Assembly (NCBI RefSeq): GCF_006345805.1
Contig: NW_021832010.1
Coordinates: 1 to 64,000, forward strand
From: Octopus sinensis
Taxonomy: Eukaryota
Length of the DNA: 64,000 nt
Direction of reading: 5' to 3'
Shown here: positions 1 to 64,000 of the stretch, in pieces
Position numbering within the stretch: the first letter of the stretch is position 1
Layout of the letters: the number at the start of each line of letters is the position of its first letter
Notes under the pieces: model-generated
Databases searched by the model: none
The model's input: only the letters and a program-made list of their open reading frames with translations
What the model was told of the DNA's origin: nothing
Translations under genes and position numbers: made by a program

Positions 1-959
1 TCCCCCAATCTGCCTAAAAATTAAAACAGCAAAACCAACAAAAGAAAAATGAGTTTACCAAATCTTAATCAGATACAAAGCAGCTACCCCCATAATATTT
101 CAGTTGTTGATCATGATCAATTAATTTTTTCTTTCCAGGACAAAGGAAAGTGGAAAATAATCACTCTGTTAATTATAGAAATTTTAGTAGTCGCCCTATT
201 TTCGAAAACGGTTTATAATTTTGATAACGTAGGAAAAACAAAAGGAACTACAAGATTCTATTAAATGAAATAAAACCGTTAATTAGAATGACCTTAAAAA
301 TGCGTTTTGGATAGCATAATGTGAATACAATAATAAAAACCTGCAACATTGTAACCGCTAAAAGAGGTATAAAAGTACCTTGACATGTACTCCAAATAAA
401 ATAAGTCCTTTGAGGTCGTAGATAACTGTAATTTGGAGAATATCCGGGCCAGTCTGACCAAATCTTGATCCATTTTAGTCGGGAATGAGTTTAGCAGTTT
501 AATTTTACATTTATAGAATCTGCAATTGTAATTACTTTGACAATTCCCCTCTAGTCTGTCATTACTGTTTGTTCGTACCACACCGGTCGATAATTTTAGT
601 CATGTCCAGAAAAATATTCCCAGCAAATTTAATTTACACTTGTGAAAATGAATAATCAAGCATGTCTTTTCTTTTTAATGCTTTAAGAATATTCTTTTGC
701 GGAAAAATAATAAATAATATGAAACAACCTTTTTAATCCAAATGAGAAGATTCTTTATTTTCAGATAGAAAATATTATGTGACCAGAAAGAGGGAGAACA
801 AAAAAAATTGTTGTTATTTTTAATAAACAAAATTTTTTGTTAATTTAATTTGCGTTGGAAAATCATAATTCGTTTTTTTTCAAGACAACTTCTCTTTACT
901 GACTGATCAGACAGCATAACAAAGAGGATAACACACATCTCCTATAAAACCAACAAAAG

Positions 960-1195
960 GCCCTCAGATTAACCGATCGTTGGTCGCATGATAGCGAACG
1001 CCCCGGTCGAGCTTCTCTGAAAGACCTTATCAAACTGAATCTTAGTCCGTCAGCAAATGTTCCGTCAAAAACGGTCTGCCGCACGGTGCGATCTAGTGTG
1101 GGCTCGTGGAAAGATAACCGAGCGAAAATGAGGTCCCTGGTCAAGTGCATCGGGATCACGTGACTTTTGTTTGACAATATCGTGGTCTTTACGGT
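960..1195. repeat. Unidentified interspersed repeat, copy 1 (diverged inverted copy at ~4120-4300)
   Basis: The reverse complement shares long blocks with 4120-4300 (gtcacgtgatcccga, gaccagggac, ttccacgagccc, gaccaacgatcggtt). It is GC-richer than its flanks. No protein family recognised with confidence. Confidence 0.7.
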
Positions 1196-1279
1196 TAAAT
1201 AAATAAATAAAATCTAGTAAACTGGAGTCTAATGTACCACCTCGTTTATAAATCACTGAAAATAACAAATTTCGGTTTT

Positions 1280-1480
1280 GGAAGTGTCAATAAAGTGCTT
1301 TTGACCGTGAAAGTTATTTCCTAACGTAAGCAAATGAAATGAGTTCGATACATCAGCATAAAATTCATCCAGGTTTTGAAAGATCAGAGTGATAATTATT
1401 CCTACAAATATTGGTCATTCAACTCTATAATTTCGGTACTTAGACAATGTCTTGATATTTAAGTGGCTTTTCTATATCGA
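1280..1480 (-). mobile_element. Possible degraded hAT (Buster-like) transposase fragment
   Basis: Minus-strand ELISFAYVRK*LSRSKAL resembles the hAT VRWLSRGKxL motif; short and degenerate. Confidence 0.35.
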
Positions 1481-1717
1481 TTCACCTGGAAAAAATGTGA
1501 CACTTCTACTGCAAGCACCATTCGTTATTTCCAAGTAATGATTTAGTCCCAAAGAATTTTTCACGAAAAAAAGAAAGGGGCAGTAGACCTTCTATAACAT
1601 TCTCAAAATGAAGATGGATGACAAAAAAATCTTTATTAATATTACAATATTTGGATAATCTCTAAATTAAAATCTCCCTAGCAAATTAAGGATAGCACAA
1701 ATAATATTTATACGAAG

Positions 1718-1790
1718 GCCTTGTTAGCTCAGTCGGTAGAGCATCGGGCTTTTAACCCGAGGGTCGTGGGTTCGAGTCCCGCACAAGGCT
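1718..1790 (+). tRNA. tRNA-Lys (anticodon UUU)
   Basis: 73-nt cloverleaf: acceptor GCCTTGT/ACAAGGC, D-arm AGCTCAGTCGGTAGAGC, anticodon stem TCGGG/CCCGA with loop CTTTTAA, T-loop TTCGAGT. A T-rich Pol III terminator follows. Confidence 0.97.
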
Positions 1791-3015
1791 TATTTTATTT
1801 ATTTCAGAATAACTACCAAATTATATGTTCAAATATTCACGAAATATACTGTTAATATTTCGTCGCTCCATAAAAATTTATGTTTCATACATCATTTGTA
1901 TTGATCAATTGATTAGATCAATTTTTCATATTTTTTGATACCTGCCCCACTCAAAAATGAGTAGCCATGTCTAAGTAATGCTTGGTTATACTGTTACTTC
2001 TGTCAGACAAAGGTACTTTTTAAGAAATTAGAAGGATGATTTAAAAACCTACACTGGAGAATAGAATAAAGAGAAGCTATGGCTATTCCAGCTAATCTAA
2101 GTGGGGATCCCAAAAAGAGTTTCAATCTCAAATGATATAAGAGTTATTTGGACTAATTGACAATTCCATGAATGTGAGGTATCCGGAGAACTATAGTATT
2201 GACTACTCTTTCTATTCATTTTCTTGTTGTAAATACTTATAAAGCGCACTATACCGATTCTGCGCTTTTTTTTTTCTTTGTAGAATTTTCCAACCACTTT
2301 TTCCTAATGATACTCATATTCAGTTGTTTGGTAGACCACACTTTTTCTGTAAAATGTATAAAAAGACTTGGTTGTTTATCACCAACCTAGTTTTCTTTTA
2401 CAAAATTCTTCCTTTCCCCTATAATTGTAGCTCACTCTGATAGATTTTTGCCTTAGTTAGAATATAATCGGTCTTGGCAGCCAATAAGGACGAGTTCTCG
2501 CAAATTGGGCAGACTTTTTGGGGGCTGGCCCAAATACATGAGTTTATACGGCCCGCTTCTACAATATGGTCTGAATGTGGTCTAATGAGATTTCTTGTCA
2601 TCTTAATAAATTTAATTATTATTGTTCTGTAGATGTACCTCCATTTTCACTATAATAATAAATTTCTTAATAATGCGATTTTCTAAAAAGTGGCACCAGA
2701 AATACATAATACATAATGTATTTATACAGTCTACCTCGTTTTGGGGTACCGGGGTTTCCGGTTTCCCCAGATAGAGCGGTTTTTTGATATTAGCAAAAAA
2801 ATTAACGTTTTGTTAGTTTAAAACCCAAATCTTTGGTTGTTTAAAAAAAGTTGGTGGCATTTATTAAAACAATCAAGCCATCCGTTGGAAGCTTTGAATT
2901 CGGGTAAATTAAAAATTTAGCTGCATTTTTAGCGGTAGATTGTAATAATGGTCTGGAAACTACTAAATTATAATTTCTTAATCTATAAAAATTTAGGCAT
3001 ATTTAATAATTACTT

Positions 3016-4020
3016 TTAAAATTGAGTAAAAACAACCTTGTCAAGAAATGAATGTTTATCACTATTATCGGGTTCTCTGGAGGCTTTAGAACCTTCACAT
3101 CCATCAACTCCCTTGATTCTAGAAAGAGTCTCTTTGCTTGTTTTGAATATTTTTAATATGTCCCTTTCAGACATATTTTTACTTTTTAAAGACTTCACAA
3201 TCTCTAATTTCGTTGAGCGAAAACTCGCCTGTAGACGAGTCTTTGTTCTTCCCTGGCCAAAACATTGACAAAAGCTGTCAAATTTGGGTGCGCTCTGTTA
3301 AAAGAACTGTTCAACAGCTTATGCCAACCTTCCAATGAATTGTCCGTCCTGGGCATTGACTTTAATACCCGATGAAAACAACTCCAAAAACTGACGTTAT
3401 AAGATGGGTCAGCAATAAATTGTTTTTTAAAATAAATCAAAAATTTTATTATTTGTTGGTTGTTTTCTTTTTCTGTCGCATCAAGAGAAAATTTTTCAAA
3501 TTCCAATAAAACATTTTCAAAAGGGATGAAAGCTAAATGGGGCAAGATTTTAATGACGTCAACATTAGCTCCAATGAGGCTTCTTGACACCACATTCATA
3601 GTTCTGTCTTCTGACGCCTTTGCGGCATCTTTCAGGTCAGAAACTAGTTTCATGCTTTTTATCTCATTTTTGGCTATGACGGTGGTTTTCTGGTTCAATA
3701 ATAATAATCTCATGATCCTCAAAGGGGCCATGATTATGAGCATTTTTTGTGCTCAACTTGTTTTGAGCATCCACCGTGCACCTCGCCCTGCATTCTCGAT
3801 TTCTGCACCTCCAATAGGTAAGACCGTCTTTTTTTCTATCTGTATTATACAAATAGTTCCGGTGTAGTAAAAGATTGCCACCTCTTTGGATTTTAAGCAG
3901 TTCAAAGTCAGTCATAATAAGGATTAAAGTAACAAAATTGTTGAAATTTTAATTAATTAGATTTAATCTGGTAAAAATAAAATTTTTTATTTATTTTAAG
4001 TAGGCGAGTTGTCGCATAGC
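3016..4020 (-). mobile_element. Internally deleted MULE/Mutator transposon with FLYWCH zinc finger
   Basis: 3664-3915 encodes a FLYWCH finger (LTYWRCRNRECRARC...HNH). 3204-3743 encodes the MULE C-terminus (PRTDNSLEGWHKLLN...HPNL). The DDE core is absent. A TIR-like ggcgagttgtcgc lies at ~4003-4015. Confidence 0.85.
3132..3210 (+). repeat. 79-bp exact direct repeat (second copy 4022-4100)
   Basis: ctttgcttgttttgaatat...cacaatctctaattt is identical at both positions. Confidence 0.95.
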
Positions 4021-4119
4021 CCTTTGCTTGTTTTGAATATTTTTAATATGTCCCTTTCAGACATATTTTTACTTTTTAAAGACTTCACAATCTCTAATTT
4101 GTCTGATTTATTTAACCGC

Positions 4120-4300
4120 CAAGACCACGGTAAAAACGTCACGTGATCCCGACGCACTCGACCAGGGACTTCATCTTCGCTTGGTGATCCTTGATTTTTC
4201 CACGAGCCCCAGCAGGCCGTTTTTGAAGGGGCATTCAGCTTGAAAGAGATCTTTTAGAGGACCTGGACCGGGGAGTTCGTTATCGTGTGACCAACGATCG
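4120..4300. repeat. Unidentified interspersed repeat, copy 2 (inverted relative to 960-1195)
   Basis: Shared blocks with the reverse complement of 960-1195, with indels. Confidence 0.7.
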
Positions 4301-4871
4301 GTTACTAGATGCAGTTTTCTCAATCTCCTCCTTTGCAATAAGTAAGGATTGAGGAGGTCCAAAAAGTTACAAACCCATTAAGTTTAATCGGTCTGTGGGA
4401 ACTCGAAAGTTGCATTATGATAGATATCCCAATACGCACGTCGGTTGTTGTTCAGGACGACAAAACCAATATTGTTGTCCACGATAAGGTCCTGGGGTTA
4501 ATTTATTCAAGGGGTATCCATTTTAATGCATACCTTCAAGTTTTACACTAATTTAAATTAATCTTTTCTCTTTTTCATATTTCTTTGGTTTTAATTTATT
4601 CAAGATAGCTTTATTATTAGAGTTTATAATTCTAATAAAAATTCATTTTAATTAGAAACTCTTTAGCAATGAAATTTATGGAAAATGGTGGAACCAGCAA
4701 TACTGGTGTTATAGTTCCAAATTTATAGCATATTCTATTTAATAGTGACTGGTACGGCTTTTGACTAATAAAACACTGCTAAAATTGAAATTTTCTGATT
4801 ATAAATTGAAGACAATAATAAAATTATTCAAAAAACCGAATTATTAGTATGTTTAAGTATATTAATGGAAT

Positions 4872-5397
4872 TCACTCTAATTTAATTTTGACATTAATTC
4901 GGTCATCGAAATTCGTTTTATGCGAGCCAGTCTTTATTCTAAATTTTGCGCAGGCGATTAGTTCCTTGTCGTCTAAAAACTTCCAAAAAACCTCTAGACT
5001 CATCGGCTATATCATAAATATGTCAAAATACCGCAAAACGTATATTGGGAAGTTGCTTGTTATATTTAAAGGAAATTTGTTCGTTTTTTCCAGGTGGACA
5101 GTTCCCTGTGATATATCCACATGCTTCGGTAGTTTTAAGAATAGAAATGTGTGGTATTTTGATGTATCCCTGTGTTTTTAACATTCCGACTGACTCCGCT
5201 AAAAATAAAATCTTATTTATACATGCTGTTAAATTTATTTGCATCTCCATTTTGTCTCCTCCATATAGAATACATGAATTCATGTTGCAATTTGTAACAT
5301 CAATGCTCGTTATGGATGATGATCCCCCACATTCTTCAAATGGTACTGGACCACAAATCACATTAGACAAAATAAAAATGAAAATTGTTATTAACAT
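4872..5397 (-). CDS. NPC2: NPC2-like / ML-domain lipid-binding protein, 3 exons
   Basis: Signal peptide MLITIFIFILSNVICG, then VPFEECG...DVTNC...C...EAC...NCP...LIACAKF with the NPC2 cysteine pattern. GT-AG introns at 5199-5222 (24 nt) and 5007-5031 (25 nt). Confidence 0.85.
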
Positions 5398-5509
5398 ATA
5401 TAATCACAAAAGATGACCTAAATTATTGCAATGTCAATTTATTCACACGAATTTTATTATTATCAAAAATAATTTTAATAAAAAAATTCAATTTAATAAA
5501 AAAATTTTA

Positions 5510-7030
5510 ATGATGGAATCATTAATGTATCTACTTCTGGTTAACATGTATATCCCTCCCCCGGGCTCATGCCCGAAACCTTACACCATGCCTAACTTGT
5601 CAGCTTTGGAGAGCTTAAAGGACGTCGTCATATGTGGTGACTTAAATGCTAAACATCCCCTTTGGCTGTCAAATCAGTCCGCAGATACAAGAGGGTATTT
5701 ACTACTGTCGCAGTCTGGAAATTTGACAATCATAAACGACCCATCCAAAAATACAAGAACACCTCAAAGGATCTCTGACAACCCTACCTCACCAGATATC
5801 ACTCTCTGTTCACCACACCTTGCAACAACAATCAATTGGTTGGTGATCTACGACACTCGCAGTGACCACAACCCTATTTTGCTAAAAATCAAAAGAGAAA
5901 TTACAAGAAAAAAGAAGAAACCTGTTTACATATACAATCTGGCAAATTGGCAACTATTCCGATTGCTCACTGACCAACAATTCGGAAATATAAAACTGGA
6001 AGACTTCACCTCTCTTGACGCGGCTGTTGCTTATGTCAACAAGATCATTCTAGAAGCAAGAGCTAAGACTGTTCCTCAAAGACATGCCTCTTACACATGT
6101 AACTATGGAAGGAAGTCTCTTGTCAAGGAAAGAAATTGTCTTAAAAAAGTAGGGATCCGAACCCCCGAAGCAAGGATCCGTTTGAAACTGTTGAACGACG
6201 AAATAAAAGCTAGTGAATTCAAAACTCAAAGAGCGAAATGGAGGAAAGTACTTACGTCCCTAAACCGTAATCGGTCGACATCCGAGATCTGGAAATCTAT
6301 TCGGAACATTTCGAAGGCTAATGAGGAAACACCTGGAGACGACGAATTCAACCAAAAAGATCTAAATGCTTTAATAAAATACTACGCGAAAATCTCCCAC
6401 AAGGATCGTATGAAGACTGACCCATCCAATCCGCCGCTAAGGAAGCTGAAAAGTAAACATTCAACTCATTTCACTGAAAAAGAAGTATTGGAATTCCTAC
6501 ACCAAACAAAAGTAACATATTCACATGGTCCCGACGGCATTCCTATAATTCTCCTGAAAAACATAGGGAATGAGGGAATCAGTGTTCTCACAAAAATCTA
6601 CAATTGGTCGATTAACTACAACTCAATCCCAACGATTTGGAAATTGGCGAACATCCGCCCAATTTTGAAAAGTGGAAAACCAAAACAAGACCCGGCCTCC
6701 TTCAGGCCAATTTCCCTATTATGTTCCATGTCAAAAACTCTGGAAAAACTCATCCTCACAAAAATCATTAACAGCATTCCCAACAAGGCTTTCCAACATG
6801 GATTCAAAAAAGATTGTTCCACTGCAAGCTTCCTTAGCTCCTTGACTAACTTTATCCGTTCTGGCATTTCGTGCAAGCCAAGACATCAGAAAACTGTACT
6901 TTGTTCGCTGGATATCCACAAAGCCTTTGACGCTGTGCCTAGAAAAAACCTAGCATGGAAAATCCACCAATCAAACATCCCTGAAGACCTCAAGCTCTGG
7001 TTGACTAACTTCCTCAGCGGTCGAATTTAA
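5510..7030 (+). mobile_element. Truncated non-LTR retrotransposon ORF (APE endonuclease C-half plus RT N-half)
   Basis: APE motifs NMYIPP, GDLNAKH, SPDITL, SDHNPI; RT motifs GPDGI, WKLANIRPILK, SFRPISLL, QHGFKK, LDIHKAFD. The ORF stops before the YADD motif. Confidence 0.93.
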
Positions 7031-8369
7031 ACATATGCTATAACATCGAGAAAATATGTTAATGTTGACCAATTGATTCAAATTAGAAATTCAAATTATC
7101 TTTGATCTCAAAAAATTCATTATATTTTGTCGGACTGTAATTATATATATTTTCTCGTATATTTTTTAGATATTACGTGGAAATTGCCTGTCCATCCGCT
7201 CGGCGACTCATCTAATTTAGTTAACTTCTCTTTTTTCTGGTTTCCATTAATGAACATTAAAAAAAATTTTAGATTAACAAAATTGACAGAATACTGGATC
7301 TGGAAGCTTTCAATTAGGTTTTTGTTACTTAAAAATAAATTAAAATTTAGTTTAAAAATTAAAATAATTTATTTAACGTTTACTTGTTTGTTACAATGAA
7401 CGAAGTACACCGAATGGCTGGTAGGACCTTTTTTGGTCGAAAGTCATTAAAAGGACGTTATGAGGTTTTTTTAATTATAAAAATTTAGTTTATTCCCATT
7501 ACTGTCCTTATGTTTACGTCTTTTGGTCTTGCTACATTCGCTATAACACGTTATTTTTCTCAAAACCCTGAAGTCATGTATTATTAATTTAAAAATATAT
7601 ATCAGGGTGAATAGACATAAGAAGGTACCATGGTCGGGCACACTCAAGAGTGATGGTACTGTCCGTCAGTATCAAGTTGTCTTATACGTCTAATATATAG
7701 TTTTTACGTCTTGGGGATGACTACATCAGAAGAATGCCACAGAACCGGCCAGAGATCGAGGGACTCGAAGACATCTTTTAGTTGTAGTCGGAATAGTTGT
7801 ACTAATATATAATTCTTACTAATGTTCAATTGTTGAAACGTCTAAAATAATAGATAATTTTTCTTGTTTTTATAAGTGAAAATTTATTAGCTGCGTTACC
7901 AGAATAGGTCAGATTTAAATCCAAATTATTGTGAGTGTGCTAATTTCGAAATATAGACTTTTTTGAATAGCATAACTATTTTATGTAATAAGTGTTAAAA
8001 GAATAATAGATGGGAGGGCCAGCTCGACGATCGCCAAACTGTTCCCCCGTATAATGGCAATCAAGAACCGCTGGAAAGGCTAGTCCACCTCCCGACGATC
8101 GTGAGTGCTTTATATATAAATTATAATGTTATATGTAATACATTTTAGAAAATTGTGTAAATATTCGTGTGTTATTAAACAAAACATAATGTTCAATATT
8201 CAGAACATTAATTGTAAAATGCTACATTCGGTGCTATTCAAATGCATGGACGAACAAAATGTTGATCTATTACGTCCTCAGAGTGGTTTTTAAAGAAAAT
8301 AATGGTTCAAGGAGTGAAGAATTGTACAGTCTCTTGCAGGATAGGAATTTGTTTTTCACATCCATTGGA

Positions 8370-8870
8370 TCTTTATGCAGTCACTGCAAAAAATGCAAGA
8401 AAAACGATTGATGATTTGGCACGCAGTGCGGGCAAATGTTAAACATTGATTATCTGTAAGACACAGTGAAATTCATCTTCATTTGCATCGACTCTATGGT
8501 ATTAAAAGAGGAAGGGAAATAAAGAAAAATTCTATTCTGTCTATAATATCGACGCAGAATGTTAAATCCGAGTTGATACGTCAATTATGCCAGAAACAAA
8601 AGTTGAATCGAAGTTGGAATCACTTCACAAAACAGCTTCAAACAAGTCGAAATCGAGAAATTTCATAAATATGATCTGCTTGCAAACCAACTTTCGATCC
8701 TTTATGATGCAAAGGTAAAGATTATCCCGGTTGTCTTGACGTGGGACGGCGTTGTTTCGAGATACTTCAAAAACTATATGGACAAATTATCAATTGAAAA
8801 AGCTTACATCATTTAGTCTGTTGTTTTAAAAAGAACTCTAGAAAGCATGGTAGTTGAACACAGACATGGA
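8370..8870 (+). mobile_element. Degraded non-LTR retrotransposon 3' part with CCHC finger and restriction-like endonuclease (R4/NeSL-type), copy 1
   Basis: CSHCKK..KTID.LA, RHSEIHLHLHRLYGIK, EIEKFHKYDLLANQLSILYDAKVKIIPVVLTWDGVV...SVVLKRTLES; contains stops and frameshifts. Confidence 0.8.
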
Positions 8871-9120
8871 GTGAGAGTATCTGGCGAAGAATACACCTCT
8901 GTTGCTTACCAGCTTGCAGAAGTGGCATGCTGACGTGACACGTCGGTGAAAGCTATGAGACAATTATAAAATTTATCTGATAGGGAGATGGAAAGTGAGG
9001 AAGAACTGGGTGCAAACTCTTCTCCTAAAAGGAGAAGAGAGATTTCCAATAATCGGGACTGATAATCTAAATTAAATAGCTTAAGTAATCTGTCTAAAGG
9101 TTTATTTGTGTTGGTAAGCC

Positions 9121-10063
9121 TTCAATATAAGATCGCCATTTTAAATTTGTGACACAAGGCACAGATATGCCCCTATACTACATCTACAGTTGATCTCCCA
9201 AGACTGAATCTACTTTGACTAACCGACAGATAGTCATTAAAAGAATCTTTAATGCTGTCAAGTGGTACGAACAACAAGATTTATTTTATTGTGTTCAGGA
9301 ATATGCCAAATGTTGCTAAGAGGACCTCGCAGTTTGTTAGGTGTATAGAAGAAATCAATGTTTCGCTGTCCGCTATAAAATTCAAGAAAAACTACATTCC
9401 TAGCCCTGATTATTTATGAATTCAGGTCATAATTTAGTTAACATTTCCGTGTATTATCTGTTAGTTAAATACAATTTAATTTAATTATTAGTGTATTAAT
9501 CGAGCCATAAGGAGGATGACTCCAAACCAGAAAATTATATGTGTTGGCAAAGTTACTAAAATTTATAAATAAAATCTCAACTTGACTTTTTGTCAATTTG
9601 TTTCCCGATTACGTAGTCGAATTTATTCTAAATGTTAGAAATTAATATAAATACAATAAAATTATCGACACTTGATAATATAATATCATTTAATGTTTTA
9701 TTTTGGGCGATTATTAAACCAACAAAAATGAGAAAGACAATCATTTTGATTTAAATGCGCAAAATGCTATATTTATACCATTATTCATAATTAGCACACT
9801 TACGTCTAATTTTACTGAGAAAAATAAAATAGTGAATTATTTTTTCCGAGCCAACGTCCTCTGCTTATTAGGATCCCCGACAATCTGTCCCTGAGTAACC
9901 AATCCCTTCCTCAGCCGAACTTCCTTCACAAGCTTGTCACCCAGTTGATCATCTCCACACTCCTCCCCCACAACATCCCAATGTGAGAACTTGAACTGAC
10001 AACTACACATCCCCCTCGTTCTACTTCTCATCTCCTCCTTAATCCCGAATGAATTGACCATCG
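9121..10063 (+). repeat. ~940-bp segmental duplication of 23486-24422 carrying the 3' end of EFL1 and downstream DNA
   Basis: Continuous high similarity from ttcaatat to gaattgaccatcg. 9837-10061 (-) encodes [17 protein letters not shown]...QRTLARKK, nearly identical to the EFL1 C-terminus. Confidence 0.95.
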
Positions 10064-10859
10064 TTTGATATCTCTCAAATGAGCTAACACATGCAAAATT
10101 AAAAGTTCTTTACTTGTTAAAGGTTCTTTACATGAAAATTTCCTCACCATAGTTTTAAGAATGAATAAATGAGTCACAAAGAGTCTCTGAATAAATAAAA
10201 AGTCATTTCTGAGAGTCGTGATGTATCCCTCCATTCCGTCCACATTCTTCAATCAAATAAGCCAAAATAAACCATAAGTTTCAGTTGAAGTTCCCTACAT
10301 GAAGTCAAAAGCTCGTCAATGTGTTTTATATTCCCCAAATCGACGTGATACTGACACAAATGAGCACAATAAAATATCCAGTTCTTTCATCTCCCATCAG
10401 GAATCTGAAATCAAAGTCAAAACTAAACCCGAGAATGAATGTAAAAAAACATTCCAACAGCGGAAACCAAAGAGCCACCACACCTGGAATACATTCTCCC
10501 TTGTTTGTACATTTCCCATAAATTTGTAGAAAAGGGAAACATGGACCAATTTGTGTCGACAGCAGAGAGAACAGAGTGTGGGAGATAACTGAGTGCCAAC
10601 TGAGTCGATCGACTTGTTTTGATATACAAAAAAGCAATTTCTAGTTCATAATTGAAAGTATTAACCCCCATCTCTCCATCCACGGTGATTGAGTATTTCC
10701 GGAAACAATAAGGGATAAAAAATCGACAGTTCGGGACATTAATGACAGCTCAATTGTGGGGATTTTGCCATTTAGTCGACTGGAAAAGGAAAATGCTGAC
10801 AAAAGTACATTTGCAGAAACAAGGGGAGATAAAATTGAACTTTCCCAGAGTAATTCAAT

Positions 10860-12365
10860 GATTTTAGTTAATTTGAAATCTTCTCTGGTTGACTATATTT
10901 TGATAATCGGGAAACAAGTAAGTATTGAGGAGTGTTTAAAATTAGGTCAACACGACATATTTTCTAGTTGCTATTTAGAACGTTGGTCCAAATATTCAAA
11001 CGTCTGGAACCGTTGATTGGAAACTAATATTGGCTTCTTTTGGGTCTTGGTTTGCTGTCTTTTTCTCTGTCTGCAAGGGTGTTAAATCTTCGGGAAAAGT
11101 ATATAAAGTAACAAAACTGTTTTAGGCTGTTTATTTTACCACATTTATCCCCTATCTTGTTTTGTCAATATTTTTGGGATATGGAGCATCAAAAACAGGT
11201 GCTTCTAGTGGAATCAAATATTTGTTTGATATTGATGTTATAAATTAATAAATAATTTTTTAGTTAAGTAAGTTCAAAATTTTGAACTTTGGGCTGATGC
11301 CGCTGGACAAGTATTCTTTTCCCTCTGCGTAGGGACAAGTTCTTTTATTACTATGTACAGTTAAATGCCTCGCCATAACGACTGTCTTATGGACAGTATC
11401 CTTATTGTGGCCACTAATATTTTTACATCTATTTTAACTATTGTGGTCATCTATATTGCTCTTGGAGTTAATGCATACCAGCTATGTTCAGGAATGTGAG
11501 TTATAATGTTTTTGGTAACTGTTTAGAGCATCTGATATGACTGAGTGCATTAAAAATAAAACTGTCCAAGTTTATTTTGTTTCTCTAGTCATTCCTAGAA
11601 TGGGCAAGGTTCGGGGATTGCTTTTATAACAATGCTTGATGTGATTTCCAAGTTCAACATTCCAATACTATGGGCTGTTCTTTACTTTCTAATGCTTTTC
11701 TCACCCGGACTAGGAACACAAATTGGAAACATTCAAGGCGTAAGTTGAGCAATATGTGAAATTGATCTTCCTCGGGTTATTAACAAAAAATGGATCCTGT
11801 CAGGTAATAAGCTAATTTAACTGACAAGGAACATTTTGTGGACTGTCTTTCTTGATGAGTTTCATATTTACTGCAGAAAACAGACTTTATATCTTTGACC
11901 TCTTTAACGATTTCACCGCAAGTTATACAATTGTTTTTATCATTTTTTTGGAATTTATATTCTTTGCTTATTTTGTGGACATTGACGCGTTTGCAAATAA
12001 TAAGTTTTATTTTTAATGAGGAAATGAAACAGCTAACGGGACGAACTCCTGGTTTGTTGTACAAGTATACAGTAAAGTTCGTGGCTCCTCTATTTATGGT
12101 GCTCATCCTCAGTTTACTCTTAATAAACAAATTCATAAATGGACTTCAGTACAGCAGATATATTAAAGAAACAGTTCAGTTACGATTTTTATTACTTTAG
12201 GGAAATATGATGAAAACAGACTATCCACCTGGCTTTGTTGTAGTTATTATAATATTGGTCGGCGTCCCAATAGGGTTCCTTCCAGCTATTAGAATCAAAA
12301 ATTATTTTAAAGAAAGGAAACAGAAACAAATTAAATACATTTCTTCACAAGCAAACATGTTATAG
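10860..12365 (+). pseudogene. SLC6: SLC6 Na+-dependent transporter (SLC6A15-20 / nutrient amino-acid type), probable pseudogene
   Basis: WKLILAS...KGVKSSGK|AVYFTTFIPY, LWADAAGQVFFSL, QGSGIAFI, LFNDF, PLFMVLIL. In-frame TAA at 11362-11364 where SYN is expected, and probable stops at 10976 and 11746. TM1 (GNVWRFP) to TM3 not found. Confidence 0.8.
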
Positions 12366-12631
12366 CTCACTAATGTTTACTAATTTTTTTGGACGTTTAT
12401 TCATTTTATTTTCTTATAAGTTTTAAAAATCTATGGATTTTTAATAAAATTAGTAAATGACCTGAACATTTTAAATCTTTCATAACCTCTAAATTAGTTT
12501 TAATGAAGTTAGAAACTGAACATTTAATCTTGAATTTCGAGTGTGCACAGATTTTTAATGTGAAATTTGAATCTATGTTTGATTTTTAAGATACTCTATA
12601 TATTGTCTATACTGAGTACTTCGAGTATAGA

Positions 12632-13385
12632 CCAGGATATCAAACGTGCAGCCCGCGAGCCTTATGTTCAACAGTAGCATTTAGTGGAGCAATGCAACAG
12701 TACCGTGCAGTTCAATTTTATGCCTATAAAATACAAATTGCATTGGTTATCGATTCACAAAGTTGTCAAAAAAATTTATCTGTTAAAACAGGAAATAATT
12801 TCATTTATGAAAATTAAAACCCAAAAGACATACAAGATGAAAAGTGAATCTTGGATCCAAGATTATGTCTTTGCAATTAATATTACTACACCTTTGAACG
12901 ACCTTAATTTGAAATTATAAGGCAAAAAAAGCTCATAACTCAGTTGTCAAGATGATATCAAGTGTACATACGTAATGAATTTTTTCAAGTTTGAGAGAAA
13001 ACTGGATTTGTTGTTAAAGAAATTTTAGGAAAGATTTGATGATTTCTCGTTTTTCGAACACAAATTTTCAATATTTAGAGCACAATTTGCTTTCAATGAT
13101 TCAAATACAGATAAAAGTTTACAAATACAATTGTTTGAGATCCAATCGGATTTTATATTAAAAAGCTAAATATTTGGATGTCTGAATACCTGTTTTTTAC
13201 GCATTTTCCTAAAGTTTAAACAATTTAGAAATTTGCTACCAGAATAATTGCTATGTTTGTTCGACATATGTTCATAAAAACATAAATTACAGATGAAAAT
13301 TTATCGGCTTTGATTAAAGTCGGGACTACAAAAATAATTGAGCCCGACATATCAAAAATTGTATCCGAAAAAATGTCAATCATTC
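12632..13385 (+). mobile_element. Degraded hAT (Buster/SPIN-like) element
   Basis: TIR-like caggatatcaaacgtgcagcccgcgagcc; HWLSIHKVVKKIYLLKQEIISFM matches RWLSxGKVLxRFxxLxxEI; C-terminal fragments ICSFKTQI and IEPDISKIV. Confidence 0.7.
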
Positions 13386-13397
13386 GAGAAGCTCTAA

Positions 13398-14266
13398 CAG
13401 TGCTTCCCGATTGAGGGGGTGCCGGGAATGATTTTGAAAATTTAATATATTTCTTAAAATATATCATTAAAAACTCGTGGTATTTGCTGAATCTACTGAT
13501 GTTGCCAATTGCAGTCAACTATTTGCCTTTGTTCGTTATGTGTAAGGAAATTTAATTGCCGAAAAGTTTCTTTTTTTTAAAGCTCTCTAAAAAAAGTCTG
13601 CATAAATGTTTTCCATATACTTGATACTTTTTAATGCACATTATTTTTTATTGGAAATTATCGGATCAATTTAGGCCTTTAGTTATGTTAGGAAATAAGT
13701 CGGGGTTTGCAACTTATTTACATGTTCCAAATGTAAAGATTACTCACTGTGTTCTTTGTTGACATGCACTTGCATAAAAGATGTTTTAAATGAATGTATC
13801 AAAATAGTAAATTTTATTCGAGGAAGAGCTTTAAATCATAGATTTTCAAAGTATTATGTATTGATTATAATGACGCCATTGTTCTTTGTATCATATTAAT
13901 CCGTTCGTATTCAAAATAGAAAATATAGATGGTAAAAAAGAAGTTAAAGGCAAGTTAATTGAATTGCAAACATCTACATCGCAGAAAATGTTTTACAACT
14001 CAAATTCTTTGGAGGTTTTTGTTGCGGTTTGCAAGTAGGGTTTCTGAAACTTGCAAAAAAATCACTCAGATTCGGGTATCATTTGCAACAACTTGACTAT
14101 GTAAATCTGGATTTTACCCCCACTATATATAAAAAAAATAAGAACAGAAACTCTTTTAGCCCTAAAAACGACCTCGGAACTCCATTAGCAAACAAAATTT
14201 CGCGTTTCGAAGAATTAATTAAAACTAAAAGGCAAAAAAATTTCAAGTTGAGGGTGCGAAACACTG
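13398..14266 (+). mobile_element. Degraded hAT element with CAGTG termini
   Basis: Ends CAGTGCTTCCC and GCGAAACACTG; internal HCVLC*HALA...VLNECIKIVNFIRGRALNHR. The TSD is only partly matching. Confidence 0.55.
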
Positions 14267-14559
14267 ACTTATAGCATTTAGTTTTGTCTGGTTTCGTCAC
14301 AACATATCCGCGATATATGAAGGCCATGGTATTATAGAGCAACACACCAAGGAAATTTTACAAAGAATAGAGATTTATTGAAAATATGAAAAGTAGGTTG
14401 GAATCGAATCAACGGCGGTCTTTTGTAAAATTGCGGTGGACCTCATTTTAAGAAAACTCCGCCTTGGGACATACTACATTTGTTAACTAAATTATGAAAA
14501 ATCAATTACATTTAACACTTCTTTTTGGAGCTTTGATTTTGCATTGAATAAAATTTGTT

Positions 14560-14730
14560 AGCTTACTCCTCATCTAAAATAGTTACTTTTGATCTAATTG
14601 TGCTGGAGAAAAATTCAAACCATTAATAATCGGAAAATATAGGAATCCTAGATTTTTTAATTTCTCCGGAGATTTGTCACTTTTTGAGACATTAAAAAAT
14701 TATGGCTTAAACAAATTAATGCAATGGTGA
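14560..14730 (+). mobile_element. pogo/Tigger DDE_1 remnant
   Basis: CAGEKFKPLIIGKYRNPRFF matches NAxGxEKLKPLxIGKxxxPRCF. Confidence 0.6.
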
Positions 14731-14861
14731 CTTGTCAAAGACTAATTTACTTTTTTGTGAACAAGATAAATTCTTAATGTCACTATAAGTTAATGTTTCA
14801 GTAATGGATTTAGGAACCAATTAAAAAAATAAAGTATTGTCGAACAAAAATTAAAAATAAA

Positions 14862-16381
14862 CTAACACAATTCAGTTCTTCTCAGTTCGGAAATCAAAGG
14901 TTTGATCAATACCTTAAAAAGATAAACAAAATGAACTACCAAAGCACAGCTTCCGACTGAGGTAACAAGTAAATAGAAAAGATAGTGCCACAAATATGAA
15001 GAAAGAAACCCTGACAAGACCGGTCCTAATGCACCTCCTGGAAAAAATTTAACAAATATAAACCAAGAGATCCAAATCCGTCAAGAAAGCCGGTTATTGC
15101 GGCCCCACTTCTCCCCATCTTCTTAACCAAAGGGTCGTGAGACATGTCAATGGAAACTGCAGTAACAAGGAGACCAAAACATCCATTTATAGAAAATCCG
15201 ATAAAAAACAACATTACTAAAATGTAAGTCTAGTATACCTGCAGAATAGCTGTACGAAACAATGCTGTAGAAGTTGTAAAAGAACAAGAGAGGGCATGCA
15301 ACGATGGATAAAATCTCGCATACGAGGATACGTCTTCCGAGAAAGTCGGTGGCTAAACCACCCACAATGACTCCAAGAATACTTCCCATGTCGTAGAAGG
15401 TCGACATCCTCCCTGCTTGCTCTGGAGTGAATTTGGAATGATATTTGTGGAGAATATAAACAGGGAGCCAATATAGAAGAGTATAACTTGTCAATTTGAG
15501 AAAAAATGACGCAAAAGAGTACAGGAAAATATTCTTTTTAATTATCAAGATTATAAAAACCGGAATTTTAAAGAGATTCTTTAGGGAAATGGATTCATGG
15601 GTCGAATCTTCATTTTCTTCATCTTCCAAAAGTCGATAGGTTTGAACGACGATTCCGACAGATTCAAGTCCTTCACAAATGGTTATAAATTATAACTCTC
15701 CAGAAGGAAGAAAAAAGTAAGGATGGGAAATAATAAAAGAAGAAGTCCGGGGACGACAAATGACCACCCCCAATCGGTTTTTAGAAATAAAGAGGCAATC
15801 AAAGTGCCGACAATGTTTCCGAGACTTGCATTGGACGTCCAAATTCCCATAATCAGTCCTCGACTAGAATAAGTTTACGACAAGAAACAGTTTGAAGGAA
15901 GACCAGTTGGACATGACAGCGACAACGCAAGGCCAACTCGCAGACATTGCCAGTCCACAAAACAACTATGCCTTATGTAAATTCAAGTACTTGGATAAAT
16001 AAATAGTACATGTATGAGTGTATAGAGTAGAAATACCCAATCCCAAACATCATGGTGAACACTGCAGCCAAGATGTTGGAGAAAGATAAAATGTAGCGGA
16101 GTCCCAGTCCTTCCACGGTCTGAGCGAAAGGAAACATTCCTGCGGCATAGCCAAAGAGAAATGCTGAGTCCAGTCCGCCCAAAAGAGTTTTGTAATTACT
16201 TTTATCTGAATTTATTAAACAATTAATCATTATTTGATTGGTAATTAGATCGACCGCATCTATACCGAAAGGAATCCAGGCTTGGGAGCAGTTTGTACAA
16301 TTGACGGGATGGAGAACAGTCTAAAATGATTTATTACATTTTTGTACCTTAACAATGCTGAGCGGATTATCTAAATGCCTT
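14862..16381 (-). CDS. SLC37A: SLC37A1/2/3-like sugar-phosphate exchanger (MFS), multi-exon; 5' exon not located
   Basis: PLSIVK, YKTLLGGLDSAFLFGYAAGMF, WPCVVAVMSNW...RGLIMGIWTSNASLGNI, KLTSYTLLYWLP, DMGSILG, NGCFGLLVTAVSID, TGFLDGFGSLG|GALGP; 24-30-nt GT-AG introns; stop at 14862. Confidence 0.88.
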
Positions 16382-16424
16382 TTTGTAAATAATAATTCAT
16401 AATAGTTTATACGCGAGTCATCCG

Positions 16425-16514
16425 AAAAAAATATTTTCTGCATTTTGGTTAAAATGAACAACAACGATGTCCTCGACTCACATGATGAAGTTTCTTTAAA
16501 CCTTTTCTCCAAAA
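16425..16514 (+). repeat. Solo monomer of the 94-bp Helitron minisatellite
   Basis: attttctgcattttggttaaaatgaacaacaacgatgtcctcgactcacatgatgaag matches the unit at 40348-41510 with few substitutions. Confidence 0.9.
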
Positions 16515-16959
16515 ATAGAACTAATACTGTCGATTAACATAAGAAATTGAATTTAAAAGACGGTCTTCTGTTTACGTATTTCGGGTGGAAAATGTTACTC
16601 AACAAACAATTGAAAAATAAGAGATTTAGAGGTTTGACTGTATCTTGGTTTGGTTGAGAGTCCAGCCTCATTAATTACTCCAGAAACGAAAAAGTGCGTA
16701 GTGGAGAGTGTTGATAGTAGTGCGGGAATGCAAAATTTGTCTCAATGGACGAAACTTGTTTCATTCCTTGAATACTGTTTTTCCTCTACCTAGAACCGTT
16801 GAATAGAGTTTTCACTGCCCTATTTGAACAAATGTCGCGATCTCAATGCTAAACTACTACTTTGGTCTAGTCGAATTTGAGGTGTGCGAGTGATTGGACC
16901 TTATTGTTTAAAAAGTACTCCGAGAGAATCACGCTTACGTGTTTGCCAGCAATAAAAAG

Positions 16960-17330
16960 ATTTTATTTGTCTCGCGGGCAGCTAGGCGTGGACTGAGTTG
17001 TTACTCAAATATGCGAATTCTTACTGTAACTTACATCAGCCCTAGCTCATTTCAAGAAGGTCATACGTCCTCTTCCTACTTCCACTTTCTGCATTCCAAC
17101 CTCCATGATAACAGTCTTGTTGCTGACTTTATCTTGGATCACAATCTCGGGTTTGTTGTGCTGGAAACTAAAGCACACCTTTGAGTTCTCACACAGCGAT
17201 TGAATTTACTTGCCACCTCGTTATGTCTTTATGTACAATCATGATGCAGCACATTCGAGCACTTGGTGATTAAATGGTCAACGGTCATCGCTTTACTTCT
17301 ACATTGGCTACATTGTTCCCTTTGACCATT
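16960..17330 (-). mobile_element. R4/NeSL-type RLE retrotransposon fragment, copy 2
   Basis: CRSKAMTVDHLITKCSNVLHHDCT*RHNEV...HNKPEIVIQDK...VIMEVG...YDLL.NELGLM. Confidence 0.75.
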
Positions 17331-18184
17331 GTTTTTCTTGATTCACTTTGAACTTATTGATGAATGTGAAAGAATGTTTGAAAAAAATTACTCGTTAGAG
17401 ATGAAACTTTCTTTTACACAACTTATTTATGAAAATCTGAAAACAAAATTAGATGCAAGCTAGGTAAGTAACTAAAAGGATAGTCAAAAGCCTGAAGGTC
17501 AGCTTAATGACGCCGTGTCGCGGAGCACAGCGACCGAGATTCGTCGAAAAAGTCAGCTCGTCTTTCTTAGGTCGTTTGTTTTCGAAGAAATTTTCCTACC
17601 GATGTCATTTAGGAGTTAAGTCAAAAATCCTCTTTTGGATGCTATTCGGTAAATTAGAACACTTGTAAAATCAAACACAATCTCCCTCTGCTTAATAATT
17701 GTGGAATTTAAGTCAAAATATATAATATGTGACCGGCACATTTCTAACAAATGGTAGATCAAATCTGCCACTTTGCCTACATTTCCAAGCAAAGGAGCAC
17801 AAACAGTTTTTTTGCATTTCCAAGCAAAGGAGGAATTGGATGTTTAAAGGGAAGGATATTCCTGTATCTGAACTTCGAACTGCAGCAATTTCCAGGCATT
17901 CATGTCCTAAATTGACTGCAATTCGGAAGGAGCGGTTCTTATTTTTGGGATATCTAATAATAAAATAAGTATTGCATACTTTTTAATGTCTCATCACATA
18001 TAAGCCATTCGCTCCATAGTTTTATCAAATCTATCAGTTTTTATCAAATCTCGATTTTTACCCAAAACTAATGCTACCAAAATTTTATATTTTCTATCTT
18101 TCATATATTCAGGTTATTACTCGTAACGGTATTATCTTGCTAAAAATTGTATTGTCTTTTGCAAATAAGAATTTGTTTTTTGCA

Positions 18185-18330
18185 TACACAGGATCACTAT
18201 ATGTTCATTGCAAAAAAGCAGGAAGAATGCGGATTATCTAGCCACGCAGTCTGGTAGCATCCTAAACACTGATTATCTCCGGAAACATAATGAAGTGCTA
18301 AAAATGATTTTCTTCCATTTCTCGTTAAAT
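18185..18330 (+). mobile_element. R4/NeSL-type RLE retrotransposon fragment, copy 3
   Basis: HCKK/SRKNADYLATQSGSILNTDYLRKHNEVLKMI. Confidence 0.7.
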
Positions 18331-19505
18331 ATGGTTAAAAGCTTTTTGAAATCAAATTATCTGGATTGGATATTTTTTGCGTCAGTAGAGGTTTCTGTTT
18401 GCTACCCAGGCATTTTTGAATACACGTCAACAGTAAAATTAGTTTTGGCGATTTCAGATACACAAAAAATTATGGTTCATTCTTCGAGATTAATTGTAAT
18501 GTATTTTTCTGAACTAAAGCCAGTTTTGGGAACGTTCTAATGCAATTTTTTGCGATGTGATGCCGTCTTTAGAAGATTTTCTTGTCACAAATCCCAAAGT
18601 CAATCTTTAAATTTGTAGCATTAAAAATTTTTGTCATTCCCCAAATAAAACACAAGAAACGGAAAAAATAAAGTCACATAATCCCTACACGCTTTAAAAA
18701 GCTCTTATCTTTGATAATAACTTCCTTTTCCACGAGATCCATAATATTTATAACTCAGCTTGGGCAAAACACAAACTTTATTTTTGAGTGAAAAACAGTT
18801 AATTTTAACTAATCATATAACAATGATCTTCACTTTTTATGCGCATCCTTTCTAGACAATCCAGTTGAGATTAATCCTCATCTTTATTGCTATTGTTGCA
18901 TAACCCCGATCTCACATTAAGTTATGAGACCAGCAGCTTGCAGAAACAACAGCGCCCTCCCAGGTTGCTCCCATAGGACCTCCGGGGAGTGAATGGCAAA
19001 TTTTTTACATAGTGAAAAAAAACAGGACAGCGGAATAGATGGGCAGTTGTGTGCTTGTCAGCACGGCAATCCTCATCTTTATATTTTTTTATGCTAAGCA
19101 AATAATTTAAATCTTGTCAAGAATTGTTGCAAAATATTAATTTATAATTTTTTTAGAAAAAAAGTCGAAATAAAGCATATCCAACTGTTTTTATTTGCCA
19201 CTGTATTCCTCTAAAGATTATTCCTTTGTCATATTTACAATCATCAGGAGATTATCTAGCACTTTGTAATTATTAAGATCGAATTCTATAATTCTCTTTA
19301 TTTTCCACTTACGCAATATTATCGAACATTTTAATAAAATAACAATCGAACCATAACCAATCAAGACTATCAAATAAAGTGGCATCCTTTCATATGACAG
19401 CGTAGACTAGTGCTCTCATAATATAAATCTAATAATTAACAAATGAAAAGACTTTATTCTAGCAATACTAATTGCTGTCACATGAAAATAGAACTAGTTA
19501 TTAAA

Positions 19506-22100
19506 TTAAACGTCGTGCAAAGGAAAATATTTATTCATTCTGCTGGGGAGAAAACACCAGGCAGTGACTACGAAAAACACAATCGTGATCAGTTCCGAGA
19601 GAACAACCGACACCCAAAACAAATCATACGGAAGAACGGCGTTTAGAAAGTACACAAGAACTCTCGACAAATACAAGTAACACACGACCTTGAGATTAAA
19701 ATTCAATAGCACACCAGAAAATAAAACGACGAAATAGTTTAAGCTTCCGCAAGTTGACCTTAGCCTTGTGATCACATTTGAGGTGAGACTTGAGCAGTTG
19801 GATAGAACTTGATAAAGAATAACACTTACTGAATAAAGGAAAACAGAAGTATTGCACAACACATCAAGTCTACAATGAGAAAGACCAGTCTCCAGGCTTT
19901 GAAGGCTCGATTGAATTGCTTGTTCTCCTCAATAACGACATAGGCCACATTCGCCAATATCTACACTCAAACCAACTACTAACCTGAAGAGAAATCAGCA
20001 GAAAGAAAAGGCGTTTATCACAAGGAGAGAGAATGTGTTTGATGAAGATCCAACCTGCCCCAATGAGAGCAATTGTGGCCACCATGAAGGCTCCATTCAT
20101 TCTGAGAATAAGCAGGAAAACTACACGTAGGTTATGTAAAATGTCACAGGCTGGATAATTCCCTGGGTTGGATAATACCCCCTTAAAAATTTTATTAAAA
20201 TAAAACGAAAATAACCTGATAATTAATTAAAAATAACTTGATAATGAAATTAAGTCGATTTATTCAATTTTTTATCAATTTTTTGATTGAATGAATTTTT
20301 CCAAGAATCGACAAAAACCGGCATCACCAATTTTTCCGAATCAATAACGTATTTTACTATAATTATACAATTTTTTAGGTCTACCATTTAAAAACAAATA
20401 TTAAAAATTCATAAATTTTTATTATATAAAATTTTTTTATAAGAGTCATTTTTTTATACGACTTTTGTGTACATGTTTGGATAATTCGTCATTCAGATCG
20501 AAATAATCGGATCCAATTATCTCCGATTGACTTGATTCAGCCGCTTCATTTCCATCGAATGACAATAACGCCGGTCTTATTTCCTCCGGGATTAAATGAT
20601 TTCCTCGCATAAAAATTTCGAAAGGTGTCATCTTGGTCGTTTCATGCTTCGCCATGTTATATTTATAAACGATTTCTTGATAGAAGTCTTTATAGCTTCC
20701 AAAAAACCCATTTGAGGCACTAGTTGAGCTAATCCACCTTTTGATCGATTGATTGAATCTAAAGATAAATTTACAAATAACTTGCCTTTCTCTGTAGAAT
20801 AAATGGGGGACCAATCATGTAAAAAATATTCTTTAATTTTCTAGTAATTTCCTCCGCTGATTTCCGCCTGGCAAGTTTTACAACTGCGAATTTAGAAAAT
20901 GAGTCTATAACCACAACCAACTACAATTTATACAAAAAGAAATACCCATCCATTATCGCTACTAAGGCTAGCATACCTTCTTAAATCTATCCCTTCCTCC
21001 TCGAAAATTAACTATTCTGCTAATTTTCTGTATCTTTTTCAGATTTCTGCAATCGGTAATATAAAAAACATCTATTTGAATATTTTTGATTACTTCAAGT
21101 TCATCTTTGGTAAGGTTGAGAATAACCATTTCTGAAATATAGATTTGATCGATTATACTTATTATTTTTTCAAATTGGAAAACTTAGATAACCAAAACAA
21201 ATTTACATGCTAGATTAGTTTGAAAAAAACTTTGATAAATTACTAAAATAATTAAGAAAATCAAAAAATCTAATCAAAATTAATTTGAAAAAATATTTAT
21301 TTTTTTAAAATAACGTTGAGAGGGCATTATCCAACCCAGGGCATTATCCAGCCGGTGACATAAAATAATGTGGCGAAAGCAAGATCATTCAGTCCGTGTG
21401 TCTTGACAAAAAAGTAGTTCAACTAAAATATTCCAAGACCGAATACATCAAAAAAGAGTAAAGAAACAGCCTTCAAAACCACCACCATCAACATCATGTA
21501 GTGAGGACCCATCCCCCGCGGACAACTCACCAGAATGGAACACCAGGAAACGACAGCAATCAAATATAGCAATGAAAATAAGACATAAATCAAAGGCAGT
21601 GGAGTTTCGCCTGCCGATAAATAACTATTTCCATTTATTTCCGTCAAATCAGCCAAAAGTGACACTTTAAAGGCATCTCTGCAATTATGGTAGTGTACTC
21701 CCCCTCACTCATCCTGCCCATGTAGAACACCATTTGACATTATTGCACTACTCATACGTCCAAGCTGTAAAAATAATCCTGTCGGGAGATCAACACGTTC
21801 TCCGCCGACTGACATTGCTGGTCAAACCAATCGCAGGAGGCATTAGTCTGCCCGTCCACCACAAATATGTAAAGAACCTTTAACCACAAGAGGTTCTTTA
21901 CTTGTTTCCTACTTATTGTGACGTGTCTTAACACTATATGTCGTACATAACCCTGAGAGTTCCCCAGAAGTACCCCACTATAAAATTTACGGGCTTCTTC
22001 TCTGACCTATTCCTCTCCTTCAAGCGAGGGCGGTCAAGGCTGATCAATTAAATCCTTAATAATGCGTTCAAGAAGGGATTTTAGATTCATTTTAATCCCA
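19506..22100 (-). pseudogene. GPR107: GPR107/GPR108 (lung seven-TM) gene interrupted by a transposon, with two apparent frameshifts; 5' boundary approximate
   Basis: EINGNSYLSAGETPLP, TIALIGAGWIFIKHIL, LANVAYVVIEE, VDLMCC, VNLRKLKLFRR, FFVVTAWCFLP. Insertion at 20142-21360. Frameshifts near 21694 (EGEY/YHNC) and in the A-run at 19723-19726. Confidence 0.85.
20142..21360 (-). mobile_element. Ginger-like (rve integrase) TIR DNA transposon, 1219 bp, 5-bp TSD TAAAA
   Basis: ~40-bp TIRs TGTCAC(A/C)GGCTGGATAAT(T/G)CCCTGGGTTGGATAAT; TAAAA at 20137-20141 and 21361-21365; decayed integrase VVIDSFSKFAVVK...IGPPFILQ...YNMAKHETTKMTPFE. Confidence 0.92.
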
Positions 22101-23159
22101 GAAGCCAAAGACCTCGGTTTTTTGAACAGTGCTCAAAAGTTCAAGTCCAAAAGGTGCAAAACAGAAAAGACAAATCCAGGATTTGCATAACTGGAGTGCC
22201 TACTCAACAATTTGAGAACATTCCCAATTTTTGTCATCTTTTTTCGGATATCACAATTTTTTCCATTTAAAATATATTTTGCTGTGGCTTAACAGAATTG
22301 TGGACATGAGAGACTTTACGGTATCATTCTCTAACTAATGAATTGGTGCCCCGACATTCATTACTCTCAGTCACTGCTAATTGGTGGGTTTTTAAGATCT
22401 CATTTTGTAAAAATGAATGCAAACATGGACCCCAAGTGTGTTGTGTTATCATCGTGACTTTTTTTTGTAATTAGATGAACAGTTTGTGTTATACTGGATT
22501 TGAAAAGTATAACAAATATTCTAAGCAGGCTTGTATTTCGTAATTGCAGTCCTAATTACATATTATATTTCTTGTAATGGATGGCAACTACATACAAGGA
22601 CCCGCCTGTCCCTCCTCTGCGGGGTCAGCGACAGTTAACGTCCCCAGGACTTCAAAAACACAGTCTATACATACCTCCAAAGTACCCCACCCCAACCACA
22701 CAGGAAACCCCAACTCCCAGGACCGCCTGCTCACCGTGAGACGAAAGACCGACAGTCGGAAAACGTGTGCTGGCCTGTCAGGATAAGGCCAGACAAGCCG
22801 GGCGAGGTCGCTGGGGGGGTCTCTCCCGGGAGATTGTGTGGCGAGTACTGTGTGTGGTGGACGACAGTCAGTCCTCTTGTTGGCCAGACAAGGAAGGGAC
22901 TGTTCTGGTCTCATTTGGCCTGATTGGTAGGCTTGGTCGAACACGTCGTGAATGCATCCAAAATGAGAATTCTGTTATTAGAGGACTGACAGTATGTTTA
23001 TGTCACTCTCCACGGAATACGCGTGTGTTGTCCCCGACTGTTGAATGTACTGGTTTGTACTGACTGAGAGGAACAAGCAAAGGCGTTTATGGTGGCTTGT
23101 CTTTTGCAGAGGAAAGTGACTAGTGGCATATTTATCTTAGAAAAGTGATGTAGCCATCA

Positions 23160-23250
23160 GTCTCATATCGTCTACAATGAGGACAGTGGGACCACCAATG
23201 TTCTCAGGATCGACCGAGACTGTAGGCATTTATCACTTTAGTTATTGATT
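23160..23250 (-). pseudogene. Older duplicated fragment of EFL1 (domain III) including a micro-intron
   Basis: ctcatatcgtctacaatgagg..tgggaccaccaat.ttctcagg...accgagactg aligns with EFL1 25290-25355, intron included. Confidence 0.75.
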
Positions 23251-23319
23251 CAGTATTCACTAGTTTTCTCAGATTTCTTAATACGGTTTCAAGATAGATA
23301 AAACAGACGACATCGAATC

Positions 23320-23530
23320 ACTTTAGGGGGTTCCAATATTTGTTTTAAAAGACCTTGAATATATGAATCCAATATAAACTGGCAACTCTACGCAGTTACC
23401 AAACCATTCTGATCGAGAAATCATAAAGAATAGTCTTAAAGACATTTCTTTGCGGATCGTGTTAAATACCCTGCTCATATGAATGTTCAATATTGAGATC
23501 GCCATTTCAAATTTGTGACACATGGCACAG
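23320..23530 (-). mobile_element. RTE-like RT fragment
   Basis: ISILNIHMSRVFNTIRKE resembles the IDMSxAFDTI RT motif of the family seen at 44440, 48497 and 60040. Confidence 0.45.
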
Positions 23531-24195
23531 ATATGCCCCTATACTACATCTACAGTTGATCTCCCAGGACTAAATCCACATTGACTCCGACAGATAGTCA
23601 TTGAAAGAATCTTTAATGCTGTCAAGTGGTACGAACAACAAGATTTATCTTATTGTGTTCAGGAATATGCCAAATGTTGCTAAGAAGACCTCGCAGTTTG
23701 TTAGATGTATAGAAGAAATCAACGTTTCGCTGTGCGCTATAAAATTCAAAAAAAACTACATTCCTATCCCTGCTTATTTATGAATTCAGGTCATAATTTA
23801 GTTAACATTTCCGTGTATTATCTGTTAGTTAAATACAATTTAATTATTAGTGTATTAATCGAGCCATAAGGAGGATCACTCCAAACCCGTAAATTATATG
23901 TGATGGAAATGTAACTATAATTTATAAATAAAATCTCAACTTGACTTTTTGTTAATTTGTCTCACCATCAAGGCTGCAGATGTATTCTAAATGTTAGAAA
24001 TTAATATGAATACAATAAAATCATCGACCCTTGAAAATATTTTATCAAATAATGTTTCATCTTGGGCGAATATTAAACCAGCAAAAATGAGAAAGACAAT
24101 CATTCTGATTTAACTGCGCAAAATGCTATATTTATACCATTATTCATAATTAGCACACTTACGTCTAATTTTACTGAGAAATATAAAATAGTGAA

Positions 24196-27100
24196 TTATT
24201 TTTTCCGAGCCAACGTCCTCTGCTTATTAGGATCCCCGACAATCTGTTCCTGAGTAACCAATCCCTTCCTCAGCCGAACTTCCTTCACAAGCTTGTCACC
24301 CAGTTGATCATCTCCACACTCCTCCCCCACTACCTCCCAATGTGAGAACTTGAACTGACAACTACACATCCCCCTCGTCCTACTTCTCATCTCCTCCTCA
24401 ATCCCGAATGAATTGACCATCGGAATATACCAATCACACATAAACACACTCAGATCATACAAGTCCTCACTGACCACCCTCCCTCCTCTCCTCCCAATAA
24501 CCCCTTTCACTTTCCCTGACCATTACTCTCCATAACTAACCAATCAGCCCACCCGGCACTCGGATACTCCCCAACAACACAGGCTGCACTAACCGTACTC
24601 CACATGATGACACCAATACACCCCAAATGGCATTCCTCACATCACAACTGACCTGTCCTGAGTGATGTGAGTGTCCTTCTAACTGTCGAATTGTGCAGCA
24701 TAATCCATGAAGGGGTTCCTCACACAGGGGGCCTGCCTCCATTGCTAACTTGAAACCATTAATCTAACAAATACAACATTCTGACATACAATTGAAGACA
24801 GAGTCGACTGATTCACCCCATCCATACCATTTATGAGAATATTTGTCGAATAAACAGCACAAATCTAATTGATGTTACCGATTACCTTATCAGAATCGAT
24901 CATTTCACACTCCTTCCTCAATAAATCGACACCAATGGAGTAGTCAGTCAACACTCGGACAACCTGAATGGGCAGTTGTTCCACACTTGAATCCAATAAT
25001 CATAATCTCACCCAATCTCACACTTTAGTGAATTTGAATGGACACACACAGTCAGGTCACCACACACCAAGCTTTCTCTGAATTGTACAATTGGGCGGGA
25101 AATCGAAAGTGGAACACGTGCAAATCTAATTCTGGTGGATCATTGAATCAACCGAGTCCTCAGATCCTCAATGCACTTGTCCAGATGCAACTGCCCAGCC
25201 ACTCTGATGACCTGTTCCCCCAAATTAGTCACGTGTGTCTCCACACAGGGGTCTGACAAATACAGCAACTCGAGCCCCTCCTTCAGAGCACTCATATCGT
25301 CTACAATGAGGGCAATGGGACCACCAATATTCTCAGGCTCCACCGAGACTGCCAGAATGGGAGTTGTCTCGTAGTAGAGGGGAGTCAAAGGGGGGAGATC
25401 TGCCCTGTCTGACAATGTGGCCGTCTTCATAAATCGACTTGACTCACTCCATGAGAACCCAAAAATATTCCCCGGACTGACCATGTCGACAGGAATCAGT
25501 TCCCGGCCCATAAAAATAAACAAATTCTCTATTTTAATCTTCTTTCCATGCTTATATGAGACAGGGAGTGTGGACGAGTCCTCAATCTAATTTACAAGTC
25601 CCACTTGTGTGATAACCAGTCGACTGTCATGTTTTGGTCCCAAAATAAACAGAGAGTCCCCCTTTCGAATTGTCCCACAAAATGACCGCGTAAAACCAAT
25701 ACAAAACTCAACAATATTTGATTCCGTTTGGTTAACCAATCTAATTAATTTAATATATATAATTTAACATTATTGCTAATTTATTACTAATTAATTATTA
25801 TAATACATTTGATATTTTCGTGGGAGTTCGTTTAGTGGGACGAAAACTAGTTTGCTCATAAAAGCAACCAAACTATTCCCATTAGGAGTAATATTAGTCA
25901 ATTCTACACATTGAATAAAACAATACACCATCCATCACATCACCAGACACCTCTCTTCCTCCCAATAGCCTACTAACCCTACGACAGTCCAAATCCAAGG
26001 GCGAAGGCAAAAACTCAACAACAACATCTAAAACACCCAAACCACAAAGAACCGAACACAGATTTATAAAGAGGCAGCCAATTCGACATTAGTAGAGACA
26101 CGTCAAAGGTCCCCACAAAGTTAACTTTATCAGACATTACCACTCTTCTTGCAATTCGACTGAACCGTTCAGAATCCCTTTGAAAGTAACTCACGTGGCA
26201 ATACTTATTATGTGCAGCTTCATAAACCGTCCAAATATTACTGAGAACAAAACTCTCAAAAATTGTCAGTTTGTGGCTTCCTGTACATTCCTCGAATTTT
26301 AGTGTTTTTGAACTCCAAAAATAATTTCCCCACATATGGGCGGCGACATCAAAGGCGGCTCGGTCTTTTATCTTTTTGGAAAACATTTCAGCGAATTGGG
26401 GAATACTTGGATTATATATATGTATTACGTAAAGGCCCAACCGTCCGTCGAGCTGCCGAAGATCACATTCCCCGCTTCAGGCGAAACATAATCGGCGGCA
26501 TTCTTTGAAGTACTTTGATCATGTTGGAATTGCTCAGATATAAAGTACTGGGCGATGATTGAATTTACCTAAAGTAATAAATTATATAATTAAATTACTT
26601 GTTCGACTATTTTTTTCAAATGTATAAATGATTGTTGTACAGTTAGATTGAGATGGGTGTACAGTTTGTCCATTTTGTTAAGAAAAATGACTATTTTGAG
26701 TCCCTCAGTCAAGGCTAGTCGTATGACTGAGTACGTCTAGACTGAGAGACCTCCCCTACCTGTGAACAGACTCCCTCCACCACATCAATGAGGATTATGG
26801 CGCCATCACACACCCGTATTCCCGCCGCTACTTCAAATGAAAAATCGATATGTCCAGGTGTGTCCACCAGGTTGATAAGATAAAGTGAATCTGCTATATA
26901 ATTAATTAGTTAATTAATTAAGACTAATTAATTAATTACTGTGGTTGTATAAGAGAGAGATGGCACTGGACTTCATAGTGATGCCCCTCTCTTGTTCGTC
27001 ATCCCTGCTGTCCATGTAACGAAGCTTAGAATGATAACAGATTGGGTAACCTCCCCTGCAATATTGTTGGAGATTATTCCATTAGATGCACAGAGAGAGT

Positions 27101-27231
27101 CAACAAGTGTAGTCTTGCCTTTAATATATATAAAGGGTAGTACCGTGGTCTACGTGGGCGAGGATACATATATTTCTTATACATTTCGTATTGGCTTGAC
27201 ATTTGGAGACCACGTCGTACAGTCTGTCCAT
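24196..27231 (-). CDS. EFL1: Elongation factor-like GTPase 1 (EFL1/Ria1), many micro-introns
   Basis: [13 protein letters not shown]|[91 protein letters not shown]-terminus RKGL...KQRTLARKK diagnostic of EFL1 rather than eEF2. Confidence 0.93.
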
Positions 27232-27309
27232 GTTACTATATATTTTATTACAAAATATACTATTTAATTTTTAGTAATTAATTTAAAATTAATTATTCTT
27301 GTTAGTAAA
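27232..27309. promoter_or_regulatory. 78-bp AT-rich bidirectional promoter between EFL1 and the HEAT gene
   Basis: The two divergent ATGs (27231 minus, 27310 plus) are separated by only 78 nt. Confidence 0.7.
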
Positions 27310-29636
27310 ATGGATGTGGATGAAATATACAGGAATATGCTGTGCAGTAATCAAAAGTTACAGCGAGACAAAGGCCTTATAAAATTATCTGAGAATTTAA
27401 ACCAATCAACGAGCAAAGAATGGATCCCCAAACTGTTGGAGACATTAGAGGACACAAACCACCCCTGGAATATCACATTCGGCTCACTCATATTCCTCAA
27501 AGAACTACTCCACTCCCAATTAGACACCAAACATGCCATAAATGTCACCAATATCCTCCTTCTCCACATGGAAGACCAGGAAGTGAGGGTTAGAGAAGAG
27601 TGTGGTTAACCTATATTTTTATTCCCGCCAAAATAGGCTCAGTCTTGGGTGTTCTTTACCAGAATAACGAGGAAAGCATTGGGTTTGTTGTTAGAAGAAT
27701 GTTGATTGATGGAATCAAGTCGAATGCAGTCAAATCTGCACAAATATCAGTCACAGTGCCATTAAAGAAAGAAATTGGCCCAAATAGGGCAGTTTGTGTG
27801 TCTCAGGTGGGTCAGTGGTCATCCATTCGTGTAGTGTGGGGTCTCGGCAGGTCAGATTGTGACTGAGTCCTCTGGCTGGAGACATCTCGACACTTGGCTG
27901 GGGTAATTAGTCCATGACATATCAGGGCTCTCTTCCTTGTGTTGGATTCTAATCGACACGTCTCTATTTTTGACAATGAAATGAATGCTACGGTTGACTG
28001 TGCATTTGCTACGGATAATCGTTTTGTAAAGGAAAAAATATTTCGGATTTTTGGACTGATTTTTGAGTCGTTGGATGAAAAGATTAGTTTTTTGATGTCC
28101 GAGATCAAAGCAAAGCAACTCAAAAGTGGCCTGTCTGATAATTGGAGCCAAGTAAATGACACTCTCCTTACAAATCCAGGTCAGACGGGCGGCTTTGGAA
28201 GCCACCTGGCAATTCTTCAAAGCCATTTCCCGCCTTGATTCATCAATGAAAAATAAATATTTATCGATTTTATTGCCACCTTTGTGTCTTAATAGGCACT
28301 ATTTGGGAGAGGGAGTCAGGTTGTTGGCTCAGAGGGCGTGGCCAGAGATCACTGGGAATGAGGGAAGGTCCCTGATTGAGCAGAACATGAAGGAGACGGT
28401 GGTTGGTTGGTTATATTTTGCAGGTTATTTATTATTTGGAGGAATGTCAGGCGGAGAATCACGCTGTGAGAGAATCGGCATGTTTGGCTGTGAACGAGTT
28501 GGTCTTGAAGGTCACAAAATGTGACAAAAATTGATAGATTGACCACCAAGTCATGGAACCTCATGTTAATTCATTTTTTGACATGTTTTTGACTTTATTT
28601 GGAGATGACAGTTGGCCTGTTCGACATGGTTAGTAATATATATTTATTATTCAGCTGCCTGTCTCTCCAGCAGTAGATTTATACTGAACTATCCATCTGA
28701 GGGAAGGTGATTATTCCTGATTATTCATTCTAGAACATTCATTGAACAGCTGTGGCCACTTTATCTGGTAAATCTCCGAGATTCCATATCCTACGTCCGT
28801 TCAGGGGCTGCAGTGGCCATTGCTAATGTGTGTGTGGCCTACAGTTATATATATAACATGTATGTTCTCAGGGGATTTCATTAAACGGGCATTGCGGGTG
28901 ATTACGAACGCATTCGACGCAATCAAGAAGCAGCCTGTAGTCCCGTTGCGCTTTAAAAACGTCGAGAAAGGACGGGCTACTTTCTCAGTGGCCAAGACAG
29001 TGCATGACAACGACGTGGAACTGCACAGTAATCAGCAGATGTACTCATGTGGGTCACTGGCTCCAAAGTTCTCCAGGAACACTTGTGGATGTTCATGTCC
29101 TTCAATATTATACAAGAAGGCAGAGGAGTGGGAGGAGGCTGAAGGGTTTGGGGGGTCAGTTTGATGGCATAGATGTCTCTATCTGTTGGCTGAGTTGTTG
29201 AAATGTGAGGAGGGGGAGGTGAGGAGTATATGTGGAGAGGACTGTCACGATTTACTCACATCCCTCGCTGTGGCATCCTCCTATCGGGAATATACCAGGC
29301 ACTGTGATTTCTTAAAGACATTGTGTGACTTGGTTGGTGCTGATTGGCTATTTAAGTTGCCTGGAATTGCGAGGGGAATTGGCGGGAAAAAATTTGAAGA
29401 ATATTTGGAATTGTTTTTTGAATCGATTTTTTATACATTGGTATAAATATTGATTGTAATTGAAGGAAGGTGATTTGGAGAGAATTAGCAAGTCGGGGGA
29501 GGTGTGTTTGCGTGACCTGGGATGTCTTGTTGGGATAAATGTGCTTTACTCTCGTGTAGAACAGTGGGACATTAGGCATTCACGTGGTTTGTTAGTTTTA
29601 GATGTTTGGGAGTATTAGAACGTGTTTTTAAGTCTT
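27310..29636 (+). CDS. Uncharacterised HEAT/ARM-repeat protein, multi-exon; 3' end approximate
   Basis: HEAT-type signatures EDQEVRVRE, GWRHLDTWL, NRFVKE, GLSDNWSQV|RRAA, LCLNRHYLGEGVR, AENHAVRESAC, DDSWPVR, DSISYVRSGAA, HSNQQMYSCGSLAPK; consistent GT-AG micro-introns. Confidence 0.8.
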
Positions 29637-29945
29637 AATAAATTTTATTCCTGTCTTAGTAAAGTATATAAAATGGTTTGATTGTAGGGTTAATTAGACT
29701 GGTACCTTTATTGGGCATATCTGGGAATGAGGGGACTGTCTTTTAGTAAAGAGGGACTTATTAGGAGTGTATGTGAAGTATATAAGTCTAAATTACTTAC
29801 AATCATATATATTAGTAAGTATTAACAGACGGTTTAGATTTGACGAAACAAGTCAACCAGGAGGTTAGAATAATATAATTTAAAAATTTTATTAATAAAA
29901 AATACAAACAAAATTAAAATTAAATAAAACTAAGACATGGCCTAT

Positions 29946-30569
29946 TTAAAATTTATTACTCTCCCGTTTATTTTTTTGTCGACGATTGCAAAACCACACT
30001 CGAACAGCTTCTTTATCAATACAAAGACAACTCGCTATTTCTGAAATTCTCCCCAAACTTGGTTTCTGATCAATACAAAAATGATTTTCAAGACACTTCT
30101 TGGTGGACTCTCGAAAACAAGTCCGCTTTTTCCTTTTTTTAGAAATCCTTTTTATTTTATCCATTCTTTCAAAATAAAAATAATGTTCGATATATTTTCT
30201 GACCCAAATATTCAAAAGAGGTCTCAATCTGCACATATTCTTAAAAGACAGCTGCAGTAGTTCAAATCTACATATGGTTGTCTGGGAAATCACACATCCA
30301 TGCTCCCTTTCTAATTCGTACCCCAAATCAGCCTGAGTGTACCCAATTTTTAGTCTCAAATTCTTCAAAACACCTGCAAATTCCTTCATTTCAAGCACGT
30401 GACAATCGTCTTCACTCTTCAGCATATGGACAGGTGGATTAGTCCTTGATTTTATTGTCTCGGCGTTTGGAAAGTCACGTTTTTCGAGATTGGGTTGCTC
30501 GAATGCTTGTTGTATAAAGAAACAATTGATTTGATCAGTTGAATTGAAAAAAGTTATGAAATGATCCAT
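29946..30569 (-). CDS. POU-domain homeobox transcription factor (divergent, closest to class III/V pattern); an upstream exon is possible
   Basis: POU-specific GYTQAD...SQTTICRFELLQLSFKNMC; homeodomain KRKKRT...VRVWFCNRRQK. First in-frame ATG at 30569. Confidence 0.93.
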   Translation of the reverse strand: MDHFITFFNSTDQINCFFIQQAFEQPNLEKRDFPNAETIKSRTNPPVHMLKSEDDCHVLEMKEFAGVLKNLRLKIGYTQADLGYELEREHGCVISQTTICRFELLQLSFKNMCRLRPLLNIWVRKYIEHYFYFERMDKIKRISKKRKKRTCFRESTKKCLENHFCIDQKPSLGRISEIASCLCIDKEAVRVWFCNRRQKNKRESNKF

Positions 30570-31709
30570 TGACTTATTTCGCTGTAGAAATACATTTTGG
30601 CGCAAACATTTGGAATTTATATTGAATATATTATCGTTTTTTAGTTGAAAATGTATTTTTGGTCAAATTAATGACTATATTTATCGATGTTGTAGAATAT
30701 ATATGTATAGTTTGAATATATGATTAAGTAAATTAATTCTTCTGACCCAAATACCCTAAAAAATAGGTCTGAAGATTCAATGGTTTTAAATTCAGTTTTC
30801 AACATGCAAGTTTTTTAATATTTATTTTACAATGATTCCCCATTTTAGAAAATAATGTCTATTCTTAAATGTAATGAATTTCTAGCCAAACTGAGAGACC
30901 GATCTCAGATTTCCATAATTTTAGCTGCTTCTCAGGAAGTTCCGATTATTTTTAAATGTTTTTGTCTAGTCTATTTATGGAGTTATTTTTGATGTGATTG
31001 GTCGTACGCTCTATGTTCTTTTTTTGCAGTCTGCGGAGGAAGGTTTTTGGTAGATTATCTTTCTGTTAAGACTAGAATGTTCTGGTTTATTTGTTGTAGT
31101 CAATTATATTGGATCTGCGGTGATTTTCTATTTGGATTACTTATTTTATATTCAGAATTATTATATTTTTTGGTTCCCCATTTTCATGGGAATTTTATTT
31201 TAATAAAATTTTTATTTTGATATTAAAATATGTCTAGGAAACAATTTTATTAAATTGAAATTAAGAAGATACTATCGATGGACTATTTTAAGATTTATTT
31301 TAATTGATAATTTTATATTCATAAAACCTTTTTGGATTAGGTCAGGGATTCTTAACTGCAGCTTACTAGAATTCAATTTTATCTTCGAAAGATTCGGGAA
31401 AGTTAAATTGACTTATTTATCACGTTGAATTATTCGGATTGTTATGTTAAATTGGTAGATTTAAAAAAATTTTAAAAATTTTAATGCTACATAAATTTCA
31501 GTTCTCAACTTTCGAAGTCCATTTATTTGTACTTAAAAACACGGCTTAAAACAGAAAAAAAAATTCATGCATAATTTTGGATAACATGCTTTGAAATCTA
31601 TTGTTTTGCAGTAATTGACGAATTCAGGAATTACAAAATTGAAGACTCAATTTCGTTTTATCCTGAGCCGCGTCACGTAACATGTTGTTATCCTCTCCAT
31701 CCTTTAGAC

Positions 31710-33256
31710 CAGGGGTGCGCAAGTGCGGCCGTGAGTCGACGAATGTGCGGCCGTGGGCACAATTAGTTCATCGAGCAACTAATCTTAAATATAATGCTCA
31801 TAGTATTAATAAATCAAGAAAAACCCTAAATAATAATTAAAAATATTGATATTAAATAAAATTCTATTTTTATATAATGGTTAACCTTTATTAAAAGTAA
31901 TTATCATAAACGGCTTAATTTATTTATGTCATTACCTGTTAAAAGACGACGTTCTTTGAATTAAGAAAAAAGAAAATTTAATATCAACTGTGAAAGTGAA
32001 TACTTCGTAGTCGAAACAGACAACAATAGCATACAATGCTTATTGTGCCATGAGATTGTGAAAACTATAAAACGGGACAATGCTAAACAACATTTTCAAA
32101 GACATTTAGACTACCTAGTTGTCAAGTCCAAGTGTTCAAGAGAAGATTCCGTCGAAAATTTGAAATACAAATTAAGACAACAAAAAAAATGTTTAAAAAC
32201 TTTTTTAAATGTGGCAAATGCAAGAATTGAAGCATCCTTTCGAGTTGCTCATATCCTTGGATCTGCTGGAAAACCTTTTTCAGACGGCGAACTTATGAAA
32301 AGATGTATCATGGAATCAGTTAAATGCATTGATCCTGACAAGGAGCATAACTTTGAAGCAATTCCACTTTCACGTGACAAAATTCAGCACCGAAAGTTTC
32401 ATATTGCCGAGCATCTTAATCTATCACTCCTACAAAAATTAAATTCTCAAACTACGTTATTTTCACTTGCCATTGATGAGTCGAATGATATATGTGATTC
32501 TGCTCAGCTGATCATATTTATTCGTACTCTATCCTTCGATTTTGAAATACATGAGGATTTTCTATCCACGAAGTCACTACCTGGAAATGTACGGGGTCAA
32601 GATATATTTAAAATAGTTAAACAATGTTGTTTGGAATTCAAATTGGACATGACATGTCTAAGAGGAATATGCACAGATGGCGCACCAGCAATGTTGGGTA
32701 GAAAACAAGGATTTGTTGCACGCCTAACTGAATATGTCTCAGAAAAGTATAACAATAAATCAGTTATTGGCAAGAAATATTCTCGTTGTATTCGGAAGAA
32801 CATATTTATGTGAGTCTACATTTTCCAAAATGAAATATTTAAAAAGTCAATATAGATCTCGGATAACGGATGCAAACTTAGAGTCATGTTTGCGCCTAAT
32901 GATATCTATCCTACCAGTGGATTTCAATAAGCTCGCAAAAAATACCAAAGATCCTGGCCGTCATTAGAATAACTTGTATAGTACATTTCTTTTAATTAAT
33001 TTTCCTTCTTTCTTATATTTTTTCCATGAAATAATTATTTATTTTAATAATATAATGTCGCTGATGAACGAGAGCATTTCCTGTCCAAGAACTCATTCGG
33101 TCTCGATGACAATGGGCAACTTATGCGGTCACTTTTAATAATTAAAAAAATTACTATATTAATATCGAAAAAATAATGCAGAAAATGTGCGGCCGTGGAA
33201 GAGAAGGAAAAATAAATGCTATGCGGCCGCAAACCCAAAAAGCTTGCGCATCCCTG
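31710..33256 (+). mobile_element. hAT (Buster/SPIN-like) transposon, internally deleted, 1547 bp, 8-bp TSD CTTTAGAC
   Basis: TIRs CAGGGGTGCGCAAG / CTTGCGCATCCCTG; identical CTTTAGAC at 31702-31709 and 33257-33264; transposase motifs KPFSDGE, SLAIDESND..DSAQL, TDGAPAMLG, TYLCESTFS. Confidence 0.95.
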
Positions 33257-33269
33257 CTTTAGACGCTTG

Positions 33270-34000
33270 AGATCCTGTTTTTGAGATCCTTGCCTTTGAC
33301 CGGCTTTCTAAGCGTGTTGCGTACAAGGCAAAGTGATTCTCCATGGCCGCGTACGCGGGGACATTCCACTGCATCCAAACAGCCTCCATCTTGCCTTCAC
33401 AATGTCCTCCTAGATTGTGATTCTTGTTCTCTAGTAGAGGATTCTGTACACCACTTTAGATTGATTTTGCGAAGACAGGATTTGTCGTATCTGATCTGTG
33501 TGAAATAAGTTCAGCTTTTAGTATTTCTGTCTTTAACATGTCTATATTTTAGAAGAGTATGAATGCATTGTAGAGACGAACTCTTGTTCTCACCTAAAGT
33601 CCTCTAAGATAAATTGATGAAAATTACAATTGATAAGATAATTAAAGTATTGAAGCTGGTGAACAGATCGTATTGTAATTTCCCCGAGTTGATTGAGTTG
33701 TTTAGCTATCTGTTCAATCTGTAATGAAGAAAAATTTAATTCTGATTTAAATATCAAATATTTTTGAAGTTTTCAATATAAAAAATAATATATGACAAAT
33801 AATAAGAGTTCAGAATAGAATTTGTCTTGGGATTGTGGATTCCTGCGGTAAAGAAGTTGGTCTGTCCCGTCGGAACATGTTAATTAAATTTTTTCAGAGC
33901 CATAATCAGTGACGTTGCTTTTTAAGAAGTGATCCTTTTTTAATAATAATTATAGAGATCGAGGTCTGTTTCCGTACGAAAACAATATTTCAATTTTGTG
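33270..34000 (-). mobile_element. RTE-like non-LTR retrotransposon fragment
   Basis: FFTAGI(PQ) RT motif and 3' region FH.DQIRQIL...DIVKARWRLFG...PAYAAMENHF. Confidence 0.65.
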
Positions 34001-34489
34001 AATGGGATCAGACAAAAATTTATCTTCATATGCTCCTTCTTAGTCTAATGGTAATGACAATCTTCCATGTAAATTAAGTACATTTAGAGAAAATGCTACT
34101 TTTCCCTTCATTTTATACAAATGTCACCCTGGCACTGTTTCTGGGTAATTTTCTTTGCATTAAAAAATTTCAAAAAAAGTGAACTTGAAACTTTTAGTTT
34201 TCAGTTTCATCAAATTCATGTCTTGTTATCTAGACTCTCACACAAGAAGACGTATAATAAAATATTTTTTGTCCATATGTAGCTCTTACTCGAACAAATA
34301 ATTTCCCGAAAAAACTTTATTAGAGCTGAATTGTGAACACTAATGCTTATTACGTAAAGACTAATGCTTGCGCTTTCAATGTTTAAGCTCGTAAACCCTA
34401 TAATATATGAGGTTTATATAATCAGATTTTAGAATATTCGAAAACCACATGACATAATAAATATATTATAATAATCCCCAGTAAAAAAA

Positions 34490-35210
34490 TAATAGAACAA
34501 CGATTAAATCGGAAAGGGCTTTGCTATATGCTTTGAAATAAGAATAATAAAGGCATTTCATAGTATTTCCATACTCTTCTAAGATTTTGAGAGCACAGTC
34601 AGGTCTATGAGCAAGCAGAAAGGTATATAGATCTCTAAAAATAATTATAAGAAGCAAACCTGTGCTCCATAAGTGTTTCCTGAAGGTATTGATAATTTGA
34701 AAAAGTCCCTCGCAGTTCATATATTTTTGAATTCAAAAAATCATGTATTTTTGTAGAAGCCTTAATGGAAAATTAATATCAAACATGTTTGATGACTATC
34801 TCTAAATTTCAATCACCTCTTGACAAGCTTTTGGTTTTTCCCCGTCAAAATTCGTTATAAATTGCATTTTTCGATCTAACATTTCAAGTTGGTTTTTAAA
34901 CTCGCTTTCAGTGACTGGCAAGTTAATTATAATTCTAAAACATATTCCATTAATTAAAATAATTAGAAAAATTTAAATATGTAATAATGAAACATCTTTG
35001 GATTGTTCCAATTGTTTCTTAGCATCTTTGATATAATCGTCGAGGCTTATGTCCTTAATAGCATAGCTATTGAGCTAATCAACCTTATTAAGAGAAAGTT
35101 TCATTACTTCATCAGAAATCAATTCGTCGTCGTTCACTATTCTAGTAAACAAAATATTTTAATTACATGTCAGTAATTCAAGTAACTCTTTATCTTCCTT
35201 TGTACACATT
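34490..35210 (-). pseudogene. VPS52: VPS52 (GARP complex) fragment, internally deleted and 3'-truncated
   Basis: SLDDYIKD...VSLLH, IINLPVTESEFKNQLEMLDRK, KASTKIHDFLNSKIYELR..FSNYQYLQ, EEYGNTMKCLYYSYFKAY align to Vps52. About 75 aa are missing between SLLH and IINLP, and no downstream half is seen. Confidence 0.7.
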
Positions 35211-36539
35211 AAATAATTAGCCACATAGGTCAATTCATACTATTTTATTAAAAAAAATTTCAATTAAAAAGTTTTTTTGTACAGAAAATAATTTCAAAAT
35301 AAACTAACTCTGTTTTGAGTACATTTCTCTTTTCGAAAAAACAGATTGCACGTAATAATATCCAAAAAAATATTTAATTCATTTCTTTTCAATATAAAAA
35401 GTGGTTAATCAAGTTCGTTTCACGTATGTAGAGGATATCTACAATACGACAAATTTGATATAAGAAGTGTTAAGCCATAAAAGAACATATTATGTGGTGA
35501 CAGCATATCTCCATTATTTCGATTAGCGTTGGCTACTTGTTGCTATTAGTAAAGCTTAACTGAGGCTATCAGCACAAGTTTGCTGTCCAACTCACTCACC
35601 CAGGTCGATCAATCTTATTGCGGTTTGTCCATCCTTCTTTACAAAATCTCCTTAAAAGTGGCAACATTTAGTTATTCGTTTGGTTCTTTTATAGTTTTGC
35701 AGATTCTTGGTTGAATTTTCAAAATTTTTTCCCGATTGGTGTATTGTATTTCCCCGCACTGCAACAGGCGTAACTAATCGTAAGTTCCATGTACTGCTCA
35801 TAGTCGGTTTGGCGAGTGGCAAGACTCTCCATTGCCTGTATTTTGGAAGAACTCTGAGTATGTTGAGTTTCTTCATACATCTTGTGATCCGGTTCCAGTT
35901 GGCTCTCATTATTTTTTGAATCCCTAAATAATTAGATTTTATAAATTCAAAAATAAATTATTTTAGTTATATTATAATAAAAAGATTTCAAACATAATAT
36001 AATTAGATAACCGTGTTACTTTTCGTATTTCGTGTTGTTGTTCCACATTGTTTAATTTATTTTTCAAATTTTATTCTATTATTATATTGAAAGTTCTTAT
36101 TTGTATTAAAATTGATTAAATATATTGTCCACTTATAGAATTTCTTATAATATTCGATATTCTGTAAGTGAATTGGCTTTACTTTCACAATAGTTTAATC
36201 TTTTTTATCTTAATCATTTTATATCTTTGTGGTATTCTACACAACCATTTTGTTGCCAATTTTTATTAATAATTTTACTGCATGAGTGAATGACCTCTTT
36301 TTCTATTTTAATTCTGTGTCATTTATTTTTTCCAGTTAATTAAATCTGCAAAATTTGCAAAACCACCGAGTGAATGAGTCTGTGAGAACTCGAATTGATT
36401 AGTTTTATTAATATAATACTGTTCCAAGTATTTAATTAATAGTGGATTAATTGAGCTATGATAGCCCAATCTCGTAAAGTAAAATGTGATGGTAAAGCTA
36501 CTAAAATCAATAAATCTAATCTTAACTTTTTTAAAGTTT

Positions 36540-37130
36540 TTATTAATAAAAAGACAAGAGAAAAATGGGCATTGGCAGATAGCCAGAGTATTGCCTCTGA
36601 CTATGGCTATTCGTTCGATTAAATACCGGTGCTCACACGGGTCGCCAGTAACCCTTTCCATTATTGAGCCAATCTGTTGAAGTAGGCTCCGAGTAGTAAG
36701 CCCTTGTATTCCTGACGTCTCAACAGCCAAGGGAACAAACACTCTGCCATTCCCAATTCCAGTGTATTTCTCACTCTTTCTCTTTTCAGCCCGTTCAGAC
36801 GGGGCTCCCGGATTTTCGATACTTGATATTCTGATTGGAAAAGGAGTTCACGCACGTGACGTTCCAAACCAGACACTTTTCCCTCTAAAAAGGAAAGGTG
36901 GTCATCCCATCGGGTCTTCTGCCCTCCTCTAAAAAATCCCTGCAGGTTCCAATTGTGTGTGGAATCCAGCAGTTCGGAGAGATCGACAGATGATTAGGTT
37001 CAGTTCGGAATTTCGTAAGAACGTCCAATTCCGTTTCGGCATGAGAGGAAGTGATATCCAAACTTGTCAGTCCATACGCCACAGCTCATTGGTGTTTTGC
37101 ATAAACGAGCAGACCAAACCTCATCAACGT
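36540..37130 (-). mobile_element. CRE-like RLE retrotransposon 3' fragment
   Basis: GRRPDGMTTFPF*RGKCLVWNVTC, FVPLAVETSG, TGDPCEHRYLIERI...RGN. Confidence 0.75.
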
Positions 37131-37349
37131 TAAATCCAGTTTTTGCCGAAGACTTCAAAAAATGAAGATCTTTCTTCTAGACAAAATTTTTTCCTTCTAT
37201 CTCCGAAACAACTCGCTTGTCCGATAAATCACTAAAAACAAAATTTCCTTAAAAAACTACTTTTTGTTCCCTACTAAAGTCACCTACATATCTCCAAGGC
37301 AATTCTTATGGAAGCGACGTGGTCAAATGATTCTCGGCTATAGAATAGA

Positions 37350-38467
<1,118 letters not shown>

Positions 38468-39065
38468 ATTAATTAACACAGCGTTCTTCGCATCTGCGCA
38501 TTCTTTTTTCCTTTTCAATATTTTATCCCGTGCATCAAAATTTTTATGGACAATTTCATGCCGACAGGTCTATTTCTTTGCTATTGACTTATCAAATGGA
38601 ACGGCATTAAAAACAATTGTGTAAGTCGGCGGTTAATATCATAATTCTATTATCCGGCTCAATATTATTTTTTCATGTCTCAATTTTGTTTTTAAAAAAG
38701 ACAATCATAGTTGATAATATATTTATCATAGTCGACGACTGGATGTATCTACATGTTTTCTCATTCATGTTTAATGATGTGATATTTTTGAGTATATCCC
38801 AAGAAAATATAATATTCAGTTTTTGCATGATATATTAGCTTGACAAATGTAAATATAACTGACATCACAGATGCAAAAATTAGTTTCATATTACTGAAAA
38901 CATTTTAGAATGGAAACTGGGTAAATTATTGCTGAAGAAGCATATAATATTAGGGCTAAAATCATTTACATTAAAAAACTACTGGGCATTAAAATAAAAA
39001 AATAAATACATAACCTAGAAAATTCTTATATTACGAGAACATCATGGAAGTGTAGGTTTATTTAA

Positions 39066-39340
39066 TGTCACCGGTTTTTAAGCGGACCACTCAAAAAATT
39101 GTATAAATCGTTTTCTTTATCCTGAAAATAGTTATACAATAAATTAGACCAAAAAAATCTGAGTAAGCAATTGTTTTTTCGAATAAATGCCTTTCCGTCA
39201 GAGAATTCAAATTTTTTGAGTGAATTCTCAATCTATGCTTTTCTCTTTTCATAAAGATCCCTAAACCCTTTGATTTTTTAATTTTTTGAAGATTTGATTT
39301 TGAAAGTACAACGAAACCCATTTTTACGTTGAATTTAATT
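39066..39340 (-). mobile_element. Ginger-like element remnant (TGTCACCGG end plus integrase N-terminus)
   Basis: tttaa|tgtcaccggtttttaagcggaccact resembles the 38467 TIR; LSKSNLQKI...EKHRLRIHSK resembles the N-terminus at 56724-56954. Confidence 0.55.
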
Positions 39341-40347
39341 AATTAATTATTACAATAATATAATAAAAATAAAACCAATTTTTATTTTAGTAAATATGTT
39401 AGAAGTGCTTTTTTTAATGCACATCGACAATTAATAACATTAAATACTTTGTACAAGTGATATTAGCAACTTGAGAAGTATTCTGAAATTTTTTTCACCC
39501 GGAATTCGCGAGATTTAGTGCCGTGTTGACTAAACAATACCAATGACGGCATGTGACTTACCTAATAAATATAAAAGTGAGGAATTTGCTGAAATATTAT
39601 GGATTACTGGAAGTATAGACTATCCCCGCATCCAGCTTGTCTTTCATTATATGAGAGAATACGGAATAAAGTCTATTTACCCCGTTACATTTAATTAATT
39701 TCTCTTTACAGAATAAGATAAGCCAATGGACATTTCCATTTACAACACTTTTTTCGAAATTATCATAACTTGATTCAATTATATTCCCTGACTAAAAAAT
39801 TAGCCCACACAGAAACTTTATTTTGTCTAAGCAGTCGAGTTTAATGACAAATGTCATGATGCCCTAATAAATCATGTTCTAGTCAAATATACCATGATGG
39901 GATGACCATGACCAAAAAGCATGAAGCTTTTTATTCATGCAAAGTGACCAAAAATAATACTGTCGACAATACATGGAACATTAATAATTAATGCATCTCT
40001 TATTGAGTTCCAGTTTTGGTTAACCAACTCAAAAATATATTAAAAATTATATAAAATAAGAAGATGAGTCCCCAGTTTATAAGATTCTTTTAGCTAACTC
40101 AAATATTTGTGATAAAATTGTACAAACAAAATGAAGTCTCCTAACATAAACCAAAATGACTGTTTAGATTTAACAACGCGCTACTAAAACAACAAGAAAT
40201 TCCCTTCTACATACTCACTACAGAATTTGGACATTTAAGTTTCCATATCTTAATAATAAAATGGTATGGTGTGTGTCTGTCTGCCTGTCTGTCTGTGTGT
40301 CTGTCTGTCTGTCTGTGTGTGCACACCAACTTCAAATTGGCAATACG

Positions 40348-41510
40348 ATGTCCTCGACTTACATGATGAGGTCCTTAAAACCTTCCCCCCAAAAAAATTA
40401 AAAAATTTTTCTGCATTTTGGTTAAAATGAACAACTACAATGTCCTCGACTTACATGATGAAGTCCTTAAAACCTTCCCCCCAAAAAAAATTAAAAAAAA
40501 ATTTTCTGGCATTTTGGTTAAAATGAACAACTACAATGTCCTCGACTTACATGATGAAGTCCTTAAAACCTTCCCCCCAAAAAAATTAAAAAAAAATTTT
40601 CTGCTGCATTTTGGTTAAAATGAACAACTACAATGTCCTCAACATACATGATGAAGTCCTTAAAACCTTCCCCCCAAAAAAATTAAAAAATTTTTCTGCA
40701 TTTTGGTTAAAATGAACAACTACAATGTCCTCGACTTACATGATGAAGCCTTAAAAACTTCCCCCCAAAAAAATTAAAAAAAAATTTTCTGCATTTTGGT
40801 TAAAATGAACAACTACAATGTCCTCGACTTACATGATGAAGTCCTTAAAACCTTCCCCCCAAAAAAATTAAAAAAAAATTTTCTGCATTTTGGTTAAAAT
40901 GAAACCTACAATGTCCTCAACTTACATGAAGAAGTCCTTAAAACCTTCCCCCCCAAAAAAAATTAACAAAAATTTTCTGCATTTTGGTTAAAATGAACAA
41001 CTACAATGTCCTCGACTTACATGATGAAGTCCTTAAAACCTTCCCCCCAAAAAAATAAAAAAAAATTTCTGCATTTTGGTTAAAATGAACAACTACAATG
41101 TCCTCGACTTACATGATGAAGTCCTTAAAACCTTCCCCCCAAAAAAATTAAAAAAAAATTTTCTGCATTTTGGTTAAAATGAACAACTACAATGTCCTCG
41201 ACTTACATGATGAAGTCCTTAAAACCTTCCCCCCCAAAAAAATTAAAAAAAAATTTTCTGCATTTTGGTTAAAATGAACAACTACAATGTCCTCGACTTA
41301 CATGATGAAGTCCTTAAAACCTTCCCCCCCAAAAAAATTAAAAAAAAAATTTCTGCATTTTGGTTAAAATGAACAACTACAATGTCCTCGACTTACATGA
41401 TGAAGTCCTTAAAACCTTCCCCCCAAAAAATCAAAAAAAATTATTTTCTGCATTTTGATTAAAATGAACAACGCGAATGTCCTCGACATTCATGATGAGG
41501 TCCATTAAAA
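40348..41510 (+). repeat. 94-bp minisatellite, 13 copies
   Basis: Unit atgtcctcgacttacatgatgaagtccttaaaaccttc(n)a(n)tta(n)t(n)ctgcattttggttaaaatgaacaactaca; period 92-97 owing to homopolymer length variation. Confidence 0.95.
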
Positions 41511-41724
41511 CCTTCAAGGCAAAAATCTCACGTATTAAGAATATCCTTGATGAAAACGACAGCGAGAATATTAACATGATGAACTCCCAATTATTCGCGA
41601 AAAGAAATTCAATTCATCCTATGTTTTTCTCTTTAAAATTAAATGCATATATCATTATCGACCATGAATCAAAATTAAAGCTATTATCATATTTGACTTT
41701 GACAGAATGTGCAATCACAGATTG

Positions 41725-41925
41725 CACGACTTTGAATAGAGTGTGCAATTAACAGATTTTGAAAAACCACTTTGATAGTTGAAACCACATTAGCACAATC
41801 ATTAACACAATTACCACCAATTGACGCACGACCTTGAATAGAGTGTGCAATTAACAGATTTTGAAAAACACTTTGATAGTTGAAACCACATTAGCACAAC
41901 CATTAACACATTTACCACCAATTGA
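41725..41925 (+). repeat. ~100-bp tandem duplication inside the outer Helitron
   Basis: gcacgac.ttgaatagagtgtgcaattaacag...accaccaattgac occurs twice; the inner Helitron has one copy (~43035-43150). Confidence 0.85.
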
Positions 41926-41963
41926 CAGCGCAATCAGAAGAATTTGCGTAAAAATATTAACTA

Positions 41964-43705
41964 CTAGCTCGGCAGCTCGCTTCGCTCACCGCGACCTAGA
42001 TCCTGCGGAGGGCCTGTTTCATCAAACAACTATAAGTTTATGTAGATGTATAAACTACCTGGTTTAATGTAACCCTATTCTATCGCCTGTTGATAAACGA
42101 TGTTTGTCGTCCGTCCTTCTTGGCATATATGAATAAATTTTCTCTTCTGCCTACCCTCGAGCATCCACCACATACAACTGTCCATGTGAAAAGCACTCAC
42201 TCTCTAAAAATAACCCAACTATCTTTAATGACTGTCCCTGGGCCTTGTTTATTGTCATTGCAAAACTCATCCTCAAAGGAAATTGCAGCCTTTTAAATCT
42301 AAATGGTAATTCATCAGAAATTATCGGAATTCGTGGAATATAAACATCCTCACCTCTATACTTACCTGTTAATATCGTCGCCTCTATTACGTTAGCCATC
42401 AAATTTTTGATAACTAACCTCGTTCCGTTGCATAATTTAGGTGCGCAAGATTTCGTAATAAACCACTGGAACGCCTATCTTTAACTTTAAAAGATGATTC
42501 GGCATTCCAGAGGGATCTAAGGAGTTTAAAAATTCAATCCGGTTGAATTTTTAGAAAATAACAAAAAAATAAAGAAAAACAAATAAAAATGAATAATTTA
42601 AAAACAAAAAAATAAAAAAAAAAAAAACAAAAAACTTTAAAAATTGTAAAATAGTATAAACAAAAAAAAATCTGCCGCCACGGCAACAACCAGTCTAATT
42701 TTTTAACAGCCAATTAAGATAATGCTTAAGACCTTTATAGTCCGGAGATTTAGCTTAGTGACCTTGATTAGACAAATCACTGCGGAAATGGGGCAGCCGG
42801 AGATGCGGCAGCAGAGTAGCAGCAGCCAAAAAAGCGACACACTAAAAGATTTAATTAATTACCTTAAGCTGACCGTTTTTTCTTCAGCTTCGTTTTTCCT
42901 CCTTCGGTATCTATTTAAAAAATTTTTTGAATAATAAAAAAGTTTAGGAAAAGAGGCATACCAAAAATAAATTCTATCTTTACGAAAAACTTAACTAAAT
43001 AGTTAATATTTTTACGCAAATTCTTCTGATTGCGCTGTCAATTGGTGGTAAATTGTGTTAATGATTGTGTTAATGATTGTGCTAATGTGGTTTTAACTAT
43101 CAAAGTGTTTTTCAAAATCTGTTAATGCACACTCTATTCAAGGTCGTGCAATCTGTAATTGCACATTCTGTCAAAGTCAAATATGATAATAGCTTTAATT
43201 TTGATTCATGGTCGATAATGATATATGCATTTAATTTTAAAGAGAAAATCATAGGATGAATTGAATTTCTTTATCGCGAATAATTGGGAGTTCATCATTG
43301 TTAATATTCTCGCTGTCGTTTTCATCAAGGATATTCTTAATACGTGAGATTTTGCCTCGAAGGTTTTAATGGACCTCATCATGAATGTCGAGGACATTAA
43401 CGTTGTTCATTTTAATCAAATGCAGAAAATAATTTGATTTTTTGGCGGAAGGTTTTAAGGACCTCATCATGTAAGTCGAGGACATCGTAGTTGTTCATTT
43501 TAACCAAAATGCAGAGAATTTTTTTTTAATTTTTTTTGGGGGGAAGGTTTTAAGGACCTCATCATGTAAGTCGAGGACATCGTAGTTGTTCATTTTGACC
43601 AAAATGCAGAAAATTTTTTTTTAATTTTTTTGGGGGGAAGGTTTTAAGGACCTCATCATGTAAGTCGAGGACATCGTATTGCCAATTTGAAGTTGGTGTG
43701 CACAC

Positions 43706-43736
<31 letters not shown>

Positions 43737-43762
43737 CACACCATACCATTTTATTATTAAGA
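41964..43762 (-). mobile_element. Non-autonomous Helitron (inner copy, inverted, nested in the outer copy)
   Basis: Same TC 5' end at 43762 and CTAG 3' end at 41964; inserted at an A|T without TSD; longer PIF1 fragment at ~42090-42530; 4 minisatellite units. Confidence 0.9.
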
Positions 43763-44439
43763 TTTACTTGAGTTTTTCGTAAAGATAGAATTTATTTTCG
43801 GTATGCCTCTTTTCCTAAACTTTTTTATTATTCAAAAATAATTTTTTAAATAGATAACCGAAGGAGGAAAAACGAAGCTGAAGAAAAAACGGTCAGCTTA
43901 ATAAGGTAATTAATTAAATCTTTTTTGTGTGTCGTTTTTTGGTTGTGTCTTTCTTGCCTGCCGCATTCCGCCTGCCGCATCTCCCCCTGCCCCATTTCCG
44001 CCAGTAAAAAACAAAAAAAGAAAAAAAAGGAAATTACAAAGGAAAATGAAAAAATTAAATATAAAAAAAATAAACTACAAAAAATGAAAAAAAAAGTGTG
44101 CAATGACAATAAACAAGGCCCAGGGACAGTCATTAAAGGTAGTTGGGTTATTTTTAGAGAGTGAGTGCTTTTCACATGGACAGCTGTATGTGGGATGCTC
44201 GAGGGTAGGCAGAAGAGAAAATTTATTCATATATGCCAAGGAAGGACGGACGACAAACATCGTTTATCAACAGGCGATAGAATAGGGTTATTAAACCAGG
44301 TAGTTTTATACATCTACATAAACTTATAGTTTTGATGAAACAGGCCCTCCGCAGGAGCTAGGTCGCGGTGAGCGAAGCGAGCTGCCGAGCTAGTAACTTA
44401 TAAAGATTGCAGTTGAATAATTCGTTATCTGCTGTCCTC

Positions 44440-45260
44440 CACTCAACTATTTATTCAGCTGGAAAAACAGAAATCAAGAGTATTTGGAACAAACAAGAGC
44501 ACCGCACAGGGAGATGCCCTATCCTCAGGTTTTGTTTATAACATACCTAGAGGCAAGTCTACTAGAAGCAAGGAGCAATATCCCCAGACATATAACAGAA
44601 GTCATCTACGCAGATGATATAGATCTAAAGACAACAGACCACCAATTAGAAGGTATTTTCAATAAACTGGTCAACATATTTGAAAAATAACCACGAGAAA
44701 ACAGAATATACAATAGGTCGGCAATACAAATAACGACACGAGGAAAATGGAGGCATACAAAAAAACTTAACACTCTTTTAGGAAATACAAAGAAAATACT
44801 ACGAAGAAAGCACCAACACCTTCCGCTCTTAGAAGACTAAACAACGTATGGTTACAAGATAAACAAATTTATATTTTTTAAAGATCAGATTATACAATAT
44901 GTTCTTAAAATCAGTCTTATTATACAACTCTACCTGAGTACTCATAATGCATGAAATGGAGAATCTAAACTTCTTTCATAGAATGCAGCTCAAATACATT
45001 CTAAGAATATTCCGACCAAAGCACATCTAAAAAAATACCTCTACTCCCATTACCATATATACTCCCCTGGACAGACAAATAAGAAGTAACAAGCCGGGCT
45101 TATTTGGTCACATTTTAAGATTGTCCAGAAAAACTCCTGTTAATCTCGTGATAGAACACCAGTACGTTCCTAACTTTTCTACATCAAGTTTAAAACCTTG
45201 AATGGAAAAAGGCTGACCTTGAGGTCCGAGGGAAACTGATAGCGATTAAAAAACGTATCC
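44440..45260 (+). mobile_element. RTE-like non-LTR retrotransposon fragment
   Basis: LFITYLE...VIYADDID, KKLNTLLG, LYNMFLKSVLLYNS, FFHRMQLKYIL, GLFGHILRL; many lesions. Confidence 0.75.
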
Positions 45261-45539
45261 AAGGTGGCAAAAGCGAAATAACTTTACTAAAGTTGTTTTG
45301 CGATGTGCTTATTATTAATAATAAATAAAGTTGGGTGACTTGATAGTGTGTAGTCAAAACTGATGCAATATATATCAAGCATATTTTCCCCGCAAGACGA
45401 AGCACAACTAACCAAAAAAGAGGGAAACAACGGAGAAGAGGCATACGTTGTCTCATTAACTTTCTCTCTCTTTTTTCGGCTTTTCTGTTTTAGTAAAAAA
45501 ATTCATTCATTCATTCAACTAACCAAATTAATAGACATT

Positions 45540-45830
45540 TGCACTGTAATCCACACGCCACATCCAGACTACTTGCATAGGACTCAGTTCTCACTCCGTC
45601 TGGTCAAGACCCGGTGGTTCGAGGACAGAAGGAAATCCCGCCGAGTCGAGGGCCCTCCGTATGATGTCATTCATAGCCGAGTGCCTCGGAAAGCGTCCGG
45701 CACTCCTCCTGGACGATAATGGATGCAGACCGAAAGGGTCAACAGTGCAGCCACAAAGACACACGTACGGGACACATTGCCTTAGCCCGAGGCGCAGAGA
45801 TTCCGATCCTTGCCGATTCATCTTCAAGGA
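45540..45830 (-). mobile_element. CRE-like RLE retrotransposon fragment
   Basis: [51 protein letters not shown] (CCHC region). Confidence 0.8.
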
Positions 45831-45959
45831 TTTTTTAAATCATTTTTTCTAATTTTATTAATAGTCCGCAAACAATTTTTTTGAATTTTTCTGAAAATAT
45901 CTTAACAACTCGATAATCAGATATTAATTTATTTATGTTTAAATATTGTAGAACATGGA

Positions 45960-46260
45960 CGGCCACTCAGTCGATCGCGTTGTATTTCTTGGTCGATCGC
46001 CTTCGAATAATTTTTTATTTATTTCGCATTATCTTAATTTGCGATGTTACTAGAAAATATAATAAACAAGTATAAACAAAGATTTAACGATTTCAAGAAA
46101 TTTTTTACATTTTCTCGTCTCCCTCAAGTCGTTTGTTTTCTAGGAAATTCTTCTACAAATGTCAGTGAAGAGTTGAGTTGCAGCTTTGGCGACGATTTCT
46201 GGGGTTTCAAGAAAATTACATATTTTGCAGTTTCTTTGCTTCCGTGCTTACAAAGAAAGA
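45960..46260 (+). mobile_element. hAT remnant
   Basis: gtcgatcgc subterminal motifs and LENIINKYKQRFNDFKK. Confidence 0.4.
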
Positions 46261-46904
46261 CTAAAAAATGTTTCAGAATTTAGAAAGATTTTGACGTTGA
46301 ACCAATAAAAATTAATTATAAATCGTAAATAACATCATTTTAAAATTTAAAATGTCAAATGTCAAATGTCAAAATGTGCAGATTTATGTCCAAGAAAAAT
46401 ATCCAATTTTGATTGATTGGTATCTACGATTTTTAAGCTTTAGAACCCAAATGCAGCTCAGATAAATTCTAAGAATTTGTCTATTATTTTTAAGCATCTT
46501 AATACACAACCCGGTTAACGGATGACCATTTGACAGATTGCAAGGATAGACCAATAAGGTATACGAGCCAGTATTTGAAATAATCGTAAAAGAATTACAA
46601 TGCCAAAAATTCCATTAACTTGTAATTATAAAATAAAAATCTTTTTTATTAAAATAAATAAATTAATCGCCAAAAAATCGAAATATGAAATTGGTTTGCC
46701 GGTGTAAAAAGTTGGCCGCTCCTGCCGTAGAACATCAATTTTTTTTAGACTATAGTCATAAATTACTACATATAAAAAATTAAACATTTTATTTGGTCCG
46801 CCTTTGAACTAAATGTTTAGATTAAGGAAATTAGATTTTATTTTATTTATTATATAAATTTATGAAGAATTCAATATAATTCTATTTCAAATTCATATAA
46901 ATTA

Positions 46905-46912
46905 TTTGGCGG
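46905..46912 (+). promoter_or_regulatory. E2F-like site TTTGGCGG upstream of the PCNA-like gene
   Basis: Ends 31 nt before the ATG; a second TTTTGGCG lies on the minus strand at ~46667. PCNA genes are typical E2F targets. The motif is short and could be chance. Confidence 0.35.
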
Positions 46913-46943
46913 ATTCAATTTTAGATTATTTTAGTGGGTCTAA

Positions 46944-47905
46944 ATGTTTACAGCCGAATTAAAAAATTCTGGAATATTCCGTCGATTGTTAAACTGCTTG
47001 CGAGGATTGGAGTATCAGGGCAAATTCAACGTCAGAGAAAAAGGCATGGAAATGCAGGTTTGCGACGGAGAACAGCTCTCCGTGGCCACCTTGTTCTTCA
47101 CGCCTTTGTGGTTCTCTAGTTTTGAGGTCAATCCAGAATTATCCTTTGGACTGATACTTCCCCAGTAACCCATAACGTTGTATTTTAGTTTAAAAATTAT
47201 TTTTGATTGGATTGGGGATGACAAATATGTGGATATTCGGGTCGACAATTCTATGGAAGTGATTTCTATCTATTCAGAAAACGGTAACATATACGACCAC
47301 ACATAAACAATAAATTTCAAAAATTTTATTTAATTTATAAAACTAATTATATCAAAAAAATATATAGAATCAACTGGATCATTTGAATTATATCAAATAA
47401 ATAACATAAAATTTGACAGGATCACAGTTGATATAAAAGTAAGTAATAAGTATTATTTAGGACATTTCCTACGACGCAATAGTGGTGATGGAGTCAGCCA
47501 AATTCCAGCAGATCTGCACAAATTTTAGTTCAATGTTCAAAGAAATGACAATTCGGACCGACGGGGAGTCCGTGTCCTTTGTGTGTCTCCACAATGTCAT
47601 CAAAGGTAGGTGGGAAATGACATGTGATTAAGCTCACTTGGAATTGAAGAAGAGTGATTCGGGAGAGGACCCGGTGTGGATAGAATTCAATAGATATGCC
47701 TCGAGGAAGGTTTTGTTGATTCATTTGAACGAGTACTGTCGGGCTGCCTCTTTGTCTGAGTATGTGGTCATTAAGTTGTCCAATTCCTTTCCTTTGTGTA
47801 TGTTCTTGCTCGCATTTACTAGGCATTGAGTATAAGCTCCTCAATTCTTTCGATCAACTCGATGGCAGTCATCTTAGCTTTTATATTACTCCTTCTGATT
47901 TATAA
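46944..47905 (+). CDS. PCNA: Highly divergent PCNA (sliding clamp), 6 exons, 259 aa
   Basis: Exons 46944-47164, 47189-47283, 47368-47438, 47461-47605, 47633-47797, 47823-47905 splice in frame (780 nt). Colinear with PCNA: MFTAEL, LSFGLIL, YDAIVVMESAKFQQIC, LIHLNEYCRAASLSEYVVIKLSNSFPLCIEYKL, HLSFYITP. Confidence 0.88.
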
Positions 47906-48089
47906 TTAATATATTTTTGACTTTTATTTGATTCTGTTTACTCTCGATTGCTCGCCATTTTTATAACTTGACATTTTTTTGGAAAAAATGTTATTTTTAC
48001 TAAGAAAATTTAAATTCTTTTACTCCCCACGTTTCGATATTAAAAATCAATTTCATGACAATTAATTATTTTAGATTGAACAAACAAAA

Positions 48090-48480
48090 GATTCTCGAAT
48101 TAGTTTAATTTATGAGAAAAGTTGTCGTTTTTTGGAACTTAAATATGCATTAATTGATAATCATTATCTGGATAGATTAAATGGGATCTATTGGAGTTTA
48201 ACGCAATGATGAGATACTTTTATCGAAAGCAACTTAATTTGCTGTTTTAAGCGGTTTTTTTGAATTTAAATCCAGCAAAGGTTCATGGAAAAGTTCAAAA
48301 AAAGACACACTGTAAAATTACGATTTTTTATGTTAAATTGAGATATACTCAGATGTGTTCAAAAAAGAAAATGAGCACTAAAAAAATTATTTTTTCAAAA
48401 ATAAATGAATAAGTTTTATATTTGCTAAAAAACACAATGGTTGTGCTTCAACCGATGGATCAGAAGATCATTATTATTAG
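48090..48480 (+). mobile_element. pogo/Tigger remnant
   Basis: FKSSKG.MEKFKKRH (CENP-B HTH) and VLQPMDQKII. Confidence 0.7.
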
Positions 48481-48496
48481 CACGAGAGCCATAATG

Positions 48497-49200
48497 TTTA
48501 TAACCCCGCACGTGCAGAAAAAGAAATTAGAGAACTAATTAGATTGCTCCAAGCTCTCCTGTTCTTAGCTAGTTTCCTCAGAGAGTCCAGATCGTCGCCA
48601 GATGCCAATGTTTTCTTAACGGTTTTCAGATCTTTTTTTAAAATGATTGGGACAGTAGTTCTCGGTCTTTTACGAAAGCGTCCTACATTAGAGGAAAGGT
48701 AGTAATCCTCCATTGCGATGTTCGGGGGATGTCGAGTGTAACTACACGACATGTCAAAAAAGTGTTTAACGAAAGCTTATAATCTGGGGGTACTGTCACA
48801 CTTATTGTACAGTGCGCTTTGCGAAATCCTGGATGGCCAAAACATTCCAGTTATGTTTTTAGATGATTCCTGTGAAACGAATCGAGCTTCTCCAACTCCT
48901 CTTTTCTTGTGTCCCAGGTCCAAGAGTTTTATAAGAAGATTGGTTTGATAAATGTGTCGAATATTCATAGTTTTTCAGTTTGTGTAATGCCCCGCTTGCC
49001 AGGGTTTTCCTTTGTATGATATCTTCACTGTCATCTAATAAAGAGCCAAGTTTCTTACCGCTTCTCCATTTCTCTTCGAGTGAATTGTTCATTCGTTTTA
49101 TTCTGTTCATTCTGTTTTTTCCTATTCATGATATGAAACCATTTTCCAAGTATATCTGATGCATTTTCTTATACATTTTCCAAGAGTTCTTTGTCTTCAG
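48497..49200 (-). mobile_element. RTE-like non-LTR retrotransposon 3' fragment
   Basis: EKWRSGKKLGSLLDDSEDIIQRKTLA, FRKRPRTTVPIILKKDL, LRKLAKNRRAW; (TAA)n-like tail near 48475. Confidence 0.85.
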
Positions 49201-49232
49201 AAATTAGGTCGAATCATAGCCATAAATCACTT

Positions 49233-49269
49233 CTTGCTTCTCGGCCTTTTGGCTAAGATAAAAGTTTAG
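49233..49269 (+). pseudogene. U2 snRNA 5' fragment (3'-truncated pseudogene)
   Basis: GCTTCTCGGCCTTTTGGCTAAGAT (49236-49259) is identical to the conserved U2 5' end, followed by a degenerate AAGTGTAG; the rest of U2 is absent. Confidence 0.8.
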
Positions 49270-49799
49270 AAGAATAGATCATTATTTAAATTGCATTTTA
49301 ACAGATATAAATTCAACCATATAATTGAAAAAGTAAATTACGGTTAAGCAAATTTTAAATGCTAAATATCAAAAGGGGTATTAATACAGTTAAATGTAGA
49401 TAAGTCTTTACAGGCTTATTCTTAAGAAAAAACTGAAAAGTATCTAGTTTGATGCTCGCCGATCCAGTCTTTCCCTGACATTTAGTCGAAGAGAAGCTAA
49501 ACTTTCTCGAAGATCTACAGTGCCAGAAAAGATGAGGAGGAAAAAAAATATACAAAACAAACAGAACATACGATTGTCAGGCTTTCCACTTTTGGTAATG
49601 TTTATTGTCCTTTTTTGACTGCATTTTGTATCCTAATATCAGATATCTGGAGCATCATTAAGATATGCGCTCTAGTATTTACAGTGTTTATAAACTACTA
49701 GGTAAAATTTTATTTTAATTAAAATAATGTTTTTTTTCATTAATAAAATATCTTAATTTTTAGTTACCCAATTATTAATAGAAAACCTAATAAATTATG

Positions 49800-50900
49800 G
49801 CACGTGTGAGCACGTTGTTGACTTACCTTGTTGCTTTGTTACGTTATTTGGTCGATCTTTATTTTTTATTTAATTGAATTAGAAGGAATATTTTGCGATG
49901 TAGTTTCTTTTAATGGATAAATTATTTGAAATTTCATCATTTTGTAATATTTGCGAGTTTATTCTTTCAACCTGTTTATTCCATTTATTTTGTAATCTTT
50001 TTTTTATATATTTTTATTGAATTTCACCTTTTTTAATGAAAATTTCTATTCTTTATTACACAATTTAATTTGTTTGTTTCTGGTTTTGTTGTATGCGTAA
50101 TCCTAGAATTCTGAGACCAGCACATATTCTCTGCTGGCTTGAATGCATGGTTCTGTTTACGTTCATTATTTATTTCCAAATCAAATTTGAATTATTTCTC
50201 TCTAAAATATTTATACATAAAATTTATTTCATATTCCATATCTTCAACTGAAAATTAATATTTTTACACATGAACTCCCATTTTTTATTCATTTTTTGGA
50301 AATAGGGGAATTCAAATTTGGGGGTTCAAAATTAAAATCAAAGTCTTCTTGTTTTTCATTACATTTCTCATCTTCATCGAGATTCTCTGCATCCATTACA
50401 TCCGGAATTGCAGTATTAAACCTGTTAATTCCTCTGTATTTCATTAAAGGAGACTAAGGTTATAAAAATAGACACCTTCACTTATGTGATTTGTCCAATT
50501 GTTACCCCCTTCACGCTTCATTATTGTCGATAAAGATCTTGTTAAGGTTTGATTAAACCTTTCCACAATTCTGGGGTTATTTGGCCTGCTGTGGACTTCA
50601 TTAATCTTGAATCTTTTTCACAATTCATGAATATGTACATTTTTAAATTCAGTCCCATTGTCAGACTGCAAAATATGACAAGGACCAAATTGTAAAAAAA
50701 ATTGAAGACACTTCATATCCACTTTTATTAACAAGATCCCGCATTATTTTTTCTTTTCGAAAACATACTTTCGTCAACTTCAACGAAAATAATTCCAAAT
50801 TGTTTAAAATATAATTCAGTTTTAAAGACCAAATTGGATTCTGAATTTTTTCAACAAATTCAGAATGCTCTTCCACTTTAAAAAACTCATACATTTCGTC
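49800..50900 (-). mobile_element. Degraded Ginger-like integrase
   Basis: FGPCHILQSDNGTEFK...HSRPNNPRIVERFNQTLTRSLS with stops; termini not found. Confidence 0.75.
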
Positions 50901-50919
50901 CATTATTCGAAAACCTTCG

Positions 50920-52190
50920 TTAATGCTTTACCCTTTGATAGCCATCGAATTTCGGTATAAAGTAACAAATTTGTAAAGTTTGACCCCATTTCATCACAAA
51001 TGGGAGTAAAAATGCGAGATTTTTTGGGTCGACACAATTGTCAGACACATTCTTGGAAGCAATAAACTCTCTGACTGAATGGGCTGATGCTTCACAACCT
51101 CCTCTGACACCGACACCCAATTGGATTTTTTTAAAGATGCTCGGGTAGGAATGGGAGCTACGACTGCATAATATTTTGGCTGCAAGGCGTCTAAAAGTGC
51201 ACCCAACAGAAATCGGTCTAATTCCGCCGTCCTTTTTATTAAGGGCGGTGAGGCTTCCAGACATGAAGAGAGAACGTGCGAAATCAGAGATATGGCCACT
51301 GATGAAAAGGGTTATCAGGTCGCATAATGAATCAATTAGGTTCACACCTGCATCAGACGAGTTGAGTGATAAAAGGTCGCGAATGTGACCGGGACGAAGG
51401 CCGTCTAACCCCCCACTACTGGAGGGTCGGAATGATTTGAGATTATAAAGGAGCTCTTCTTTGCTCACTTTTTAATTAATATTAAACTTCAAAGAATAAT
51501 AACTTGTTAATTTGAAGGGTGCCTTTATGAACGAACTGCAGCGGTCTTTAATCTGCTGAGCGGCCGATGTCCTATTTACTGACTCCGTTTTATGAGGGGC
51601 AGCGCCCAGACAAACAGAAGGAAACGAAAATAGTTTGCACCAAGTTTATGGAAGATTGCTTTTAAGGGACTGATCGATTATGTCGGATAGCGTATCAGCA
51701 ACGCAGATTCGCGCAGATTTGGGAATTCTTGCAGGGATTACGCGGAGGCTTCGGGATTCGGAAAGAAGCGACAAGAACTTGTCGGGCGGGATGGGCGCCG
51801 GGTGAGGAGAAGGCTTAGGGATCCACGTGTGTGGGAGGCATGAGGGGCACTTCCAAGAAAGGATTGACGCCGAATCACGTTTAGTGAGTTTAACACACGA
51901 GAGGTGGAAAAACTGACTGCAAGAGGCGCAGGAGCGACCCGGTTTGCGAGAATTAACAGATTTACAAGATAAACAAAATGACATGGGGATAGCTACAGAA
52001 GAGTCCAATAGAATAGAGGAAAAGAGAATAAAAATGGGGAAATGGGATAGACAAGAATGAAAGGATAAAAGGAAAAAAGAAAAAGGAAAAAAAGAAAAGG
52101 GAAAGAGAGGGATGGAGAAGAAGGATAAGAGAGAGATAAACAGATGCAATGACAGAAATTGAAAACACCACAAGAAACCAAAAAAAAAAC
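50920..52190 (-). mobile_element. CRE-like retrotransposon 5' part: PHD finger plus RT N-terminus
   Basis: C4HC3 PHD (CLSC...CASCSQFFHLSC...WKCPSC); SSSGGLDGLRPGH, LTALNKKDGGIRPISVGCTFRRLAAK, QLGVGVRGGCEA. Confidence 0.85.
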
Positions 52191-52309
52191 TTGTTAATTA
52201 TTTTTTAAGTCTGGACATTGGCACAATCGAAATTTCGCTCATCGAATTTTTTATCTATTAAATTTAAATGTTTAAACTACCTCAACGCGATTGTTTGATA
52301 AAATACTGA

Positions 52310-53610
52310 TAATTTCTGCAGATGGATAATATGGAGATTCAAACTTATCCAGTCGCAACGAAGGATTTGTTCCAAAGTCTTTTTTAACTCGAACCTAAAC
52401 ATTAATTTTTATGCATACTTTATCACCAACACTAAATTCATACTTACTATTGTGAACATTCATTTTTTTGTTCATCGCTTTGTAATAATAAGAATTAGGA
52501 TCAATGGGGTTGATTTCGAACTGAAATCTTTTCGGACTTGTAACGAATAATTACAATCATCTACATATAGAAATTTAAATTACATGAATTTTCAATTGGA
52601 CTCGGACAATTGTTGCATCATCGACTTGATCAGGACTCAACAAATCATTACTTGAATTATCTAAGGAATAATTTTATAATTACGACCATAAAATATTGTA
52701 TTTATTCCACTTATTCCCCGGTATCTTTCAAAAGGGCTTTATTAGAAGATGAGTGGACAGAAATTTTATAACTGTACACTGCATTTTCTAATTTTTCCAG
52801 CCACTTTTTATTATCATTGTCGATCATTTTTGCCATTTTTCTTGTAATTGACTGGTTGAAGCGATCGACAATCCCTTGTGAGCGGGGATTGTTTGGCCTT
52901 CCGTGAATTCGTTTGATATTGAATTCCTCACATAGATTGGTCATTTCACGATTCTTGAATTCAGTCCCATTATCGGACTGAAGAAATTGACACGGACCAT
53001 TTAAGAAAAATAATGATCTGAGGTTTTCACAAACTTCATTTAAGGACTTAGTGTAGAGCGGCCTCGCAAATGCAAATCTATAAAAATTGTTAAATTTTTT
53101 AGTCTTGCCATTGGTACCGTCCATATCTCTCCTTTAGCATATTTTATCTATTAAATAAAAATGATTGATTTGCCTCGACTCAATTATTTGATAAAATGTT
53201 AATTATTTCAGCGCCCGGATAGAATGGAGACTCGAATTTATCCCACCGCAACGAAGGGTTTGCTTTGTTATAACAGTACACATTGCTTTTTCGAGGATTT
53301 TTTCATCTGTGTCTATCATTTTGGAGAGTTTTCGGGTGATGGTTTGATTAATATTGTTTGGTCTTCCATGTATCTAAACTACATTGAACTCTTCGCATAG
53401 ATCTCTCAGAGACACATTCTTGAATTCTGAACCATTATCTGATTTCAAAATTTTGCAAGGTCCATATAGGTGGAAAAGTTATCTTAAGTTGTTGCATACT
53501 TCTTTTGAAGATTTATGAAAAAGTGGTCTGACAAATGCAAATCTGAATAAATCGTTGAGAGACCTACTACCAACCTACTATAAACATCGATGACTGTTAA
53601 AATCCAAGAC
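52310..53610 (-). mobile_element. Two tandem diverged Ginger-like integrase remnants
   Basis: GPCQFLQSDNGTEFKN...IHGRPNNPRSQG (52711-53124) and GPCKILKSDNGSEFKN...IHGRPNN (53270-53610); shared downstream block at ~52315 and ~53210. Confidence 0.85.
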
Positions 53611-53765
53611 ACTCCGCTTCCTTCGCTCGCTCGGTCGACGGATTTCAAGGACTAGCCACGATACAAGAGAGTATTCTTGGCTCCTGGAACGTCTGTCGAT
53701 TGCTGTGATCCGAGGGAACGGCTTCGCCATTCGCGAGGCTGGCCGGTTGTCTCGTGAGGCCTTTA
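53610..53765 (+). mobile_element. CRE-like retrotransposon extreme 3' fragment
   Basis: DTREYSWLLERLSIAVIRGNGFAI matches the QRLSIAxQRGN terminus. Confidence 0.7.
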
Positions 53766-54399
53766 ATTAGCTTAGCTATCTTTTTACTTTTAGATTGCGA
53801 AAAATATTTGGTCGTTTGTTAAAAAAAAGTATGATCGTACTGTTCTTTTTCTAAGGTGTCACAGAAGCATTTATATCCATTCTATAAATTTTAGGAATGG
53901 AGCAATTATCAATTCATTCGAAAGTATTGTGTATCCACTTCCTTCAGAGATATAGTAGAAATTTTAGCTCAACAAGAGTTATCGAAAATAATTAACAATA
54001 CAATTGTTTATAGAAATTGGGTAACCATCATAACCTTTAGTTACGAGATGAAGGTGCTGGAGTATAGATGTTTCTTACTATGCAACTAACCTGCCAAATG
54101 TTATTTAAGTATCCACTTTATTGAATGGAGATTCTTTGCTTATTAAAAAAGCTAAAGAATGTTTATATAATGAACAACTTAATGAAGATCTAACGACAAA
54201 AATATCGCAATATTCACCTTTATTGCATTTCCTTGTATAAAATTACTTTAAATTTTTATAAGAGTAGTTTATATTAAGTTTTATATAAGATTTCTTAGGT
54301 AAATTTTTTAGTCAATTTTAAAATTTTACTGTCAATTAAATTGACTTTTTAAGGGTAATTTTTATTTTTCAAGTCAATAAAAATGTTGCCCTACTCGTA

Positions 54400-54720
54400 T
54401 TATAGCTCACAGAAAGTTTGGATGACTGGATCTACATTTGTATTGATTGGATTATTAGTTTTGATCTTCAGTTGATAATTAAAAAGAAGAAAATTTTATT
54501 ACAAATAGACCACTGTCCTGCAGACTGATTCCCTCAAAACTTAGATCGGATTAAGATTTTATTTCTTCCTAAAAATTCTACTAGATTAATACAATCAACG
54601 GATATTTGAATTATAAAAACATTCAAGACACATTTCATGAAAAGAAAGCTACAATACTTAACTGATCTGCTCAAGACTGAAAATGTTCCTTTATACAATT
54701 CATACAAAAATTGACATTAA
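54400..54720 (+). mobile_element. pogo/Tigger DDE_1 remnant
   Basis: KRRKILLQIDHCPAD...IKILFLPKNSTRLIQSTD..IIKTFK. Confidence 0.7.
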
Positions 54721-54889
54721 AAGATGCAATTTTGTTTGTTAATATACACCCATCGACATTAAAATCCGGACAATTAATAAATCGTCATTTTTATTATCAA
54801 ATTTAGAAAAAAAACCTTTGAGCATAATATTTTTTTCTATATTCTTATATTTAAAAAAATATATTTACAAAAGTTTTATAAAACGATAT

Positions 54890-55495
54890 TTAAGGGGACC
54901 AAGAGGGGACCCGGCATCTTTCAAACCGATTTCCCTGTTATGTACGATGTCAAAAATCCTGGAAAGACTGATTCTTGGCAGAATAGAAGATTTCTTACCC
55001 GAAAGACATTTTCAACATGGGTTTAAGAAGGCGAAGTCCACGTCTTCGTACCTTCAATCCTTGTCAAACTTCATCTGTACCGGTTTTGCCAGCAAACCGA
55101 GACACCAAAAGACAGTGCTCTGCTCCGTCGACATCCATAAAGCCTTCGACTCCGTCTCGAGGAAGCTCCTCTCAAGGAAGATATTCCAATCCGATTTTCC
55201 TCTGAAGCTAAAAATATGGATTACCAACTTCCTAAGTGGACGAAGAGGGAGGGTGTGCCTCGGTGGTCTAAAGTCCAAATCTCGTCTTCTACCCAACGGA
55301 GTACCTCAGGGATCCCCCTTATCCCCGGCCCTCTTCAACCTATTTTTGGAAGACCTCCCTCCCTCGACAACAATGACATTGTTCTCTCATACGCGGACGA
55401 CAAGGTACTAGCCTCACGGGAACGGGACATCCAGAAAGCCTCTGAAAGGCTCCAAGCTAACTTGGATCGGCTGAACCTATGGCTGACGGACAACT
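54890..55495 (+). mobile_element. Non-LTR RT fragment, same family as 5510-7030
   Basis: DPASFKPISLLCTMSKILERL, QHGFKK, DIHKAFD, GVPQGSPLSPALFN, SYADD after a frameshift. Confidence 0.9.
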
Positions 55496-55908
55496 GTCAT
55501 CTAAAAAACCAAATTTTATTCCAAGAAGAAGAAGGTTTGTCAATTAAAGAGTATTGAATACGGATACTTGAAAAAATAAATCAAACAAATTGAAACAAAA
55601 ATACAAAAAATTGAAAAAGCTTATAAAACCAGAACAAAAAATCAGATATTATTAAGAATATGTACACCGATTTTAAAACACAAAATATAGATCTCTTCAA
55701 AGTAGTTATCCCAATATGGATTATTGATCATTCATAATAAAACCTTCCACATTTGAAATCGAAATACAGGGAAGAAGGGAAATTTTATTTAAATTCTCAA
55801 GAGCACAAACATCCATATTTTACTAGAATAAATTACAAATATAAAAATAAACAATAAAATACTAAAAAATCGAAATAAACAAAAAATACTAGAAACAAAT
55901 AAATTTAA

Positions 55909-57123
55909 TGTCACCGTCCAGATAGGTCGGGGCGCCAGATCGGTTATGTATAAAATTTTTAATAAAAACTACCTTTCGGAAGTTATTTTCTTTTTCTGTT
56001 CATTCTTTTGTTGATTTTAATATTATTTTTGCAAAAATATTGAAGTTACTGAGTTCATAAAAAACCAACATCCAGTCATTTCCAGATAATTACCGTATTG
56101 ATTTTGCATTTTATTTAAAAACGCTTTAACCAAGGTTAGCCAAACAATTTTCAACAATAAAGTTTATTAGAAAAATCCATTTTTAATTTTTAAAAATGTT
56201 GTAATTTCTATTTTTATCATTAAAACTCTAAAATACAATCCGGCCTACGGCCGGATGATTCAATGTGAATATTTTTCCCTATGCGGCCTTCGGCCGCGTC
56301 GAATTTGTAACAATGGCACAATTATTTCACAATTAAGTAAATATAACACGAGAAAAAACACAGAACGAACCCCATGAATATTTGCAGTTAAAGTTTTTTT
56401 ACTCTGCTAATATGTATCCTTTGATCTTTTTCATCCTCTTCATTAATTATCGTTACGAGTTCTCGATCCCTATTTTTCACAATATATTTTTGTGCAGATA
56501 TCTCGTCATATAATGGGTATTTTCTATAACCCGGGTTTGCATCCCCATCATGGCGTATTAAAATTTCATCGCCACTTTAAACTTCATCATATTTCCATTT
56601 TCTCCGCCTTTTCATTTTTTCTTCCGATTTTACAATATTTTCAAGGGCTTTTTTCCTTTTTTCACGACCTCAGAATTTGTTAGTTTTTTATTTGGTTTCT
56701 CCAAATCAGTTCCGAACAAGAGGTCAAAAGGCCTTTGTTTTGTAGTTTCTTAAGTTCTGTGTCTTCGATACAAAAAAACGCAACTTTGAGCCATTTTTAG
56801 AAATGTAGGTGTTGTTCTCCTTGAAACTAAATTTTTTGGCATATCTCCGTATTCGTGCCCTTTCTTCCGAACTCAAGGAATCATCAAGGTGGCCTGATTC
56901 CAAATACTCCCTAATTTTTTCGAGGGTGTCTCGAGTTAATTCAACTAAAACCATTGATTAATGCTAATCTTTTCAACTTTTTAGAACTTTTTTATTAATA
57001 AGATTTTATTTTTTTATTATCAATATTTTTTTGCAATGAAATGTTTTGTAGGAAAAATATTTGTTTTGTATTTAGATAATTAACCTGACCGATCTGGCGC
57101 CCCGGCCGGTCTGGACGGTGACA
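55909..57123 (-). mobile_element. Ginger-like TIR element, internally deleted, 1215 bp, 5-bp TSD TTTAA
   Basis: TIRs TGTCACCGTCCAGA.(A/C)GG.CGGGGCGCCAGATCGGT; TTTAA at 55904-55908 and 57124-57128; integrase N-terminus LTRDTLEKIREYL...IRRYAKKF. Confidence 0.9.
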
Positions 57124-57479
57124 TTTAATTTAAAAAATTCACATGAATGAAGATTAATCAATTAATAAAATCAATACAAATTCACTTACAAAATAAATTT
57201 TATCCATGATATTTTACCAGTAGTCAATTTAATTAATCTTCAAACAAATAAAAAAAAAAATTTTTTTAATAAAAAATCAATAGCGAAAAAGTATAAAATA
57301 AAAATTAGCAACGAGAAGCACAGCACAAGAAAAGAAAATAACGTTCTTTAAACGTGATAATTTATTGTAATTAATTCGATAAATTTAAAACTTTTAAAAA
57401 ATTAAATAAATAACATTTAATATTGTCAGTTCTTGGGTGCCACCGACGTCGCGGAATCGATCTGATCCGACAGAGTTTC

Positions 57480-57590
57480 GAGTTTAGTGGACAAACTAGA
57501 TTCCTTTCATCGTAAACAACTCCGACTGTTGCTTGGCATCAATTAACTAAAGAAAATAACAAACAAGAATCCATACAAAAAATATTAATA
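57480..57590 (+). mobile_element. RTE-like fragment
   Basis: KLDSFHRKQLRLLLGI...KITNKN. Confidence 0.65.
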
Positions 57591-57597
57591 ATCTTTC

Positions 57598-57951
57598 ATG
57601 GATCGTGATCTTCGAAAGAAAAAAACCAAAATTCTGTTTGTTGTGGATCAATGCTCTTTACATAAAATTTATTCGAATTTAATATCAATCGAAGTGGTAT
57701 ACTTTCCAGCAAAAACGACTACAATCCTACAACCAATGGATCAGAGAATCATCCTCTCATTTAAAGCAAACTGTAACAAATTTAAATTTGAGGCGATGTT
57801 AGACAAAATTCACAATGAAACTGATCCTGTCTATTCACATAAGAAGCTGAATTTAAAAAAACGGATTTCTGTTTTCGCATTTTGGATGAAACAATGTTAC
57901 TCAAAAAACAATTGCAAATTGTTTCAACCATGCCAAATGGATTATATGTGA
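57598..57951 (+). mobile_element. pogo/Tigger DDE_1 remnant
   Basis: KILFVVDQCSLH...VVYFPAKTTTILQPMDQRIILSFKA. Confidence 0.8.
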
Positions 57952-58929
57952 AAATAAAAAGCTAGAAACAGATTTAAGAATCGAAAAATACGATAAAATG
58001 ATCACGCCGCTTAAAATTCTGGATCCAATAAAACAAACTGAATTTATTGCAAATCAAATTTTGATTTTTTAAACAGAGATCGATAATTCCGATTTAATTA
58101 AGTCGGGTTTGTAGTTGTTATCATGCCGAATAACGACATTTTCATATGTTGCTATCGTAGTAAAAATATCTTATTATTGGCATTCATGGCTTAAAACAAT
58201 AAAAATAATTGTAAATCTAATTTTTTATTTTAGATAACGTAAAATACAGCATCATTCAGCATTCGGATGTAAATGAATTAGTACCAGAGTACAATTTAAG
58301 AATTCTAAAGGCACCCTCGAGAAGATTGTAAACGAGAGCAACATAATGAAGACCCACAGAAGCAATAAGGTGTAGAACATTTTTCTCTACTGCTCCACCT
58401 ACGTCATCAAGGGGAATTCATAAGAGATTGCATTTATGGACTATTTCTTCAATGTGATTTTCTAAGATTTTTACTTTTTAAAAGGGGACATCGCTTTTAT
58501 TATATTAGTTTTATATATTGTCAGATCTTAGTCGACTATACATATATTTTGGAATAATCAAACTCCAAAACTGTCACATTGGTGGCCAGACCATAGGGTC
58601 CCACACAGTAGAGGTCAAACGTAATTCACAGACCAATCCGAAACAAATGATTACATTGGAAAAAACACACTTCTACGCCTAGCAAGATATACAAGACAAC
58701 TCTGAGATATCCCTACAGGTGGACTACACATGGAAAGAGAAGTCTGTTCATACAAATTGGAATAAAACACAATAAAAACTATTTCCTATTCAGTTGACAT
58801 ACCCTCTTAGACAAATTGAGTGCTCTCTCAGAATTCAGCCTGTACAAAGAATACAGTTTTCAAGTGAAAAAAGAGGCAGTAAGTTCTGAGTATAATTGGG
58901 ATCACATGACGAAATCGGGGGGATATATG

Positions 58930-59600
58930 TTCACAACAGAGTAACAGATCTTGTTAATGTTAATTTGAATAGATGAAATTTCGGTAAATTGATCATTAGT
59001 TAAGAGAGATTCAATGCTGGCAGATGAATCAGCAAAAGGAATGGTCTCGTGAATGAAAGTAATAAGGCCACCGCCAGGTTTTCCAAAGCAATGGTCGTGG
59101 AAAATGGTGGAATATCCTTAAAACAGGGGAGTTTTGGATTTTGGGGTAAGTTTGGTCTCTTGAATAAGAGCTATATCGATAGAGTTCGTGTGAAGAAAGT
59201 AGAGTAGGTCATTGCATTTCTTAGAGATCCCGTTAATGTTCAGTTGAATGATGGTTAGTGTTCTAATAGGGATACCGTTTATTTAGACTTCTGTTTGAGG
59301 AAAGTGAATCCGATTTTTTGTGCTCCTTGTGTGCTGTTTTGGCGTAGAATTTGATGAGGTTGTTAACGTCTTTTTGACCATATTCTTCAGCAAATTCGGT
59401 AGCGTAGCCCTTGGCCACGATCTTCCCATTGATCCGGTTGATGTTTAGCTGGAGAGCCGTGAAGTGCTTTCTACTTCTGCGGATGTCCTCTGGGAGGAAT
59501 TGGTCTTAGGTAGAGTGCGTCGTCCTGGAACTAGAATGTCGCCTGGGGACGAGTTTTGCTGATTCTTTTCCGGTGACCATTGAGTGCCCCCTTAGCGTTT
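58930..59600 (-). mobile_element. Non-LTR APE endonuclease fragments (two rearranged pieces), related to 5510-7030
   Basis: IIQLNINGISKK...IDIALIQETKL...GGGLITFIH. Upstream, ALQLNIN is joined to YGQKDVNNLIKFYAK, which matches FNQKDLNALIKYYAK of the 5510 ORF. Confidence 0.8.
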
Positions 59601-60039
59601 TAAGTACGTTTGAATTACGAGATTCAATCGAGTTGGTGAACAGCATAACGAAATGTTGATATAGAGTAAAAAGATAGTGAGGAAGATGTGTTTTAAATGC
59701 CTTGAAAAATACTTAAAAATAAATAGTTAATGTTTTTCTGAAAAATATTTATTATCTTATTTTTGACAAGGATAGGCATTGCTGACATCTGTCATGGTTT
59801 CAGTCTCGGCTCGATTTCATTTTTGGCTCGCGACATAATGGATTAAAAGTTGTGCCGACCTGATGCCAGTAGAAAAAACAAAAACTGTATAAAAACATAA
59901 CTAAAAAATTAAAAATTTGACGGAGAAACTAAACCGATAAATATATAATAAATCACTTTAACTAGTAACTGTGATCAAGATTCATTGAAAAAGTACCAAA
60001 TCTTTCTATTTTTGGTGGATTTTGCAATAATTTACTCTT

Positions 60040-60290
60040 CATCGGCAACCAGATCTGGATTCAGGTCACGTGATTTCAAGAATGATATATTTTCTATGTT
60101 TTATAGAGTCAGTTACTGCCCGCAAAGAATAGCAATTATCTTCAGTCTGTGTAATGCCGCGTTTGCCAAGGTTTTCCTTTGTATGATATCTCCACTGTCT
60201 TCTAATAGGGGCAGTTTTCTTAGTGTTCCTCCAATTCTCTTCAAGTGAGTTGTTCACTCGTTTTATTTCTGTCCATTCTGTTTCTACAGC
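60040..60290 (-). mobile_element. RTE-like fragment closely similar to 48960-49110
   Basis: Nucleotide-level match (atgatat...actgtc.tctaata...tttctta...attctcttc.agtga.ttgttca.tcgtttt). Confidence 0.8.
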
Positions 60291-60552
60291 TCCAGAGAAA
60301 AGGAAGAAGAGGGAAGGAGGTGCAATCTTATGTTCACTTCAAAGGCTCTGGACATAGTTAGGCAATTAAATTTTTTTAAGATTTTTTTTATTAATAAAGG
60401 GCTAACAATCACTTAACGATTTTATAAAAACAATTTTGTAATACATTCCTTAAATAATTAACACAGTATAAATATATTAAACACAAAGAAAAAGGCAAAA
60501 CTATATAAGCCCAAAAATAGGTAAAAGAACCAAAGAAAGTAAGAAAACAGTC

Positions 60553-61709
60553 TCAAAAGGCTCCCTAAAGTAATAACACAACCACATACTCCAGAACCCC
60601 CAAACTTGGTGGCAAACTTGGCCATCATTGCCTGCACTTTGGGGTTATTCTGATATTTCGAAAAACACGAAGGGTCCTTCTGCATTTCCAACAACGCAGT
60701 CAACACTTCCGGGTCCTTCATTGCCTCCATCATTTCTGGATCCTTAAAAATATCCCCCAAATTGCCCATCCCCGGCATTCCTCCACACTCAGATGGCTGT
60801 TTAAAAGTCCCATTTCCCTTCTCATATTCCTTCCTTGCCTTGGCTGCCCTGCGACGACGGGCATTCAATTCACGTTTTTCCTGTCTTAGAACTTGTCTCC
60901 GATTATGTTGTTGTATTCTGTGGACAGAACTGGAGATATCCTTCACCCATTGGTCAGTTTCCTCATCAAAATCGAGTTTTAATGCCAGTGATAGGTCAAT
61001 AAAGGCATCCTCCAATCGGCCTATACACATCCTGGCTCTCCCACGGTATTTATAGGCCAGCCGACAGTCAGGATTGATAGTCAGGGCAGTCTCACAGTCC
61101 TGGATTGCCCCCAATGGACGAGACAGGTTTATTAAACATCTACCCACAGTCGAATTGATTTAATACAAGGCTCGTTTAGCGTATACACCTGCCTGTGATG
61201 GATTCCACTGGAGAGCCTCCGTGTAGAGTTCAATCGCGGAGGTCAAATCTCCGTTTTTATAGGCAGAGTTGGCAGCCGTGGACTTGGAGGTGGACTCAAC
61301 CCACATTTCATCACTGATCTACGGTTGGCTTCGTATATCAACCTCCTGTTCTTCATCGTAAGGGATAGACGGCAGGGGAGGCTCTGTTTCACATTCCATT
61401 AAGTTTATAAAGTCAATTTCTGATTTTTAGTTTTGGCGGGAAAACCGAGTTCACTTTCTTGGCTTTCTTCTTCCTCTTCTGAGCTTATTATTGGATCGAC
61501 GGGGGTCTCTTCTGGTTGTGGGGGTGTTGGGGTTGGGGGTGGAGGGATTTTGGCGCCAAATCTGTGTGGTTTTGAATGTTAAAAATTTCCCACCCTTCTA
61601 GAAATTCTTTAAAAAAGGCTAATTCAGGACTGTGGAGAACATCCGGGCGGGATTTACAATATTTTACGAATATTTCCAAATTTTTCAGCTGTTCTTGTGA
61701 TAAGTTCAT
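60553..61709 (-). CDS. ST13: Hsc70-interacting protein Hip (ST13)
   Basis: N-terminal dimerisation domain (LHSPELAFFKEFLE|LGAKIP), TPRs (AIELYTEAL, AIQDCETALTINPD...YKYRGRA, KLDFDEE), GGMPGM, STI1 domain (DPEVLTAL...KYQNNPKV). An inferred last intron gives ...GGSGGAF*. Confidence 0.95.
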
Positions 61710-62434
61710 CTATAAAGGTGTGACTAATATAAACCATGCCTTAATGTCAACAAAGATAATTCTGGATTCTTTTATTTAATTTTTGTTTATCCTTATTATA
61801 AATTAAATATTTAAAAATTAATAATTAAATGTTATTTTGTATATTAATTTTAAAAATAAATATTTAGTTTTACAGATACCTTTTAATAATATATTGAATC
61901 ATTATTTATAAACATTATATAAATTTCCCATAAAATATATTTTTTAAATATTTATTAAATAGTATCATATATTCTAGTTGCTAAGTATTTTCACTAAATA
62001 GAAAGAACTTTCCTTGTCCAAAATGGCCAAAAAAAACAATACTAGCAAAAAAATGAAAAATATAAATATTAAAAGACTCCGTAAATTACCAAAAAAGTAT
62101 ATAAATTGACATAACAAAAATAAAGGAATATACCTAAGAATCTATTCGAACTAATGGACTACGAGTGGGACGATTCCTTCAAACTAATCAGTGATCTATA
62201 TCCCACCAAAAGTTGGGGTCTCCATTCTAGTATTCAGTGTCCATGTTGTTTACTCAGCTCAGTCTTGTGAGGAAGGAAAACCTTCGCTTGAAGACACGGT
62301 TGGATAGTCTTGGACATAGAAAAACCCAATTACTTTTAGAAATATCAAAATTAAATTCAAATGATTAATTAATATTTTATTATTTTTGTCTGGTTAACCT
62401 ACAGAAATAAATTAATAAAACTAAATTAAAATAA

Positions 62435-63115
62435 ATGTCGGAAGTAGTTAACTTTAAATGTGTCATTGTAGGAGACCAGTATTTTTAATTTATTGTTTGT
62501 AGAGCCTCTGGTAAAACCAGTTTGATTGTTAGTTACACAAGCGACGGACCAGCCACCAGCAAAGTCCCCCGGATTCTTAAACCTTCTTTTACTAAGCTGA
62601 TGTGTCAGGGGAAGTCTGGCCCTACTCCCATCAAATTTGAAATAATTGATACTTCAGAACATGCAAGTTCAGACCAAGCATGGCCACTGTTATATCCTGA
62701 GACAGTTCGCTTTTATATATTGACATAAGGATATATTTATTATATGTTGTTCAGTTGTGGAACCTCAGTCATTTAATGTTCTGCCTTCTAAGGTAATCGA
62801 GTTATGTGATCCTCAGTGGACTTGTCACCTTCCAAAGACCACCCCATTTATTGTTGTAGGGACCAAGACTGACCTTAGAGAAAGTCAGGATGTCATCGAT
62901 GATTTAAATAGACGTGAATTGAAATTAATTTCTTACCAAAAAGGATTAAAGGAATCTAAAAAACTTGGTATTTTAGTTTTGATTTATCAGGTGCTTCAAA
63001 ATATATTGAATGTTCTTCTACAACTTTTTATAATGTTCGAAATGTATTTCAAGTAGCTATTGATATGTTGTTAACCACGACGAAAGAATTGGACAATACT
63101 TGTTACATGCTATAA
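62435..63115 (+). CDS. Atypical Rho-family small GTPase, 5 exons, CAAX CYML
   Basis: KCVIVGDQASGKTSLIVSYT, IIDTSEH, LYPET|DIFIICCSV, FIVVGTKTDLR with Rho insert, GASKYIECSS, NVRNVF, CYML*. Confidence 0.88.
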
Positions 63116-63419
63116 TTAACAACTTACTATTTAGAAAATGAATTCTTAAGTTAAATCTAATATAGCTAATTAAATAATTTCTAAAACTATTGACCATTTG
63201 TCAATAGATTAAGATTATATAAAAATATCTAAGATTTTTTTGCATGAGAATTCAACTTTTTGTTTTTAAAAATCATAAACTAATACAGTAAAACGAATTC
63301 GAGATGCAATTTAGACAATATTTTATTGTTGAAACACGAACTTACAATATATTAAATATTCCTTTTTATATACAAATGACTAGAAGATTTCCACTGACTG
63401 AAGCAAACTTGTGACTTCT

Positions 63420-63990
63420 GTAATACCGAAAATTGTTTTCAATAACGGAGAGAATAAATGCAGCCACTGCAACTCATTCAAAAAAGACCGTTGTCACCTG
63501 ATGTGGGCGAATGCTTAACGGCCCCTATTTCAGACGAAGTGGTCAAGTGCTCGAATCTGCATCTATATCACTAATACGGAATTAAAAAATCTAAAAATTA
63601 AAAACTCATTTAGTCCATTCTGTTATTACCAACAAATTTGTGTAAATCCGAGTTGACATAAACCTTTTGACTATAATAGTATCCCGAATATCAAATTTTT
63701 CCACGACAAATCGAGCAACAGAATTAAATTTATCAAACTGAGGATTACTTTACAGATTTTTCTCAGGTAGATCGAATTGAAAAAGTTTCATAATACGACT
63801 TCTGACAAATAAACTGAAAGCGATCCACCTGGCGAAAGTAAAGATTGTCCCTGTCGTTATGACCTGGTGCGGAATTGTGTCAAAATTCTTCAAGAACCAC
63901 CTGGAGGCGCTGGGAGTGGAGGACAAGTCGAAGCATATACCCCGACACAGACCTTAGAATGCATACAAAAACAAGGTGCCTTTTGAGGAG
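63420..63990 (+). mobile_element. R4/NeSL-type RLE retrotransposon fragment, copy 4
   Basis: KCSHCNSFKKTV...CGRML and KVKIVPVVMTWCGIVSKFFKNHLEALG. Confidence 0.75.
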
Positions 63991-64000
63991 GTACCGCGTG

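Follow-up and report, generated by a model that had tools for sequence, protein, structure and literature searches.

An intact six-exon gene for a very derived PCNA-family clamp with glycine at the position of K164

The locus at 46944-47905 of the DNA analysed here (a stretch of 64 kb, referred to in full as the window) holds a genuine gene of six exons, intact, whose product is a very derived PCNA-family clamp. We consider that this is probably the only replicative PCNA, inherited vertically, of a parasitic animal that evolves fast and has a reduced genome with ultra-short introns, and we give this reading a probability of roughly 0.55. A stronger proposal is more tentative, with the odds running somewhat against it: that the animal's only PCNA is a clamp without K164, with almost none of the lysines through which ubiquitin, SUMO, acetyl or methyl groups control other PCNAs, and with a depleted basic channel, and that the Rad6/Rad18-PCNA-ubiquitin switch has been dispensed with or rewired.

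To resolve the gene, all three forward frames were translated between 46500 and 48400. As proposed in a preliminary description of this DNA, six exons join through five introns into an uninterrupted 259-aa frame that is colinear with human PCNA, giving a spliced coding sequence of 780 nt (259 codons and TAA; Table 1). All five introns have GT..AG ends, and since read-through of any unspliced one meets a stop within a few codons, the removal of every intron is required. A TAA stop codon directly abuts the ATG on its upstream side. The gene had been described as invisible as a single open reading frame, and the largest ORF within it is indeed only 74 aa long.

Table 1. Features of the PCNA gene and its upstream region. 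Positions are those of the 64-kb window, and intron ends are given as the first and last bases of each intron.
Feature	Position	Strand	Description
Third TTTGGCG core	46185-46191	+	about 755 nt upstream of the PCNA ATG
Second TTTGGCG core	46668-46674	-	inverted; about 270 nt upstream of the PCNA ATG
E2F-like motif TTTGGCGG	46905-46912	+	-39 to -32 from the PCNA ATG
PCNA exon 1	46944-47164	+	ATG; codons 1-73 and 2 nt of codon 74; MFTAEL aligned with MFEARL at residue 1
Intron 1	47165-47188	+	24 nt; GTAACC..TTTTAG; phase 2; unspliced frame runs into a stop at 47166-47168
PCNA exon 2	47189-47283	+	ends at the first nt of codon 106
Intron 2	47284-47367	+	84 nt; GTAACA..ATATAG; phase 1
PCNA exon 3	47368-47438	+	through codon 129; completes the N-terminal domain and includes most of the interdomain connecting loop
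Intron 3	47439-47460	+	22 nt; GTAAGT..ATTTAG; phase 0
PCNA exon 4	47461-47605	+	codons 130-177 and 1 nt; Y133 and the IRTDGESVSF hairpin with G164 for K164
Intron 4	47606-47632	+	27 nt; GTAGGT..ATTAAG; phase 1
PCNA exon 5	47633-47797	+	to the first nt of codon 233; back-face loop 3 residues shorter than human
Intron 5	47798-47822	+	25 nt; GTATGT..ACTAG; phase 1
PCNA exon 6	47823-47905	+	codons 233-259 and TAA; insertion of 6-7 residues in the last hairpin; C-terminus HLSFYITPSDL

The frame carries a clear coding signal. At 34% GC about 7% of random codons are expected to be stops, and simple arithmetic puts the probability of an open 259-codon frame at about 3e-9; at such a composition the open frame is therefore not due to chance. 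The GC content of the coding sequence is 39.6% (48% at third codon positions, GC3), whereas the introns are at 25% and the flanks at 27-32%. A tblastn search of the 64-kb window found no second PCNA-like locus.

The spliced protein was compared with Pfam, where it matched PCNA_N (PF00705; 45.7 bits, E = 6.5e-12, cut-off 20.3) over residues 1-117 and PCNA_C (PF02747; 63.3 bits, E = 3.2e-17, cut-off 23) over residues 128-242, and matched none of the models for Rad1 (PF02144), Rad9 (PF04139) and Hus1 (PF04005) even at E<=10. The assignment to PCNA, for which a check against these 9-1-1 subunits had been proposed, thus stands. A phmmer search against all PDB chains gave 85 matches, the best 60 of which were all PCNAs, and aligned residues 1-256 of the window protein with residues 1-253 of the human and fungal PCNAs; among the matches listed, the E-values were 3.3e-23 for A. 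thaliana PCNA2, about 1e-22 for several fungal proteins, 2e-19 for human and 1e-9 for budding yeast PCNA. The 9-1-1 subunits Rad9, Hus1 and Rad1 belong to the same clamp fold class and lie at a similar distance from PCNA, but the window protein has PCNA-type termini.

Within this family the protein is extremely divergent, as had been claimed for it. A global pairwise alignment with human PCNA has 60 identities in 261 positions (about 23%), and the earlier estimate by eye of about 10 matches in the first 40 residues agrees with the 10 of 40 that we counted. The two proteins are colinear and align without gaps over residues 1-185, and human numbering is valid there; relative to the human protein, three residues are gone from the back-face loop at 184-195, and 6-7 residues are inserted in the last beta-hairpin. 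Identity to A. thaliana PCNA is 25% and identity to 81 full-length fungal PCNAs is 15-25% with a median of 21%, whereas human PCNA shares 66% with the Arabidopsis protein and a median of 40% (range 20-60%) with the same 81 fungal sequences. Fifty-three alignment columns reach an identity of 90% or more among the fungal, human and plant sequences; in the window protein 16 of them are unchanged, 19 carry a conservative change and 18 a radical one, figures that are biased towards fungi because the reference set, the yield of a profile search, is nearly all fungal with human and plant added.

Database searches revealed no close relative. A word-indexed protein search of a 5.8-billion-cluster database with the spliced protein retrieved no PCNA by shared 5-mers, and the protein collections contained no exact record of either the spliced PCNA or the exon-1 ORF. 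A full HMMER scan of exon 1 against 1.84 billion representatives returned only four matches, all of them tandem-repeat artefacts, and a metagenome scan returned nothing. Viral contigs yielded two PCNAs, one from a mis-binned contig of eukaryote type and one from a giant virus, and neither is closer to the window protein than cellular PCNAs are. The giant-virus PCNA is 31% identical to human PCNA, and so is closer to it than the window PCNA is; the window protein scores 56 bits against this viral sequence and 95-105 bits against cellular PCNAs.

The changes spare the core of the protein. Counting as conserved hydrophobic those columns that are hydrophobic in at least 90% of the 83 reference PCNAs, hydrophobic character is kept in 75 of 88 (85%, against a background of 46%), and polar character is kept in 100 of 120 conserved polar columns. 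Y114, at the trimer interface, is conserved. The signal of the PCNA fold is thus strong, and we would predict a head-to-tail homotrimer that is loaded by RFC onto primer-template junctions.

The position of K164 is occupied by glycine, as the preliminary description had reported (IRTDGESVSF aligned with ISCAKDGVKF). The same pairing was obtained in the global pairwise alignment, in the phmmer alignments to PDB PCNAs and in MAFFT alignments with 5 and with 84 sequences, and the position is lysine in 81 of the 83 reference PCNAs. The window protein has no lysine over residues 157-176, the flanking ones being K156 and K177, so that no small shift of register restores the site. We regard the absence of K164 as robust. 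With glycine at this position the clamp cannot take ubiquitin or SUMO at 164. Modification of K164 is regarded as the point at which all eukaryotes control translesion synthesis and template switching. If the pathway that acts on K164 were retained in this animal, K183 and K184 at the base of the back-face loop would be speculative candidates for an alternative acceptor.

The loss extends well beyond this one residue. Only one of the 16 lysine positions of human PCNA is still lysine (K240, which is window K237). Four have become arginine (K13, K14, K20 and K217, with the codons CGT, CGA, CGA and CGG in a genome of 34% GC), which keeps the charge, and K77, K80, K110, K117, K168, K248 and K254 have been replaced by uncharged or acidic residues. 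Yeast or human PCNA is acetylated, methylated or SUMOylated at several of these positions, and hardly any lysine that serves as a modification site in other PCNAs remains. The pattern would fit a clamp that has been stripped of its regulatory lysines.

The inner channel has also lost conserved basic residues. Of the nine such residues on the four inner helices that contact DNA (K13, K14, K20, K77, K80, R146, R149, R210 and K217), four remain basic, all as arginine (13, 14, 20 and 217), and the other five are lost through the changes K77>I, K80>D, R146>Q, R149>T and R210>I (window I207). New basic residues are found nearby at K76, K143, R202 and K203, and these may compensate in part for those lost; the net charge of the window PCNA is -11, and that of human PCNA is -17. 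What stands out more in this protein is the loss of basic residues from the channel, together with the almost complete replacement of its lysines; neither figured in the preliminary description.

The C-terminal and interdomain elements that form the PIP pocket are altered less than had been thought. The PIP-binding surface had been described as remodelled, but this is overstated and finds no support in the residues themselves: I128, Y133, P234 (window P231), Y250 (window Y253) and P253 (window P256) are identical, and six further changes are conservative (M40>C, V45>L, L47>V, L126>V, L251>I and A252>T), which places the pocket among the better-kept parts of the protein. One of the two pairings on which the description relied was two residues out of register. 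Human LGIP had been matched to ITVD, but in the ungapped alignment L126-G127-I128-P129 pairs with V126-D127-I128-K129 and ITVD occupies 124-127; with the correct pairing of LGIP to VDIK, I128 is conserved. The other, YYLAPK to FYITPS, was recovered identically in the global pairwise and MAFFT alignments. Clear changes near the pocket are limited to K254>S, the variable interdomain connecting loop (IDCL) positions 127 and 129, and the lack of an acidic tail. A pocket as well kept as this would argue for continued recruitment of PIP-box partners, and Pol delta, FEN1 and ligase I may be tethered through it, by way of I128 and Y133 in the interdomain loop and P231, Y253 and P256 at the C-terminus.

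The protein is similar to canonical PCNAs (human, 1AXC; S. cerevisiae Pol30, 1PLQ; A. thaliana PCNA2, 2ZVW) insofar as it has a PCNA_N and a PCNA_C domain in about 260 aa, is colinear with them from Met1 to the PIP strand, and retains their hydrophobic core, Y114, the PIP pocket and basic residues at 13, 14, 20 and 217. It differs from animal, plant and fungal PCNAs, which are 40-66% identical to one another, in sharing only 23-25% with them, in having G164, in having non-basic residues at 77, 80, 146, 149 and 210, in the loss of K110, K117, K168, K248 and K254, in the deletion in the back-face loop and the insertion in the last hairpin, and in the absence of the acidic C-terminal tail. Archaeal and large-DNA-virus PCNAs are about 20-30% identical to eukaryotic PCNA and often lack the K164 switch; unlike these, the window gene has five spliceosomal introns, and its product scores better against cellular eukaryotic PCNAs than against the giant-virus PCNA. 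Divergent PCNA paralogs that keep the two-domain layout alongside a canonical PCNA1 are also found, in Drosophila (PCNA2) and in apicomplexans (PCNA2). To our knowledge, the window PCNA is more divergent than the animal example, Drosophila PCNA2.

The positions of the introns bear on the origin of the gene. They follow coding nucleotides 221, 316, 387, 532 and 697, the last of which is 706 in human numbering. The introns of human PCNA, which we take to follow coding nucleotides 221, 319, 387, 582 and 706, would make three window introns identical in position (221, 387 and 697), with a fourth displaced by one codon and the fifth not shared. In the PCNA genes of Sporodiniella (Mucoromycota) and Mycena (Basidiomycota), whose exons could be mapped exactly, there is a phase-1 intron in codon 107, a result that matches the assumed human intron at 319 and lends it some support. 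Window intron 2 (codon 106, phase 1) lies one codon upstream of the fungal intron, inside a variable loop. The literature offered no table of exon sizes in animal PCNA genes that could be used here. The intron positions and the weaker match to viral PCNA exclude a retro-copy or a viral capture, and the intron and viral comparisons fit either an ortholog or a DNA-level duplicate.

The window itself points to the kind of organism that carries the gene. Its GC content is about 34%, and it abounds in the remains of transposons, including a LINE ORF that encodes endonuclease and reverse-transcriptase domains, pieces of integrase and, judged by eye, hAT-like and helicase-like ORFs. Introns of 22-27 nt are present both in PCNA and in a neighbouring Rho-like gene. 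Among animals, introns of less than 30 bp occur in myxobolid myxozoans and Dicyema japonicum alone, according to a 2026 survey (PMC13644364). In dicyemids the median intron measures 27 bp, exon/intron structure is conservative, POU genes are divergent and evolution runs at very high rates (PMC6543705), and the genome of Dicyema japonicum is 36.7% GC with 49% repeats and many LINEs (PMC6736024), figures that the GC and repeat content of the window fit. The bearer of the gene is probably a fast-evolving parasitic animal, either a dicyemid or a myxobolid myxozoan, and we lean towards a dicyemid. Rfam and tRNA scans yielded no taxon marker, a search with an EFL1 fragment matched nothing, and a further ORF of the window was likewise absent from the collections. 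Literature searches turned up nothing about PCNA, Rad18 or translesion synthesis for either dicyemids or myxozoans. A Rho-family GTPase encoded in the window lacks the catalytic Gln and the P-loop Gly and looks like a divergent paralog.

How much of the divergence of PCNA reflects this background can be gauged from the other window proteins, each of which was compared with its best solved vertebrate homolog, some of them only as fragments. Identity is 51% over 146 aligned residues for a POU class III (POU3) domain, 41% over 174 for a Rac-like GTPase, 40% over 122 for an EFL1 domain fragment, 38% over 90 for the TPR region of Hip/ST13 and 23% over 253 for PCNA. Identities far above 41% and 51% are the norm for Rac-type GTPases and POU3 domains, and the values seen here, well below what is usual for these families, indicate that the lineage erodes even its slowest proteins. 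The suggestion that the divergence is specific to this gene is therefore only partly upheld: PCNA is the most diverged of the five proteins, but the Rac-like GTPase and the POU3 domain are unusually diverged as well. No other replication proteins are encoded in the 64-kb window.

The gene might instead be a specialised PCNA paralog, a reading that we regard as possible but on balance doubtful. It would then be a DNA-level duplicate that has kept the ancestral introns, sits beside a canonical copy with K164, has been freed from replicative constraint and is evolving fast in a narrower role, for instance a stage-specific one, in endoreplication, in repair or as a non-DNA scaffold. This would account for PCNA being an outlier among the window proteins, since an identity of 23% to human against 38-51% for the others is the pattern expected of a released paralog, and for the radical change of 18 of 53 near-invariant columns, which include DNA-contact and modification lysines; the genome does seem to keep such copies, the Rho-family GTPase looking like one. 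The loss of five of nine channel basic residues together with K164, K168 and K254 is likewise a heavy load for a sole clamp to bear. A paralog of this kind is harder to reconcile with a PIP pocket, a Y114 and a hydrophobic core that all appear to be kept as in a working clamp, or with the clustering of E2F-like motifs upstream, as at replicative PCNA genes. The candidate lineages, dicyemid and myxobolid, are moreover gene-poor and very fast-evolving, and a sole PCNA of low identity is known from fast lineages: S. cerevisiae PCNA is 35% identical to human, and yeasts and other fast lineages carry a single PCNA at low identity. The 81 fungal PCNAs, taken without regard to copy number, range from 20 to 60%. 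The lack of a second copy in the 64-kb window weighs slightly in the same direction.

A decaying or recently dead copy that is still open by luck is very improbable. Extreme divergence and the loss of many invariant residues are what such a pseudogene would show, but it would have had to keep 259 codons open and five GT..AG introns intact in 34% GC DNA against odds of about 3e-9, to retain 85% of its core hydrophobic columns and to hold coding GC and GC3 well above those of introns and flanks, and the substitutions are selective and not random, with the pocket kept and Lys>Arg changes that hold the charge. Least credible of all is that the gene is not PCNA proper but a 9-1-1 subunit (Rad1, Hus1 or Rad9) or else a PCNA acquired by capture from a virus or transposon; its identity to PCNA falls to the level seen when PCNA is compared with other clamp families and it sits amid transposon debris, but only PCNA_N and PCNA_C are matched in Pfam and no 9-1-1 model at E<=10, the best 60 of 85 PDB matches are all PCNAs, the length, N-terminus and C-terminal PIP strand are those of PCNA, five spliceosomal introns are present, one of them a single codon away from an ancient PCNA intron position, and the giant-virus PCNA is more distant than cellular PCNAs. 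A 9-1-1 subunit, a viral or retro-copy origin and a pseudogene were accordingly rejected on the Pfam matches, introns, bit scores, open frame, hydrophobic core and GC signal.

If the gene is the animal's only PCNA, damage tolerance in its bearer would proceed without the Rad6/Rad18-K164 switch, and an animal lineage would have abandoned or rewired a switch that elsewhere is kept from yeast through to humans and plants. An animal PCNA without K164 and with charge-keeping Lys>Arg changes would be a ready-made separation-of-function allele. Such a clamp would distinguish the indispensable features of PCNA (the fold, trimer interface and PIP pocket) from regulatory additions, and would show by what means a parasite with a reduced genome and fast mutation copes with damage that blocks replication. 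If the gene is a paralog, it would instead illustrate the subfunctionalisation of a clamp in animals, a lesser finding though still an uncommon one.

The E2F-like site that had been noted upstream of the gene is present as a motif match (TTTGGCGG). E2F control of PCNA genes is known in both animals and plants, and transcription of the window gene in S phase, from a promoter with E2F-like TTTGGCG(G) motifs, may be suggested by this match. The TTTGGCG core occurs 13 times in the window, against 5.8 +/- 2.2 times in shuffled sequence, and three of the cores fall within 760 nt upstream of the ATG, where about 0.15 would be expected from the density in the window (Poisson P of about 5e-4, in a post hoc test).

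The Rho-family GTPase gene of the window is split by introns of 24, 25 and 23 nt and encodes a product of 202 aa that ends in a CAAX box, CYML. Human Rac1 was the top PDB match, at an identity of only 41%. The P-loop reads GDQASGKT, which places Gln at the Gly12 position. The catalytic Gln of switch II is lost, the motif there being DTSEH where DTAGQ is usual. Judged from its sequence, this looks like an atypical Rho-family protein, and one that is possibly GTPase-deficient.

The POU-domain ORF had its top matches, at 147 bits, among class III POU factors. Across the POU-specific domain and homeodomain together the identity is 51%, which makes the gene unusually divergent by the standards of its family. 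The EFL1 exon ORF matched human EFL1 with 83 bits and 40% identity, and a word-indexed search of 5.8 billion proteins returned no match to it, showing the database isolation of this lineage. The ORFs adjoining EFL1 had neither a Pfam nor a PDB match. At 24-30 kb the GC content is about 40%, higher than in the rest of the window, and the GC skew flips sign between the two divergent genes, the coding strand being G-rich in both.

Features located in the window, with coordinates and strand.
Feature	Position	Strand	Description
tRNA-Lys gene	1717-1791	+	Anticodon TTT; Rfam / ARAGORN scans
LINE ORF	5426-7030	+	Endonuclease (Exo_endo_phos_2) and reverse-transcriptase domains
EFL1 (EFTUD1-like) gene	about 24539-26476	-	One 148-aa exon ORF matching human EFL1
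Series of same-strand ORFs adjoining EFL1	26953-29443	+	Resemble helical (HEAT-like) repeats
POU-domain gene	29946-30605	-	One single ORF
Composite repeat structure	40270-43740		Left and right repeat blocks in inverted orientation
Left block, 95-bp tandem array	40344-41515		12.4 copies, with (TGTC)n
ORF fragment between the blocks	42154-42474	-	Pif1/Helitron helicase-like, judged by eye
Right block, 95-bp unit of the left array, inverted	43359-43678		3.4 copies, with (ACAG)n
Additional RT-like ORF fragments and one integrase core (rve) fragment	50920-51468 (-), 54818-55411 (+), 52714-53133 (-)		
Rho-family GTPase gene	62435-63115	+	Four exons: 62435-62478, 62503-62704, 62730-62967, 62991-63115

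Retroelement remains are abundant in the window. The composite repeat is possibly a transposon whose inverted ends carry satellite arrays; the helicase-like ORF fragment lying between its blocks had no match in Pfam. The tRNA-Lys gene was the sole match of Rfam or ARAGORN within the window.

The ST13/Hip gene contains, at 61549-61560 in its first coding exon, a perfectly palindromic sequence of E2F type, TTTGGCGCCAAA, which specifies the residues LAPK. The presence of this palindrome in a coding exon is probably a coincidence, and serves as a warning against over-reading the E2F-like TTTGGCG motifs upstream of the PCNA gene.

The scan of viral contigs for PCNA also returned a 3.8-kb contig filed as viral in IMG/VR (L003, UViG_3300010980_000172) that carries a eukaryote-type PCNA at 1576-2435. 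This PCNA is interrupted by one intron and is 53-56% identical to human PCNA, and the contig is probably a eukaryotic fragment that was mis-binned as viral.
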